From contig CAWJTV010000042.1 of assembly GCA_963845755.1 (NCBI GenBank), forward strand, positions 342,997 through 406,996: 64,000 bases of DNA, in the 5' to 3' direction. Positions 1-64,000 of the stretch are shown here, piece by piece. The position numbers were made by a program, and so were the translations under genes. The first letter of the stretch is position 1. Every line of letters begins with the position of its first letter. The notes beneath the pieces were generated by a model that worked only from the letters and a program-made list of their open reading frames with translations, was not told where the DNA came from and searched no databases. This stretch comes from an uncultured Planctomycetota bacterium (lineage in GTDB: Bacteria > Planctomycetota > Planctomycetia > Isosphaerales > Isosphaeraceae).

Positions 1-1
1 C

Positions 2-199
2 GGCGTCGATACTCCGTCGGTCGATTATGAGCCGCACCCCGCGCACTACCTGTTGCTCGGAGCTCACATGGTGATCGTCGAGAACTTGACCAGCCTGGAG
101 TTGATCGAGACCGGCGTCTTCGAGCTGATCGTCGTCCCCCTGAAACTTCGGGGGCTGGAGGCCTCGGTAGTGCGCGCGGTGGCGCGGGTGGACGCCTGA
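2..199 (+). CDS. Cyclase / kynurenine formamidase (KynB-like) family protein, C-terminal part (runs off window)
   Basis: Own translation of frame 2: GVDTPSVD...H..LL....IVENLTSL...ELIVVPLKLRGLEASVVRAVA*, the typical cyclase-family C-terminus. Confidence 0.8.
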   Translation, partial: GVDTPSVDYEPHPAHYLLLGAHMVIVENLTSLELIETGVFELIVVPLKLRGLEASVVRAVARVDA

Positions 200-218
200 G
201 TTCGGCGAAACGGCTCCG

Positions 219-1337
219 TCATCGTCCGCGCGTGTTCTGGACGTCGAACAGCACGGCGGCAACCAGCGCAGTACCGCGCACGATCAGCTTCCACTCGGGT
301 GTGATCGCCAGCAGGGTCATGCCGTTGAGGAGCGTGGCCATGACGGCCGCGCCAAACATCGTGCCCAGCACGGAGCCACGTCCTCCCTTGAGGCTCGTGC
401 CGCCGATCACGCAAGCGGCGATGGCATCGAGCTCCATCAACTCTCCGACGCTCACGGTCGCGGCCCCGGCGTACGAGGTCTGAAGGAACCCGGTCAGGGC
501 CACGACCAGTCCCATCAGGGCGTACGTTACAGTGACCGTCCGTTCCACCGGGATGCCCGCCATCCGCGCGGCCTCTTCGTTGCCACCGATCGCGAACAAG
601 GACCGGCCAAAGGGGGTCTGCGTCGCGAGCAACTGGGTCGCCAACGCGACGACACAAAGAATCAGGAACACCACCGGTACGCCCCGATAACGATTGCAGA
701 CCAGGACCGCCAGGAGCACGGCCTGAGCGGCCACGAACACCTTGAGGAACGCGAGTTCGGTCGTTTCGACCTCGAGCCCGGCCGCGCGCCGGCGGCTCCG
801 GCGTTTGTACATCCAGCCCGCGGTCAACAAGGCGAAAGCCGCCGCTAACGCCAGTCCCCACCACCCTGGCAGATACGAGGAGGCCAGCGCGGCGTACAGG
901 TTCGGCTCACCGCCGCGCGTCACCGGCACCGTGCTGCTGCGGATCGTCAGCCAGAACCAACCGCGGAAGACAAGCAATCCGCCGAGCGTCACGATGAAGG
1001 CCGGGATCCCCGTGCGCACGATTAACAGCCCCATCGCCGTCCAGACCAGCATCGCCACCAATGAGGAGATCCCCAACGCCGCCGGCGCGGGCCAACCGGC
1101 GCGGAAGACCAGCACGGCGGCCACGCCGCCGATCAACCCCGCGCCCGAACCCGCCGAGAGATCGATCTGCCCGGGCAGGATCACCAGCAGCATCCCCAAC
1201 GCCAGGACCGCCGTGACCGCCAGTTCGATCAGGAGCATCGATACGTTGCGCGGGGTCAGGAATTCCGGCGAGGCCGCCGCGAACCCGGTCGTCAGCGCGG
1301 CCAGTACCAGTGGCATTGTCAGTTCGCGAAGTCGCAA
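219..1337 (-). CDS. xylH: Sugar ABC transporter permease (XylH-like)
   Basis: Multi-TM protein with GQIDLSAGS, FAIGGNEEAARMAGI and ELDAIAACVIGGTSLKGGRG motifs. Confidence 0.85.
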   Translation of the reverse strand: MRLRELTMPLVLAALTTGFAAASPEFLTPRNVSMLLIELAVTAVLALGMLLVILPGQIDLSAGSGAGLIGGVAAVLVFRAGWPAPAALGISSLVAMLVWTAMGLLIVRTGIPAFIVTLGGLLVFRGWFWLTIRSSTVPVTRGGEPNLYAALASSYLPGWWGLALAAAFALLTAGWMYKRRSRRRAAGLEVETTELAFLKVFVAAQAVLLAVLVCNRYRGVPVVFLILCVVALATQLLATQTPFGRSLFAIGGNEEAARMAGIPVERTVTVTYALMGLVVALTGFLQTSYAGAATVSVGELMELDAIAACVIGGTSLKGGRGSVLGTMFGAAVMATLLNGMTLLAITPEWKLIVRGTALVAAVLFDVQNTRGR

Positions 1338-1549
1338 TGCCGTCCGTGCTCCTCGCTAAAATCCCCGGTTCCCGATACCGGATGATTTCCAGCTCATCTG
1401 GAATTAGGGATGAAAAGCAATTGCCAAGAACGGATAATCAAATGGCCGCACGCACGAATGGGCGGGGTCATGCCGTTATCACCACCTTCCCGGCTTCTCC
1501 GGGCCTGAGAGTGACCGTCAGCTTTTCCATCTTCGCGAGAACAACCTCA

Positions 1550-4500
1550 ATGGCAAGAGCCGACGTTGACACGAACCTGCTCCTCGGCATCCTGGCGCGT
1601 ACAGGTCGGCCTGATCGAACAAGCTGACCTGCTCGATGCCTTTCAGCGTTGGTCCAGGAACAAGACTCGCCCACTGGCCCAGGTCCTCGTCGAGCGGGGT
1701 GCGCTCACGGTGGAGGACCGCATCATGCTGGATGGCCTGGTGGTGCGTCATCTCGAGAAGCACAGCGGCGACATCGAGCGCAGTCTGGCCGCGGTCGCCG
1801 CGCCGCCGGCACTCGTGACTGGTCTGAGGCGCTGGGGGATCCCGAGATCCAGGCCACGTTGGCCCAGATCCCGTCGCTCATCAACGGCCGTTCTCCCATC
1901 CACGACGCGGTCGACACCGCGACCGCGTTTGATCTCCTCGCTGACTCGACGACGGACTGGTCCTCGGGGTTGGGGCAATCGACTTCCGACGGTGGTCGAT
2001 TCCACCCTCTCAGGCCGCACGCCAGGGGCGGCATCGGCCTGGTAAGCGTGGCGCTGGACAGCGAGCTCCATCGCGAGGTTGCGCTCAAGGAGATCCTCGC
2101 AGAGCAGGCCGACAACCCCACGAGCCGCACGCGCTTCCTGCTGGAGGCCGAGGTCACGGGGCGACTGGAGCATCCGGGCGTGGTCCCGGTATATGGCCTG
2201 GGTACCAACGGTCAGGGCCGCCCGTTCTATGCCATGCGGTTCATCCGCGGTGAGAGCCTCAAGGAAGCCATCGCAGTTTTCCACGAGTCCAAGGCCCCGC
2301 GCGGCGAGCAGGCCCTGGCGCTGCGCCAACTTCTCTCACGGTTCGTCGGCGTCTGCAACACGATGGCATACGCCCACAGCCGGGGGGTCCTCCATCGCGA
2401 TCTCAAACCGTCGAACATCATGCTGGGCCCCTACGGCGAAACCCTGGTCGTCGATTGGGGCCTGGCCAAGCTTGTGGGCCGCGACGATCCCTACCGCGAG
2501 CCGTCGGCAGAAACGACGCTCCGGCCGGGGAGTAGCTCGGGCTCCAGTGAGACCGAGGCGGGCACGATCATCGGTACGCCGGCCTACATGAGCCCGGAGC
2601 AGGCCGAGGGCCGCCTGGAGTCGCTCGGACCGCTCAGCGATGTCTACAGCCTCGGTGCCACTCTCTACTGCCTCTTGACCGGCCGGCCACCCTTCGAAGA
2701 ACCCGAGATCTTCGCGATGCTCCGGCAGGTGCAGAGGGGCGACTTCCGACCGCCTCGGCAGGTTGAGCACCAGGTGCCGCGGGCCCTGGAGTCCGTTGTA
2801 CTCAAGGCCATGGCGCTTGACTCGAAGGACCGGTACGACTCGGCCAGGGAACTGGCCCGGGAGGTCGAGAGATGGTTGGCGGACGAGCCGGTTTCGCGCC
2901 TATCCCGAGCCGCCGGCCGACCGCGTGGTCCGCTGGGCCAGGAATCACAAGCCGGTGGTGGCCGCCTTGGCGGTCCTGATTTTTTCGGCGATGGCTGCCC
3001 TGGCGGTCAACGACACCATGATCCGGAAGGAGAAGAATCGTACCGAAATGCAGCGCCGCCTGGCCGTGGATAACTTCCAGAAGGCCGATCAGCAGCGCCG
3101 GCTTGCCCAGCGTTTGTCAGGGACCCTCACGATCGACAGGGGACTGTCCCTCTGCGAGCGCGGCGAGGTCAACCGCGGGCTGCTTTGGTTGGCACATGCC
3201 ATGGAAGTGGCGTCTTCCGGCGATTCCGACATCCAGGACGCGGCCCGGGCGAGCCTCGCCGCCTGGAGTCGACAGCTCACATCCCTCAAGGCCGTTCTCC
3301 GCCACCCCAAAGAGATGGTCGTCGGCGCGACGTTCCGACCGGGAGCCAGCTCCATCCTGACGATCAGCAAGGAGTCCGGAAAGCCGATCTTCGACCTGAT
3401 GCTGTGGGACCTTAACTCGGGAAAGCCCCTGGGCCCTCCCCGGCAGTTCGGCGATCCCCTTGGCTGGATTCGCGATGGGAATGGGAGTCCCCGGCTGGTA
3501 CATGTATCTCTATCGCGACCCGCTCCGGGATTGGATCAGCCCCGACGGTACGACGATCCTCGTCGGGGACAGCGAGACGACGGTCCGACTGCGAGACATC
3601 ACGACGGGCCAACCCGTCGGAGAGCCGATCCCGTACGGGGAGCGGCTCCTCTGCGCGGCATACAGCCCGGACGGCACGCGGACTATCATCGGCGGCCAGG
3701 ATCGGACGGCGCGTGTCTTCGATGTGGCCTCGGGAGCACCGGCCGGCGCCCCGCTGCCTCATCAAGGCTGGGTCACCGACGTGGCTTACAGCCCTGATGG
3801 CCAGACCATCCTGACCGGCAGCCGAGACGGAACGGCCCAACTCTGGGAGGCCGCCACAGGCCGACCGATCCTCCCGCCGTTGAGGCACCAGAAGGATGTC
3901 ATGCGCGTGGCATACAATCCCGACGGGAAAACGGTCCTGACCGGCAGCTTCGACAACACGGCGCGGATCTGGGACGCCACGACAGGCAAGCCCATCGGCC
4001 GCCCTCTGGCGCACCGCGACGTCATCCTCTCGCTCGCGTTCAGCCCCGACGGTCGGACGGTGCTAACTGGCAGCCGGGACGGAACGGCCCGGCTCTGGAA
4101 CGCCGCCACCGGCGACCCGATCGGCGGCCTGTTGCAGCATCAGAGCTTCGTCGTCTTCGTCTCGTTCAGCCCGGATGGTCGAGTGGCCCTGACTTGCGGC
4201 GACGACAACGGCGCCCGGCTCTGGGACGCTTCGACCGGCCTTGAGTTGGGCAGCCCTTTGGAACACCTCGGAACGGTCTACGACGCGACCTTCCGTCCGG
4301 ATGGAGCCTTGCTCGTCACCGCCGCGTCCGACTTCGAGGCCCAGGTCTGGGATACCGCCACGAGCCTCTCCTCCGGCACATCCTTCCTGGAAGCAAGCCC
4401 GGTGAACAAGGTGGCCTTCAGCCCGGACGGCCGGACGATCGTCGTCGGTTGTACCGACGGAACGGCCCGGCTTCGCGATGTCGTGACGGGCCGCTCGATC

Positions 4501-5407
4501 GGGGAGCCGATGCGGCATGGTAGCTCGGTGGACACGGTCGCTATTAGCCCCGGGGGTCACACAGTATTGTCCGGTAGTTTGGACAAATCGGTGCGGCTCT
4601 GGGATGTCCTCACCGGCAAACCCGTCGGCGGACCGATGCGACACTCTGCACCCGTCAGGTCCGCCGCGTTCAGCCCGGACGGCCGGACCATTATCACCGG
4701 CGATTACGATGGCAGGGTGCGATTCTGGGACACCGCCACGGGTCAGCCCATCGGCCCGACACTCTCTCACACCAAGGGCGATCGCATCGAGACCGTCGCC
4801 TACAGCCCGGATGGCCGGATCGTCATCACGGGGAGCGACGATACCACCGGACGGCTCTGGGACGCCGCCACCGGCCAACCCATCGGCGAACCGCTCAAAC
4901 ATCAGGGTTCATTCCGAAGCGCCAGCTTCCGGCACGACGGCAAGATCGTCGCGACCGGAGGGTGGGACAAAGCGGTCCGTTTCTGGGACACGGCCACTGG
5001 CAAGCCGGCCGCTCCACCGCTGATGCTCCAGAGTCTCATCTCGGCCGTTGCGTTCAGTCCTGACGACAAATCCCTGCTCGTAGGCTGCTCGGACCAGACG
5101 GCACGGATCTGGGACCCGGCCACCGGCAAGCCCATCAGCCCCGCCTTCAAACACAGGGGCCGGGTCCCTTCCGTCGCCTTTCGCTTTGACGGACTGCGCC
5201 GCACTGACGGGCTCCGACGATGGGACAGCACGAATCTGGACCATCACCACCCCCGTGAAAGGGACCGTCGAACGGCTCAAGTGCTGGGCCGAGGTGCTGA
5301 CGCGGATGGAGCTCTCGTCGGACGGCGTCGTCCGGGTCCTGAGCGCCCAGGAGTGGGAAGCCCGCAACCAGCGGCTCAGGGAATTGGGCGGACCACCCGC
5401 GGCCTGA
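1550..5407 (+). CDS. Ser/Thr protein kinase with TM segment and C-terminal WD40 repeats (split by about 5 frameshifts)
   Basis: MARADVDTNLLLGILA N-terminus; HARGGIG, VALKE, HRDLKPSN, DWGLAK and GTPAYMSPEQ kinase motifs; more than 10 AFSPDG...ARLWD repeats, pieced across ORFs 1566, 1649, 2763, 3460, 5186. Confidence 0.9.
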
Positions 5408-5519
5408 GCGGCCGTGAGATGATCGAGTCAAGCTCCAGTTATTGAATAAAAAATTATAATAATATTTTCAGTATCTGAAATCTTCCACCCGATTCATTCA
5501 CGAACCTTGCGAATCCGCG

Positions 5520-7063
5520 CTAGCCGTGCCCGAGGGCCGCGGCCAGCACGACCTCCGGGTCGAATCGCTCGCGGGGCAGCTCGGCCGCGATCCGCCCCGC
5601 GCGGAGCACGATCAAGCGGTCACTCAGGCCAAGGAGCTCGGGCAGCTCGCTGGTTGCCAGCAGCACCCCCCTGCCCTGCTCCGTGAGGCGGTTGATCAGG
5701 TCGTAGATCTCAAGCTTGGTCGAGACGTTGACGCCCCGGGTCGGCTCATCCATGAGGATGACGCGCGGCTCGGTCAACAAGGCCCGACCGAGGAGCACTT
5801 TCTGCTGGTTGCCGCCGGAGAGGCCGCGGATCGGCAGCTCCGGTCCCGCGGCCCGGACGCGCAGGGATTCCGAAGTCTCGCGGAAGAGCCGTACTTCCTC
5901 GGCCGCGTCGAGCAGTCCGTGTCGAGTCAACCGCTTCAAGGCCGACAAGGTCAGGTTGAAGGCGACCGGCTGGTCTGGGATGAGGCCGAACCGGCGGCGG
6001 TCCTCGCTCACCAGGGCTAGCCCGCGGAGGAGTGATGTCGGCGGCGTAGGGTTATCGTAAGTCTCGCCCAGGAGGCGGACCGAGCCGGCGGTCCGGACGC
6101 CCCACGCGCCATAACAATGCATGAGTAGCTCAGATCGCCCCGCGCCCATCAGCCCGGCGAGTCCGACCACCTCCCCCGCGCGGACATGGAAGTCGATTCC
6201 GGCCAGCCGTGATGGTTGGCCGCGCCCCGGGGCGACGTCGAGTCCCGAGACTTCCAGGAGCACCGGACCGGTCAGTTCGCGCGGCGGCGAAACGCCGGGG
6301 AGCGGCCTCGGCCGCGGGCCGGCCGGCCATCGCGCCGATCAACTCGCTCGCCGCGACGCCGCCGGTCGAGAACCATGCGACGCTCCGTCCGTCGCGAAGC
6401 ACAGTCACCCGATCGGCGACGGCCCGCACCTCCTCCAGTCGGTGCGTGATGTAGACGCAGGCGACCCCATCGCGGGCGAGCCGTCGCACCAGGTCGAGCA
6501 GGCGCCTCGCCTCGGTTTCTCCCAGGGCCGCGGTCGGCTCGTCGAGGATCAGCACCCGCGAGCTCTTGCGAACCGCCTTGAGGATCTCGACCTGCTGCTT
6601 CCGCCCGACGCCGAGCATCCCGGCCGGTTGCTCCGGGTCGAGGTCCACACCAAACCGTCGTAGAAGCGCGACGGACTCGCGTAACACGCGCGGCCAGTTC
6701 AACCCGCACCCCGCGCCGCGGCAGGTCCCCCAGAAACAGGTTCTCGGCAATCGAGAGGCCCTCGATGAGCGCGAGTTCTTGATGGATCACGGCGATGCCT
6801 GCGTGCGCGGAATTGCGCGGGGAGTGGAACCGCGCCACTCGGCCATCCACCCGGATCGTCCCGCGGTAGCTGCCGAACGGGTGAACCCCGGAGAGTATCT
6901 TGATCAGCGTGGACTTGCCCGCCCCGTTCTCGCCGCACAGGGCATGGACCTCGCCGTCGCGGATGTCGAAGTCGACGTTGTTGAGCGCGATGACTCCGCC
7001 GAACTGCTTGCCGATCCCGCGCGCCTCGAGCCGGGATGAATCGGCTGCAGGCCGATCGCTCAT
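5520..7063 (-). CDS. xylG: Sugar ABC transporter ATP-binding protein, two ABC domains (XylG-like; frameshifted)
   Basis: GENGAGKST Walker A, LILDEPTAAL, GLMGAGRSEL, LSGGNQQKV across ORFs 6272-7063, 6130-6750, 5520-6263. Confidence 0.85.
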
Positions 7064-8103
7064 CGTAGATCCTCCGCACGGTGAAAGCCGTCGCGGACGA
7101 CGGTGGCCTCGAGGTTGTCGCGGTTGACGACGACCACCGACTCGAGGATGCTGGGCACCTCCTTTACTCCGTTGGGCACTCCGTCACGGGCAATCACGGG
7201 CCGGTGACGGGCCAGCGCGACAGACACCTCCGCCGCGCGTTCGGCGAGCCGGACCAGGGGCTTGTACACGGACATCGTCTGCGACCCGCGCACGATCCGC
7301 TGGCAGGCGGCGAGGTCGGCGTCCTGACCGGTCACCAGGACCTTGCCCGCAAGCCCCTCTTCCAGAAGTGCCTGGATCGCCCCTCCCGCCGTACCGTCAT
7401 TCGTAGCCAGTACCGCGTCGAAGGTGGCGCCTCGCGACGTGATTGCCGCATTGACGATCCGCTTGGCCTCGGCCGGCTTCCAGCCGGCGGCGTAGTCCTC
7501 GTGGACGACGATGATCTCCCGGCGGGCGATGAATGGTCCGAGCACTTCGTCCTGACCCTGCTTGAACAGCAGGCCCGTCTGGTCGGTCTTCGGACCGTAA
7601 ACGCGAACGATTTTCCCCTTCCCGTCGAGCCGCCGGACCAGGTATTCCGCCTGGAGCCGGCCGACGCGCACGTTGTCGAAACTGAGATAAAGATCCACGT
7701 CGCAGCCGGTGATCAGCCGGTCGTAACAGACGACGGGCACTCCTGCCGCGTGAGCGGCGTTGACGGCCCGGCCCATCGCGGTCGGGTCGTGAGCCACCAC
7801 GACCAGCACCTGGATCCCGCGGCTCAACAGCGACTCGATGTCCTGCATCTGCCGGGCCGTCTCGCTGTTGCCCGACTGCACGAACACCTCGGCCCCCAGC
7901 TCTTTAGACCGGGCAATGAACCGATCTCGATCGCGCTGCCAGCGCTCTTCCTGGAGGGTCCCCAGCGACAATCCGATACGCGGAATGCTGCCTTCCCGCC
8001 TGAGCCGAGCACCATCTCTTCCCCGTTCGGCGATCGTGATGCCGATCAGTACGCTGAGCAGCAGGGAGACCACGACCAGGCCGGTACGGAGTGACATGGA
8101 CAT
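7060..8103 (-). CDS. xylF: Sugar ABC transporter substrate-binding protein (XylF-like)
   Basis: N-terminal hydrophobic anchor; EERWQRDRD, YDRLI, SFDNVRVG, NDGTAGGAIQAL, GQDAD and QTMSVYKP motifs; 4-bp overlap with xylG. Confidence 0.85.
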   Translation of the reverse strand: MSMSLRTGLVVVSLLLSVLIGITIAERGRDGARLRREGSIPRIGLSLGTLQEERWQRDRDRFIARSKELGAEVFVQSGNSETARQMQDIESLLSRGIQVLVVVAHDPTAMGRAVNAAHAAGVPVVCYDRLITGCDVDLYLSFDNVRVGRLQAEYLVRRLDGKGKIVRVYGPKTDQTGLLFKQGQDEVLGPFIARREIIVVHEDYAAGWKPAEAKRIVNAAITSRGATFDAVLATNDGTAGGAIQALLEEGLAGKVLVTGQDADLAACQRIVRGSQTMSVYKPLVRLAERAAEVSVALARHRPVIARDGVPNGVKEVPSILESVVVVNRDNLEATVVRDGFHRAEDLR

Positions 8104-8109
8104 TCCATT

Positions 8110-8516
8110 TCAAACGGCCCGGTTCTCGACCGACAGTCCTGGGCCGGCGGGCAGGTCGGTGTGGTCGGTGATAACTGTGCAGTTCCCGAGCGCCGGTTCA
8201 ATGGCCGCCACCATGGTATTGATCTGCTGCATGGGGCGCCCGATTCGCCCAAGGTGGGCCGCGATTCGTCCGTACTCCTCGGAAGCCTGCGATCCCACGG
8301 CCGGCGGCGCACCCGGCTCAGGCCGCGCACAAGCCTTGGTCGGTTGACGTCGCGAGCTGCGCCGAACACCACACCAAAGAACAATTCGGCGAGCCATGGC
8401 AGACAGGTTCCGATGACGGCACCTGGAATCCCGGCGTCACGGATTCACACATCCATGCCTCTGCGGACGTCGATCAGGTCCTCCATCGCGTTCGCGTCGA
8501 GGAGGTATCGGGTCAA
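8110..8516 (-). pseudogene. PIN-domain VapC-like toxin pseudogene
   Basis: Own translation from TTG 8516: MTRYLLDAN...DV*IRDAG...LAELFFG...[frameshift]ASEEYGRIAAHLGRIGRPMQQINTMVAAI...TVITD.TDL; has an in-frame TGA plus a frameshift. Confidence 0.75.
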
Positions 8517-8530
8517 TCGCCTAACCGGAC

Positions 8531-9723
8531 TTATTGGAATGTCCCGACCGCCCGGATCAGCGCCGCCGACTGCCTCATCGGTGGCGGTCTCGGAGTCCTT
8601 CCCGCCCTCATTGGTCGCGACGATGAAGGCGAGGTTCCGGGCCGGGGCCAGCCAGACTGTGGCAAACCAGAGGGTATTGCTTCCGCTGTGGTTGAGCGCG
8701 CGGCCACCCGCCCAGGTGCGCTGGACGGCGATCCAGCCGCCCGCGTAATCCAGTCCGGGAGGCGGAGTCTGGACGCGCCTTGAAAGTGGAGAGCTTCAAC
8801 AGCCTCGCCTGACCGCGCGCGCCCGCTAGGTGAAGCGCGGCGAACTTGCCCCAATCCGGTATCGAGCAATGCACGGTGACGGCCGGCCCCATCACCGGTG
8901 GATTGTCCTGTTGCACGGGTCGGACCTGTCCGCCCGAAACGCGATGGCCCCAGGGTTGGCTGACGGTCCCTGGCCGGCCTGGGATGCCGAACCCCGCGCT
9001 GGTCATCCCGAGTGGCGTGAAGAGCCGGCGCCTCATCAGGGTCTCCCACGGCTGGCCGGCGACCTGTTCGGCCATCAGGCCGGCCAGGACATAGCCGACG
9101 TTCGAATACACGTAGGTCGAACCGGGCCGGTTTTCCGGCGGCTTGATGAGCAGCGTGGTCAGGAGCGAAGACCGTTGCTCGGTCGTCGTCTGGCCGCGGA
9201 GTTCCCACCACGGCACGTCCTTAGGCAGGCCCGCCCGGTGGGTCAGGAGCTGGGACAGGGTCACTTCCTGAAACTGGGGATCGAGCCGCGGGGCGATGTA
9301 TCGGAACACATCCCCGATCGTCGAGTTCCAGGACAACTTCCCTTCGTTGACCAGCATGCCGATGATCGTGGCCGTCATCGCCTTGGTACACGAGCCGATA
9401 TGAACCTGGTCCGTGACCTTGATCGGCTGCGCGGAGCCAATCTTGCGGATGCCGACGGCCCCGATCGCTGTGAGCCGATTCCCCATGAAGATCGCACCGA
9501 TCAGGCCCGGCAGATGGTGGTCATCGCGAACCGGGTCGAGTAACTGTTCGATGCGTACGTCCGACTCGACCGCGACCGGGTCGGCCGTGTCCTTTTTCTG
9601 AGTGGACTTCTTGCTCTTCGATTTCGACTTCGACTTCGCTGGCGATTGTGCCCAGGCCCCGCTATAACTTCCGGCCAACCCCTGAATCGTCACAGTCTGG
9701 AGGAGCGTGCGTCGGGTGAACAT
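8531..9723 (-). CDS. Serine hydrolase, beta-lactamase/class C family, Tat-type signal (frameshifted near 3' end)
   Basis: TRRTLL signal, GSCTK (SxxK), LLTHRAGL, YSNVGY, and HSGSN in the shifted frame. Confidence 0.85.
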
Positions 9724-9977
9724 TGATGGGTTCCTGGCGCCGGCAGCAAGAGATCCGCGCCGGACGCCGTTGAACGCTGCATGCTGGAATGGCAGCCCAC
9801 AAGGGCTTATCCCCCAAGATTACCCTATCCCCGAGGCGCCTGCAACTTTTCACGAACCGGATGCATCCACAAGAATTCGTTGACCGTCCGGACAAGCTGG
9901 CTGGCGTCGAGGCGACCCGACGGAGGCCTGCTCCATACACACACAATTGGTGAAACACTCTGGGAGTCCCTCTCTCA

Positions 9978-12900
9978 TCAAACAATGCCTCTACGACGGA
10001 GCAAGTTCGCGAGAGCGGGCCGACGGGGCAAGGTTCGTCCTGACTGTCGCTTATGGGCATCCATGCGCCCTGTTCCACGAACCCAAATACCGGCTGCTAG
10101 GCCCAGAACGGCCAGCCCTGCCGCGTAGTCGGCGGGCGGGAGAGGCCCGTCTTTCTGCGAGAGAGGATCGCCAACGATCTGGTGGCGAGTGGCCCAATTC
10201 GCCCGGAGAACCGGTATCGTGATCGTTCCGTTCACCCGCTCTGCCGGACACAGGACCGCGTTGACGGCCAACTCATCCAGGACCGCGTCGGAAACAAGCC
10301 CGGTCCGGGGCCGTGATCGAACGAGTTCATCGAGGACCTCCCGATGTGTCGCCAGCGATCCATCAGGATCCACGGACTCGACCGGAGAGATCACCGCGGC
10401 GTGTGCCATGGACGACGAGACCCCGTGCGTACCGAAACTGGTAGAGACCGGCGAGACCGTGAGTATGGCCGGTGACTGAAGATTCGGGCCGAGGGGGTTG
10501 GAAATCATCGTCGCGCCGGGCGCCTGGATGGTGCCATTCCGCCCCAGGGAGCCGGGCGCCGGCCCCAGAGTCGTCCCCGATCCTGTCACTGGCGTGACCA
10601 CCGAGTGGCTCGCCATCAGGTCCTGCACTGACGTCCCGCCCATCGGCGTGCTGTTGGTGCTGGCGGCCCCCGGTCCGTGGCCATAGCCGAAGTCGCCGCT
10701 CGACACGGAGATGGCATTGAATACGCTGAACGAATTATTAGTACCGCCACCACTCAACCAGGTGTTGTCGAGCGTGGCATCCTGCAAGGCGCCGACCGTC
10801 GGGCCAGCGTACGTCGTGCCGGGACCCTGGTAGGCGACCAGGTCCGGCACCAGGAGATTGGCCACCGGAGTCCCCAGGCCGGTCACGAGGTTGTAACCGG
10901 GATTCGCGTCATAGCCGTTGCTGCCGCTGGCGATCACGTTGTAATCGCTCTGGGGTAGGCATATAGAGGCGCTTGCTGTGTCTCAGTCGGGCTGGAGCTA
11001 TTCAACACGGCTTCGCCCGCGTCGACCCGTCCCTGGTTGACCAGGGCGACCAGTCCCGCAAAGGCCGGGGCCGCCAGGCTCGTGCCGCCGACGACCTCGA
11101 ACGGATTACTGGGATCAAGATTATAGGTATCGGAGATCCACGCTCCCGTGGCCGGGTCGGCGACCATGGAGACGTCGGGCGTGGTCCGGCTGCCGGTGGA
11201 CTGCACTCCCTGCTGGTAGGACGGCTCGGACTCGTACAGACTGATGCCGCCTCCGGAGCCGATCGACATCCCCGCCGAATCCGAGTAGTATCCCCACCCC
11301 GTCTCGCTGTTGTACGAGTTATCGGCGTTGAGATTCAGGCTCGTGCCGCCGACCGCTACCACGTTGGGCGAGAACGCGGGGTACTCGGGATCGGCCGCAC
11401 CGTAGTCGCCGGTGCTGGCCAGGAAGGTGACACCTGGAACATTGAAGACGTTGTCGTAATTCGCCTCGTCGGCGGCGAAGACGGCCTGGCCTTCCGGCAA
11501 ACCCCAGCTCATCGTCACGACGGACACGCCGGGTTGACTGGCCGCGGTGGTCACGCTCGCCATCAAGTCGGAGAGCGATTGGCTGTCGGCTTCGACCAGG
11601 ATGATCTGCGCCCCGGGGGCAATGGCGTGGGTCCATTCGACGTCGAGGGCTTCCTCGACTTCCCAGTTGTCGGTGCCGGCCCCGTTCGGGTCGGTCGAAG
11701 GCAAGGGGCTGGTTTGGCCGCCCTCGTTAAGCACGGTCAGGAACGAGGACGCCGGCCCATACTGATCGTAGATCGTCGGGCCGGACCCGGTCAGGCCGAA
11801 TTGCCCATCGAAGGTGTCCACGGACGCGAAGATATTCGGGTCGTCGTAGGCGTCGACGATGGCGATCGTCTGGCCGGTGCCGTCCTCCGAGAGGTTGCTA
11901 ATGCCGTAAGCCGTTCGGATCTGGGCCGGGGAGTAGCGCCAGCCCTGAATCGCCAATCGTCGCATTCCTGATGCCGCCGGCCGTGTTGATACCGCTGAAC
12001 ACCGCGCTCGACGCATTGGACTCCGAGGAGCTGAGACCGTTACTCGCGAGACCGTCGACGGTCGCAACCAAGGTAACGATGCTGCACGAGGTGTAGTTCG
12101 ACAAGCCCAGGGCCGAGCCGTAAGAGCCGATGTTGTAGGTATTCACTCCGACGCCGCAAGCCGTAATGGCACTGGGGGCGAAACCGTAGGATTTCGCGAC
12201 GGTGCCTCCCAGGCTCTGGTCGGTCACGTACGCGGAGAGTGCCGTCGCCATCACCTGGGCGGTTGCCCCGGACAGGCCCTTCACATAGCGGGCGACCTGG
12301 GAATTCGTCTGCCCCTGGAGGCCCCCGAAGAGATTCGGACTGATGGTGGCCAGCCAGTTACCAAGGTTCGTGCAGGTCAACCCGCCGTTGAGGCTGTTGA
12401 TCAAGCCCTGGCCGTTCGAGGCGGTCCAGAACGAACTCGTCGCCGTCTGGTTCGAGCACACACCCGAACCGGACAATCCGGAAGGAGCGCTCGTACCGCC
12501 GTTGTCCGAGTCGATTAGCCGGTTCTGAGCACTGTAGAAGTCGCTCGGGGACAAGCCGAGTTGGGAGATGACCGTCCCGCAGACCAGGTCGATCTGATAG
12601 TAGGAGCTGGGTATCGTGACGGGCCCGAGCGTGTGCGTGCCCGGACCGAAGACTCCTGTGGCCTGCTGGTGGACCTGCTGGAGGTATGCCGAGCTTGCGC
12701 TGAAGTACGGTTGTGGCGCGATGTAACTGACGAGCGAGAGCTGGTCGTAATCTCCGCTGGGCACCGTGAAGGTCACCGAGACTGTCTCACCTTGTACCGT
12801 ATTGCCGTGGAGTACCGAGGCCGAAGTGGTCCTGCCGCCGGACGGGGTCAGCGAATACGAGAGCTGCTGCAAGTTGCAGCAGGGGCTGACCACCATCACC

Positions 12901-15900
12901 TGCTCGTTCGGATCGTTGTTGTCGCTGGCCGAACCGTTGTTGACGTCGCCACTATAGGTGGCATCCCACTGATATGCTCCACCCGCGGCATTGGCGGAAA
13001 GCGAGTACCCCTTCGGCGTAGTGTACGATCCATCGCCATTGACCGTCACCGTCTCCGTGTCGAGCAGCGTTCCGCTGGGACTGTACAGTGTGAAGGTGAT
13101 CGTGCCGGTTTCCTTGAAGCCGCCGGAGAGGGTGGCCGTGTCGGTGAGGCACGTGGCCGTGCTCAGCGGAACGAGGGTCGGGGTGGGCGTCGTGGACAGA
13201 GTCAAGCTGGCCTTGTTCACCGTCACCTGCTCCGACTTGTCATTGTTGTCGCTGACCGAGTTGTTGTTGATGTCACCGTTGTAGGTGGCATCCCACTGGT
13301 AGGTGCCCGTCACGTTGCCCGTGGTGGGCATGGTGTAGCCCTTCGGCGTGCTGTACGAGCCATCGCCGCTGACCTTCACCGTCTCGGTATCCACCAGGGT
13401 GCCGGTCGGATTGTACAGCGTGAACGTGATCGTCCCGGTCGGGTTCATCCCGCCTGACAGCGTGGCCGTGTCTTTCAGCGTCAACGTCGAGGTGCATGCG
13501 GTGCTGGTCGTGCCGGGCGTGGTGCTGATCGACGGGCTGGCTAGACCGCCGCTCACCGTCACCTGCTCCCTGGGGTCGCCGTTGTCGCTGGCGTTCAGGT
13601 TATTTCCGTCGGTGTCGGTGAAGCTGGCGTTCCACTGGTACGTGCCGGTGGCACTCGTGGTGGACAGCGTGTACGCCTGCGGCGTCGTGTACGAGCCGTC
13701 GCCGTTGACCGGGACTGTCTCGGTGACCACGGTCGTACCATTTGGCGAGATCAAGGTGAAGGTGATCGTGCCGGTCTCATGGTAGCCCCCGGCAAGCACG
13801 GCCGTGTCGGTCAGAGTCGACGTCGAAGTGGGCGACGTAGGTCGAGGTCGGATTCGGCGGCGTCGGTCCCGGACCCGGCGTCGGCATGGGAGAGGCCGCC
13901 GTGCAGCCGCCGTTGTCCGAAGAGATGAAGCGATTCTCGGCATGATAAAGGATATTGGCGCTGTCCGGACCATACGCATTGTTGTTCTGGGTCGGCTCCA
14001 ACTGGGTGAGGGCCGCACCGCAGACGAAGTCGATCTGGTAATAGCTGTTCGGGATCGGGACCGCCATCGTATGGGTCCCCGGGCCGAAGGTGCCGGTATC
14101 TTGTTGATAGATCGCCTGTTGGTAAGCCGTGGAGTCGTTGAAGCTGGATCCCGGCGCGACATAGCTCACCAGAGTGAGCTGGTCGTTCATTCCCGATGGC
14201 ACCGTGAAGGTGACCGTAACCGTATCTCCTTGCTGGGTGTTGCCGGCGAGGTTCGTTACGGTGGTGGACCAGTTGCTCGGAGTCGTCACCTTGTAGCAGA
14301 CGTTGATCGGCGTGCACGTCGGGATCGCGTAATCGGCGAAGTTGTATCCCGAGTAGCTGTGGCCGCTCGTTGCGACGACCGTGTAATACGTGTTTCCAGC
14401 GCTCCCGTTCGGCCCGCCCCCCGTCTGGATATAGCCCGACGGCACGGATTCCTGGACGTAATAGGTGCCCGGCGCGACCGTGAAGCTGTAGGTGCCGTTG
14501 GTCCCGGTCGTCGTCGTGCCGACCAACGTCTCGCCACTGCCGGCCTGCTGGTACAGGTCGATGGTCACGCCACTCTGCGGTGTGTCGGCAGACGTGAATC
14601 CGTTTCCGGTCGGGTCCAGATACTTGATCCCGCTGATTGTGATGGGAGTCGAGCTCAGGGTCGCGCTCGTCGGGTTGGGAGTGGTTACCAGGGTAGGTCG
14701 AGCCGGGCTGACCGTCACCTGCTCGCTGGTGCCGCCCTGGTCGTGGGCCGTGAGGTTGTTGGCGTCGCCACTATAGCTGGCCGCCCACTGGTAGGTGCCA
14801 ACCACCGTGACCGTGCTGGGCAACGCATACCCGCCGGCATGATCCCCCTGACTGGTCGAGTAGGTGTTGTCGCCACCGACGGTGACGTGGTCGGTGTAGA
14901 TCACCGTACTGTTATAAGTCAGCGTGAAGGTGATCGTGCCGTTGGGATAGTAGCCGCCGGTCAGCACGTCCGCGTCGTTGAGCGGCGCGGGCGTCGTGTT
15001 GCTGAGCGTGACCGAGTTCGGGCTAGGCGTCGTCGTGGTCGCGGGCGTAGCCGCGTTGACGAGAGTCTGCTCGGCCGTACCGCCCTGGTCGCTGGCCTGG
15101 TTGTTATCGGCGTCACCGGTATAATGGGCCGACCAGGTGTAGATCCCCGTCACGGCGCCCGTGGTGGGCAGCGTGTAGTTGGCGCTGTATGAGCCGTTGC
15201 CGCTGACCGGGTCACTGGTGGTGTACACCGTGGTCGAGCCGAGGTTCAGCGTGAAGGTGATGCTGCTGGCCAGTCCATCGGCCAGGTAGCCTCCTGAGAG
15301 AACGGCCGTGTCGGTGATGGTCGGCGCCGTGGTGCCGAGCGTGAGAGTCGGGCTGGCCGTCGTCAACAGCGTGGGGTTGGCCGGGCTGACCGTCGTCTGC
15401 TCGCTGGTGCCGCCTTGGTCGCTGGCCGGAGTATTGTTGGCGTCGCCGCTGTAAGTGGCTGCCCACTGGTAAGTCCCTGTCACGTTGCCTGTCGCCGGTA
15501 AGCGTGTAGCCCGTCGGCGTCGTATAAGTTCCGTTGCCGTTCACCGACGCGGTCTCGGTGTCCACCAGCGTGCTGCCCAGGTAAAGCGTGAACGTGATTG
15601 TGCCCGCCTCGTAATAGCCGCTCGACAGCACCGCCGTGTCATTCAACGTCACCGATGACGAGGACAGCGTCACCGTGGTCACGCTCGGTGTCGTCGTGAT
15701 CGCGGGGCTCGCAGGACTCACCACGACCTGCTCGGCCGCGGCGTTGTTCTCGCTGGCCGACGTATTGTAGGTGTCGCCGCTGTAGCTCGCATCCCACTGG
15801 TAGGTTCCAGTGACCGTGCCCGTCGTCGGCAGCGTGTAGCCATTCGGTGTCGTGTACGTGCCGTCGCCGTTGACCGGCGTGGTCTCGGTGTCCACCAGCG

Positions 15901-18395
15901 TACCGTCCAGGTAGAGCGTGAATGTGATCGCGCCGGTCTCGAAATAGCCGTCCGAGAGCACCGCCTTGTCTTGCAAGGTCACTGGCGACGTACCGAGGTT
16001 GACCATGGTCGCGCTCGGCGTCGTTGTGATCGTCGGGATCGCTTGATTGATGAGGTTGAAGCTCGCGATGTTCGTGATGCCTCTGGCCCCGGCCGAGACC
16101 GTATAGCCACCCACGATGCCGTTGGCGGTAGCTCCGACGCTCGAGGAGCCGGTGGCGCTGATCGTGGCCGGGTCTCCGCCCAGCGTCGCCGACGCCCCGC
16201 TCTGCGGCGGTGTGAACGTGACCAGGCCACCAGCGACTGGCTCGCTCGAATTGTTGGCGGTGACCGTCGCAACCAGCGGGGCCGAGAAGCCGGTGAAGAT
16301 GCCCGTTGATTGGCCGCTTCCCGAAGTGACCGCGATGGTGAACAGGCTCGACTCGAAGGCGCCGATGTCCACGACGTCGTTGACGATGCGAGGAAGGCCG
16401 CGTTGGTCGGTGGTGATACCGGCGGGAATCAGGGAGTCATTGCCAGAATCGATGGCTGGGCTGCCTGGGAGCAGGGCCATCGTCTGGGTCGGCCCGTCGT
16501 AATTGCCCAAGGGTGCTAGCAGGGGGTTGAGCGGCTGGGAACTGGTGCCGGTCAAGTCGGAGGCGACCCAGCCGGAACTGCCGTTGGTCTCGCCGACCAG
16601 GTTGTAACCCATTGAGGACACAGTTCCTTCTGCATCGGGCCCGGCGGTAGCAGCCGTGTTGTCCGCCACGATGGTGTTGCCGAGGTTGTCGGTGCCATCG
16701 AGGTTGTAAAGGCCCCCGCCGAAGATGCCGGCGGTGTTGCCGCCGACGGTGACGTCGGCCATCGTGGTCATGCCGTCGCTATTGGTGTAGAGACCACCCC
16801 CGTTGTCGCGAGCGGTGTTGCCACTGATCGTGCAATTGCTCAGCGCGATTTCGCCTTTGTCGATTGTGTATAGACCTCCACCATTCACGGCCGAATTGCC
16901 ACTGACTGTGCAGTTATTCAGCGTGGTCGAGCCACTGTTTTCGGTCAACAGGCCGCCACCGCTCATGGCCAAGTTGTCACCGACGGTACAGTTGGTCAGG
17001 GTGGTCGTGCTGTAGTTGGTGCCCACACCGCCAGCGTTGCCGAAGGCGGAGTTGCCGCTGACAGTGCAGCCGTTCAGCGTGGTCGTGCCGTAGTCGTAGT
17101 TGCCGACACCGCCGACCGATGTGGCATAGTTGTCGTCCACGGTGGTGTCGAGCAGCGTGGTCGTTCCCGAGTAGTTGAGCACGCCACCGCCTTCCCCGTC
17201 GGCGGAGTTGCCGCTGACAGTACAGCCAGTCAGCGCGGTCGTGCCGAAGTAATTGGCCACGCCGCCACCATCGGTGGAGAAGTTGCTGCTCACGAGCGCA
17301 TTGTCGAGCGTTGTCGCGCCTCGGAAATTGTACAGGCCGCCGCCGTGCCCTGCGGAGTTGCCGCTGACGGTACAATCATTGAGCGTAGTCGTGCCGCTGG
17401 AATTGGCCAGACCGCCACCTTCGAAAGTGGCGGTGTTTCCACTGACATTGCAGTCGGTCAGCGCCGTAGTGCCGTAATCGTTGTTGTACAGTCCACCGCC
17501 ATTCACAGAGGCGATCTCCCCGCTGATCGTGCAGCCGGTCAGCGCGGTCGTGCCTCCTTTGTTGTACAGGCCGCCGCCACTCACCGAGGCGGAGTTCCCG
17601 CTGAAAGTACAGTCGGTCAGCGTCGTTGTGCCGAAGAAAACGGTCATGCCGCCGCCGCTCTCCGCGGAGTTTCCGCTGACAACGACGTCCGACATGGCGG
17701 TCGTGCCGACGAAGTCGTAAAGACCGCCGCCCTCTCCTGCGGAGTTTCCGCTGAGGGTGCAGTTGCTGAGGGAAGTCGTGCCGACGAAGTCGTACAACCC
17801 CCCTCCGTTCCCGGAGGCGGAGTTACCGCTGATGGTGCAGTTGTCCAGCGTGGTCGTGCCGTAGCCGTTGGTGTACACACCGCCGCCGCTCACGGCCGAG
17901 TTCCCGTTGACGGTACAGTAGCTCAGCGTGACGGCGCACCGAGTAGTTGGCCAGGCCACCGCCGGGGGCGCTGGCGCTACCCCCCGTGATCGTCAGTCCC
18001 GAGATCGACGCAGTGACATTCGCGTCGACCTGGAACACCCGGCTCAGTCCGGCGCCGCTGACTGTGACCCCCGAGGCCGGGCCCATGATCGTCTCGGCCC
18101 CGCTCGAGTTTTTCAGCTCGAGTGGGCTGCCGGTCAGGGTGATCGTCAGCGGTGCGTTGAAGACGGTGCTGTCAAAATCGATCGTGCTGGCACCCGTGTT
18201 TGAATTCGCCGCGTCGATCTCATAGCGCAGCGATCCGGGTCCGCTGTCGGTGGTGTTGGTCACCGTGAATGTGGACATCAGCCTGCGGTCTTCCAGCGCC
18301 ACGACTGTTGGCCGTGTCCGTCGCCGTTGGACTTGGCGGCCATCGACAGTCCGCCGACCGCCCCTCCGCTGATCCCTCACTCCGTTGTGACTCAT
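9978..18395 (-). CDS. Giant surface protein: LEDRRLM N-terminal motif, beta-helix (GGGLYN) repeats, choice-of-anchor-Q-like segment, Ig-like repeats, SdrD-B-like domain, S53 peptidase, C-terminal TM tail (one gene split into about 6 ORFs)
   Basis: Collinear ORFs 17823-18395, 15212-17959, 13777-15483, 11898-14162, 10934-12067, 9978-10937; PLLAPLGNYDGPTQTMALLPGSPAIDSG; S53 motifs EEALDVEW, STGDYG, PDVS, GGTSLAAP. Confidence 0.8.
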
Positions 18396-18629
18396 GGTTC
18401 CCCCGCTCTCCTGGTGATGGACAAGGTATTGTTAATGACGTCCTTCGTCACGCCCTCACGAACGCATGTGGCTGAAACTTGGGCGGTCAATCTCACCGCG
18501 CCGCGGGTCGCCGAGCGGCCACGGCGGTGGAATCGGGCGTAGCCATGATTTCTACCATCCACGCTCAAAGGGGCGATCTTGGCGATTCAGTGCGGATTCG
18601 CGAATGTGCGGCTCACACGATCGACATCG

Positions 18630-18761
18630 ATCGAAGTCCTTCCTCCGCAGGTTTTTGCGATGCTGCTGGGTCAGCTCGGCAAGCGCCCGGCGATTCCCGT
18701 TCTGTAGCTGATCGAGCAGGCGGATGGTCTCACTTGGCGAATCATTGATGACGTGGCCCAT
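18630..18761 (-). pseudogene. N-terminal remnant of planctomycete ECF sigma factor
   Basis: DSPSETIRLLDQLQNGNRRALAELTQQHRKNLRR resembles the sigma2 start of planctomycete ECFs, then degenerates. Confidence 0.5.
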
Positions 18762-19311
18762 ACCCCATCACTAGGACGTGGCCGCAATTTCGGGGGAAAA
18801 AAATAGGGATTTGATGCAAAACGTCATCGACGACCGGCTCGATGTGGTATCGCGGGCTCTGCGCCTGAACTCGCCTTGCCAGAGTCAGAAATGTGGACTC
18901 AGCGCCGCGCTTTCTCCCGGCGGAAAGAACGATGGCTTCGGCCTTTTCGCCTGGATTTGAGGACGTCGTGATCTGACCAACGGGAGGTTGGGGGCTGACT
19001 CCGCCTGGAGCGCCACAGAGGTGATTGGCGTCGGCTGGCGGAGTGGGATTTGGCCGTTCTTCCGTCGAGGAATCGGGCACAAGATCGAAAGGAGCTGGAA
19101 GAGGGCGAATGCCTCGATGGCGATCTCAGCGGTATTGTCGCTATGGCGCGTGCATTTCCGCGACCTACGACGTTAGATCCAAGATCACCTCGACCTGAAC
19201 ATTGCGATTGATGTGATGGATGCGGTGCACGATTTTCCCGCGGTTGCTCAGCTTCGAGGTGCTCTTCAACCGTCCGGTGGCATCCTCATGCGTGACGGAC
19301 TCTCGAGACGC

Positions 19312-19830
19312 TCACCGGCATCCGTTTCTCATTGCTCTGAGCCTCGCTTCGTGCTCGATCAGCCATCGTTTGAGATCGAGCCCGCCGCCGTATCCGGTCA
19401 ACGAACCGTTCGAGCCGATGACGCGGTGGCAGGGAACGACGATGGCGATCGGATTGCGTCCATTCGCGGCGCCGACCGCGCGCGAGGACCCCGGACGTCC
19501 GATCCGCCGGGCCTGCTCCGCATAACTGACCGTCGCGCCGTAGGGGATAGTCAGCAGCCCGCTCCACGCGAGACGCTGGAAAGGCGTGCCGGCCAGGCTC
19601 ATCGGACAATCGAAGGCGAACAACTTGCCGGCAAAGTAGGCGCGCAACTGGTCGCTGACGTCGCGGAAGGCCCGATCGTCCCGCCGCCATCCGGGTCCCG
19701 TCTCGGGTAGCGGCGCGGGGCCGCCGTCGTGACGGGGCAGATGGAGGCCGGTCAGTGCCTCACCATCGGAGGTCAGCAATAGCTCGCCGACCGGACTGGA
19801 ATAATAGCTGTAGACTGCGGACGCGTTCAT
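19312..19830 (-). CDS. ogt: Methylated-DNA--protein-cysteine methyltransferase
   Basis: GTPFQ, IPYGATVSY, RAVGAANGRNPIAIVVPCHRVIG active-site motif. Confidence 0.95.
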   Translation of the reverse strand: MNASAVYSYYSSPVGELLLTSDGEALTGLHLPRHDGGPAPLPETGPGWRRDDRAFRDVSDQLRAYFAGKLFAFDCPMSLAGTPFQRLAWSGLLTIPYGATVSYAEQARRIGRPGSSRAVGAANGRNPIAIVVPCHRVIGSNGSLTGYGGGLDLKRWLIEHEARLRAMRNGCR

Positions 19831-19963
19831 GGGTGTTCTCCAATTCAACGACCAGATCGAATCCTGGTAAGTAAAGGGTGATCAGTTAGTAAACATTCGG
19901 AATCGCACTCATTGCTGCGTGTGGAGATCGTGCGTACGGGGCGTGGAACGCAGATCTGCGTCT

Positions 19964-21444
19964 TCACCGGCAACGCTCAACCGGCAACTCGCAACTAAGA
20001 GCCGCCAAGCTTTCCCAGAGGTACATCGCAGCGTAGGCGCGCCAGGGACGCCAGGCACTGGCGGCGTCGCGGAGCCGTGCGGCCGAGGGCAATGCGGTGG
20101 CTTTGAGCAATCCCAGGTCGGCGGCGGGCAAGGCGTCGGGCCATCGCAGGGCTCGCATGGCGATGACCTGAGCGGTCCAGTCCCCGAACCCGGGGAGTTG
20201 TCGGAGTACACTGACGACGGCTTCCGGGTCGGGGCCGGGCTGCAAGTCGATCTCTCGGCATGCGACAGCCCGCGCGATCGCTCGGATGGCGCTGGCGCGC
20301 GCGGCGCCGATGCCGAGCGCGACCAGCTCCGAGTCGTCCGCGTCGGCGAGGCGTTCGGGTCTCGGGCTCAGCCGGTCCAGACCGGAGAACGGCACCTCGA
20401 CCGGCTCGCCGAACCGGGCGGCCAGCCGGCCGGCGAGCGTCGTCGCGGCCCGGACCGAGACCTGCTGTCCCAGGATGGCGCGCACGGCCAGCTCGAAGCC
20501 ATCGAATGCGCCGGGCACCCGCAATCCCGGGCATCGGGCGACGACCGCGGCGATCCGCGCGTCGGACTGGAGGTGCGACGCGATGATGTCCGGCCGCGCG
20601 TTCAGGTCGAGCAGGTCCTTGATCCGCGCGAGGACCTCCGGCAAGACCGGGGTCAAGGACGTCGCCAGCTCGACCGCCAGCAGATTCCGCCCGGCGATTG
20701 GCTCGACCTTCCACCAGCCGCGGTGTTGCCCGATCGCGGCGGTTCGAAGATACGCCGAGCCCTCCACGTGCTCGACGCCCGCAGTGGAACGTCCCGAGAG
20801 AAACGCGCACCAGGGAATCCCAGGCCATGGGTGGCCGATACGCCAAGGTGAGCCGCAAAGCGTCCCGGACCTGCGGCCTCGGTGTAGCGCGCCGCATGGT
20901 CGTCGGCGTCAGTCGGTAGTGTGATCGGAACAATGCATTGAACCGCCGGACGCTCTCGAACCCGCTGGCGAATGCCACGCGAACGATCGGCAAATCCGAC
21001 TCGGTGAGCAGTTGCTTGGCCAGGAGCAGGCGCCGCGTCTGTGCCAGCTCGATCGGGGGGACACCATACTCCTGCCGGACCGCACGACGCAGTTGCCGCG
21101 AACTCAGGCCCAGGTCGCGGGCCAGATCCTCCAGACTCCCGCCATCATTGAGCGCGCCCGCCTCGATACGGGCGGCAGCGGCGCGCGCCGTCCGTCTTAC
21201 CGAGTCCACCGGCGCATGGCCGGGCGCCGAATTCGGGCCGACACCGCAGGCACGGCCGGAACCCTTCGCGCTCGGCCAGCGCCGCGTTGGAGTAGAACCG
21301 GCACCGGTCGCGCCCCGCCGTTCGTGCCGTGCAGATCGGCCGACAATAGATGCGTGTCGTCGTGATTCCTACGAAGAACAGGCCGTCAAACCGGGCGTCG
21401 CGCGCCGCCAGTGCCCGGTGACAGGTCTCGTCGTCGATTCGCAT
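19964..21444 (-). CDS. alkA: Ada-AlkA fusion: Zn-binding Ada N-domain, AraC HTH, AlkA N-domain, HhH-GPD glycosylase (frameshifted)
   Basis: ARDARFDGLFFVGI..T.IYCRPIC, GFRPCLRCRP, FASGFESVRRFN, FELAVRAILGQQVS, LPGFGDWTA, WRPWRAYA. Confidence 0.9.
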
Positions 21445-21523
21445 GGCGAGAGCCGCTCAGAGGACCAATCGCACCGTCGTTCGATTCACGTGCTGGAAGT
21501 GTATCCTCTGACGACGAGAGCGT

Positions 21524-21578
21524 CTGGCCATTTTCGGACATCGATACGGAATCCGCATTGATGTCCGAAAACGGCCAG
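21524..21578. promoter_or_regulatory. 27-bp-arm imperfect palindrome between the VOC gene and ada-alkA (operator and/or terminator)
   Basis: ctggccattttcggacatcgatacgga-a-tccgcattgatgtccgaaaacggccag, 3 mismatches. Confidence 0.6.
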
Positions 21579-21631
21579 TGCCGAGCCTCACCGGCGGTCC
21601 GATGTCGAGCCCGGCACCGCATCGCGAGTGC

Positions 21632-22074
21632 TCAATGCGGCGCTTGTTGCTGTGCCGTGCGCCGTTGAATCTCCTCGGGCGAGACATCCTCGACGTGCGT
21701 CGCGATCCACCAGTGGTTGCCTACGGGATCTTCGACACCGCCGCTTCGATCGCCATAGAAATGGGTGGTCGGTTCCCTCAGCGAGGTCGCGCCTGCCGCG
21801 AGCGCCAGCCGATAGGTCTCGTCCACATCGTTCACGTACAGGTAGAGCATGCTCGGCCTCGGCTTCCACTCGCCGGCCGCGTCGGCCAGCATGACGATCG
21901 AGTCGCCGATCTTTACCTCGGCGTGCTGGATCGTGCCGTCAGGGCGCTCATGCACTCGCGAGGGTCGGCGGCGTCGAAGGCGAGTTTCACGAATTCGAGG
22001 AGCTTGTCTGCTCCCTCAACGGCCAGGTACGGCGTAATGCTGTGATATGATTCAGGGATCGGTTTGACCGCCAT
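21632..22074 (-). CDS. VOC/glyoxalase (PhnB-like) protein (frameshifted)
   Basis: MAVKPIPESYHSITPYL...HAEVKIGDS...FYGDRSGGVEDPVGNHWWIATH. Confidence 0.9.
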
Positions 22075-22332
22075 TTCACACTCCCACTTCGATTCGTGGC
22101 TTGGGACTACGGACATGCCCGTCGGATCGATCCGGTCGGGAGGAGTACACTCGATGCTGGATTCCCCGGCGCGCCGGTCGCCCGGCTCGGCCCGAGGTTG
22201 CCACAATTATGTGCCAAGTGGACTGATGTGCAATAAGAAAATGAGCGGAATCGGACTTGGATCGACCCCAGAAACCGGATCTGTTACACTCGTAAGAATC
22301 ACGTCCACATGGATCGTGCGGGGATCGGGGCC

Positions 22333-23145
22333 ATGCGACAATTCACAATCGGCCGGTTGATGATCGTCATCGCCGTGGTCGGACTCAGCTTGAGCCTTTT
22401 TCTGGCAAGCCCTTCTGGTACTCGTAGTTACTTGAGCAGCCGGACCCAATGCTCGTCGAACTTGAGGAACGTTGTCCTGGGCGTTCTCCAATACGCGAAC
22501 CGAGAGGGGGTCATTCCCACTGCGACCTGGCCGAATGCAAGCCTGTCTCCTGAGAAGCGATTGAGCTGGTATGCCGCGATCTTATCAGATCTCGAACAAT
22601 CGGACCTCTGGGATCGACTCGATTGGAGCCGTGCGTGGGATAACGATGTGGTTCCAGAGGGCGGCGACATGTCGAACGAGCAGATCGCATTCACACGGAT
22701 CGGTGTGGCAAGGTGTCCCGACGATCCCAGTCTTCCTGCGGGTCAATTCGTACCCACCCATTACATCGGCATCGCCGGTCTGGGAACCGACGCGCCGTTC
22801 TTGCCGGCCGGTCATCCCCGAGCGGGCGTCTTCGGTCATGATCGCCTGACCACGTTACTGGACATCAAGGACGGGGTTTCCCAAACCATGATGATCGCCG
22901 AATCGGCGCGGGTGCGCGGGTCGTGGCTGAGCGGTGGCCCGGCGACCGTCCGCGGCCTCGATACCACCGACTTGCCCTACATCGGTTCCGGACGGCAGAT
23001 CGGCGGAGTCCATCTCGGGGGGGCGAACGTCGCGTTCGCCGATGGCGCGGTCCGATTCGTGAGTGATACGATCAACCCGCGTGTCCTGGAGGCGTTGTCC
23101 ACGATTGCCGGCGGCGAGACCTTGCCTACGAATCCATTTCCCTGA
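22333..23145 (+). CDS. DUF1559 (H-X9-DG) family protein with atypical N-terminus
   Basis: QCSSNLRN, SWYAAIL, DIKDGVSQTMMIAE, HLGGANVAFADGAVRF; starts MRQFTIGRLM. Confidence 0.85.
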   Translation: MRQFTIGRLMIVIAVVGLSLSLFLASPSGTRSYLSSRTQCSSNLRNVVLGVLQYANREGVIPTATWPNASLSPEKRLSWYAAILSDLEQSDLWDRLDWSRAWDNDVVPEGGDMSNEQIAFTRIGVARCPDDPSLPAGQFVPTHYIGIAGLGTDAPFLPAGHPRAGVFGHDRLTTLLDIKDGVSQTMMIAESARVRGSWLSGGPATVRGLDTTDLPYIGSGRQIGGVHLGGANVAFADGAVRFVSDTINPRVLEALSTIAGGETLPTNPFP

Positions 23146-23205
23146 GACCGACCAAGCGAGCGGCCTGTCACCATCGTCGAGTCAATCGATGCGGAAATCC
23201 CTTCG

Positions 23206-24001
23206 ATGATCCAATTCTCGATCCGAAAGCTGATGCTCGCGATTGCCGTCCTTGCCGTCTTGCTCGGCGGCTTCATCGAGACGGAACGGTCGATGGAACG
23301 TTCATTCCACGGGGGTTGTACCCGCACGAGTCAATGTGCTTCCAACATCAGGAACGTCGTGTTGTCCGTCCTGGTCCATGCGGCCCGTTCGACGGGCCTT
23401 TCCGAAGGGGACGTGGCCCAATCCGGACTTACCCCCAGGGCACCGCCTGAGCTGGTACGCGGCTATCCTGCCACAGCTCGAGAATCAGGAATTGTACGAC
23501 TCGCTCGACGAGGACGAGCCCTGGTACGGCGTCGGGAATGACGAGGTGGCGTACACTCGGATCGGGGTCCTCAATTGTCCCGACAGTTCCACCGTCGGTC
23601 CGGGTGGACTGGCGACGACACCCTACATCGGCATCGGCGGGCTCGGGCTGGATTCGCCCTGGCTGCCGGCGGGCCACCCCAGGGCCGGCGTTTTCGGGTA
23701 CGACCGCCGGACCACGCTCGTGGACATCAAGGACGGCACCGCGTATACAATGGTCATCGCGGAATCGGCGCGAGTCGCCGGGGCGTGGCTGGCCGGCGGC
23801 CCGGCGACGGTCCGCGGGCTCGACCCCACCGAACAGCCCTACCTCGGCCCCGGGCGCCAGTTCGGCGGCATCCATCCTGGTGGTGTCACGAATGTCGCCT
23901 TCGCCGACGGCTCCGTCCGCGGCTTCCGCGATTCGATCGATCCCCGGCTTTTCGAAGGATTATCGACGATCGCGGGGGGCGAGACGCGGCCATCAGACTG
24001 A
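23206..24001 (+). CDS. DUF1559 family protein, tandem paralogue (frameshifted)
   Basis: MIQFSIRKLM..., QCASNIRN, SWYAAIL, DIKDGTAYT, HPGGVTNVAFADGSVR. Confidence 0.85.
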
Positions 24002-24049
24002 TAGGGAGGTCGAGACCTCGTCACGTTTCCCGAAGGTTTTGGGCCTACG

Positions 24050-25196
24050 TCAGAGACCATCGCCCGCGCCTTTGCGCGTCGATCGTTCGGAACGCGACTC
24101 ATCGCGCAGGATCAAGTCCGCCATCACGCCGAAATGGTCGGAGGGGAACGTGTTACCAGGCTTCACGTCGAGAACTCGACGGACGATGGCGCGCCAGCCG
24201 GCATTCACCAGGATTTCGTCGAGGTTGCGGAAGCGGATGCCATAAAACTGGTATGTCGGAATCTGCGTCGAGCCGCCGGTGAGCTCCGCACACGGACGCA
24301 GCCCCGACTCATCGAAGAGCCTCCGACTCGGCGCATCCGGCGTCGTATTGAAGTCCCCGGCGACCAGCACTGCATCCGTCGGATCACCCGAGGCGATCCG
24401 ATCCAGGATCAGGCGGACCGACCGGAGGCGAGCGGACTCGGTCAAGTACAGGTGGAGGTTGTAGATCCGGAGGCACCGACCGCTGCTCTGGTCGCGGAGC
24501 CGGACCCAGGTGCAGATCCGCTTGGGTCCCAGCAGAGTCGTCGAGGGCGGCTGGTCGGCGGGATCCTCCAGCCAGAACGTGCCGCCGCCGAGTTCCTGGA
24601 AGCGTTCGACTTTCGAAGTAGATCGCGCAATGCTCGCCGGCGGAGCGGCCGTCGTCCCGGCCCACGCCGACACGGCGATGACCCGGCAGCATATCCGCGA
24701 TGGCCTCGACCTGTTCGGGCAGGGCCTCCTGCACGCACAGGATATCCGGCTGGATCGCCTCGAGCGAAGACCGAAGTGCGGCTTTCCGTGTGGTCCAATC
24801 GTGGCGGTTCCACGGCGTGCCCCGATCGCCGCCACAAAGGATATTCCAGGTCACGACCCGGACGACCTCAGCATTCGGCTTGATGGGAGGCATGGATCCT
24901 CCGGGGCTCAGGCTTGACCAGACGATGAGGCCAAGCCAGCACGTCGGAGCGCCGAGGAGCACCGCCCTTGTCAGCCGTGAAGGACGTCTGCGGGGCCGGT
25001 CCAGACTGTTTGGCGGCTTCGTTGGGGGCTTGAGCCGAATCACGGCCACCAGGCATGCCAGCAGTCCGGCGATCGCCACGAAGCTCCAGTGTCTGTGTCC
25101 GAAGGGTTGGAAAACGAAGACGGCCCCCGCCCAGCTCAGGACGAGTAGGAGGGTCATGATGACGGTTCGAGCCATCGACAGGTGTCTCATCAGCAC
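24050..25196 (-). CDS. Membrane-anchored endonuclease/exonuclease/phosphatase (EEP) family protein (frameshifted)
   Basis: RVVTWNI, DILCVQEA, GRDDG..GEH, NLHL, AGDFN, PSDHFGV. Confidence 0.9.
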
Positions 25197-25268
25197 GGGT
25201 GGTGACCTTGATAGAGCGCTTCACTGAAGTCGCTACGCGATCGGTTCCTCGGGAACCAAGGGTTCTAG

Positions 25269-25586
25269 CTACTCGACCAGCGTCGGGAGATGTTTCGTCG
25301 CAACGTTCCAAACGACGTCTTCATCGATGTCCATGTAGTCGTGAACGATCTTGTGGCTCATGCCCATGATGGATTTCCACGGTATCTCGGCGTGTGCCGC
25401 GCGAGTGGATTCGGGAACCTTGCGGGCGGCTTCACCGATCGTTTGGATGAGGTGCGCCAGAGCCAATCGCAGGTTCTCATCGGTGTCGAAATCGGCGCGC
25501 CTCTTCCCCTGGAGATTGGTGATGATCTTGCGCGCCCGATCCAGCATATGACCCAGGTAGACCGTCTCATCTTTGGACATCGCCAC
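25269..25586 (-). CDS. HepT-like HEPN (DUF86) toxin
   Basis: YLGHMLD, IQTIGEAA, IPWKSIMGMSHKIVHDY, DVVW. Confidence 0.9.
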   Translation of the reverse strand: MAMSKDETVYLGHMLDRARKIITNLQGKRRADFDTDENLRLALAHLIQTIGEAARKVPESTRAAHAEIPWKSIMGMSHKIVHDYMDIDEDVVWNVATKHLPTLVE

Positions 25587-25590
25587 CCTC

Positions 25591-25890
25591 CTACTGAAGG
25601 ACCTCCGTGGCGAGGATGCGGTCTCGTAGGCGAGCGTTCAGATACTTGCGGTTGACCAGATCGATCCTGCGCCGACCGAAGACTTGACCAAGCTCCTCCT
25701 CGATGTCCATTACATCCCAGCCCGGAGCCTGGCCGGGTTCATAATCAACCAGAACATCGATGTCGCTGTCGGGTCCAAAATCGTCGCGTAGGACCGAGCC
25801 GAACAAGGACAAACGCTGGATGTCGTGGCGCCGGCAAAAGTCCGCCAATGCTGTGCGGTCAGCATTCAGACGATCGATGACTGAAAGCAT
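25591..25890 (-). CDS. MntA-like minimal nucleotidyltransferase antitoxin
   Basis: LFGSVLRDDFGPDSDIDVLV (GSx10DxD), directly upstream of the HEPN gene. Confidence 0.9.
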   Translation of the reverse strand: MLSVIDRLNADRTALADFCRRHDIQRLSLFGSVLRDDFGPDSDIDVLVDYEPGQAPGWDVMDIEEELGQVFGRRRIDLVNRKYLNARLRDRILATEVLQ

Positions 25891-25905
25891 GGATCATACT
25901 CCGGG

Positions 25906-27291
25906 CTAGATATGCACTGATTCCCCCAATCCCTGCCCAGCCGCCTCCATCACGGCCTCGGAATACGTCGGGTGCGGATGCATGGCGTGGATGATCTCTT
26001 CCTCGGTGGCCTCGAGCTTCTTGGCCATCACGAGTTCGGCGATCAGCTCGGTCGCCTGCGATCCGATGAGGTGAGCTCCCAGCAGCTCGCCGTACTTGGC
26101 GTCGAAGACCAGTTTCACGAAACCCTCGGTCTCATCAGAAGCCAGGGCCCGGCCGCTGAACTGGAACGGGAACTTGCCGATGCGGATCTCGTGCCCGGCC
26201 TCACGCGCGGCCTTTTCCGTCAGACCGACGCTGGCAACGCCGGGATCGGTATAGGTGCAGCCGGGGATCGTCGTGTAGTTGACCGTGCGATCGGAGAAGC
26301 CGCAGAGCCTCTCGATGCAGCAGATCGCCTCATGGTGGGCAACGTGGGCGAGCCAGGGCGGGCCGATGATGTCGCCGACGGCGTAGATTCCCGGCACGCT
26401 GGTGACATACCCGTTCTTCGGATCGGCCTTGATGTGGTTCTTGACGATTTCCACCTTCAAGCCATCGGCGAACAGGCCCTCGACGTTGCCCAGCACGCCG
26501 ATCGCCACCAGCATCGTCTCGGCCTCGACCACCGTCTTGCCCTTGGGCGTCTCGACTTCCACCTTCACGCCCTTCACGCCCTTCTCGACCTTGGTCGTCT
26601 TCGAACTGGTAAGGATGGTCAACCCGCGCTTGGTGAGACTCTGCTTCAATGCGGCCGAGACTTCCTCGTCCTCGCCGGGCAAGACACGGTCGAGCAGCTC
26701 GACCACCGTGACCTTGGTGCCGATCGCGTTGTAGAAATAGCCGAACTCCAGGCCGATCGGGCCGGCGCCGATGATGAGCATCGACTTCGGCTGGGCCGCC
26801 AGCGACATGGCTTCCTTGTAAGAGATGATGGTCTTGCCGTCGAACTCGGCGCCGGGGAGACCGCGGGCGCGGACGCCCGTCGCGATTACGACCGAGTTGG
26901 CCGAGATCGTCTCACCCTCGACCTGGACCTGGTTCGGCGCGACGACCTTGGCCACGCCGAACCTCGAGTTCACCTTGTATTTGCGAAACAGCCCCTCAAT
27001 CCCCTTGTTCAACTGCCCCGCCACGTTCCGGCTCCGCCGGATCATCTGGCCGAAGTCCCAGGTCGCCTGACCGCCGTAGCCGAACTGCGTCCCATGGTTC
27101 TTGATCAACTCCACGAGGTGTGCGTTGGTCAGCAGAGCCTTGGTCGGGATGCAACCCCAGTTGAGACAGATCCCACCCAGCTTGTCGCGCTCGACGCACA
27201 GCACGCGCTTCTTGAGCTGAGCCGCTCGGATTGCACCCGCGTATCCCGCTGGGCCACCGCCGATTACCACGATGTCATAGTCGTAAGCCAT
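25906..27291 (-). CDS. lpdA: Dihydrolipoyl dehydrogenase
   Basis: GGGPAGY, GGICLNWGCIPTK redox disulfide, GAGPIG, HPHPTYSE. Confidence 0.97.
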   Translation of the reverse strand: MAYDYDIVVIGGGPAGYAGAIRAAQLKKRVLCVERDKLGGICLNWGCIPTKALLTNAHLVELIKNHGTQFGYGGQATWDFGQMIRRSRNVAGQLNKGIEGLFRKYKVNSRFGVAKVVAPNQVQVEGETISANSVVIATGVRARGLPGAEFDGKTIISYKEAMSLAAQPKSMLIIGAGPIGLEFGYFYNAIGTKVTVVELLDRVLPGEDEEVSAALKQSLTKRGLTILTSSKTTKVEKGVKGVKVEVETPKGKTVVEAETMLVAIGVLGNVEGLFADGLKVEIVKNHIKADPKNGYVTSVPGIYAVGDIIGPPWLAHVAHHEAICCIERLCGFSDRTVNYTTIPGCTYTDPGVASVGLTEKAAREAGHEIRIGKFPFQFSGRALASDETEGFVKLVFDAKYGELLGAHLIGSQATELIAELVMAKKLEATEEEIIHAMHPHPTYSEAVMEAAGQGLGESVHI

Positions 27292-27330
27292 GGGTCCCTT
27301 TTCGGCCGAAAGTCGGTCGGGCGTCTGGGT

Positions 27331-27392
27331 CGGATTTCCCAAACTCGTCAGGCAGGAACGCCGGATTTCCCGAGCATGTCAGGCAGGAACGC
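27331..27392. repeat. Tandem 31-bp imperfect repeat upstream of lpdA
   Basis: cggatttccc-N6-gtcaggcaggaacgc occurs twice head-to-tail. Confidence 0.75.
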
Positions 27393-28038
27393 CTGATCCG
27401 CGTGACGCAGCGGCGCAATTATAGACACCGGAATCGGCCGCAGACCACAGCCCGTTCCCTGGAACCCCCACGAACCCGGCCCGATCGAACCGCCGTTTCG
27501 GCCGCGCCGCCGTGCTCTCGTGGCCGTTAGCCTTTGAAGTCGCTACGGTCTCGGGGTCCGGATTCGACGTCCCGCGCCCACGGCGATCCGCAAGCCTCAC
27601 TCCTGCATCGGATTGAGGTCCGAATACCACGGGTTCGCCATCGAGGCAAGCGTCGCAGAGAAAACCCCATGGATCGTTTCATCGCCGATGGGAACGCGTC
27701 AAACCTGAACAGATGCAATCATTGATGCAATCGTCATGAGTGCCAGTGGATGCCTGGTTGGTGTCATGCTGATAAGCGGGCACCTTCGGACTTATGTCCG
27801 GAAGTGGCTTGCGGTTTGTGACCAAATCGTTATATAGGAAAGGGTGGTCGTAGCGCCTTCAGCGGCGAACTGGTCGCAATTCGCTTCGATGGGAGATGGT
27901 TCCGCGGGATCGGCCAGAGACTGCGAACGATTTCCAGCGTTACAGTCACTCACGGGCGCCCCGGTCAGCGCAACGGTGGGTCGAACCGAGACGAGCCGTC
28001 GATTCGCGATCTCGTCAACAATCGGAAAGGGGAATCGA

Positions 28039-29190
28039 ATGCGAGCACGCCGAGGCTTCACACTCATCGAGTTGCTCGTTGTCATCGCCATCATCGGTGT
28101 TCTCGTCGCCCTGTTATTGCCCGCGGTCCAGCAGGCCCGCGAGTCGGCGAGGCGGGCCCAGTGCACGAACAACCTCAAGCAACTGGGCCTGGCCATGCAC
28201 AACTACATGTCGCAGCAGGGGACGTTCCCGCCCCTGGTGCAGAACGGGAGCTTCCAGGTCTGGGGAAGCACGTATGCGAACTTTGGTCTCACCGGGCTCT
28301 ACTTCGATCCGTGGCCGCTGGACTGGACGGCGTCGATCTTGAGCCAGATGGATCAGATCCCGCTATACAATCAGTTGAACTTCTCGGTCAGCTCGGGGTG
28401 GGCCGGGTTCGGCTCGCAGGGTTGGGACCCGCAGAACACGTCGGTCCTCTCCACGCAGATCGCCTCGCTACTGTGCCCTTCGGAGACACAGACGCGGGTG
28501 ACGATCGGCCCAGGGACGCGGCGGAACTACGTGGCCAATATCGGCGGACCGGCCAACTTCATGGCCTGGAGTGGCGCGCTGACGCCGCTGAAGGACCATC
28601 CGCCGTTCGACTACGCGGGCGTCTACTGGAATACCAACAGTGGGACGACCTTCGGGATCGAGGCGTTCAGCGACGGCAGCACAAACACGGCGATGTTCAG
28701 CGAGACGCTGCTGGGCTCCGGGCCGGCTGGCCCGATCTCTCTCTCGTCGACCTACCGCAAGGGGACGTACCAATGGCAGCTCACGATCTCGAATTTCTGG
28801 GATCAGGGGCCGGCCGGTGGTCTATTCGCTTTGCAGTTCGTCCGCAGTTGCCTGGCGCTGCCGGGCACCTGGCCCTCCAAGGGGGTCAACTTCCCGGCCA
28901 ATGGCAACATCTGGATGGCCAGCAACGCTGCCTCCTGCCTGTTGTGGGACGCCTATAACCACTTCATGCCACCCAACTCCCAGAGTTGCGCGGCGGCCAA
29001 CAATTTCTACACCACCTCCTACGGTGAATTCATGGACGCCCTGCCGCCGAGCTGCAACCACCCCGGCGGAATCAATATCGGCTTCGCGGACGGCTCGGTC
29101 CGCTGGCTCAAGAACAACGTGGCCTACCAGGTTTGGTGGGCGCTGGGCACGAGGAATGGCAACGAGTCCATCAGCTCCGATTCGTATTGA
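28039..29190 (+). CDS. DUF1559 prepilin-type protein
   Basis: [16 protein letters not shown]...[39 protein letters not shown]. Confidence 0.95.
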
Positions 29191-29633
29191 TCGATCGGGG
29201 CGAAAACTCCCTCCGGGGGCGGCGCCGGGCTGCCCCCGGACCCGAGATTCGGCGACGCAACGCCTACGTGGAGGTTGCGTCGATCGGTCTCCGAGATTCA
29301 GGTCCGGGCGCGACTCGGTCGGCCCGGGACCTTATTCACACAGGCTCAAAGCCCGAAGGGAGTGCTCCGTCCCCTCGATGGGGAGCCACCGCGGGACTTG
29401 CCGGTGTGGAGCGATGTCGATCGCCGGCCTGCGGGATGGCATCACCCACGATCCGACGTCGGCCGATGTCGTCCTCCCTCTGAGCTGGGCGGCCGGGTAC
29501 CCCTCGCTGGCCCGTCTCTCGATCCTCGCAACCGCACGACGATTCGCTCGAGGTTCCGCCACGCCGTCCCGAGGGTTCTTGAGACAAGTCCCGCTCGCCG
29601 ATCTATACCTCAATATCCTCCGGAGAAACCACC

Positions 29634-29939
29634 ATGTGCCGATTTTGTCACGGGATCGCCGGAATCGTCCTCGTCGCGGCCGTCGCCGGTTGCAGTGATC
29701 CCGGCACGCAGGATGGCAAGGTGCCCTTCAAAGGGACGCCCACGGAACCGTACAACTCGCTCACGAATCAGATGAAGAAGAACGCGCAAATCCAGGCGCA
29801 GAAAGCGGAGGAAGAGGCCAAGGCCAAGGAAGTCAAGTCGGACGAACCGCCCAAGGCCAAGGATGCCAAGTCGGACGAACCGCCCAAGGCCAAGGATGCC
29901 AAGCCCGCCGAGGACAAAGTTCCGGGCAAGAGTGGGTGA
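29634..29939 (+). CDS. Small lipoprotein with 33-bp tandem repeat (KSDEPPKAKDA twice, 29834-29899)
   Basis: Lipobox VAGC; Lys/Pro-rich tail. Confidence 0.75.
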   Translation: MCRFCHGIAGIVLVAAVAGCSDPGTQDGKVPFKGTPTEPYNSLTNQMKKNAQIQAQKAEEEAKAKEVKSDEPPKAKDAKSDEPPKAKDAKPAEDKVPGKSG

Positions 29940-30077
29940 GCGGGAGCGAATCGAGGCCCTTTGTCCTTGCCCTCCGGTCCTGTTGACTCGCGGCTCATCG
30001 AAACCGCGGACCCCTGGGCGGGCCGCAGGAGATGAGCCATTCGCAAAGTTCGACCTTCCCATTGGGAGAATATATCG

Positions 30078-30338
30078 ATGCGTCGATTTTTTACGACATT
30101 CGCCTGCGCCGGCCTGCTCGTCCTTGCCTCCTCGTTCGTCGGGTGTGGCGGCGATTCGAGCCCGACGCCGGGATCGGGATTCTTGACCGAGACCTCCCCT
30201 ACCGACTTCAAGTCAACCGATCTGGCTCCGTTCGAGAGCATGAAGAACCAGATGCAGGAGAACATGAAGAAGGGGACTTACGCCCAGAGACCGGTCCCGC
30301 CCAAGGAGAAAGAGAAAGCCGGCGAGAAGAAGAAGTAG
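30078..30338 (+). CDS. Small lipoprotein
   Basis: GGAG RBS; MRRFF...FVGC lipobox. Confidence 0.75.
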   Translation: MRRFFTTFACAGLLVLASSFVGCGGDSSPTPGSGFLTETSPTDFKSTDLAPFESMKNQMQENMKKGTYAQRPVPPKEKEKAGEKKK

Positions 30339-30513
30339 CGAGTCGCTCGGAGTGGCGGGTGGCGCGCGAAGACGGAGATCGGCTCTCCAGGTCGCACGCG
30401 CGGTCCTCAGGACGAAGCGGTGGGTGCGGTTCCGAACGTTCACCGACACTCCACTCGCCACAACGAGCCGCGATTCGAGCCACTCGCGGACGATCCCTGG
30501 AGAGACATTCGGA

Positions 30514-31780
30514 ATGCGATCAAGTGGCGCCCACCGGGTTGGGATCGGGTGGATCGGGGCCCTGGTCCTGCTCGGGCTGGGCTTGACCTTGGCGATCCGG
30601 CGGGTCTGGGAGTCCGATCCGGCCCGCGCGTTCATGCGGGCCGATGCGGCTTACAAGGCCGGCCGTTACGCTGAGGCCGACGCGGCCCTGCACCGGCTGG
30701 AGCGGCTCCGTGCTCCCACGTCCGTGGATCGGCTCCTGCGCCGAGGTTGACGTCGCGTCCGATCGTGCGATCGAGGCGCTAGCGGAATTCGCGGCGATCC
30801 CCGACGATCATCCCCTGGCGCCGATGGCCCGGCTCAGGACGGGGCAGATCCAGATCCGCCGCGGGCTGACGCGCCCGGCCGAGTCGGCGCTGCTAGCCGC
30901 GTTGCGGCTGCTCCCGCGCAGCGTGCAGCCCCGCAAGGAGCTGGTCTTCATCTACAACATCCAGCATCGCCAGGCGGAGCTCGACGCGGTGCTGGCCGCC
31001 CTGCTCGACCTGGATGCGCTGGATTACAAGTACGTCCTCCACTGGACCAAGACGCGGAACACCGTCTGGAACCCCAACGGCGATCTCCCCTCACTCGAAA
31101 GGTTCGCGGCCGCCGACCCGGAGGACCACTGGTCGAGGCTGGCCCTGGTCGAGGCCTTCCGGCGGCTGGACCGGATCGACGAGGCCGAGCGGGCCCTGGC
31201 GCCCCTGCCCCTCTCGGACCCCCGGGCGCGGACAAAGCGCGTCCTGATCGCGATGGACCGCGGCGATTTCGCCGCTGCCGAGTCGCTCCTGGCCGAGGGA
31301 CCGAAAGATGATCCCGGGTTAGCCCGGCTCCGAGGCCAACTGGCCCTCCGCCGCCGCGACGGACCCGCGGCGGTCAAGCAATTCCGCATCGCCCTCGGCG
31401 CCGACCCGATCGACCGCGTGGCGCTCTCCGGACTGGGAACGGCCCTGGGACTGCTCGGACAGACCGCCGAGGCGCGTCCCTATCTCGAAGCCGCCCGCCG
31501 CCACGACGACCTTGGGAAATTGGTCTCCCGCGCCGCGACCACCGAAGGCGAGCACGATCCCAAGATCCCTCACGAGCTCGGCATGGCCTGCGCGGCCGTC
31601 GGCCGCAAACAGGAGGCCCGTGCCTGGCTCCGGTTGGCCATCCGGCGCGATCCTCTTGATGCCGAGAGCCAGCAGACTCTATTCGACCTCGAACATGCCG
31701 CCGCCTCGCGATCGTCCCCGGGCCAAAACACCGGCTCGGCTCCCCGCGCCGATGCCTCGACCCCATCCGCGAACCTGTGA
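30514..31780 (+). CDS. Membrane-anchored TPR protein (frameshifted)
   Basis: N-terminal TM segment followed by helical TPR-like repeats across ORFs 30352-30750 and 30644-31780. Confidence 0.75.
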
Positions 31781-32708
31781 TCCGGGCAGCCCGTCTCCAC
31801 TTCATCCATTCGTCGATCGACCGGCCGAGAACGCTAGGACGCTTCGGGTCGTGCTCCGAGTTCGCTTTTCTCTATTTTCTATAGAATCTTCTTGCGATCA
31901 GCCGAAAGTCGCTTTACAGTGCACATAATCATCGATTGTGTCGATGGCCCGAAGAGGATTGGCAGGACAGTCGTTCGTCTCGTGCGACGATGAGTGCCCC
32001 ACCGGTGTGTGCTCACTTTCCGGTCGAGCCCGTACGCGCAAGCAACCTCAGGATCCCAGGGACACTGTGCCTCCGGATAGGGGGTTTTCGGTGGTCTTTT
32101 TCGATCCGGCCGAGGAGTTGTCGTGTAACAGGTTGCCCAGGCGATTCGCGTGAGTCCGACGCCACTCGAGAGTGGCTGGTGAAACTGGCTAGACTCGAAT
32201 GGGTGAGGGTGCTGATCATTGGCCGGGCGGTCGTACGGCCAGTGCGAGGGCCGCGAGATCAGTCGGATCCGACGTCGATTCGAGTCTGAGGCGGTACTCG
32301 GTCCTTGCCACCTCATCTCTTCGGATTGTAGCGAGGATCTTGGAGGGAGTCGTCTTCGATCGAGAGACCAGCGAGAATCGGCCTGTGTCGGAGGGGTCCC
32401 TCATGTTCTCCCGCGACGCGATAACGGCGAGCGGCCTAGCGAACCGCCATCGTTGAGGTGTGTCGTGATCCGATGGTCGTGCTCGATGGGCTTCTCCGAG
32501 TGACCAGGGTCGATCCGTCCCTCCCACGGAGCGCGGGGCTCAGCCCGATTCCCGGGATGAGTGCCAGCGAGAACCGCAGATCCTTGGGACCCCGTTGTTG
32601 TTCGCACTCTGGCCGGAGGGCCGCTGCTTTCTCATTCCGTTCATTTCTTTCATTTTCTGGCTACGTATCACTCGAACCGGACTTGGTTTTCCAAGAAGGG
32701 GATGGGTC

Positions 32709-33839
32709 ATGATCGTGATACCGCGAACTCGTCGCGCTTTTACCCTCATCGAACTACTTGTCGTTATCGCCATCATCGCCGTGTTGATCGCGTTACTGCT
32801 TCCGGCGGTGCAAGCGGCACGCGAGGCGGCCCGGCGTGCCCAGTGCACCAACAATCTCAAGCAGATCGGCCTGGCGATGCACAACTACAATTCCCAGCAA
32901 AACTGCTTCCCACCGCAGGTGCAGAACGGTGGCTACAAGTCCGCCTGGGGGGGCGGCATCTTCTTCGATCCCTGGCCGTTGGACTGGACGGCATCGATCC
33001 TGTCCCAGATGGAACAGGTGCCGATGTACAACTCCATCAACTTCGATTTCTCCGCAGGCGTCTCCGGCCCGTTCAACCGGACCGTGCTGGCTCAGAAGGT
33101 CTCCTCGCTGATGTGCCCGTCGGAGGACATGAAGATCCCGGCTGCTTCTTCCACCAACGGCTGGAAAAGCTACCACGCGAACGTCGGCGGGCCCTCTGTC
33201 ATCATGTCCTGGACCGGCATGTTTACCACGCTTCAGACGGACGCGTACGGCCAGAACGGCGTCTACGCCAACAGCAACTGCGGAGTGGTGGATCTCTCGT
33301 CGGTCACCGACGGCACCTCCAACACCTGCATGGTGAGCGAGACTCATCTGGGGTCCGGAAACGCGGCACCGGTCCTGCTCAGCGCCGCGCAGAGACGTGG
33401 CGACACGTATATGTGGAGGCCCACCGGCGGCCAGACGACGACCGGTTATGACATGGGCCCCGCCGGCGTGTCGATCGCCCTGGCGTTCGTGAAGAGCTGC
33501 CAGTCGATCCCCGGCTCGTCACCGGCTTTCGGCACGCTCGCTCCGCCCAACGGAAACTACTGGATCGGCGGTAACCCGGGCTCGTGCATGCTGTGGGACG
33601 CCTACAACCACTTCATGCCCCCCAACACCATCGCCTGCGACTCCACCACGGACGGGAATACGGGAGGCTACGGCTCGGTGCCCGACGCGTTCCCGCCGGC
33701 GAGCAACCACCCCGGCGGCGTCAACATCGTTTTCGCCGACGGCTCGGTCCATTTTATCAAGAATAGCACCAACCTCTCCACCTGGTGGAGCCTGGGCACC
33801 CGCAACGGGAACGAGGTCATCAGCTCGGATCAGTATTGA
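32709..33839 (+). CDS. DUF1559 prepilin-type protein
   Basis: [32 protein letters not shown]. Confidence 0.95.
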
Positions 33840-33908
33840 GTTCCAGACATGCGAGTCGCCAGCGAATCCCAACCAATGGCAACGACAAGGAGTTTCATCG
33901 TGCGGACA

Positions 33909-34076
33909 ATGCGCTACGTCATGGTCGCCGCCATCTTCTCGGCTTTCTTCCTCGCTGGCTGTGGCGACAGCGAGCAACCCACAAAGGTTGATACGACCCC
34001 GAAGGCCCCGCCTACCGAGTTCAAGGGGATGCTGGACGATCAGATGAAGAATGCTAAGATCAAGGGGAAGCCCTAG
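33909..34076 (+). CDS. Small lipoprotein
   Basis: MRYVMVAAIFSAFFLAGC lipobox. Confidence 0.7.
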   Translation: MRYVMVAAIFSAFFLAGCGDSEQPTKVDTTPKAPPTEFKGMLDDQMKNAKIKGKP

Positions 34077-34303
34077 CGGAAACCGGCCGCGCCGGAGGAA
34101 CCGGCTGAGAAGTCCGGGACCTCCGGGGTCGGCCCCAGCCCGGCACCGCCGGCCCATCAGCGAGCGGGACGGATCGAGAGTATCAAAATCGAGATCGGTC
34201 CTCAAAGTGAGGGCCTTCCTCTGGCGGCCGGGATGCCCTCACGAGCACAAGATCCATTCATTTCGAGCCAGTGCCCACGGGACGCCGACGTGTTGAGGTC
34301 AGG

Positions 34304-37275
34304 ATGGTTCGATCCCGGATTGCTGCCGGCATCGCCATCGGCCTGCTGACGGCGGTCCTCGGCTGGATCGCCTGGCTGCTGGTCGGCCGTTGGCAAGTCC
34401 GCGAGGGCGTCGGCTTGGCCACGCGGCGGATGGACGCGAAGCAATACGCGCCGGCACGCGACCGGTTGGCGTGGCTCTCCGCCTGGTGGCCGCGGCAAGG
34501 GGATGTTGAATATCTCCTCGGGGCATGCGAGGCGGAACTGGGACATGTAGAGGCGGCCCTGGCGGCCTGGGGCCGCGTGCCCCCGGGCTCGCCGCGAGCT
34601 GCCGTGACGAACCTCGCCGAAGGCCGGCTGCTCGTCCGCGCGCTGGGACGGATGGCGGACGCCGAGGGCTGCTACCGCGCGGCGGTGCGCGGCACCAGTC
34701 GCACCGCTATCGAGGCCCGCTGGGCACTCGCCGAGCTACTCCTCTGGGAAGGGCGGCTCGTTGAGATGCGCCGGCTACTCCGCGAGATCGGACGAGCCGG
34801 CCCGCCGCGCGACCGGATCGCGGCGCTCCGCGAGCACTGGCGGGTTCGACTCGGTGATCGTCGCTGCCGAGGAGCTCCAGCCGTTCCTCGACCGGGCCGG
34901 GCGGACCGCGCCCAACGACGAGCGCGTCTGGCTGGCGCGGGCGTATCTCGCCACGCGTTACGGCCGATACGCCGAGGCGCGCGACTGGCTGGACCGTTGC
35001 CGGGGCCGCCAGCCCGACGATCCGTTCCTTCCCCGCGCCCGGCTCGAGTGGGCGATGGCGGCCGGTGAGCCGAAGGAGGCGCGCGAGGCGCTGGCCGAAA
35101 TCGCGCCCGAGACCGTCGATGCGACCGAACGATGGTCGCTCCACGCCTGGTTCGCCGCGCGACACCCCGACGCCAAGTTGGAGCGATCGGCCCTGGAGAA
35201 TCTGATCGCGCTCGAGCCAGGCAATACCCCGGCGCTCGATCGCCTGGCGACCCTGGCGCTCCAGGCTGGTGATCCCAACAGCGCCGCGGTGCTCCGCCGC
35301 CGCCAGGAGGAGGCCCTCCGCGACAAGGAGCGTTATCGCCGGCTCCTGATCGCAGACCCCGACCCGATCCCCGTTGACGAGTTGCACGAGTGCGCCCGAC
35401 TGGCCGAGCGCCTGGGGCGCTGGTTCGAGGCGCAGGGCTGGCTGATCCTGGCGCTGGAACGCAACTCCGCCGACCAGGCCGCACGCGATTCACTCGATCG
35501 GCTCAGCCATCGCGACCGCTCTCCAGCCCTCCCTGCTCTGTCCTGGGCGTCGCTACTCGACCTGCCGGCAGGCCCCGATGACCGGACGGCTGTCGCCATG
35601 AACACGGGGACCTCGACCGCGCCCGGTCCACCCCACGCACAGCGCGCCACCACGATCGCCTTCCGCGACGATGCCAACACCGCCGGGCTCCGCTTCACCT
35701 ACCACAACGACGAGTCGCCGCAACACCAGATCCCCGAGACGATCGGTGGCGGCGTCGCCGTCCTCGACTATGACGGCGACGGCTGGCTCGATGTCTATCT
35801 CGTCCAGGGTGGAACCTTCCCACCCGGGTCCGAGTCTTCCGGGCCCGAGCTGGGCGACCGCCTGTTCCGCAACCGCGGAGACGGGACGTTCGAGGATACG
35901 AGCCAGCGCGCCGGGATCGCGAGGATTGGCCGCGGATATGGCTTCGGCGTGACCAGCTCCGATTACGACAACGACGGCCGGCCCGATCTGTTCGTCACGC
36001 GGTTCGGGTCGTATCTCTTGCTGCACAATCGGGGCGACGGCACGTTCGAGGACGCGACTGCTCACGCCGGATTGGACGGCGGGCGCGACTGGCCGACCTC
36101 GGCCGCCTTCGCCGACCTCGACGGTGACGGCGACCTCGATCTGTATGTCTGCCACTACCTGGCCTGGGATGCGGCGCATCCCACGCTCTGCCGAGGGCCC
36201 AGGCCATCGACTCATTACGTCTCCTGTCTACCGCTCGGATTCCCTGCGATGGCGGACCACCTGTTCCGCAACGACGGCGGCCGGTTCGTCGACGTGACCG
36301 CGGCGTCCGGGATCGTCGACTGCGACGGCCGAGGGCTCGGCGTGGTCGCCGCCGACCTCGACGATGACGGGCGGATCGATCTCTTCGTCGCCAACGACAT
36401 GACGGCCAACCTCTTGTTCCACAACCTGGGCGGCCTGCGATTCGAGGAGATCGGCCATCTCGCTGGAGTGGCCTGCAACGCCCAGGGCGGATACCTGGCC
36501 GGCATGGGCGTCGCCTGCGCCGACCTCGACCGCGACGGCCGGCCCGACCTGGCCGTGACCAACTTCTTTGGAGAGTTCGACGACGTTCTACCACAACCTG
36601 GGTCAGATGATGTTCACCGACGCCAGTTCGGCCGTCGGTCTCAAGGCCCCGAGCCGATTCTTGCTGGGCTTCGGCATCACGTTCCTCGACGTCGACAACG
36701 ACGGCGGCCTCGACCTGGCCACGGCCAACGGCCACATCCACGATGTCCGTCCCAATGTCCCCTACGCCATGCCCGCTCAGCTCCTGACCGGCGATCGCGC
36801 GGGCCGATTGACCGACGTCACCGTGCGAAGTGGCGCACCCTGGACCGTCCCACGGATCGGCCGCGGTCTCGCCCGTGCCGACCTCGACAACGACGGCCGA
36901 ATCGACCTGCTCCTCGTCGCGCAGAACTCGCCCCTGTCCTATTTCCACAACCAAACCGAGAGTGCCAATCACTTCGTCACCGTGCGCCTGGAGGGGAATC
37001 AATCTAACCGCGATGCCATCGGCGCCAAGGTGACGATCCTGGCCGGCGGTCAACGTCAGACCGCCTGGCGGCTCGGCGGGGGCAGTTATGCCTCGGCCGA
37101 GGACCCGTGCATTCAGTTCGGCGTGGACGCATCGCGGACAATCGATGAGATCGAAATCCGATGGCCCTCGGGCCGAGTCGATCGCTTTCGCGATCTGTCC
37201 GCCGACGCAGGCTACCGGATCCGTGAAGGGGAGCCAAAACCGCAACGGCTTCCCGTCTACGCGAGGCGAGGTTAG
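34304..37275 (+). CDS. TPR + FG-GAP/CRTAC1 + ASPIC/UnbV protein (frameshifted)
   Basis: TPR-like N-half; repeated DYDGDGWLD / LFRNRGDGTFED; SNRDAIGAKV...GGSYASAED...IRWPSG. Confidence 0.9.
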
Positions 37276-37413
37276 CTCATACCGGAAAGACCTTCACGTG
37301 CGCAGGCAATCAGACGGCGGATCGTGATTCGCGGGCGGGCCAGCCGCATCTCCTACGAATCCTTCATCCGAGGCGTTTGGGATGCGCAATCCTTGCCATC
37401 GATCGAAGAACAC

Positions 37414-39827
37414 TCAAGGTTTCGAGGATGGTAAGGGTGTCCTCGTGACGACCTTGTATTGGTTGACCCCTTCGGTGATCTCGATCGCCTGGTCGGAGGC
37501 GATGTTCCGGAAGGTCTGGGTCGTCTTGCTGGCTGGCCAGGTGACGGTGAGCCGGTCGACAGACTTCGCATCGAGCAATCCGATCGACTCGACGAGGCTG
37601 TTGCCGCCGAAGCTCCCATTATTGCCGATCACGCGGTGGATCGATCGCGAGCCACCGGAGCCCGCCAGGTCGGCCTGGAGCTTGGCGCCGACGCCGCCCG
37701 ATTGGTCTTGGTACCGACCAGTTTGACCTTCAGCCAGTGGTGCCCGTGGCCGGGGTTCTGGAACAGCGCGTTATAACCGCGGTCGCCGGGGTATCCGCCG
37801 CCGAGGACGACGAAGAGGTCGAGGTCACCGTCGTCGTCATAGTCGGCGAAGGAGACGCCGTGCCCCTTTTGCAGGTGGCCGGTCCCGGTCGAGTCGGTCA
37901 CATCTTCGAAGCGGCCATCGACGTTCGCGTACATCAGGTCCGGGACGAGGCCCGACAGGCTCATCCAGCCCGTGCCGAGATGGAGGTCGAGGTCCCCGTC
38001 GTTGTCGAGATCGCCCGCGTTCAGGGACATGACCGGCATCGGCCGGGCGAGCCCGGCCTTCCGGCTCACTTCGCGGAACCCATCGGGACCGAGATTGTGA
38101 TAAAGGTGGGCGTGATCCTCCGAGTGGACGGGCAGGCCGAGGTAATCGGCCACGACCTCGCCGAGGTTGCTGCTGTAGTCGCCGACGAGGATATCGAGCC
38201 GGCCATCGCTGTCGTAGTCCCAGAACGTGCAGGTGAAGCCGTGGGGCGGCCCGACGACGTCCAGCTCGGGGGCCACGTCGAGGAACGTGCCGTCGCCGCG
38301 GTTGCGATAGAGTCGCGCGGGGCCTTCCATGTTCGAGACGAACAAGTCGAGCCGGCCGTCGTTGTCGTAGTCGCCCCAGGACGATCCTTTCGCCCATCGA
38401 TCGTTCTGGACGCCGGCCTGGGCGGCGACGTCGACAAAGGTCCCGTCCCCGCGGTTGTGGTACAGTCGGCTATGATTCCGAGGGTCGGGTTGGGACGAGT
38501 GCGCCTCGCCCGAGTCCGGGCGGAGCCGATACTCACCGCAGACGAACAGGTCGAGCTTGCCGTCGTCGTCGTAATCACCCCAGGCGGCCGCCTCGGTGGC
38601 AATCGGCTCGCCCAGCCCGCTGGCGACGGTCACGTCCTCGAAAACCCCACTCCCCTTGTTCCGCAAGAGCGACAATCGAGCGGGTTTCTCCCAGCCGCCG
38701 CGGAGCAGCAGGACATCGAGCCAACCGTCATTGTCGTAGTCGGCGCGGGTGACGTTCAAGGCATAGACTTGGTCGTTCAGCCCGGCCGCTTCCGTACGGT
38801 CCTCGAACCGGCCATCACCGCGATTGACATAGAGCGTGGCGCCGTGGACGACATCAAAAGAGGACGTGAAGATATCGGGGCGTCCGTCGCCGGTGAAGTC
38901 GTCGAACACGGAGCCGCCGGCCAGGTCGGGCCCGCGTGTGAGCAGGCCGACGCGCAGCGCCACGTTCTCGAATCGCCCCAGGTCGCGCTTCGAATGGAAC
39001 GGGGCCACCGGGATACGGTACTGCGCCGGGACGTTCTCGGGATAATCGCCGAGCGTCATCGCGGCGATGTTCAGCAGCCAGCGGACCCGCAGGTCGCCGG
39101 GCCACTCCTCCAGATACTTCGAGAACCATCCGACCGCTTCGCGCGAGCCCGACGGCTTTGTGTGGACCGCCTCGCGTGCGATCGGGAAGATGCAACTCGA
39201 AGGGCCGACGCAGCCGATGCAATTATCCTGCTCCCCCCGCCGCAGCGCGTTGATGCCCAGCAAGGCCATCATGTGCGCCCGGACCATCGTCGGCACACCC
39301 GGCGTCCGAGCGATCTCCAGGGATCGCTCCAGCCAGGACGTCGCCTCGTCATGGTTACCCTCATAGAGGGCGACGAACGCGAGTTGACGATAGACCCAGA
39401 GTGCCTGCATTGCCTCGTCTTGCGACGGCGATCGGCCGAGGTGGAGGCCCTCCAGCGACTGCCGGAGCTGCGACTTGGCCCGTTCAGCTCGCTGCGCGAT
39501 CGCATCGCGGTATTCGCGCAGCGAGCTCTCGTCCCGGACCTTGTCGGTGAATTGTGCGGTTGCGGCCAGGATGAGCGAGTCGAACGCTTGCGGGTCAACG
39601 AACACCCGGTCCGACGAACCGGGCGGCGCGGTCGGGTCCGGAAAAGTGGCGAGTGTCGGACTCGGGTACGGCTGCGCCTCCATCGCCGGGGAGACCGCTC
39701 GAGAAGCCGGGGCGCCGGCGTCCGATCCTCCGGCCTCATCCGCTCGCAGCAGCCAGTACGCCAACCCGCCCACGACCGCAACGCACCCTAACCCCGTGAG
39801 GATCAACCGCGGGAAGGACCGCATCAT
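37414..39827 (-). CDS. CRTAC1/FG-GAP + ASPIC/UnbV protein (frameshift near 3' end)
   Basis: LRRGEQDNCIGCVGPSSCIFP, DYDNDGWLD repeats, GTGHLQKGHGV, NGSFGGNS...VTWP. Confidence 0.9.
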
Positions 39828-40386
39828 TCACCTCGCTCCGGAAAACCAGCAGTAAACCGTCGACTGGATTATCGCATCCCTCCAACTGTTGCGATAGGAT
39901 CCTCTCGCGTGGGCCGCCCCGAGCCATTCCCCGCGTGTCATTGGACAAGGGTCTCACGATCGCTCGGAAAATCCACGCTTCGCGGATCGCCGCACGGAGG
40001 GGATGAAAGTCGGATTTCGAGCCCGAGCTGGGCGATACGGGCGTGCCAGGGGCGGCTACCGAATCGTTCGCCCCGACTGTTCGGAACTGTTCACCCCGAC
40101 TGCCCTCGACCTCCCTGATAACAGGTGGAGGAACAGGTGGCGGCGGAAGGAACAGGGGTGTGAATATTTCTGATCACGCGCATATTGAATCATTATATTT
40201 ATATGTATAGTTATACTATCATATTAATCATTCTCTGCAAAAAAAGCCTGAACGGGGAAGTCCAACGTGTCACGGAGGCCCAAGGATCCGGACTCCCGGC
40301 CGCTACTGCCCGGTCTGTACGAACAGGTCGTTGGACCGACCCCTCGGTGTCGCTTCGAAAGACAGGTCGTTTTCGTCACCCTGCAC

Positions 40387-40457
40387 ACGAGCCCGAAGTA
40401 CCGGCGCGTGGATGGATGATCTCCACAGGAATCCACTCGCTTGCGCCTCGGGCTCGT
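40387..40457. repeat. REP-like imperfect inverted repeat
   Basis: acgagcccgaag...gtggat pairs with atccactcgcttgcgcctcgggctcgt. Confidence 0.55.
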
Positions 40458-40782
40458 ATCCTTCCGGGTGCGAGGAGAGCCTCGAGAGAACCCTTCGCGT
40501 TCACCAATCTTGGCCCATGACCGGTGATCTCACTCTCCCATGGCTCTGCAGGTGGCGGTCGCCGATTCGTCGATGATGGGAACCACGCAACTCCTGGAAC
40601 AAGGAGCGGTCGTTTCGAATCTCATGATGAAATACTTCCCAGTAAACAGTTTGATCATGCAGGGTCGTCCGTGGTATCCCGGCCCAGCTACTCGATCAAG
40701 TCGATCTGCCGGCACTCGCGCCGGACCTCTGCCGCCAGCTTGTCGGCACCAGCGGATCAGGGCCGGTCACGACGTCGGTCTC

Positions 40783-41994
40783 TCATCCCAGCAGCCGGTG
40801 CACATCCTTCAATTTGGCGGCGATGTCGATCTCCTGCAAGCAGGTCGGCAGGCAGTCGCCACAGCCGACGCAGGACGTGCCGTTCCGCGTCAAGGCGGCG
40901 TATTCCTTCCGCGCCCGGTCGAGGTCGTGATAATCCCGGGCATACCGCTCGTACCGGAAGATGTCCGAAATCCCGATGTGTTCGGGGCAACTGGAGACAC
41001 ACTGGTCGCACAACAGGCAGGTCAATCCCTTGTTGTAGCCGGACAACAGGGTGAGCGCTGCGTGGTCCTGCGAGCCCATGGCCAGGCTGGTGGCCGCGCC
41101 CGCATTCTCTCGGAACTGATCAAAATTCCTGGTCGCGATCACCGCTGCGGTGAGGCTCGGGTTGGACATCAGCCACTTGACCATCGCCGCGGCGGGGGTG
41201 CTGCCCTGGTATTTCGGATCCGCCAGAAGCTTTTTGATCCTCTCATCCTGCGCCGCACGTCCCACACCGCCCATCGTCTTCATGGCGATGGTCCCGAAGT
41301 CTTTCTTCTTCGCCACGTCGATCCATTCCTGGATCTCCTTGCGGTCGCCGTAGGTGTAGAAGAACTGGGCCGCCTCGTAGGGTTGATTGTCCGCAAGGTA
41401 GTGCAGGATTTCCCAGGCCATGTCCCCACCGATCGACTTGTAGTGATGCTGTGAGATGGCCAGGTGTTTGACCAGGCCCTCCTTCTTGAGCCGCTCGAAC
41501 GCCCGGACCATGCCTGGGTTCTGCTTCGCTTCCTCCACGGAGTGATAGCCGAAATGGAATTTGAACACGTCGTAATACCCGACGCCCGCTTCCTTCAGGC
41601 ATTTCTTGACGAACTGGTAATGCCGCTCTTCATCAATGCTGCCGCGGTTATGGTCCCCGTTCACGCGGTCCACAACACACTCGAGATAATACGACTCCCT
41701 CGGCAGACTCTTGAGGGCGGGCGGAAGCGTATTGGCGTTCCACCTCTGGGCCTTGTGCCAGTAATTGACTCCGGCGTTCACCGCCCTGGGAATGAGCTCC
41801 TTCGGCCAGTCGGACGCGCCCACGAGCCAGCCGATCTCAAGACCGGTGCGGCCGTATCGCCGCTTAGGCAGTTTGTCGGAGGCGGCCTTCTCATCCGCCA
41901 TCACCGGCAGGTTGGCGATGCTTGCCGCCGCCACACCCGTCGCCCCGAGCCGCATCACGTCCCGCCGAGAAAGGTTCTGTGCGCCATCAGACAT
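40783..41994 (-). CDS. Tat-exported aldo/keto reductase family protein with C-terminal 4Fe-4S dicluster
   Basis: SRRDVM signal, LPKRRYGRTG, IAMKT, CLLCDQCVSSCP and CVGCGDCLPTC. Confidence 0.85.
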   Translation of the reverse strand: MSDGAQNLSRRDVMRLGATGVAAASIANLPVMADEKAASDKLPKRRYGRTGLEIGWLVGASDWPKELIPRAVNAGVNYWHKAQRWNANTLPPALKSLPRESYYLECVVDRVNGDHNRGSIDEERHYQFVKKCLKEAGVGYYDVFKFHFGYHSVEEAKQNPGMVRAFERLKKEGLVKHLAISQHHYKSIGGDMAWEILHYLADNQPYEAAQFFYTYGDRKEIQEWIDVAKKKDFGTIAMKTMGGVGRAAQDERIKKLLADPKYQGSTPAAAMVKWLMSNPSLTAAVIATRNFDQFRENAGAATSLAMGSQDHAALTLLSGYNKGLTCLLCDQCVSSCPEHIGISDIFRYERYARDYHDLDRARKEYAALTRNGTSCVGCGDCLPTCLQEIDIAAKLKDVHRLLG

Positions 41995-42585
41995 AGCCGT
42001 ACTCCTCTCCTTCTGCGAATCAAACAGGGAAAGCGGCCCGGTTCCCACAATGAATTCAGTCTACAGTGCGAGCGGCGGCGGTCAACAACCAAGTCAGCGG
42101 CCAGGAGAGGGACATTCCAGAATGGCACAAGTCATACAGCGCAGGTTCCCTCGCCCGACTTTTCACGCCGCGCCGGTGCAGCACGGCCATTCGAATCGGC
42201 CAATGAGCCCTGGCCGCTTGAGGCTACGGTTCACGCTCCGGCTCCACAGAAAATGCAGGAAACTCGGGCAAAATGGGGCGTGGTATCCACGTTTGCACGG
42301 AAGTAAAGTGACATAAATCGTTTTATTGTAAGACTTTGCAGCAATGACTGCGATCGCATCCATTCCCTGCGAATCTCGATCGGAAATCCCTAACACTTTG
42401 GAAGAATGAAACTTACGTCGCTGGATTCTCGGAATCGCAGGGTTTCGGCAGGAAATGAGTCGCAAATCGTGTGAATTGTAGCTTCCCAAAGAGGGCCGGC
42501 GATTGCGCCGGAACTCGAACTATTGACGTTGGAACGACCGCCGAGTCATTTCCACAGCACCTTTGGACGCTTCGGTCGATCCGAC

Positions 42586-42812
42586 GAATGGCACGAGCTT
42601 AGGCGCAAATCGCTATTGAGATTGGTCTTGCGAACACAGCCTTTTCCTGCTCCTTGCGCTTGATTCTCGAGGTCTCCAGGTGGACCCCTACGTTTCCCGT
42701 CTAGTCTACTAATGCTCATGCGAACAAATTACTGTAATGCCCGCGGGCAATTCGCGTCATGAGGACACAAATCATTTTTCAAAAACAACTTACGCCTAAG
42801 CCGGTGCCATTC
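42586..42812. mobile_element. IS4-type MITE (227 bp), imperfect terminal IRs
   Basis: gaatggcacgagcttaggcgcaa ... ttacgcctaagccggtgccattc; flanks are hairpin arms gcttcggtc / gaccgaag. Confidence 0.75.
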
Positions 42813-42926
42813 GTGTCGTCGGACCGAAGGCGCAAGATCATGCTTGCCGCCTCAATCGCTCGGACACATTGCCCATGCAATGGAGGGTATGCGTGTCGAG
42901 GACGGAGCGGCGGCTCAAGCATTGGG

Positions 42927-45874
42927 CTAGTGCTTTGTCACAGCTTAATCTTAGGGTAGACCGACGTGAGTTTACCGCGAGCATCGTCGATCTTCATTTG
43001 CCAATCCACGCCGCGCTGGGTGCTGTTGACATCGGATGACCAAGCGCCGGTCTCCGCTCGCAGGGTGGGAACATCGCCGAAGCGGCGACCGGACACGCAC
43101 TGGCGTGTCAGGGAGCTCAGCTCATTCTCGGCGATGTTCAGCCAGCTACCGTGCTTGGGCGTGTAACAGAACTCGATGCGGCAGACCAACTGGCGCGCCC
43201 GGGCGGGTGCAAAACTCTCGTAGAATGCGCCTTTGGTGTGCGTGTTCAAGTTGTCGCACACGACGATCACGTGCTCGGCGTCGGCGTAACGGCCTTCCAT
43301 CAGTCGAGCCATCTCGATCGCCCAGTCCACCTTGGTTTTCGTCTCGCGAACGGCCACCTCGCGCCAACCCGCCAGTGGTTCGGTGAACATGAAGATGTTC
43401 GCTGTCCCGCGCGCTCGTACTCATAGTCAACGCGCCGGCCGTGTCGGCGGGTGGCGGGGATGGGCACGCGGGTCTCCTTCAGCAACTGCACCGGTTGCTC
43501 GTCCATGCCCAGCACCGGACGGGCGGGATTATAAGGTATCGCGTAGGTCTCCAGCACTTCCTCCATGTTGGCTACGAACTCGCCGTCGGCCTTGGGCGGG
43601 ATGACCCAGTACTCAAGCTTGCGGTTGGTCATGCCGTTTTTTTCTAGGCTGGCAAAGTTAGCTGGAGGCAGCGGTGCTCCAAGTCCTTGAGGTAGGCATC
43701 GGGATTGTGGCGGAACCGGCGTTGCTTCCGCCGCGATTCCCGCCGCGCCTCCAGTTCCGCGCGCAGTCCCTTCCAATCCTCAACATAGCCCGGGCTCAGC
43801 ACCAAGCCTTCGTCCGGCCGCAGCCGCGTCGCCAGCCCCGAGATCACCCGCGCCGAGCCCATCACCACCAGGCCCGGCGACCCCCGACGCCGACCGCTGG
43901 CCCGGCGCTCGTGGTAGCGATGACTGCCGAAGGTGTGCTCCAGGTCGTTATTCGTCCGCGGCAGATCCGACGACTCGTAGCAGGCAAACAAGCCCGGCCA
44001 GTAGCTCCGGGTCACCTTCACGAACTGCTTCAAACCCGCCCGCACCGTGGGCTCGTCTGTCGTCGCCACCGCCCGGCGCATTCGCGCCAGCAGTTGCACC
44101 AGCCGCCGCCGCACCTTCTTCGCCGGCAGCCCCTCCTCGTTCTTGAGGATCCGGGCAGCGCAGCTTGACCCATTGGTACGACTCGCGCACCGCCGGGAAC
44201 AGCGCGGCCGTCTCCTCCAGCCCGCGCCGCAGCAATTGCCTCAGCCGTTTCAAACCCCCGGGCAGGTCGCCCGCCTTGGCGACGACATCGTCCAAGTTGG
44301 CGGCAATCCGGCTCAATCGATCCTGCCGCTTCAGCCCGGAGGCCGAAAGCGGTGGCAGTCCGTCGTCGGTCAAGGCCCCGCGCACCGCGGCGCAGTAGTC
44401 CCGCACCACCTCCGCCTCCGCGTCCTCCGCGTCGTCCTCCAGCTCCTTCTCCGCCTGCGCGCTCGATCTTCCGGATGCCCCGCACCCGCTTCTTCAACTC
44501 CTTCTTGGCGTGGCGATCCGCCTCGTAGATCGGCTTGGCCGCCTCGCGGAGGTAGTGGAAATGGCAGAGCTGATGGGGGACACCTTTGAGGGCGATAGCC
44601 ACGGCGTTGCGGATGCTCTCCTGACCGTCGGAGACCACGCCGGTGATCGGCACCGGCAGGACCTTCCGCACCTGGTCGATCAGGCCGGCCAGGTCCTGGG
44701 CCGTGGACGACAGCAGGCTCTTGGCCAGGAGGATCTCGCCGGAGAGGCAGTCGCGCAGCACCCAGAGGACCTCGTGGCCGACATCCGGCTGCAGGCCGTC
44801 GATGGCCAGGATGACGCGGCCCTGCGGGCGCAACAGCGGACCGAGTCGCTGGGGATCGGCCGTGGCCAGGGACCGCAGCTCGTCGTAGCGGTCCAACAGG
44901 TTGGTGACGGTGCGTTCGGCCAGGATGAGCCCGCGGTGCGTGAGCTCGCGGTGGATCTCGGGGATGCTGCGGTGCTCGGCATAGCGGAGCCGGCCCACCA
45001 GGGCCATGACGTCGAGGCCGAACTCGTGATAGGGCAAGGCGAAGTGGGGCTCAGCCTCAGGGCGGTAGGGTCTCAGGAAGCGGGAGCAGGCGGGATTGGG
45101 GCAGCGTCGGATCGTCAGGGTCAGCCGGAAGACGCCGTCGAGGGTGCTGATGGTGCGAAAGTTGTTGTAGTCGGCACCGGTCCGGTGCTGGCACTCGGGG
45201 CAGTTCAAGAGGACCGGAGTGAGGGTTAAGGCGCGATCGGGTTGCGGTCGAGGTCGTCGTTTGTGGTTTGCGCATGGAAAGCCTCCTCTGCTCTGTTCTG
45301 TTCTTACGTCCATTATACCAAGCCGAGGGGCTTCCCAGCTACTTTTGCTATCCTAGTTTTTTTTAGCGTACGCCGCACGGTTTCGTAACTCACGGACTCG
45401 ACGATCCCCAACTCCACGACCTTGCGCGCGAGCAGGCGCAATGTCCAGTTGGCATAGCCCGGGGGAGGCGATCCCAGTCGCGTGGCAATGATCCGAGCTT
45501 CCTGCTCCCCGCTGAGCAACTTCTCGACCGGTGGTGTCTCACGCTTACTGCGGTCCAGCGCTTCGCCAAAGCCTCGCTCCACGAGACGCTGACGGATGTT
45601 CTCCACGCTCTTGGTTCGGCATCCGAATGCCTCGGCGATCCGCTGGTCGGTCCAGTTTGGGCCGTCCGCGTCCGCCTTGAGCAAGATCTGGGCACGCCGT
45701 ACCTTCTCGCTTGTCCCCTTCAACTTCTTGATCACGGCCGCCAACTCGGTCCGTTCCTGATCCGTCAGCCGAACGATATACTTTTTGTTCACGGGGAACC
45801 TCCTTTGTCCCCGACATCATCTTCTTTTTGGGGAAAGCCCCCAACCCTAACTTTTAGCTGTGACAGAGCACTAG
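42927..45874 (-). mobile_element. IS630-family element (orfA 45792-45357, orfB 43643-42938), interrupted by a nested IS
   Basis: IRs ctagtgctttgtcacagcttaatcttagggt / accctaacttttagctgtgacagagcactag with TA ends; HTH orfA; DEQP, DNLNTH, PKHGSWLNIAE DDE motifs. Confidence 0.92.
43644..45356 (-). mobile_element. Mutator-like (IS256/MULE superfamily, ISNCY-type) IS nested in IS630
   Basis: IRs ctaggatagcaaaagt / ctaggctggcaaagt; flanked by T7 and T8 tracts; transposase with CxxC Zn fingers, AIDG, SDGQ, CHFH, RTNNDLE. Confidence 0.85.
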
Positions 45875-46335
45875 CACACCTGGTGATTGACGACGGCCCG
45901 GAGCACGACCTGGTGTGTCGCCGGCCGGCCCGCTGGATTTTTTCATCGTTTCTTCGCGCGATCCACCTCATGGCCTTGCTGTGTGACTCCGTCCCAGCCT
46001 ATCCTGGTTGCCTCGGTGAGGGTCGTACTATAGGCCTGGCGGTGTCTCGCCCGAGCCCCCTCGCCTCGCCATCGAGGACGACCGTGGACGAGTCAATCCG
46101 AAGATCCGGCCGCCTGGTGCGGGGCGTCGCCGCAACCCTACTGCCGATGCACCCGGCCGAACGACGTCCCTTCATCAGACCGCTCATCGCGCTCATCGAA
46201 CGCATCGTGGACGGCGACACCGATTCGATGGAGGCGGCGACCCGGGCGGTGGCCGAGACATCCACATCGAATGCCGCCCGGTGATAGACTATTCGAGGGC
46301 GTACTCGGTCGTCTTTTGCTCCCTCTGCCGGTAAC

Positions 46336-46752
46336 CGCCGTGGCGGAACGGCTCCTCAAGGCGCTGCGCGAAGTCCGCCCCCGGACAGTGCGGCAGTTCT
46401 TCGCGCTGGCCAACCAGCATATGCGCTGGGAGCGGAACGACCTGGCCCGACGCTTAGATGAGCAGCCGGCCGCCGCGGTGCTGTGGGAGGGGCTCATGCC
46501 GGCGCTGGCCAGCAGCGCCTCGGGCCTGACCCCAGACTGGCGCCGCATGCTCTGGGCGATCGAAGAGCTGCCGGAGGAGGAGCGGGAGGTCTTCGACCTG
46601 GGGCGGATCCGGGGATGACGCAGGCGGAGGTCGCCCAGATGCTCGGCGTTTCGGCGGTGACGGTGAGGCGGCGGTTGAGCCGCGGCCTGCGACCCCTGGC
46701 GGAGCAACTGGCCGACCTCCGCCCGAGCGAGAAGCCGCCGGACGCGATCTAG
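46336..46752 (+). pseudogene. ECF sigma factor, 5'-truncated and frameshifted
   Basis: AVAERLLKALREVRPRTVRQFFALANQHMRWE; LPEEEREVFDL..GMTQAEVAQMLGVS..TVRRRL sigma4 HTH; no N-terminal region found. Confidence 0.7.
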
Positions 46753-46822
46753 GTGGAGACCGGCAGGGAGTGCGTTCTCTGGGTGTCGGAGTCCTGGCAC
46801 AGCCGCATCGAGGAACTCAGTC

Positions 46823-49800
46823 ATGGCTGTCGATTCGCGAGTGCTGGAGCTACTCGACGTGCTCGGCGACTCCGGGTGTACTCCGGAGCAGGTCTGCGCC
46901 GCTTGCCCCGAGCTGCTGCCCGAGGTCCGCCGGCGCTGGCTGCAGATGTGCGCCGTCAAGGCGGACCTCGATGCGTTGTTTCCGACGCCGGGGTCCGACC
47001 CCGGCCCGGGCGCCGATACCTCCGTTCCGCGGCATACGGGCGATGAACTGCCGCAGATACCGCGCTATGAGGTGGAGGCCCTCCTCGGGCGCGGGGGCAT
47101 GGGCCTGGTCTACAAGGCCCGGCACCTCCGGCTCAACCGCCTCGTCGCCCTCAAGATGCTGATCACCGGCGCCTACGCCGGGCCGCAGGAGAGGGCGCGG
47201 TTCCAGCGCGAAGCGGAGGCGGCGGCCAGCCAGCACCACGCGAACATCGTGCAGGTCCACGACGTGGGCGACCACCAGGGGTGTCCGTACTTCACCATGG
47301 AGCTGCTCGAGGGGAGCAGCCTGTCCCAGGCCCTGGCCGGCACGCCGCAGCCGGCCGCCAGGCGGCCGCGCTCGTGGCCAGGCTGGCCGAGGCCGTGCAG
47401 GTGGCGCTCCGGGGCGGGATTGTGCACCGCGACCTGAAGCCGGCCAACATCCTGCTGACGGCCGAGGGCACATCCAAGGTCGCCGATTTCGGCCTGGCGC
47501 GGGACTTTGACGGCGAGCCGGCCTTTACCCTGAGCGGTACTCGGATCGGGACTCCCAGCTACATGGCCCCAGAGCAGGTGATCGGGAAGGCGGGTACGAT
47601 CGGGCCGGCCGCGGACTTCTACGCGCTCGGCGCCCTCCTCTATGAACTGCTCACCGGAAGGCCGTCGTTCCGAGGCGAGACGGCGTCCGAAACCGAGCGG
47701 CAGGTCCTCAATCACGAGCCGGTATCCCCCGCGCGATTGAACCCGAAAGTGCCGCGCGACCTGGAGACGATCTGTTTGAAGTGCCTGTCCAAGGAGCCGC
47801 AGCGTCGCTACGCCAGCGCCGCGGCGCTGGCCGACGACCTGACGCGCTTCATAGAGGGGCGGCCGATCCAGGCCCGGCCTCTGGGCTGGGGAGGGCGGTT
47901 GTGGCGCTGGGGCCGACGCAAGCCGACGACGGCGGGGTTGCAGGCGGCGCTTCTGGCCTTTTTCATCCTCACGGTCGGCGGCAGGCTGTGGTTGGAGCGA
48001 CAGCAGGCCGAGCGGCAGGGCGGGCGCGGGAGGCAGTCGAGACGGCGTTGGCCAAGGTCCCGGGCCTTCGGCAGCAGGGCCGCTGACCGGAGGCGAGGCC
48101 ATCCTCGCGCAGGCCAGGAGCCGTCTGGACGAGGCCGGCTCGGACGACCTGCGGCGGCGGCTGGTCCAGGCGGACGAGGACCTGCGGCTGGCGGCGGCGC
48201 TGGAGCGGATCCGGCTGACCCCGTCGATCGAGGCCAGCCGCTTCGACTACCGGGGCATGGCCGACGCCTACGCGCGCACCTTCGAGGACGCGGGCCTGGA
48301 CGTCCGGGGGGAAGAGGGGGCCGTGGCCGGCCGGATCGGTGCCTCCGAGCTGCGGCCGCAACTGGTGATGGCCCTGGACCATTGGGCTTCTGTGGCCGAC
48401 GCGCTCGAGGACCGGCCGTGGATGGCACGGCTGCTGCGCCTGGCTCGCGCGCCGACGCGGACCCCCAATGGGGCGACCGCTTCCGCGATCCGGCGCTGTG
48501 GGAGGACGACGAGGCGCTCCGGCGCCTGGCAGGAGAGGCGGAGCAGCGGCTGGCCGGAGCGGCAGCCGAGAGCGGGCCGCCGACCCCGCTTGTGACGCTG
48601 CTGGCGAAGAGACTCGGGCAGCAGGACAGGCAGGCCGAGCCTTTGCTGCGGGCGGCCCAGGGGCGGCGCCGGAGGACTTCTGGCTCAACTACGCCCTGGG
48701 CGAGGCCCTGCGGGAGCGGAAGCCGGCGGAGGCAGTGGGCTTCTACCGGGCCGCCCTGAAGACGCGGCCAACGGTGGCTGCGGTCCACCTCGAAGTCGGC
48801 GCCGCCCTGGGGCGCCTGGGACAAGGGGACGAGGCGTTCCGGCCCTGCCGCAAGGCCGTCGAACTCGAGCCAATGCAGGGGCCAGTACCACTATTTCCTC
48901 GGCCTGTTCTTGCAGGACCAGGGCCGGCTCGACGAGGCGATGGCCGAATTCCGCCGCGCCATCGAGCTCGAATCCAAGGCGGGCCTGTGGCACGAGAGCC
49001 TGGCCGAGGCGCTGCTCCAGAGCGGCCGCTTCGCCGAGGCCCGCACGGTCGTCCGTCGCGGCCGCGACGCGGTCCTGACCGAGGAGTCTGGCCGACCGGC
49101 CTTGTGGGAGAAGTTGAATCTGTGCGAGCGAATGCTCGCCCTCGACACCCGCCTGCAGGCGCTCCTCCAGGGGAAGGAGCGGCCCGCCGCGCCCGAACTA
49201 CTGGAGTTGGCCCGCTTGTGCCTGGAATACGGCCGGCCGCACGCCGCAGCCGGCCTGTACGCCGCGGCCTTCGCCGCCCGACCGGACCTGGCCGACGACC
49301 TGGGCAGCGGCCACCGCTATGCCGCCGCCCGGGCCACCAACCTGGGCTCCGACGAGTCGCGGCTCGGCGAGCCGGAGCGCGCCGGCCTGCGCCGGCCGGC
49401 GCTGGATTGGCTGCGGGCCGACCTGGACCTGGGGGCTAAACTGCTGCGAGACGGCAGGTCGCCGGCTGGAGGTTCACGACCTGGCGGACGGAGGCCGACC
49501 TGGCCAGCGTCCGGGACCAGGCGGTGCTGGCGAATTTGCCCGACGCCGAGCGCCAGCAGTGGCGGCGCCTCTGGGCGGATCTGGAGGCATCTCTGGCCAC
49601 CGACCCCCTGGGGCAAGGCCGCGCGTCCGCCGCCCACCGGGACTGGGCCCAGGCCGCCGACGGCTTCGCGCGGGCCATCGAGCGCGGCCCGAGAAACGAC
49701 TGTCACGTCTGGTTCGAGTACGCCGCCCTGTTGTTGCTCACCTGCGATCGCCCGGGCTACGCCCGGGCCTGCGCCCACATGATCGAGGCGTGTGGCAAGG

Positions 49801-50291
49801 CCGGGGGCCCGCGGGCCTACCACGTGGCCCGCGCCTGCACCCTGGCCCCCGACGCCGTCGAGGACGCGACGCTGCCCGGCCGCCTGGCCAAGGCGGAACT
49901 CGAGGCCAACGCCCGAGAGTTCTGGTCCCTGACCGAACAAGGGGCCCTGGCGTACCGGGCCGGCCAGTTCCCGCAGGCGGTGCCCTTGTTCGAGCAGAGC
50001 CTGCGGGCCGACCCCAAGTCGGGCCGTGCGGTGCTCAACTGGCTGTGGCTGGTCCTGGCCAATCAGCGCCTCGGGAAGGCCGAGGAGGCACTGCGATGGC
50101 TGGACAAGGCCCAGGCGTGGCTCGACCAGTACCGTGACGGGATGCCGGCCCGGGTCGAAATGGAGTTAGGGTTGCACTACCACAACTGGCTGGAATCGCT
50201 CGTCCTGCGCCGCGAGGCGGAAGTACTGATTCCGCCCACGAGTCCCCGAATTGGTCCGGAAATCCGGGGACGCGAGGCGCCACAGAAATGA
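46823..50291 (+). CDS. Ser/Thr protein kinase with TPR repeats (multiple frameshifts)
   Basis: [41 protein letters not shown]-like C-terminal half. Confidence 0.9.
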
Positions 50292-50524
50292 ACTCCGGCT
50301 GTCCCCCCCCGCACCCCAGCAATGGCTTCTCCGAGCCCTTACCCTGTTCCGACGCGACTCATTCGCCTGAACTCGGCGCTTACTGATCGAAGAACGGCAC
50401 GTTCCGGAAATCGGCAAGCTGCCGGCCGGCGTCTTGCATCCGTTGTCCATCCGAATGGGCGCGATGTTGAGAGGCCCCCAGACTCGCCAACTCGGCGGTC
50501 AGCAATCGCCTGAAGACGTTTCGG

Positions 50525-51286
50525 CTACTTGCCGATCACCGAGAGGGCTTTCTGGAGCGGCGCGGGTGAGATTTGGACCGCACCTTCGATTGGGCGGTTC
50601 ATCTCCAGGATCAGGTAGATTGCGCCAGCCATCGACACCGCACATACAAACAAGCAGCTCCACGTCGTCCGGTTGCGCGGGGCGAGTAAGCCGAGGCTGG
50701 CGAACAGCACCGTGAGCCAGAAGATCAACATCCCGAGGAAGACCGTTGGCAGTGTGGTCTGAGACTGCTCGATCATCAGCCAGCGCGAATGCACCAGCTC
50801 GCTGCAGGTCTGGAGGGAGTGCGACCGAATGGCGCGAACTGCGCCTCGTCCGGGGGCACGAGCTGCTCGATCATGTCCAGGACGTCATCCATGCCTGCCC
50901 CGTGCTCGACCGCAGCGAGGCTCGGCTTCAGACCCCGTCCGGTTGGCCACAGGCGCTCAATGCTGGTCGCGATCTCCTCACGCATCCGCTCTCGGATCGC
51001 CCTGGTCTCCGGCCCGTAACGCACGAGCGCGGTCGAGTAGGATGATCTTCGCGCCGATCTGGGTCACCCCGGAATTCGCCTGGTCGAACGACGATTTGGA
51101 CGAGCTGACCAGCAGGCCGATGACCAGCGCGACGAGTGTCGCGATCATGCCGGAGGCAGCCTTGACGACGTCCTTTGAATCGTCGCGAAGGTGGTGATCG
51201 GGCAGTCGGCTCCGAATTAGCGAACCGAGGACCGTGCCGGCGCACAGGCACGCCAGGGTGATCAGAGCAGTGAGCAGCGAATCCAT
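50525..51286 (-). CDS. DUF4239 / bestrophin-like membrane protein (frameshifted)
   Basis: LPDHHL..DSKDVVK...IATLVALVIGLLVSSSKSSFD; LIFWLTVLFASLGLLAPRN; LILEMNRP. Confidence 0.8.
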
Positions 51287-51685
51287 CAATCTCGTCTCCG
51301 GGTCGAGGACGGCGAGGCGGGGACCGGACCCCATCCCGGCCGGGCCTCGTCTGGGTAATGACTCCTCTTTACTTATGGCAAAGCCGGCGCTCAGGCTATC
51401 GTCCAACGCGACAACCATCCTCCCCGGGAAAGAGACCAGAGGTCGATATTCATTCATCAAGAACCGAAAAGAGGGCCGGGGCCCTGGGATTTCGCCGCCC
51501 CAACTGGTGCTCGCTTGGCCATACACAGGGGACGTGCAAATACGGGACGAGGAAGGCCGTTGTCGGAGAAGTCGATCAGAGTGGACTCCACGCGTTCGTC
51601 CCCGAGGTCCTGCACCCGGGACGAACTGCTGGAGGTCGCCGAGGACGGGAGCACGAGCCGCCGTTGCCCGAGACGAGGGTGAAGT

Positions 51686-51858
51686 CTAATTCGCGAACGT
51701 CTTTCGGCCCCTTGACGCTGGGTCTCACGTCGCTTCATCCGCATGCTGTTGTCCCCTCGATCCTTTCGGTCGAAGGTCAGCGGAACGTTTTACCCGCCGT
51801 CTTCCAGCGGGGTCGGGGCATTCCCGACAGGACCGGACCAACCTTTGCCACGGCGCAC
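51686..51858 (-). ncRNA. Group II intron 5' fragment (about 170 nt of domain I), copy 3
   Basis: Starts GTGCGCCGTGGCAAAGG on the minus strand; aligns with 57919-58062 and continues into 56977-57003. Confidence 0.8.
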
Positions 51859-51965
51859 CCATTCGTCGATCAGACCGAAGCGCGCGAGCAGGCTGCGGAT
51901 CAGGACATTTCTGGAGCACCCTCATTATGAACGCCTGGCCACAAGGCCGAGTCAGAGTGAGGTGC

Positions 51966-52495
51966 TTACGATCGTTTGCGCTTCGTCGACGTGCGGGCTT
52001 GAGGAACGGCCTCGGTCTTGCTCGGCTTCCCTCTTCCTGCCCCCGCCGCCGCACGGGCGGATTCCATGTATTCAATGTACTTCCGTGCCGGCACCCGGCG
52101 GATCGCCTCGCCGACCACATCGAGCGCCAGGTCGTCGAGTTTCTTGAACCGCACACACGACTTGCCCATGTTCAGCTTCTTTCCAGCCTTTGCCCACGCA
52201 TCTTCAAACCAGGACCGAAGCGCCTCATGGCCGTAGATGCACATGAGGTACACCGACATGTACCCCTTCTGAGACGCAAGGGCGGCGAATGGCAAGGGCT
52301 GTTTCGGGTCGCAGTGATACCCCGCCGGATACACCCGGTGCGGGACGTAGTATCCGATCATCCCGTACTGAACCCCTCTTCATACCCCTCGTCCAGATTG
52401 TCCAGAATCACCTTCCGCACCACCTCGATCGCCCTCCGCCGATCCTCCGGCAACGTCGCCAGGTACGCCTCCACAGTCGTCGCTGCACTTTTCAT
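51966..52495 (-). CDS. DUF1801 (YdhG-like) protein (frameshifted)
   Basis: ATTVEAYLATLPEDRR...MIGYYVPH...LASQKGYMSVYL...MGKSCVRFKKLDDL. Confidence 0.85.
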
Positions 52496-52745
52496 CGAGG
52501 TACTCCGCTTTGTACGTGGGTAGTCGGGACAGCGCTTTGTCCGTTTGTGAAGCCCGAAGTGGCCATGCGCGGCTCTCGGTCGCGAGATCCGCTCGCCGCA
52601 TTGTGGCCAACTCACGGCATTGACCATCGTAGCACGTTGGGACGGTCCGGATGTATCCGGCGTCACCTATGTCGCTTTGCAGCCGGATCGACCACGGACG
52701 CGGTGCCATGGAGAGGCTGCCTTGCGCGCTCCGGTCCGACGACAC

Positions 52746-52974
52746 GAATGGCACTAGCTTAAGCGTAACTCATTTTCAGAAAACGGGTTGCGGTTCGATG
52801 TTTTTCCCATCAATAGTACTCAGGAGGATATGAGGCTGGGTCCATGTGGCTTGATTTGAGGCTAAACTCTCTATCAATATTACAATCAAATATTTACAAT
52901 CGTTGAAGATCTGTCTGGCGAGCCACGCTTAAACTCCAATGGCATAAGCTGTTACGCTTAAGCTAGTGCCATTC
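52746..52974. mobile_element. IS4-type MITE (229 bp) with perfect 24-bp IRs and 12-bp target duplication
   Basis: GAATGGCACTAGCTTAAGCGTAAC ... GTTACGCTTAAGCTAGTGCCATTC; gtccgacgacac at 52734-52745 and 52975-52986. Confidence 0.9.
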
Positions 52975-53064
52975 GTCCGACGACACCGAAGCGCCAACGC
53001 CTGTGTCTGTTTACTGAAGAAGTTCGGCGAGCCGCGCGACCCCACCGAAGCTCCGGCAGGAGCG

Positions 53065-53352
53065 TCAGGCGCCGACTTCAGCCGGCGAGATGCCGGCCTG
53101 CCCGCAGGCCCGTCGCCACTCCTGCTCGCCGATGTCGTCGTCCGAGTAATCGGTGCGCGTCCGCTCGACGACGTCGTAGGTCGGCGCCTCGGAGCAACCC
53201 CAGTGGCCGCCGTCACGCAGCCGCGCGACCGCCGCCTCGGCTGACTCGCTCGTCGCATGGAACTGCCGCTCGTAGCCCCAGGCGCCGTGGTTGCTCCGGC
53301 CGTCGAGGCATCCGTCGCCGATCCGTGCCGCGATCTCGTAGAGCTTCACCAT
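53065..53352 (-). CDS. Small hypothetical protein
   Basis: Strong AGGAGG RBS, 95-aa ORF with GC-rich third codon positions; no family recognised. Confidence 0.6.
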   Translation of the reverse strand: MVKLYEIAARIGDGCLDGRSNHGAWGYERQFHATSESAEAAVARLRDGGHWGCSEAPTYDVVERTRTDYSDDDIGEQEWRRACGQAGISPAEVGA

Positions 53353-53865
53353 GATGGTCCTCCTGTTGCCGAGCCCGCGATTCCCTTAATGATCCGGGCG
53401 GGTTCTCCGGCAGTCAAGGCTGCCCCGACTCATCCCAACTCATTCCGCCTGACCGCCCCGAGGCACGATCGACGTCTGCCCGTTCACGAGTCGTGGGCGA
53501 CAAGCGTACAGAATTGCGTCGAGCCACGATATGACTTCGTAAGTGCGTCGGTCGGTCCGATCGAAGCACGCTAGGCGTCTGCGCGTTTGGTAGTGAAACG
53601 GGATGACGTAGGACAAAACCTGCGCCGGGCAACACAGGTCGGGTGATACAAAGGGACCCGCAAAGGCATGCCGAGGCGCTCCGGGACCAATAAGAGTCGA
53701 TCCACGCGGGTTCGTGTGCGTGGGGATCACTGTTGGTTGATGTCGACATCCGCAGTCGCGCCCGCCTCAGAAAGAGCCCGGCATACATGCTACAATACCA
53801 GGGCATGTAGCCGACAAATCGGCTTATCTTCTTTCAATTAAATCACAGCTTTGAGGGGACGATCC

Positions 53866-54960
53866 TCATTCGGGAAGGCGGTACTCCCGCACCTCTGCCG
53901 GCTGGTCTTGTCTCACCGGGACGCCGACATAAATGTTCCGCCGATCGACGGCCAGTGCTCCTGTCCGGCTGTGGGGCGGCAATGGTGAGCCGCCCAACCG
54001 AGAGGGACTGCCTGACCCGTCGATGGCGAACAGGTCGAGCGAGGCCCCGGCCCCGCCCGGGTCGCCCGAAGTCGGCAGTTCCCCGCCCCCGATCACGGCG
54101 ACCAATCCCGACTGGGCATCGAAGAACAGATCATCGGATTGGGGAGGACAGGGGGTTTCCCCGAGGATCGAACCATCGCGCATGCTCAGGCTCATGAGGA
54201 CGGCCGGCTTCCTCGCCACGATGAATAGGCGATCGTGGGATGGGTCCAACGACATCGGGAAGTTGCCCGCCCGACCGGTGAGCTTTCGCTCCCAGAGAAG
54301 TTCACCGGTCGAGCGTTTCAGCCCGAACACGGTGCCGTCTGCCGCCGACCGTTTGCCCGCCGGGACGTTGGCGAAAATCGCATCGTCGGACGGGTGAAGC
54401 TGAAAACCCTCCGGCATTCGCGGCAAGCTCAGCTTTAGACCGGGCTGCATGGTGTCGCCGTCGAAGCTGGCCAGGCCACCAGGCCCTTCGCCGCCGAAGC
54501 TCACCCAGATCTTGCCGTCGCGGGCGACCCGGACATTGTCGGCATCATCGCCGACCGCCGCCGATCTCGCGGACTTCGGAACGCCGGTCTCGAAACGGCT
54601 CACCCTGCCGTCGCCGCCGGTCGCGACATAGACGAAACCGCCAGCGACCGCGACACCCTGGGGTTCGGGAAGCTTGTCGATCGTCCCGATTTTTTTCCCG
54701 GCGTCGAGGTCGATCACCTCCAGCGAACCGTTCGCGACGCAGGCGATGAACAGCCTCTTCGTCGCGGGATCGTAGGCCATGTGATCGATCCGGCCCGTGA
54801 TTCCCGTCCGATCCGAAGGGCCGCGGACCCCATCCAGTGCGAAGGTGCGACTGAGCACCGGAGCGGAGACTTTCCCCTCCGGCTTGCTGGGAGCCGGAGG
54901 AGGCTGAGGGCTGGCACCCAGCAGTGCCGACAGGATGAGAAAGATGACGACGCGACCCAT
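53866..54960 (-). CDS. Secreted YncE-like beta-propeller protein
   Basis: Signal peptide MGRVVIFLILSALL; GRIDHMAYD, PQGV, DADNVR, PEGFQL, GNFPM, DDLFFD. Confidence 0.8.
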   Translation of the reverse strand: MGRVVIFLILSALLGASPQPPPAPSKPEGKVSAPVLSRTFALDGVRGPSDRTGITGRIDHMAYDPATKRLFIACVANGSLEVIDLDAGKKIGTIDKLPEPQGVAVAGGFVYVATGGDGRVSRFETGVPKSARSAAVGDDADNVRVARDGKIWVSFGGEGPGGLASFDGDTMQPGLKLSLPRMPEGFQLHPSDDAIFANVPAGKRSAADGTVFGLKRSTGELLWERKLTGRAGNFPMSLDPSHDRLFIVARKPAVLMSLSMRDGSILGETPCPPQSDDLFFDAQSGLVAVIGGGELPTSGDPGGAGASLDLFAIDGSGSPSRLGGSPLPPHSRTGALAVDRRNIYVGVPVRQDQPAEVREYRLPE

Positions 54961-54982
54961 CGAACCACCTCCCGCCTCGAGA

Positions 54983-56020
54983 TCAGTACGCATCTGAGGA
55001 CACCACTTCGCTGCCGGCAACCGTCCCCATGGCCCGCCAGACCATCCCGTTGATGGTACTCTTGACGAACCGCACGCTGCCATCGCCCAGCAGGGTGTTG
55101 ACGCCGGCGGGGTGATAACTGCGGGCATTGATCGCCGAGAAGGTCGGCCCGCCGTTCTCCTCGTTCTTGCCGTTGAGGTCCAGGTCCATGCCCGGATAGA
55201 ACGACCGGCCGATGATTGCCTTGTTCGGAGGCCAGGCCGTTGTGAACCCCGCCGCATGCACATGCCCGTCGGACCACTCGGTGTGGAACTCCGCCTGATT
55301 CTCAGTGACGCACACCCCGTTGTCGTATTCCGGCGCCACCTGAAACGGGTCGGCGTACGGGCTCGGGATGTTGTTCGGGTTGTTGACCGACGGCAGCGTG
55401 GTGAAGCGGCAGTTCGACGAGGTCTGATACGCCTTCACCTCGGCGGCGAACAACGTCTGGCTCAACCCGTCGGTGATCGCCGCCAGCCGCAGGCTCCGGT
55501 TGGGGCCGAACGCCTGGCGATTATACGGCCCGTTGAACCCACCCCAGACGAACCAGTCGCCCCCGCACACCCCGTAATTGATCACACCCGAGAGGCCATA
55601 ATCGTGCGAGGAAACCTGCGGCTTGATCTCGCTCGGGCAGATGAACGCGTTCACCGTCAACGAGATGACCGTGGAATTGGTGGGGTCCTCCTTGAAGACG
55701 CTGAGGTTCGCCGCGTTGAACAACGAGGTCCCCTCCATGTAGGGCAAGAGCCGGGCCTGGGCGCTCCAGCCGGTGTCGTAGTAGACCGTGTTGCTGGCCC
55801 CCAGCAGGGACATCGTCATGGGCAGCGCACCGGCGGCCGTCTCATAGTTATGCAAGGCCAGGCCGATCTGCTTCAGGTTGTTGGTGCACTGGATGCGGCG
55901 GGCGGCCTCGCGCGCCGCCTGAACCGCCGGTAGCAGCAGGGCGATCAGCAGGGCGATAATCGCGATCACCACCAGCAGCTCGATGAGCGTGAAGCCGCGA
56001 TGCGTTCCAGTCTTCGACAT
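54983..56020 (-). CDS. DUF1559 prepilin-type protein
   Basis: [43 protein letters not shown]. Confidence 0.95.
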
Positions 56021-56147
56021 GGGATCCTCTTTCTCACGACGAGGTAGACCCTTTCCCTGCGGGCTGGGACCGGCAGCTCGCACGGAGTTTAGCACTCCGT
56101 CCCGGGATCGTCGGCCCCGTACGTCGGGCGAACGGAGGCCGTTGACT

Positions 56148-56177
56148 AGCCTATTACGTTCGTCAGATAGATGTCAA
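56148..56177 (-). promoter_or_regulatory. Candidate sigma70 promoter for the DUF1559-YncE pair
   Basis: TTGACA-N18-TAGGCT on the minus strand, about 130 bp upstream of the start codon. Confidence 0.45.
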
Positions 56178-56244
56178 GCATCCTCCGATGGAATTCATTG
56201 CCGACGGGCTGCATGGGCAAAATTTCCAGACTACAATTATAGTT

Positions 56245-56742
56245 TCATTTGTTCAATATATATATGTCATCGTCACTGAGGCCCACCACCCGCCGCCCTT
56301 CGGCTTCCAGGCGGTCATGCGGCAGATTCACGACCGACCGAACGAATTCCGGCTTGAGCATGAACGTCAGCACACGGCCGGATTTTTCATCGCGGATCAC
56401 CGTCTTCATCGCTTCCGCCGTCGCTTCCTCGACGCGGAGGTTGAGCTTGCCCGGACTGGCCCCAGTCGCCGCCTGGACGCCATCGGCGATGCAGGAATAC
56501 TGCACCTGGGCCGGACAGCGATGGACGACCTGGAGCGTCAAGGCGTGCCTCGGCAAACCCAGCTCCTTCAACGCCCGCTCGCCCATGCGATAGCCGGCCA
56601 CCGCCCATGGGCCGGCCGCGCCGTGAATCTCTCGGACTCGGGCCAACCGCTCCGCCACCGCCGAGTCATCGCCGGCCCAGCCGGAACCGGCCAGTACGCT
56701 CGAAGCAAGCACCATCAACGCCAAGCCGCATCGCCGCACCAT
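56245..56742 (-). CDS. FmdE-family protein with signal peptide
   Basis: IHGAAGPWAVAGYRMG, QYSCIADGVQAATGASPGKLNL; GGAGGT RBS. Confidence 0.8.
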   Translation of the reverse strand: MVRRCGLALMVLASSVLAGSGWAGDDSAVAERLARVREIHGAAGPWAVAGYRMGERALKELGLPRHALTLQVVHRCPAQVQYSCIADGVQAATGASPGKLNLRVEEATAEAMKTVIRDEKSGRVLTFMLKPEFVRSVVNLPHDRLEAEGRRVVGLSDDDIYILNK

Positions 56743-56756
56743 GGGATGCCACCTCC

Positions 56757-58062
56757 TTAGGCGATCCCATGGTTGTCGGCCAGGTCCGGTCCACGTTTAG
56801 GGCCTTCGTTCATCCCTTGCCTCTGCTCACAGCAGGGTGTGTCCTGCCGGAAGATCACGGGGGCGAATGGCCTACCCCCGTGAGACAGGAATCCGGGTTT
56901 CACCGTCATTCCCGACGGTGATCGAACATCCCCCTGGGACTCAAGTTCCAGCAATCCAGCCTTAACCCTGCGTGACCTAACTCGCGACCGACTCTCGGCC
57001 CTAAGAGCGCTCGGAAAAAATGAATCCACTGGCACGCTGTCTGCTCTTGAGTCCTTCGGAGAGTGATCTCCCGAACCGAAGGAGGACCACCATGAAACCC
57101 CTTGTCTCCGATGCGCTGTGGAAGCGCCTGGAGCCCTTGCTGCCACCCCCGCCTCCGCGCCGCTTCCGCTTCCCGGGACGCAAACCCCTGGACTACCGCA
57201 AGATCCTCACCGGCATCTTGTTCGTGCTCAAGACCGGCATCGCCTGGGACGACTTGCCCGCCGACCTCGGCTGCGGCTGCGGCAAGACCTGCCGGTCCTA
57301 CCTGCAGGCGTGGCAGCAGGCCGGTGTCTGGCGCCAGTTGCACGCCGTCTTGCTGGCCGAGCTCAACGGCGCTGACGCGATCGACTGGGAGCGGGCCGCT
57401 GATCGACGCCTCCTTCGCCAAGGCCCCGGAAGGGGGCGAGGATACCGGCCCGAATCCGACGGACCGGAGCAAATCCGGCAGCAAGCACCACGTGATGACC
57501 GACGCCCAAGGCGTGCCGCTGGCGGCGACGGTGACCGCCGCCAACGTCCCCGAGATCACCCAGGTCTTCACGACGCTCGACGACATGCCGCCGGTGGGCG
57601 GCAAGCCGGGGCCGAAGCGGCAGAAGCCCGACCGCTTGCAGGGGGATCGGGGCTACGACTCGGAACCGGTGCGGCAGGGTTTGCGCAGGCCGGGGGACCA
57701 CGCCGGTGCTGGCGGCCCGCAATACGGAGCACGGCAGCGGTTTGGGCAAGTCCCGCTGGTACGTAGAGCGGACCATCGCGTGGCTGCACTCCTTCGGCCG
57801 GCTGCGCCGCCGTTTGGATCGGCTCACCGAGATTCAAGACGCGTTCCTCAAGTTAGCATGTTCCTTGATCTGTTTGAGGCTCCTGGGCCAGTGAACTCAT
57901 TTTTTCCGAGCATTGCTAGAGCATGGGCCTCACGTCGCTTCATCCGCATGCTGTTGTCCTCTCAATCCTTTCGGACGAAGGTCAGCGGATCGTTTGACCC
58001 GCCTTCTTCCAGCGGGGTCGGGCACTCCCGGCAAGACCAGACAAACCTTTGCCACGGCGCAC
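56757..58062 (-). ncRNA. Group II intron 5' fragment (about 390 nt, DI to about DII), copy 2, interrupted by IS5
   Basis: Starts GTGCG at 58062; 56757-56956 aligns with 62101-62301 of the RT-bearing intron; EBS1 loop at 56864-56871, EBS2 at 56920-56925. Confidence 0.85.
57004..57915 (+). mobile_element. IS5-family element; transposase 57092-57894 (frameshifted)
   Basis: IRs gctcggaaaaaatga.t.cactggc at both ends, CTA(A/G) flanks; GILFVLKTGIAW, IDAS, GDRGYDS, RWYVERTIAWL. Confidence 0.92.
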
Positions 58063-58208
58063 GCATTCGTCGATCCGACCGACACGCGCGACCAAGTGGC
58101 CTGTCGAAGACTCGCTCGCCGCAAGCGCTAAGGTCCGGGTTTGACCGAGTTCTGCCTGCGGGCCAAGGCTTTCTCGGTAATCCAGCGGTGCCGCCATGTC
58201 CACCGCGC

Positions 58209-59054
58209 TCACTTTTCGAGTTTCTCGCGTTTCGCCGCTTCGAGTTCCGCGGGATTCGAGGAACCGAACCCGACCGCCGCTGTGAACTCCGCGGCCGCTC
58301 GAGAAGGCGGGAACGTCGCGCCACACCTCACGCCCGTCGAGGCGCAGGTAGAGATCCATGTTCGAGAACCCAGCGACGGCATACTCCCAGCGATACCCCG
58401 CGCCCGACTTGCGGGCCTCGATGAGCAGGAGGAGTTCCGGGTCGGTCTGACTGGCAAAAAGCGAACAGCGCGCCGCCGCGTGAGATCGAGCGAGTCGGTC
58501 GTGTCGTAACGATGCAACGGCGTCGTCAGCAGCCGCAAGTGAGAGCGCACGTTCTTGCGGTCGACCAGGTCGGCGCTGAACCGTTCGGCAAGCCGGCGGG
58601 CTTGCCGGTCGCGCGCCCGACGGCGTGTCGGCGGGCACCGGGGCATTCGGGATCGGCTTCCATTCCAACCCCGGGGCGGTGGCGTTGAACAACACCCCAA
58701 TGGGCGATTCGGCCCGCAGCGGAGACGCGGACAGCGAATGCCACTCGTTGTTCAGGCTATAGCCTCCCGTCCCCTCTCAAACAAGAAGACGTCACAAATC
58801 GCCGCCGGTCGCCCCGAGGGCTCAACCCATAGGAAGACCGAGCCCTTCGAGCTCCCTTGGACATCCTGGGCCCGATGCAACACCGGTTCCTTGAGCGGAG
58901 CAAACGGATGATCGGGATCGGCCGTCGCGTACACTTTCGCTGCCATCACGTGCCGCTTGGCGATCACGGCCCAAGGGCGAGTCTTGACGTCCTTTTCTTG
59001 CGTCTGGGCCTGTCCGGCGATGACCAGCCCGACCGTCAAGCAAATGCCGAGCAT
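58209..59054 (-). CDS. Secreted planctomycete-type conserved hypothetical protein (frameshifted)
   Basis: Signal peptide; EPVL, GSVFLW..GRPAAI, EWHSLS, PG.EWKPIP.AP.PA, LRLLTTPL.RY, TDPELLLLIEAR. Confidence 0.7.
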
Positions 59055-59615
59055 CACGGCCTCAGTCTGGTGCGTTTTTCGGGGGGTCGAGAGACGCCGT
59101 GGCTTCGCCTGCGAGCAGTTCGCCAGCCAGCCAAAACGCATTGTCTTGTGCAGCGGGAGCGGCTGTCAAGAAGATTGCAGCGCCGATCGTGGCATGTCTT
59201 GAGCGCCGATCGCACTCTCGTCCGAGGCGGATAAATTGACGGAAGTCAGGGTGGGTCCGGCGGCGATTCTCCCTGCGGCCTATCGTCAGGGCGGTTCGTC
59301 CAGGAACAACGAGCCAGACCAGGCTCGCGCCGACGACAACAGCAGCGACCAGGGACGGCTCGGCGCCGTGCGACAGGGGCCGATCGGCACCGCGAGCCCG
59401 ACCACCTTTTTCCAGGTCATCAGCGCTCTCTCACAAGACCCGGCGGGACAGGGAACTCGACCGCTTGCGCGTCCTTCGATGGCCACGCACGCGGCTCTTT
59501 TGAGCGCTGGAACGCGCCCTCACCAGACAGAGCAAGCCCGCCCAATCGGCTGCGCGTGTCGGCCTGCCAGACCGGTACGCGTTCACACCTCGGTCAACAA
59601 TTGTCCGAGATTATC

Positions 59616-59920
59616 ACTCGTTCCCACTCTCCGCGAGGGAATGCCGTCTGCGACGCTCCGCGTCGTCTTGGTCTTTGATTTCCAGCGACCCGTCGGTTGT
59701 CATCGAAACCCAGGACTCCCTCTCGGCAGGGTTGCGGGCGCCGGAGAATCTCCCAGGGGTCGGATCGAAGAGGAGTCCCGCTCCACCGGGTTCTTGGGAG
59801 ATGTCGCTCAACTTCTGGCTCATCATCGCGTCGGTCTCAAGGATTCTCGAAGGTCTGACTTCGAAGATGACAACGCCGAGCGTCGCAGACGGCATTCCCT
59901 CGCGGAGAGTGGGAAGGAGT
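59616..59920. repeat. REP/REPIN-like pair of about 52-bp inverted repeats
   Basis: actcgttcccactctccgcgagggaatgccgtctgcgacgctccgcgtcgtc pairs with gacaacgccgagcgtcgcagacggcattccctcgcggagagtgggaaggagt. Confidence 0.8.
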
Positions 59921-60056
59921 CATCGCGTTCCGACGGGGTAATCGGCGGTCCCGCTGCCGAATGTCGCATGGGCTAGCATTGATCTTGCCTGATGCCTAAA
60001 AAACAGGCGTCTTACAACTGTCGACCAGGGTGTGAACCGGTACGTCGAAGCTAGTG

Positions 60057-60146
60057 ATGAGGTAGGCGGCCAGCCCCTTGATCTCAAGGGAATCCAACCG
60101 CCCCCTCCCGAACCGGACAGGCACGTTTTCGTGCATCCGGCTCTCC
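60057..60146 (-). ncRNA. Group II intron domains V and VI
   Basis: AGC catalytic triad hairpin and a DVI stem with the branch-point A near the terminal AT. Confidence 0.9.
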
Positions 60147-60168
60147 AGACACAGGATCTACATTTGTG

Positions 60169-62016
60169 TCACGGTCCAACCCGGTATGCCAGGTCCGCCA
60201 GTCGGAGGCCATCATATTCTCCTCGGTGGATCTTACGGTGGCACTCTCGGCAGACGGGCACTTGCTTCCGGTTCTGGAGTCGCATCAGCCAGGCAAACCC
60301 ACCGACAGGTTTGCCCTCCATCTTTCGGATGTGACGGACGTGGTGCATCTGCACCCCGACCGTTGTTTCGCAGATGATGCATGGGTGGTCCAGGCGGGAC
60401 CTTGTCCGGAATCGGACGTGCATCTCCAGTGGGTCGGTTTGATCTCTTCCCGTTAGAAATGCCGTGGGGTTCCGGGTCCAGTCGGAGTTGGCTTTGAAGA
60501 AGGTGTTCCGTTCCTTCCCCTCGCCGTCTTTCCAGTTGAATTGCAGAGTGCGTCCGTGTTCGCAGAGGAGCTGCTTAACGGGCTTCTGCAACTTGTGGGC
60601 TAAGGTCTTCGCAAGTGACAAATGCAGGATGTACTGGATACGGCTCATGGAGGCGAAGTTGTCAGCAAACCTGTAGTAGTTCAACAGCCCCCAATTGGTG
60701 CTGTTGAACAGTTCGATGATGTGCTTCACCTCCAGGCAGACCCACGCTGTCTTGGATCGGGCGATGCCCTCACCGTCACAGAAGCCCTTCTGGTGAAGAC
60801 GCTTGACCAGTTTCCTGATCGGCGCTCGCATCAGCGGGCTCCACCCCGTACACCGGCGCCGGTAGTGCCGCCGTTGGTTGTGGCAGTGGGTAACCTTGGG
60901 CTGTGGGTTGACGGCCCCCACCTGAAGCCGCGTCCCGAGAAAGAAGGCCTCCTCGGTCTTGGCGTGAGTGACGACCGTCTTTTCCTGGCTGAGTTGCAGT
61001 TTCAGCCTGTCCCATAGGAACGCCTGAATCTCGTCCTTGATCTGTTCGGCCAGGGACCTCGGCCCCGTGACGCCGACGATCCAATCGTCTGCATATCTGA
61101 TGTATTTGACTCTGACGAAGCCAGGGTCAAACGTGTCCATCGACGGGAGAGATCGCATCTGTTTCGTCAAAGCGCGAATCTCCGGCGTCATGATCCCACC
61201 TGACCGTTTCAACGCTCGCTGCCTGCGATAGTTGATCCGGTGATACTCGGGGCTGTCCTTCCGCTTGCTGCCCTTCTCGTACTTCTGCTGTAGTCCCTCG
61301 ACGAAGAGGTCGAGTTCGTGCAGGTAGATGTTGGCGAGGATAGGGCTGGCCACGCTCCCCTGCGGGGTCCCGATAAACGAGGCCCCCGGTTCCTTCCTCC
61401 ATAGGTAGCCTGCCCGGAGTGCTTTCCAGATCAGGCCGATGAAGCGTTCGTCCGAGATCCTCTTCCGGATCAGGGAAACCAGGACGTGGTGATCGATCTC
61501 GTCGAAGCAGGATTTTATATCCCCTTCGATGATCCACGTCACACCAGACCACTTGGTCCTGAACTCATGCAGGGCCGTGTGAGTCCCTCGACCAGGCCGA
61601 AAACCATGGCTACAGTCGCTAAAGGTAGGCCCTTTCGGACTGTCGTAGATCGCTTCGAGGATCACATGGATGACCTCTTGGACGATCTTGTCCCTTGGGG
61701 ATGAGATGCCGAGAGGCCGCATCTTGCCATTTGCCTTGGGAATGTATTCCCGCCGCGAAGGCTTGAATTGGAAACCCTCGTCTCGCAGGGTCGCCACGAT
61801 GTCGTCGATGGCATCCATGGAGAACCCATCGAGAGTCATCCCGTCGGTGCCAGGAGTCAAGTTCCCGGGAGCGGATTTGATTTTCTCATACGCGACGATG
61901 TAGAGATCCGTCTTGTAGAGGAGTCGATACAGATCCGCGTTGACCCAGTTGAGGTCCGTGTTGCACTTCCGCAGTGCTTCAAGCCTGAGTAGGGCTGAAT
62001 GACTCATCCGAGTCAC
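60169..62016 (-). CDS. ltrA: Intron-encoded RT / maturase / HNH endonuclease (LtrA-like), intact
   Basis: TPGTDG, IPKANGKMRPLGI, SHGFRPGRG, EGDIKSCFD, GTPQGS, YIRYADD, YYRFADN, CIIC..HHVRH..CRECHRKIH. Confidence 0.95.
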   Translation of the reverse strand: MTRMSHSALLRLEALRKCNTDLNWVNADLYRLLYKTDLYIVAYEKIKSAPGNLTPGTDGMTLDGFSMDAIDDIVATLRDEGFQFKPSRREYIPKANGKMRPLGISSPRDKIVQEVIHVILEAIYDSPKGPTFSDCSHGFRPGRGTHTALHEFRTKWSGVTWIIEGDIKSCFDEIDHHVLVSLIRKRISDERFIGLIWKALRAGYLWRKEPGASFIGTPQGSVASPILANIYLHELDLFVEGLQQKYEKGSKRKDSPEYHRINYRRQRALKRSGGIMTPEIRALTKQMRSLPSMDTFDPGFVRVKYIRYADDWIVGVTGPRSLAEQIKDEIQAFLWDRLKLQLSQEKTVVTHAKTEEAFFLGTRLQVGAVNPQPKVTHCHNQRRHYRRRCTGWSPLMRAPIRKLVKRLHQKGFCDGEGIARSKTAWVCLEVKHIIELFNSTNWGLLNYYRFADNFASMSRIQYILHLSLAKTLAHKLQKPVKQLLCEHGRTLQFNWKDGEGKERNTFFKANSDWTRNPTAFLTGRDQTDPLEMHVRFRTRSRLDHPCIICETTVGVQMHHVRHIRKMEGKPVGGFAWLMRLQNRKQVPVCRECHRKIHRGEYDGLRLADLAYRVGP

Positions 62017-62301
62017 CCCTTTCTTGGTGAAGCCCTGTGTCCTGTCCCCCTTGGGCCGATGCCTACTACGGGGACTCTGTCGCCTTGGGCATTGCTGCCG
62101 TTAGGCGATCCCGTGGTTGTCGGTCAGGTCCGGTCCACGTTGAGGGCCTCCGTTCATCCCTTGCCCCTGCTCATTGCAGGGTGTGTCCTGCCGGAAGATC
62201 ACGGAGGTGAATGGCATGCCCCCGTGAGACAGGAATCCGGGTTTCAGCGTCATTCCCGGCGGTGATCGGTCACACCTACTGGGACTGGAGTTCAAGCAAT
62301 C

Positions 62302-63999
62302 GGGTGCAATCGCGCCGATGCCAGCGATTATGCGGCATTTGAGGTCCTTCCCTTCGCTGTAGTCCCTTGAGTCCGCATCACGAGTGTCGCCTTCGATCCC
62401 AGGTAGGATTGATACACCTCGCTCCAGACCCCGCTCAAGTGGATCACCCGTAGGTTGACGATCCACTGACCACTCTCGACTTTCCAGCTCATCCCCGACT
62501 GCTTCAGCCGCTGGGTGAACACCGTCTTGCACGCCGCCTCCGTCACCCCGCTGCCGATCGGCAAGTGATCCCGGCGATAGCGGACATAATCCAGCCAGCG
62601 CATTCGTTTTCGCAAGTAGGCGTAGGCACTGCGGTATTGCTCTCGCTTGGCTGCCGACGCGATGATCCGCCGCCGGCGCAGGGCCGCCGCCGAATGCAGG
62701 ACTCGGTAGATCCCCCGCGGCTTCTCCTTCAGCCACCGCCGCATCCGCCGCGCCCAACTCGCCCCCGCCCGCGCGTCGGAGAACAACGCCTCGGACAGCT
62801 TGGTGATGTATTCGCAGGCATGATAATAATCGATCACCCAGTGCCACTTCAGTCGTCAACCGAGGTGATGAGGATCGCTCATCCGCTTCAGCACCCGGCG
62901 ATAGTATCGGGTCTGGTGGTTGCCGCCATCGGTGATGTAGGCCAGCCGCGGCAGCGGTCCGGTCCAACCGCGAAACACCGCCTCGATCAGGGCCGTCAAT
63001 TGCCCCGACAAGACCTCCTGACCCGGCTCGGGCATCCGCCCCAGGTAGACCGTCCCCAGCCGTCGCCCCTTGCGGTCGTAGACCGAGACCGTCGCCGTGG
63101 CCCCCTCGCGGTAACAGGCCTGACCGCGGATCGGCAGCATCAGCCCGTCGCGCCCCGCGGCCAGCACCGGCCTGCGGGAGCCCGTGGACCGGTCTGCCCG
63201 TCCCAGCCAGGAGAGCAGTTGGGCGACTTGGGCCTCTTGACGGTGGACCTCCATCCCCGCCGCCACACCGGCGATCACCGCTCGCAAGGTCTCAGCCGAC
63301 CACTGCACCCCATGATCGTGGCGCAACGCCACCAGAACTGCGTCCTGAGAGGACATCACCGCCGCGTGGGTGGCCCGCTCGGCGAGGGCCGGCGTCGCCC
63401 GGCCGGACTCCAGACCGAGCTGGATCTCCAGCGGGAAGATCGAGGACTCGACGCCGTGGACGTCCTGGTACAACATCCGCCACAGCGTGATCGTGCCGAA
63501 GGTGGTGGCCACCGAGCGATTGGGGGTCTTGGAGCGGCGGCGATACCAGGTCCCGCCGGACTCGATCTGGGCGGGCATGTCCTTGCGGTCGTGAGGCTCG
63601 AGGTGGTTGAAGGTCCATTCGACGATGATCCGGCCGAGTTCGCGGAGCAACTCCTCCAATCGGGTCTCGAAGCGGTGGGCGGTTTGAGGCGTGGGGTCGG
63701 CCCGGCGGAAGTGGACGATGAGCCGCCCGAGTTCGGTGATCACCGGGACCAGGCGAGCGGTGAGCGGGAGCAAGGACGTGGCGAAATGCGTTGCTGTGAG
63801 GAGTCGGGAGCACGTAGCATGGTCCATCGAGGTGGCCTTTCCTGTTGCGAGGACAGAGCTTGTTACACACTGTCACTTCACAGGAGAGGCCCCTCGACTT
63901 TCAAGCGATCCTCTTCCCAAGGCGGCCGACTCAGGCCAAGTCAACACCGAAAACGTGGGAAAACAGGCTGAAATCCGCGGCACCAGCGCGATTGCACCC
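62302..63999 (-). mobile_element. ISKra4/ISLre2 (UPF0236)-like IS inserted in intron domain I; transposase 63827-62328 (frameshifted)
   Basis: IRs gggtgcaatcgcgc at 62302 and gcgcgattgcaccc ending at 63999; GRDG, ITDGG, IDYYHA, LPIGSGVTEAACK...RLKQSGMSW. Confidence 0.88.
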
Positions 64000-64000
64000 A

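What the first reader, a model, noticed from the sequence alone, without database searches (positions are those of the whole stretch)
51686..62301. Group II intron that homes into the terminal inverted repeat of IS4-type elements
Seen: both intron 5' ends are preceded on the minus strand by ...GATCGAC-GAATG(G/C)|GTGCG (51859+, 58063+). The one 3' end is followed by |CACTAGCTT (60056 downward). Joined, these exons spell GAATGG^CACTAGCTT, exactly the start of the MITE IR GAATGGCACTAGCTTAAG at 52746 and 52974. The intron loop CACGGGGG-..(T/G)GCCATTC.-CC(C/T)CCGTG (GAATGG at 62209-62214 and 56865-56870 on +) is complementary to GAATGG|C(A). Established: IIA introns use EBS1 for the last 6 exon nt and the adjacent delta base for the first 3' exon nt, which fits. 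Inference: the intron's specific niche is a transposon end, so it would spread to every IS4/MITE copy and split the end the transposase needs. Introns inside IS coding regions are known; I do not know of end-targeting being described.
Basis: partly seen in the sequence, partly recalled or inferred. Interest (0 to 1): 0.9.

Follow-up and report, generated by a model that had tools for sequence, protein, structure and literature searches.

The report
Mobile intron homing to transposon tips
A self-splicing mobile intron in this soil planctomycete always lands six bases inside the end of a small transposon that itself sits in a palindromic repeat; a rhizobial intron is already known to target transposon ends, but here the intron reads the junction of the two elements and seems to have switched to it from the bare palindrome.

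Summary
A 2438-nt group II intron with an LtrA-like protein (RT, maturase, HNH) has 13 5' ends and 7 3' ends in this genome. All lie between bases 6 and 7 of the inverted repeat GAATGG^CACTAGCTT of IS4-family MITEs.

The target is composite. EBS1 and delta pair with the transposon tip. EBS2 pairs with the target-site duplication outside the transposon, which is the loop of a roughly 36-bp palindromic repeat that the IS4 element inserts into. Sites carrying ATCGAC at -12..-7 are occupied in 10 of 13 cases, against 4 of 24 unoccupied ends.

Of 46 metagenome relatives, 39 sit in the bare palindrome, with EBS1 complementary to its 3' arm. The window's lineage therefore looks like a retargeted derivative.

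End-targeting is already published for RmInt2 in the inverted repeats of ISRm17 (PMC4615759). Earlier notes of this scan also report similar cases on other DNA. The finding is a new variant of a known kind.

The claim that the intron spreads to every copy is not supported: 13 of 37 ends are occupied, and the only autonomous IS copy is empty.

The parts
60057..62301 (-). Intron copy 1, bases 194-2438 of the 2438-nt intron; 99.8% identical to the intact reference copy C7:43430-45867
   Evidence: blastn; sequence
60169..62016 (-). Intron-encoded protein, 615 aa: RT, maturase (X) and HNH endonuclease domains
   Evidence: Pfam RVT_1, Intron_maturas2 and AI2M-like_HNH; best solved relative is LtrA, E 3.5e-96 over residues 18-596
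60057..60145 (-). Domains V and VI, ending at the 3' splice site ..CCUCAU
   Evidence: Rfam RF00029, 62 bits
62209..62215 (-). EBS1 CCATTC (62214-62209) plus delta G (62215), in an 11-nt terminal loop
62262..62269 (-). EBS2 region (CCGATCAC in this copy, TCGATCAC in the reference copy); pairs with GTGATCGA at exon -15..-8
62302..63999 (-). ISKra4-like insertion sequence interrupting domain I of copy 1. Its 8-bp duplication is GATTGCTT. The contig ends one base beyond it
60048..60056 (-). 3' exon of copy 1: CACTAGCTT, which is bases 7-15 of the IS4-type inverted repeat. Beyond it a different ~470-bp repeat begins
56757..58062 (-). Intron copy 2, an old fragment 89-94% identical to the reference. 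Bases 1-140 lie at 58062-57924, a ~920-bp IS5-type element at ~57923-57003, and bases 148-394 at 57002-56757, after which the copy is truncated
58063..58090 (-). 5' exon of copy 2: palindrome arm GTGTCGGT, then loop/duplication CGGATCGAC, then IS tip GAATGC
51686..51858 (-). Intron copy 3, a fragment of bases 1-173. It is identical to C9:311655-311827 together with its flank, so the two are one segmental duplication
51859..51886 (-). 5' exon of copy 3: GCGCTTCGGT, then CTGATCGAC, then GAATGG
52746..52974 (.). Intron-free 229-bp MITE with the repeat GAATGGCACTAGCTTAAGCGTAAC at both ends. It is flanked by the 12-bp duplication GTGTCGTCGGAC (52734-52745 and 52975-52986) and the palindrome arms
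42586..42812 (.). A second intron-free MITE of the same family in the window (C42:385582-385808)

Best explanation
Three mobile layers are nested here. (1) A dispersed palindromic repeat of about 36 bp has the form TTGCGCGCTTCG-GT-N7-8-AC-CGAAGCGCGCAA. (2) An IS4-family insertion sequence (1830 bp, one copy) and its 215-230-bp MITEs insert into the loop of this palindrome and duplicate 11-12 bp. Every element tip GAATGG is therefore preceded by one palindrome arm plus the loop. (3) An LtrA-like (IIA-type) group II intron with an RT-maturase-HNH protein retrohomes into that junction. EBS2 (intron 225-232) pairs with the loop sequence GTGATCGA at -15..-8. EBS1 (281-286) pairs with the tip GAATGG at -6..-1. 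Delta G280 (and U279) pairs with C+1 (and A+2). Insertion falls between bases 6 and 7 of the inverted repeat. What is shown: the junctions, the pairings and their covariation, and the bias in which ends are occupied. What is inferred: that the mechanism is retrohoming by reverse splicing followed by HNH cleavage in the 3' exon, that the split repeat no longer serves the transposase, and that the lineage descends from introns homing to the intact palindrome, having changed EBS1 from CGCTTC to CCATTC after the IS replaced the 3' arm.
For: Junctions: 13 of 13 5' ends and 7 of 7 3' ends lie at the same site. The same 5' junction appears in two other genomes searched (G001 at two sites, G021), in one named MAG (L027), in one metagenome contig (L065) and in loose ends of two soil runs. 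The element tip is fixed at the G of GAATGG by four pairs of a sister MITE family with 11-bp duplications directly abutting it, and by the autonomous IS with its 12-bp duplication. The transposase matches the IS4 equivalog NF033592 at 212.7 bits against a cut-off of 115. Fifty empty palindromes carry the same loops. For IBS2, ATCGAC at -12..-7 occurs in 10 of 13 occupied ends against 4 of 24 unoccupied ends (Fisher p 8.5e-4; 2.4e-3 with duplicates removed). In 5 of 5 complete intron-bearing MITEs the intron is at the end that carries it. Copy C6 has a different EBS2 (CCGAC) that matches its GTCGTCGG loop. For EBS1 and EBS2 covariation across 25 junctions, no permutation reached the observed pairing (0 of 5000 and 0 of 3000). 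The EBS1 stem is 95.4% paired with 2 compensatory pairs. Introns are 99.9-100% identical to each other, while their host MITE bodies are mostly 58-70% alike, and the intron sits at either MITE end. This means the intron invaded pre-existing MITEs. For retargeting, 39 of 46 metagenome relatives sit in the bare palindrome, with EBS1 complementary to its 3' arm. The IS-tip clade is nested among them.
Against: No splicing, lariat or intron-free allele was seen, and no function was assayed. The distal 5' exon is the same at every IS end, so intron need and IS target preference cannot be separated there. Three occupied ends lack ATCGAC, and four unoccupied ends carry it. The tree is midpoint-rooted, covers only about 370 nt, supports the IS-tip clade at only 0.759, and places one IS-tip copy (G001 C15) outside that clade. 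The direction of the target switch is therefore not secure. Related sequences are not independent, so the permutation counts overstate the evidence. IIA membership rests on the protein lineage and on delta adjacency, not on a full domain I model. No Rfam D1-D4 family matched at E up to 1.
Confidence: 0.8

Rival explanations
1. The intron recognises only the IS4 inverted repeat. The conserved flank is there merely because the IS always inserts into the same palindrome.
For: Every IS or MITE end carries the arm and loop whether occupied or not. RmInt2's whole target is said to lie within the inverted repeats of ISRm17.
Against: Occupancy follows the loop sequence (10 of 13 against 4 of 24). The intron is at the ATCGAC end in 5 of 5 MITEs. 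EBS2 covaries with the loop in C6 and in the metagenome relatives. The sister MITE family has GAATGG+C at its tip but no palindrome flank, and none of its 11 ends is occupied. Its 3' exon also differs, so this control is not clean.
Confidence: 0.12
2. The copies spread as intron-plus-MITE composites moved by the IS4 transposase or by segmental duplication, not by intron homing.
For: One pair (C9 and window copy 3) is a duplication with identical flanks.
Against: The other 11 loci have unrelated sequence beyond about -28. Host MITE bodies are mostly 58-70% alike, while the introns are 99.9-100% identical and sit at either end. The split end lacks repeat bases 7-24 next to the tip.
Confidence: 0.04
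3. GAATGG is not the transposon tip. The real element includes the arm and loop, so the intron sits about 30 nt inside a longer inverted repeat.
For: Three MITE pairs have the same loop orientation, or unrelated loops, on both sides instead of a direct duplication (C34:526502/526726, C42:136862/137088, C42:385582/385808). One unrelated element has its repeat extending outside GAATGG (C20:223595/223820).
Against: Most pairs, and the autonomous IS, show true direct duplications. Fifty empty palindromes have the same loops. The sister family has 11-bp duplications of unrelated sequence abutting GAATG.
Confidence: 0.04

Closest known systems
RmInt2 of Sinorhizobium meliloti GR4 in the inverted repeats of ISRm17 (Martinez-Rodriguez et al. 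2014, RNA Biol, PMC4615759; passages and sections 6 and 8 read)
   Same: A group II intron whose natural homing sites are the terminal inverted repeats of an insertion sequence. This gives two sites per element in opposite orientations. Recognition is by EBS-IBS pairing plus a few protein-read positions.
   Different: RmInt2 is class D/IIB, lacks the endonuclease domain, and its copies are described as lying within the repeats. Here the protein is LtrA-like with HNH, the host is an IS4-family MITE, only 6 nt of the 5' exon belong to the element, and IBS2 lies in the flanking duplication or palindrome. Relatives here target the bare palindrome.
Ll.LtrB / LtrA of Lactococcus lactis (IIA, mitochondrial-like class)
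   Same: LtrA is the best solved relative of the protein (E 3.5e-96, full length). The layout of IBS2, a one-base linker, IBS1 and a delta next to EBS1 is also shared; this layout of Ll.LtrB is recalled, not checked here.
   Different: Ll.LtrB sits in a relaxase gene, not in a transposon end.
RmInt1 in ISRm2011-2 and Sr.md.I1 in an IS66-type transposase ORF (PMC4615759)
   Same: Introns that use multicopy insertion sequences as homing sites.
   Different: Their targets lie inside the IS body or ORF, not at the tip.
REP-targeting insertion sequences, including the IS4-family ISRm22 (Tobes and Pareja 2006, PMC1525189; passages read)
   Same: An IS4-family element that inserts specifically into extragenic palindromes, as the host IS and MITEs do here.
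   Different: That paper lists a Pseudomonas putida group II intron as REP-associated in only 2 of 9 copies and describes no pairing. No Y1/RAYT gene lies next to the palindromes here.
IS4321/IS5075 (IS1111 family) targeting the terminal repeats of Tn21-family transposons (Partridge and Hall 2003; seen only as a title in a reference list)
   Same: One mobile element whose specific niche is the terminal repeat of another.
   Different: It is a DNA transposon with protein-based recognition, not an RNA-guided retroelement.

Membership tests
Group II intron | Domain V/VI catalytic hairpins and a 5' GUGCG | tested here: met
   RF00029 at 62 bits against a threshold of 40. GTGCG is present at 12 of 13 5' ends; C36 has a 1-nt deletion.
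Group II intron | Intron-encoded RT/maturase in domain IV | tested here: met
   RVT_1, Intron_maturas2 and HNH domains. TIGR04416 scores 252 bits, below its 300-bit cut-off.
Group II intron | EBS1/EBS2 complementary to the 5' exon | tested here: met
   Covariation across 25 junctions; no permutation reached the observed pairing.
Group II intron | Self-splicing and retrohoming activity | not testable with these tools
   No joint skipping the intron was found in the runs laid.
IIA / mitochondrial-like class | Protein of the LtrA lineage with a D/En domain | tested here: met
   LtrA E 3.5e-96, against 9.4e-32 and weaker for IIB and IIC proteins. AI2M-like HNH domain.
IIA / mitochondrial-like class | Delta next to EBS1 pairs with exon +1 | tested here: met
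   G280 against C+1 at 7 of 7 3' junctions. No covariation could be tested, because no 3' exons of relatives were available.
IIA / mitochondrial-like class | IIA-specific domain I architecture | not tested
   Only the EBS1 hairpin and two neighbouring helices were checked. No Rfam D1-D4 model matched.
IS4 family (host element) | DDE transposase of the IS4 type | tested here: met
   NF033592 at 212.7 bits against a cut-off of 115; PF01609.
IS4 family (host element) | Terminal inverted repeats and a direct target duplication | tested here: met
   GAATGGCACTAGCTT at both ends and a 12-bp duplication in C47:276274-278103.
MITE | Short, non-coding, shares its ends with an autonomous IS, flanked by duplications | tested here: met
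   215-230 bp, first 15 nt of the repeat shared, 11-12-bp duplications in most pairs. Absence of an ORF is judged from size only.
REP/RAYT system (the palindrome) | Palindromic repeats associated with a Y1 (RAYT) transposase | tested here: not met
   Ten Y1_Tnp matches in the genome, none with a family palindrome within 1 kb. The repeat is therefore called REP-like only.
Introns that home to IS inverted repeats (RmInt2 type) | All or nearly all copies at one position within an IS terminal repeat | tested here: met
   13 of 13 and 7 of 7 junctions.
Introns that home to IS inverted repeats (RmInt2 type) | Class D, endonuclease-less protein | tested here: not met
   LtrA-like with HNH. The habit is the same but the lineage is different.

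The most novel reading that the evidence does not exclude
The intron family's ancestral homing site is the palindromic repeat itself. When an IS4 element colonised the loop of that palindrome, it destroyed the site by replacing the 3' arm GAAGCG with its own tip GAATGG. An intron variant then followed with two EBS1 substitutions (CGCTTC to CCATTC), keeping EBS2 and the protein's reading of the arm. The homing site therefore exists only where one mobile element has inserted into another. By splitting the repeat 6 nt from its tip, the intron freezes the MITE copies it occupies.
Probability: 0.45. Interest if true: 0.65.

Novelty: new variant of a known kind. Interest (0 to 1): 0.45.

Why it matters
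This case shows in natural sequence how an RNA-guided retroelement can follow a change in its target with as few as two guide-base substitutions. It also shows that a homing site can be a junction that exists only after another element has transposed. It extends IS-end targeting from one rhizobial class D intron to an endonuclease-bearing LtrA-like lineage in planctomycetes and soil metagenomes. The system has four layers to dissect: palindrome, MITE, intron, and the IS or serine-recombinase elements inside the intron. If the split end really blocks transposition, the intron acts as a brake on the MITE family. The matched sets of EBS and IBS variants form a natural data set for targetron-type design rules.

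Tried and rejected
- **Rfam with permissive thresholds on the intact copy.** Only domain V/VI families matched, so no class call could be made from RNA models.
- **Whole domain I-III fold.** The minimum-free-energy fold is not better than shuffles (z -1.2). Only the EBS1 hairpin is used from it.
- **Literature.** Five full-text searches did not turn up an intron targeting an IS end. Passages checked in PMC8269217, PMC6052338 and PMC3205602 were irrelevant.
- **GTDB representative scan.** Three loci were returned, and L025 is a chance match with no intron behind it.
- **Weak DNA matches.** Matches in G014 and G015 were not examined.
- **Sequencing runs.** Contigs of three soil DNA runs and one RNA run were laid. 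No joint skipping the intron was seen, meaning no spliced exons and no empty allele. This shows nothing either way. The RNA contigs are only 90-95% alike and may be DNA carry-over or other organisms.
- **RAYT link.** No link between a Y1 transposase and the palindrome was found.
- **Fixed-register EBS2 scoring.** It was weak (4.16 of 8 against 3.68) because the linker is 1 or 2 nt. A flexible register was needed.
- **Ends left out.** Three degenerate IS-like ends (C3:15124, C5:525588, C33:309462) were left out of the count of unoccupied ends. None carries ATCGAC.
- **Supplementary Figure S1 of PMC4615759** (positions within the ISRm17 repeats) was not opened.


Full report
**What is in the window.**
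Read on the minus strand, the region holds three copies of one group II intron.
- Copy 1 (62301-60057) is intron bases 194-2438. It carries an intact 615-aa ORF (62016-60169) and domains V/VI (60145-60057; Rfam RF00029, 62 bits).
- Copy 2 (58062-56757) is an older 5' fragment, 89-94% identical to the reference. It is interrupted by a ~920-bp IS5-type element and truncated at intron base 394.
- Copy 3 (51858-51686) is a 173-nt 5' fragment.

The protein has RVT_1, Intron_maturas2 and AI2M-like HNH domains. Its best solved relative by far is LtrA of Ll.LtrB (E 3.5e-96 over residues 18-596). IIB and IIC proteins score 9.4e-32 or weaker. This places the protein in the mitochondrial-like lineage, which goes with IIA ribozymes; that lineage-to-structure link is established knowledge recalled here, not tested.

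**Genome-wide test.**
The window is C42:342997-406996 of a 14.27-Mb, 49-contig assembly. The reference intron is 2438 nt (C7:43430-45867). The copies are as follows:
- Three are intact (C7 and two in C34, 99.9-100% identical).
- Three are full length but interrupted: C11 by a 2.45-kb large serine recombinase element, C36 by an IS21-type element, and window copy 1 by an ISKra4-like IS.
- One is an ORF-less deletion derivative of 799 nt (C45).
- Six are fragments.

A loose pattern search finds 13 5' ends of the family. All 13 follow ..TCGGT-N7-8-AC-GAATGG (11 GAATGG, 1 GAATGC, 1 GATTGG). Beyond about -28 the flanks are unrelated, except for the C9 and C42 pair, which is a duplication. All 7 true 3' ends are followed by CA(C/T)(T/G)AGCTT.

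However, C28 ends with GAATGG plus intron bases 1-199. The interrupting IS makes an 8-bp duplication (GATCAACT at its complete copy in C33). In the window this duplication would be GATTGCTT (intron 194-201). That fits the last bases of C28 and the single T at window 64000. The predicted GAATGG exon of copy 1 is therefore very probably there.

**What the target is.**
GAATGGCACTAGCTT is the tip of an IS4-family element. The one autonomous copy (C47:276274-278103, 1830 bp) has this sequence at both ends and a 12-bp duplication. Its 504-aa transposase matches the NCBIfam IS4 equivalog at 212.7 bits against a cut-off of 115.

The remaining copies are 215-230-bp MITEs. There are 24 intron-free ends of this family in the genome. 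A sister MITE family (GAATG(G/C)CATTAAGTTAAG, 11 ends) has 11-bp duplications of unrelated sequence directly abutting the G of GAATG in four pairs. This fixes the element tip. The intron therefore sits between bases 6 and 7 of the inverted repeat.

Every end of the first family is preceded by (TTGCGC)GCTTCG plus GT-N7-8-AC. The genome also holds 50 intron-free, IS-free palindromes of the form ..TCGG-T-N7-8-A-CCGA.. with the same loops, often as doublets about 40 bp apart. The IS and MITEs thus insert into the loop of a dispersed REP-like palindrome and duplicate it. This habit is already reported for the IS4-family ISRm22 (PMC1525189, passages read). No Y1/RAYT gene lies within 1 kb of such a palindrome, so I call the repeat REP-like only.

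**The homing site is a junction.**
- EBS1 (CCATTC, intron 281-286) lies in the 11-nt terminal loop of an 8-bp hairpin. The G on its 5' side faces exon +1 C, and U279 faces A+2.
- A second patch, TCGATCAC (intron 225-232), is complementary to GTGATCGA at exon -15..-8. One unpaired base (-7) lies before IBS1.

That exon stretch is the duplicated loop of the palindrome, outside the transposon. Three lines of evidence show it matters.
1. ATCGAC at -12..-7 is present at 10 of 13 occupied ends but only 4 of 24 unoccupied ends (Fisher p 8.5e-4; 9 of 12 against 4 of 22, p 2.4e-3, after removing duplicated loci).
2. In 5 of 5 complete intron-bearing MITEs the intron is at the end that reads ATCGAC, and the other end lacks it.
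3. Copy C6 has a different EBS2 patch (CCGACCGCC) and sits next to the matching GTCGTCGG loop.

None of the 11 ends of the sister MITE family is occupied. These ends start GAATGG+C but have no palindrome flank. Their 3' exon also differs, so this control is not clean.

**Order of events.**
Intron copies are 99.9-100% identical. The MITE bodies that host them are mostly 58-70% alike. Two pairs are 83% and 93% alike only when one is flipped, meaning the intron sits at opposite ends of the same MITE type. The intron therefore invaded pre-existing, diverged MITEs one by one. It did not travel with them. Only 13 of 37 ends are occupied, and both ends of the autonomous IS are empty.

**Relatives elsewhere.**
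In 41 related genomes searched by DNA, the intron was found in G001 (same genus) at ..CAATCAGAC-GAATGG| and ..GTCGTCGGAC-GAATGG|, and in G021 at ..GTGTCGGAC-GCATGG|.

A scan of species-representative genomes with the intron's first 23 nt gave three loci:
- a Singulisphaera record with the same junction as the G021 locus, counted once;
- an Isosphaerales MAG with ..GTGATCGAC-GAATGG|;
- one chance match.

The organism is therefore probably an Isosphaeraceae-type planctomycete.

The same pattern in metagenome contigs gave 46 loci:
- 1 has the IS-tip junction (L065).
- 6 have the 3' end of another intron copy directly upstream.
- 39 end in the palindrome itself: ..GT-loop-ACCGA(A/C)GCG| or ..ACCGGAGC|. 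One of these shows only 6 nt of flank.

In an alignment of intron bases 197-330 from 32 copies, mean column identity is 87%. Variation is concentrated in two patches, the EBS2 and EBS1 sites. The palindrome-type copies read CGCTTC, CGCGTC or GCTTCG where the window lineage reads CCATTC. They read CCGACAC, CCGCCAC, CCGAC or TCGATCAC at EBS2, in step with their exons.

Over 25 junctions (the 6 tandem flanks and 1 short flank were dropped), the results were:

| Site | Register | Observed pairing | Permuted pairing | Permutations reaching observed |
|---|---|---|---|---|
| EBS1-IBS1 | fixed | 5.32 of 6 | 3.52 | 0 of 5000 |
| EBS1-IBS1 | flexible | 5.80 | 5.00 | 0 of 3000 |
| EBS2-IBS2 | flexible | 6.20 of 7 | 5.71 | 0 of 3000 |

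The sequences are related, so these counts overstate independence. The EBS1 stem is 95.4% paired with two compensatory pairs, and slid controls fall to 31-52%.

**Direction of change (inference).**
The tree uses about 370 nt with both EBS patches masked and is midpoint-rooted. It puts 9 of 10 IS-tip copies in one clade (support 0.759). That clade lies inside a larger clade (0.962) that also holds palindrome-type copies, and a second large clade is palindrome-type or tandem only.

The displaced arm reads GAAGCG where the IS tip reads GAATGG. The matching EBS1 forms, CGCTTC and CCATTC, differ at two positions. IS-tip copies also share both EBS2 types with palindrome-type relatives. The simplest reading is that an intron of the palindrome followed the IS that had split its site. 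The root is not secured, and one IS-tip copy (G001 C15) falls outside the clade.

**Comparison with what is known.**
I read the passages and sections 6 and 8. They state that all RmInt2 copies lie within the inverted repeats of ISRm17. They also state that this gives two sites per IS, and the target (-16 to +7) was defined by selection experiments. The habit is therefore known and experimentally validated. The scan's notes also report other cases on other DNA, which I did not check.

What differs here is the following:
- the intron lineage (LtrA-like with HNH, against class D without endonuclease);
- the host (IS4-family MITEs);
- the position, only 6 nt inside the tip, so that IBS2 and the distal 5' exon are supplied by the IS's own insertion site;
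- the evidence that sister introns use the undisturbed palindrome.

My five literature searches found no description of such a composite or switched target. The library covers open-access papers and bioRxiv only.

**Not shown.**
No splicing, mobility or effect on MITE transposition was tested. Contigs of three soil DNA runs carry near-identical intron sequence. In two of them an arm-loop-GAATGG exon is seen with other upstream sequence. No joint that skips the intron was seen.

Noticed in passing
L074 (G000:C11:964900-967650), insertion between intron bases ~989 and 993: A 2.45-kb element encoding a 681-aa large serine recombinase (Resolvase, Recombinase and Zn_ribbon_recom domains) interrupts the RT gene of an otherwise full-length intron copy. 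Earlier notes of this scan describe such elements in this genome.
   Followed up: partly
L075 (G000:C36:46350-49180), insertion at intron bases ~1818-1824: An IS21-type element (IstB-like ATPase plus an rve/Mu-transposase_C protein) interrupts another full-length intron copy. That copy also has a 1-nt deletion in its 5' GUGCG.
   Followed up: partly
L076 (G000:C45:4626-5424): An ORF-less 799-nt derivative of the intron (bases 1-528 joined to 2168-2438) sits at the same kind of MITE junction. It could be mobilised in trans. RNA-library contigs of run X15 show similar ORF-less joints (756/765 to 2566 on L001) at 90-95% likeness.
   Followed up: no
Metagenome loci L046, L052, L053, L054, L069, L072: In 6 of 46 loci the intron's 5' end is preceded directly by the 3' end of another copy (..GGCCGCCTAC(C/T)TCAT|GTGCG). 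These are head-to-tail tandem introns with no exon between them. The cause is unknown.
   Followed up: no
G000: C5:535206-535436, C5:820755-820984, C12:183482-183711, C25:139863-140092 and solo ends: A sister MITE family (~230 bp, repeat GAATG(G/C)CATTAAGTTAAG) has 11-bp duplications starting GGGAC. It is not in palindromes and never carries the intron.
   Followed up: partly
window 59575-60046: A ~470-bp repeat with its own inverted ends (GTTCACACC..GTCGACA(A/G)TTG) has at least four ~91% copies elsewhere (C40, C28, C30, C5). It starts right after the 9-nt remnant of the IS4-type repeat downstream of intron copy 1. The rest of that MITE is missing.
   Followed up: partly
window 57003-57923: A ~920-bp IS5-type element (DUF4096 protein, probably frameshifted) lies inside intron copy 2. 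Its 52-nt end is 100% identical at about 20 other places in the genome.
   Followed up: partly
G000 contigs C8, C39, C13, C42, C7: The 50 empty palindromes are unevenly spread (8 on the 52-kb contig C8) and often come as doublets 39-43 bp apart. The repeat may itself be part of a small mobile element.
   Followed up: no
window 51686-52986 and G000:C9:310496-311827: A segmental duplication of more than 1 kb carries a MITE plus the 173-nt intron fragment with identical flanks. The C9 MITE has one degenerate end.
   Followed up: partly

Follow-up and report, generated by a model that had tools for sequence, protein, structure and literature searches.

A composite target site for a group IIA intron at the seams between an IS4-type element and a REP-like hairpin repeat in a planctomycete

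What does a group II intron recognize when its copies lie at the boundary between two other mobile sequences? The question is raised by a 64-kb stretch of DNA from an uncultured planctomycete, referred to here as the window (G000:C42:342997-406996), which encodes Pfam families of planctomycete type and contains three pieces of one group II intron, all on the minus strand; G000 denotes the source assembly, a single incomplete one of 14.3 Mb and 87.9% completeness, from which all G000 counts are taken. A first-pass annotation had proposed that EBS2 reads the sequence into which an insertion sequence (IS) inserts, while EBS1 reads the IS end. The composite target, with EBS2 on the loop of a hairpin repeat and EBS1 and delta on the IS end, is real and well supported, although the GATCGA flank is not strictly required; the accompanying suggestion of EBS2 drift is weakly supported.

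The intron starts with GTGCG, its domains V-VI (60057..60145, minus strand, in copy 1) match Rfam RF00029 with 62 bits, and its open reading frame (ORF; 60169..62016, minus strand, 614 aa), which combines reverse transcriptase (RT), maturase and HNH domains, matches PF00078 and PF01348, while TIGR04416 reaches 252 bits on it, below its cut-off of 300. The ORF also matches PF21368 and the intron ends in CAT, which agrees with an LtrA-type (ML) protein with a C-terminal HNH and with a YAY 3' end. LtrA is the nearest solved structure (best PDB match 5g2x_C, E=3.5e-96, residues 17-595), ahead by 65 orders of magnitude. The LtrA-type protein with HNH is accompanied by an EBS2 in a terminal loop and a delta G before EBS1, an arrangement that the accessible part of PMC8643678 describes as a hallmark of subgroup IIA. 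By the features that can be tested, the intron, which is known here from its sequence, is thus assigned to the LtrA-like group IIA introns. Subgroup IIC, whose members target hairpins, lack EBS2 and carry EBS3 instead of delta, was considered and rejected since both EBS2 and delta are present.

Copy 1 (60057..62301, minus strand) comprises intron nt 194-2438, is 99.9% identical to full copies and ends in CCTCAT. Its 3' exon (60048..60056, minus strand; CACTAGCTT) continues an IS4-type end until another MITE breaks it, namely a GTAC-ended one with a REP-like palindrome pair (window 59575-60044), of which a further copy lies inside an IS4 MITE at C11:1000650. On the other side, an ISKra4-like element in domain I (62302..64000, minus strand) extends to the end of the contig. 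This element has an 8-bp duplication and contig C28 terminates in matching letters, because of which the last 199 nt of C28 are very probably the 5' part of copy 1. With the C28-C42 join so inferred, the earlier forecast of GATCG(G/A) in the 5' exon of copy 1 holds, as GATCGA. Copy 2 is a relic that differs from the C7 copy at 35 positions and stops at about nt 394 of 2438. It is split by an IS5-type element (57000..57911, plus strand, ends approximate), which has many near-identical copies in G000, into a 5' part (57924..58062, minus strand; nt 1-140, start GTGCG) and a 3' part (56757..57002, minus strand; nt 148-394) that ends before the ORF and is without domains V and VI; its cut end adjoins a ribosome site and the start of an FmdE-family gene (window 56742-56760). 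The third piece (51686..51858, minus strand; nt 1-173) has a duplicate at G000:C9:311655; window 51000-53000 and G000:C9:310500-311900 form a duplicated segment, with a MITE in a different hairpin in each.

Other copies have been altered as well. Insertions of about 2.5 kb occur at different places in the intron ORF of two copies (G000:C11:965049-967500 and C36:46510-49020), and two ORF-less copies (G000:C6:61739 onward; L061:721 onward) are broken at the same spot of domain V by another intron, with relatives in L029 and L031, and so make up a twintron lineage whose target is the catalytic hairpin. At G000:C34:521696-531443, a 4.9-kb segment that carries another MITE is enclosed by two full copies in outward orientation, which form an inverted repeat of 2.4 kb; the segment is possibly invertible.

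In full copies, the EBS2 region occupies nt 226-231, delta is G280 and EBS1 occupies nt 281-286; minimum-free-energy (MFE) folding of copy 1 and of the C7 copy places EBS2 and EBS1 in terminal loops, with the 5-mer of EBS2 ending an 8-nt loop, while the EBS2 hairpin is absent from the folds of the C6 copy and of copy 2, the relic. For copy 2, re-reading the window confirmed the letters of the candidate EBS2 at 56920-56925 (GATCGA on the plus strand, TCGATC on the minus strand). The site stands, its length of six bases does not: in copy 1 and in the C7 copy, C231 (window 56920) is folded into the closing pair of the hairpin stem, and EBS2 is therefore the 5-mer UCGAU (56921..56925, minus strand; nt 226-230 in C7 numbering), pairing with positions -8..-12, in agreement with the C7 copy, which has A at -13. 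EBS1 (CCAUUC) does not start at 56864, where the annotated range begins; it runs over 56865-56870 (minus strand), in the terminal loop of an Id3-type hairpin. The adjoining delta G (56871..56871, minus strand) would pair with the +1 C of the 3' exon by the rule given in the consulted part of PMC8643678; a G precedes CCAUUC at this position, and +1 is C in 7/7 3' exons in G000. On the exon side, IBS1 of copy 2 (58063..58068, minus strand; GAATGC, 5/6) is the first 6 nt of the IS4-type end, and the IBS2 region (58070..58075, minus strand; GATCGA, with ATCGA at -12..-8) is the loop of the target hairpin. The 5' exon of the third piece (51859..51871, minus strand) is built in the same way, with GATCGA (51866-51871), C and GAATGG (51859-51864), so that GATCGA occupies -13..-8 in both 5' exons of the window, as had been claimed. 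In copy 1, delta G (62215) and EBS1 CCAUUC (62209-62214) lie at 62209..62215 on the minus strand; the reported CCGATC at 62264-62269 was re-read and is correct, and EBS2 is CCGAU (62265..62269, minus strand; T226C), matching the ATCGA exon on C28 at 4/5 positions. By our own estimate, a 6-mer complement would occur anywhere in domain I by chance in ~9% of cases, and a 5/5 match at the 3' side of a terminal loop 55 nt before EBS1 in ~1 in 1000; occupancy data back the EBS2 assignment. According to the part of PMC8643678 available, the EBS2-IBS2 pairing is required for the invasion of double-stranded DNA.

The landmark of the target is a hairpin repeat, CTTCGGT-loop-ACCGAAG, with 61 filter matches in G000 (about 60 intact), whose loops are of 7 nt (NNGATCG, type 1) or 8 nt (GTCGTCGG, type 2). 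An IS4-family element and its MITEs enter this loop in G000 and duplicate 11-12 bp of it. The full element (C47:276274-278103; NF033592, 212.7 bits against a cut-off of 115) has a frame break in the assembly. Its family is IS4, and it likely belongs to subgroup IS4, for which the consulted part of PMC2266710 (Table 1) gives -AATR ends and 10-13 bp duplications; the GAATG ends and 11-12 bp duplications fit, and the transposase motif F(2)R(3)E(6)K and size of 1830 bp stand against Y(2)R(3)E(6)K and 1400-1650 bp in the subgroup. Every insertion gives one forward and one reversed flank, and a type-1 insertion therefore presents ATCGA-C-GAATGG at a single end. GATCGA was first described as external to the inverted repeat (IR) and part of the duplication, which is borne out by the copy at C34:529006, with an exact duplication at its far end. 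The window also contains two MITEs with both ends free: one at 52746..52974, in a type-2 hairpin with a 12-bp duplication (52734-52745 and 52975-52986), whose flank is CCGACGACAC as annotated, and one at 42586..42812, with hybrid flanks of reversed type 1 and reversed type 2. IS4-hairpin seams occur in 50/121 genomes of the order, against a single match of the reversed control pattern.

The hairpin itself is called REP-like only. A RAYT link was not found, with 0/10 Y1_Tnp matches in G000 beside a catalogued hairpin (by eye). An identity as an integron attC site, with AAC...GTT arms after single co-oriented genes near intI, is not supported either, as the integron of the genome (C3:161245) has ordinary attC-type sites of different sequence, and the genes that separate the hairpins vary in number and orientation. 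An integron integrase above cut-off, with adjacent cassettes, lies at G000:C3:161245-162186, and a group IIC-looking intron occurs at C3:155921, on C41 and four times on C47. Hairpin doublets, a type-1 followed by a type-2 and often 39 nt apart (e.g., C13:29389, C19:407548; L141-L153), are co-oriented within clusters, with the exact doublet found in 8/121 genomes, and could be recombination sites bounding cargo modules.

The preference of the intron among these seams was assessed by a census of G000, which holds 14 5' junctions, 13 of them independent after C9:311654, a duplicate of window 51859, is dropped. All 13 end in GAATGG or a one-base variant, after the hairpin arm, and the intron lies 6 nt inside IS4 or MITE ends at 13/13 5' and 7/7 3' junctions; 7/7 3' junctions start with CA(C/T)(T/G)AGC, continuing the IR. 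The free ends number 26, with the duplicate MITE of C2 and C47 counted once and C47:278103 added, while three fuzzy matches without a hairpin arm and an element of another family on C20 are left out. Ranked by best EBS2 pairing score, occupancy falls from 10/14 for perfect ends to 3/15 for intermediate and 0/10 for poor ones (Mann-Whitney p=5e-5). The claim that occupancy depends on the flank is upheld by the comparison of perfect with remaining ends (10/14 vs 3/25; Fisher p=3e-4), but a strict need for ATCGA is contradicted by the 3/13 junctions in G000 (C6, C25, C40) and 3/5 elsewhere that lack it. Forward type-1 flanks are occupied in 10/14 cases vs 1/8 for reversed type-1 flanks (p=0.024). 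Where both ends of an element are known, the intron is at the ATCGA end in 5/5 cases (p=0.03); three of the five are hybrids with unmatched duplications and an uncertain history, and the case is ambiguous in that the far-end duplication of C34a is of the reversed type-2 class, scored worst, and 3/8 intron-free elements are hybrids too. The C7 and C45 copies occupy opposite ends of the same MITE subfamily, each on the ATCGA side, and the choice therefore follows the flank rather than the end. Three intact ATCGA seams in G000, on the other hand, are empty. Over G000 and four further genomes taken together, flanks ending in CAC are found at 0/18 occupied vs 25/69 free ends, in a hand count in which kin are not independent. 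Weaker flanks can pair through a one-base shift that gives three Watson-Crick pairs plus wobbles.

Perfect IBS2-IBS1-delta' matches outside IS seams in G000 are occupied in 0/6 cases (p=0.003), and a second IS4-type family, with the inner sequence CATTAAG, in 0/14 (p=0.012), although about ten of its ends are GAATGG-C; RNA pairing alone is therefore insufficient. No intron insertion into a bare hairpin was found in G000.

We consider standard group IIA retrohoming into the repaired IS-hairpin seam to be the most plausible account, at a probability of roughly 80%, as far as sequence data can speak to it. The IS4-family element and its MITEs target the REP-like hairpin and duplicate 11-12 bp of its loop, so that the loop lands beside the IS end GAATGG-CAC and one end of a type-1 insertion reads ATCGA-C-GAATGG-C. 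The ribonucleoprotein would then pair EBS2 with ATCGA, EBS1 with GAATGG and delta with the +1 C, as complementarity, occupancy and covariation suggest, and, by analogy with Ll.LtrB, the intron would reverse splice 6 nt inside the end, with HNH serving the second strand. The protein would also read the left arm of the hairpin, where TCGGT (-20..-16) is conserved, or the inner IR, because perfect RNA matches elsewhere stay empty. Weaker flanks would be used at a lower rate by means of the one-base register shift and G-T wobble. The IS would in consequence act as a factory of new homing sites, and an intron 6 nt inside the IR should remove the tip of the binding site, probably immobilizing the entered end.

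The same empty matches outside the seams, which imply that protein contacts matter, would also suit an origin of the flank bias in the intron protein or in strand context (replication, transcription) rather than in EBS2 pairing. We regard this as improbable, since the left arm is common to forward and reversed flanks, whose differences are confined to -15..-7, occupancy is graded by pairing score, and EBS2 and IBS2 change together in distant relatives; moreover, the HNH motif aligns with that of LtrA, from which fork orientation should matter little. It is somewhat less probable still that the intron reads the IS end only, and that the ATCGA bias reflects history, with few founders spread by duplication and recombination: the C9:311654 junction is indeed a plain duplicate, the hybrid elements attest to recombination and the bias is not significant in other genomes, but the occupied hairpins vary in loop and upstream sequence, the 3' exons come from both ends of several MITE subfamilies, and the GAATGG-C ends of the CATTAAG family are unused, though its inner IR differs.

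The first-pass claim that the intron senses insertion junctions overstates what appears to be ordinary, passive IIA base pairing with a finished seam. An active sensing of fresh transposition, for instance, by entry into the gapped strand-transfer intermediate, would explain why IBS2 coincides with the 11-12 nt that are duplicated and transiently single-stranded. In the DDE mechanism, however, the gap lacks the strand that runs from the duplication into GAATGG, and the IBS2-IBS1 site would therefore exist only after repair; four of the 14 perfect seams stay free in G000. On these grounds, active sensing is very improbable, the least favored of the alternatives, and retrohoming into the repaired seam is retained.

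The idea that EBS2 drifts so as to track target variants fares poorly within the lineage. EBS2 and exon are both known for 14 copies, nine of which, one chosen by the search pattern, pair 5/5 on ATCGA. Copy 1 and C34b carry the unmatched T226C, i.e., CCGAU on ATCGA with a C-A mismatch, and the copies in G046 and G109 have other flanks and show no compensating change in EBS2. Covariation is confined to the C6 copy (1/14), in which CCGAC faces GTCGG and both wobbles have become Watson-Crick pairs. A long-read error as the source of T226C is unlikely, C226 being the majority letter in run X12. In six near-identical long copies, two of the six variable sites fall in the 8-nt EBS2 loop and one beside its stem; the EBS2 loop thus varies more than the rest of the intron, but tracking is seen only once.

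Between lineages, the covariation of EBS2 and IBS2 is clear by eye. Nearer relatives exist at 87-90% (P0001, P0002). Relatives at 59-65% protein identity use another target, with GGUCC on GGACA (4/5) or UGCCG on AGGCG (three pairs and a wobble), both judged by eye. On alignment A2, automatic counts of pairs are higher than in any of 500 shuffles; this is not counted as a test, as MAFFT misregisters the loops of four distant rows and the rows are related. These relatives insert after GCTCCCC-N9-CACTCTTCG (L016:2456-2480, L050:1477-1500, L048:815-838), which we take to resemble the end of a tRNA-integrating element; the clade may specialize in the ends of mobile elements.

Beyond G000, five copies in G046, G087, G109 and G032 lie at the same kind of IS4-hairpin seam (5/5), with ATCGA at 2/5 occupied vs 8/43 free ends (p=0.28; hand counts). 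In G109, an intron piece sits on a GTGTCGG end, and the far end, with ATCGA, is free. Metagenome runs X1 and X3 each hold a 5' junction with a GTGTCGG flank, and X3 also one with GATCGAC; the metagenome search pattern required GATCGA, and L061 is no test of flank bias. Searches for the intron 5' end gave no find in viral contigs, and there was no match in plasmids. The RNA sequencing runs retrieved contain less than 10% of the query words. Among the matches listed for RT relatives at 38-49% identity (18 loci in the family), the seam is not used where ends are readable.

In soil run X12, two EBS1 changes occur together (CGCUUC; depth 37.5 of 59.9, four contigs), and CGCUUC complements the hairpin's own right arm, GAAGCG. 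A loose-end consensus of three X12 contigs places a bare hairpin directly before the intron 5' end; the EBS1 changes and this junction lie on separate short contigs. A bare-hairpin pattern matched in 32 of 401 genomes of the phylum, and the 20 loci examined were without an intron match. It is possible, if somewhat doubtful, that the family is a re-aimed hairpin specialist, in which EBS2 would always read the loop and two EBS1 changes (CGCUUC vs CCAUUC) would switch between the arm GAAGCG-C and the IS4 end GAATGG-C. If so, the family has been caught in changing its host, a repeat, for the scar left in that repeat by a transposon, and the EBS2 steps UCGAU, CCGAU and CCGAC would now be moving toward type-2 hairpins while type-1 seams become occupied. 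A sister lineage specific to the bare hairpin is hinted at by one soil metagenome, and the genomes searched contain no copy of it.

An unrelated ORF-less group II intron at about 51580-52220 of G000:C19 has the arm of another palindrome on one side and C-GAATGGCAC on the other, a single base short of an IS4-type end, and may represent a second lineage that uses seams of this kind. Window 42932-45875 is occupied by an element that targets CTAG and has ends TGTCACAGC; its other two copies (G000:C34:545756, C9:310502) sit in the CTAG of the IR of the IS4-type MITE as a further parasite of that end.

In known IS-targeting introns, the whole site lies inside the IS, with which the intron can travel. 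The site described here is assembled from two elements, and the spread of the intron is therefore rationed by the transposition of another element, whose end it would probably cripple on entry instead of riding on it. This three-level dependence of repeat, IS and intron has a built-in control in the two ends of each insertion, which makes both the share of EBS2 in target choice and a saturation-and-retargeting model testable in one genome. The literature searched, largely outside subscription journals, yielded no report of introns inserted where an IS meets a repeat; supplementary insertion-site tables could list such a case.

Among known systems, Ll.LtrB of Lactococcus lactis targets a single host gene, that of a relaxase, and RmInt1, found in ISRm2011-2, is an IS-targeting group II intron. 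In contrast to that of Ll.LtrB, the present target spans the boundary of two elements that move separately, and every IS insertion creates a fresh one. The two introns are alike in RT, maturase and HNH, in EBS1, in an EBS2 terminal loop and in delta before EBS1, as far as the consulted parts of PMC3898094 and PMC8643678 describe them. Group IIC introns also use a hairpin repeat as a landmark; in the sections consulted of the same two sources, they have no EBS2 and recognize the hairpin by its structure, whereas here the loop would be read as sequence by EBS2 and the IS splits the hairpin. The IS resembles ISRm22 (PMC1525189) and subgroup IS4 (PMC2266710) in insertion at a palindrome axis, -AATR ends, 10-13 bp duplications and recombined hybrid flanks; the consulted parts of these papers describe no intron at those seams, and the hairpin here is an uncharacterized planctomycete repeat. 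Analogous to Thermosynechococcus TeI3/TeI4, for which the available part of PMC2882425 reports EBS divergence that opens new sites, ORF-less derivatives and twintrons, the family includes ORF-less copies and twintron-like insertions, but those are IIB1 introns with six EBS families, while EBS varies little here, and mostly without a corresponding flank. Similar to E.c.I4 and other IS-targeting introns, the intron homes to sites that an IS provides in many copies and that are only partly filled; E.c.I4 lies at set positions inside IS3-like transposase genes, with the whole site within the IS (both from the consulted part of PMC3522654), whereas the present intron lies in the terminal IR, mostly of MITEs, and half of its site is outside the IS.
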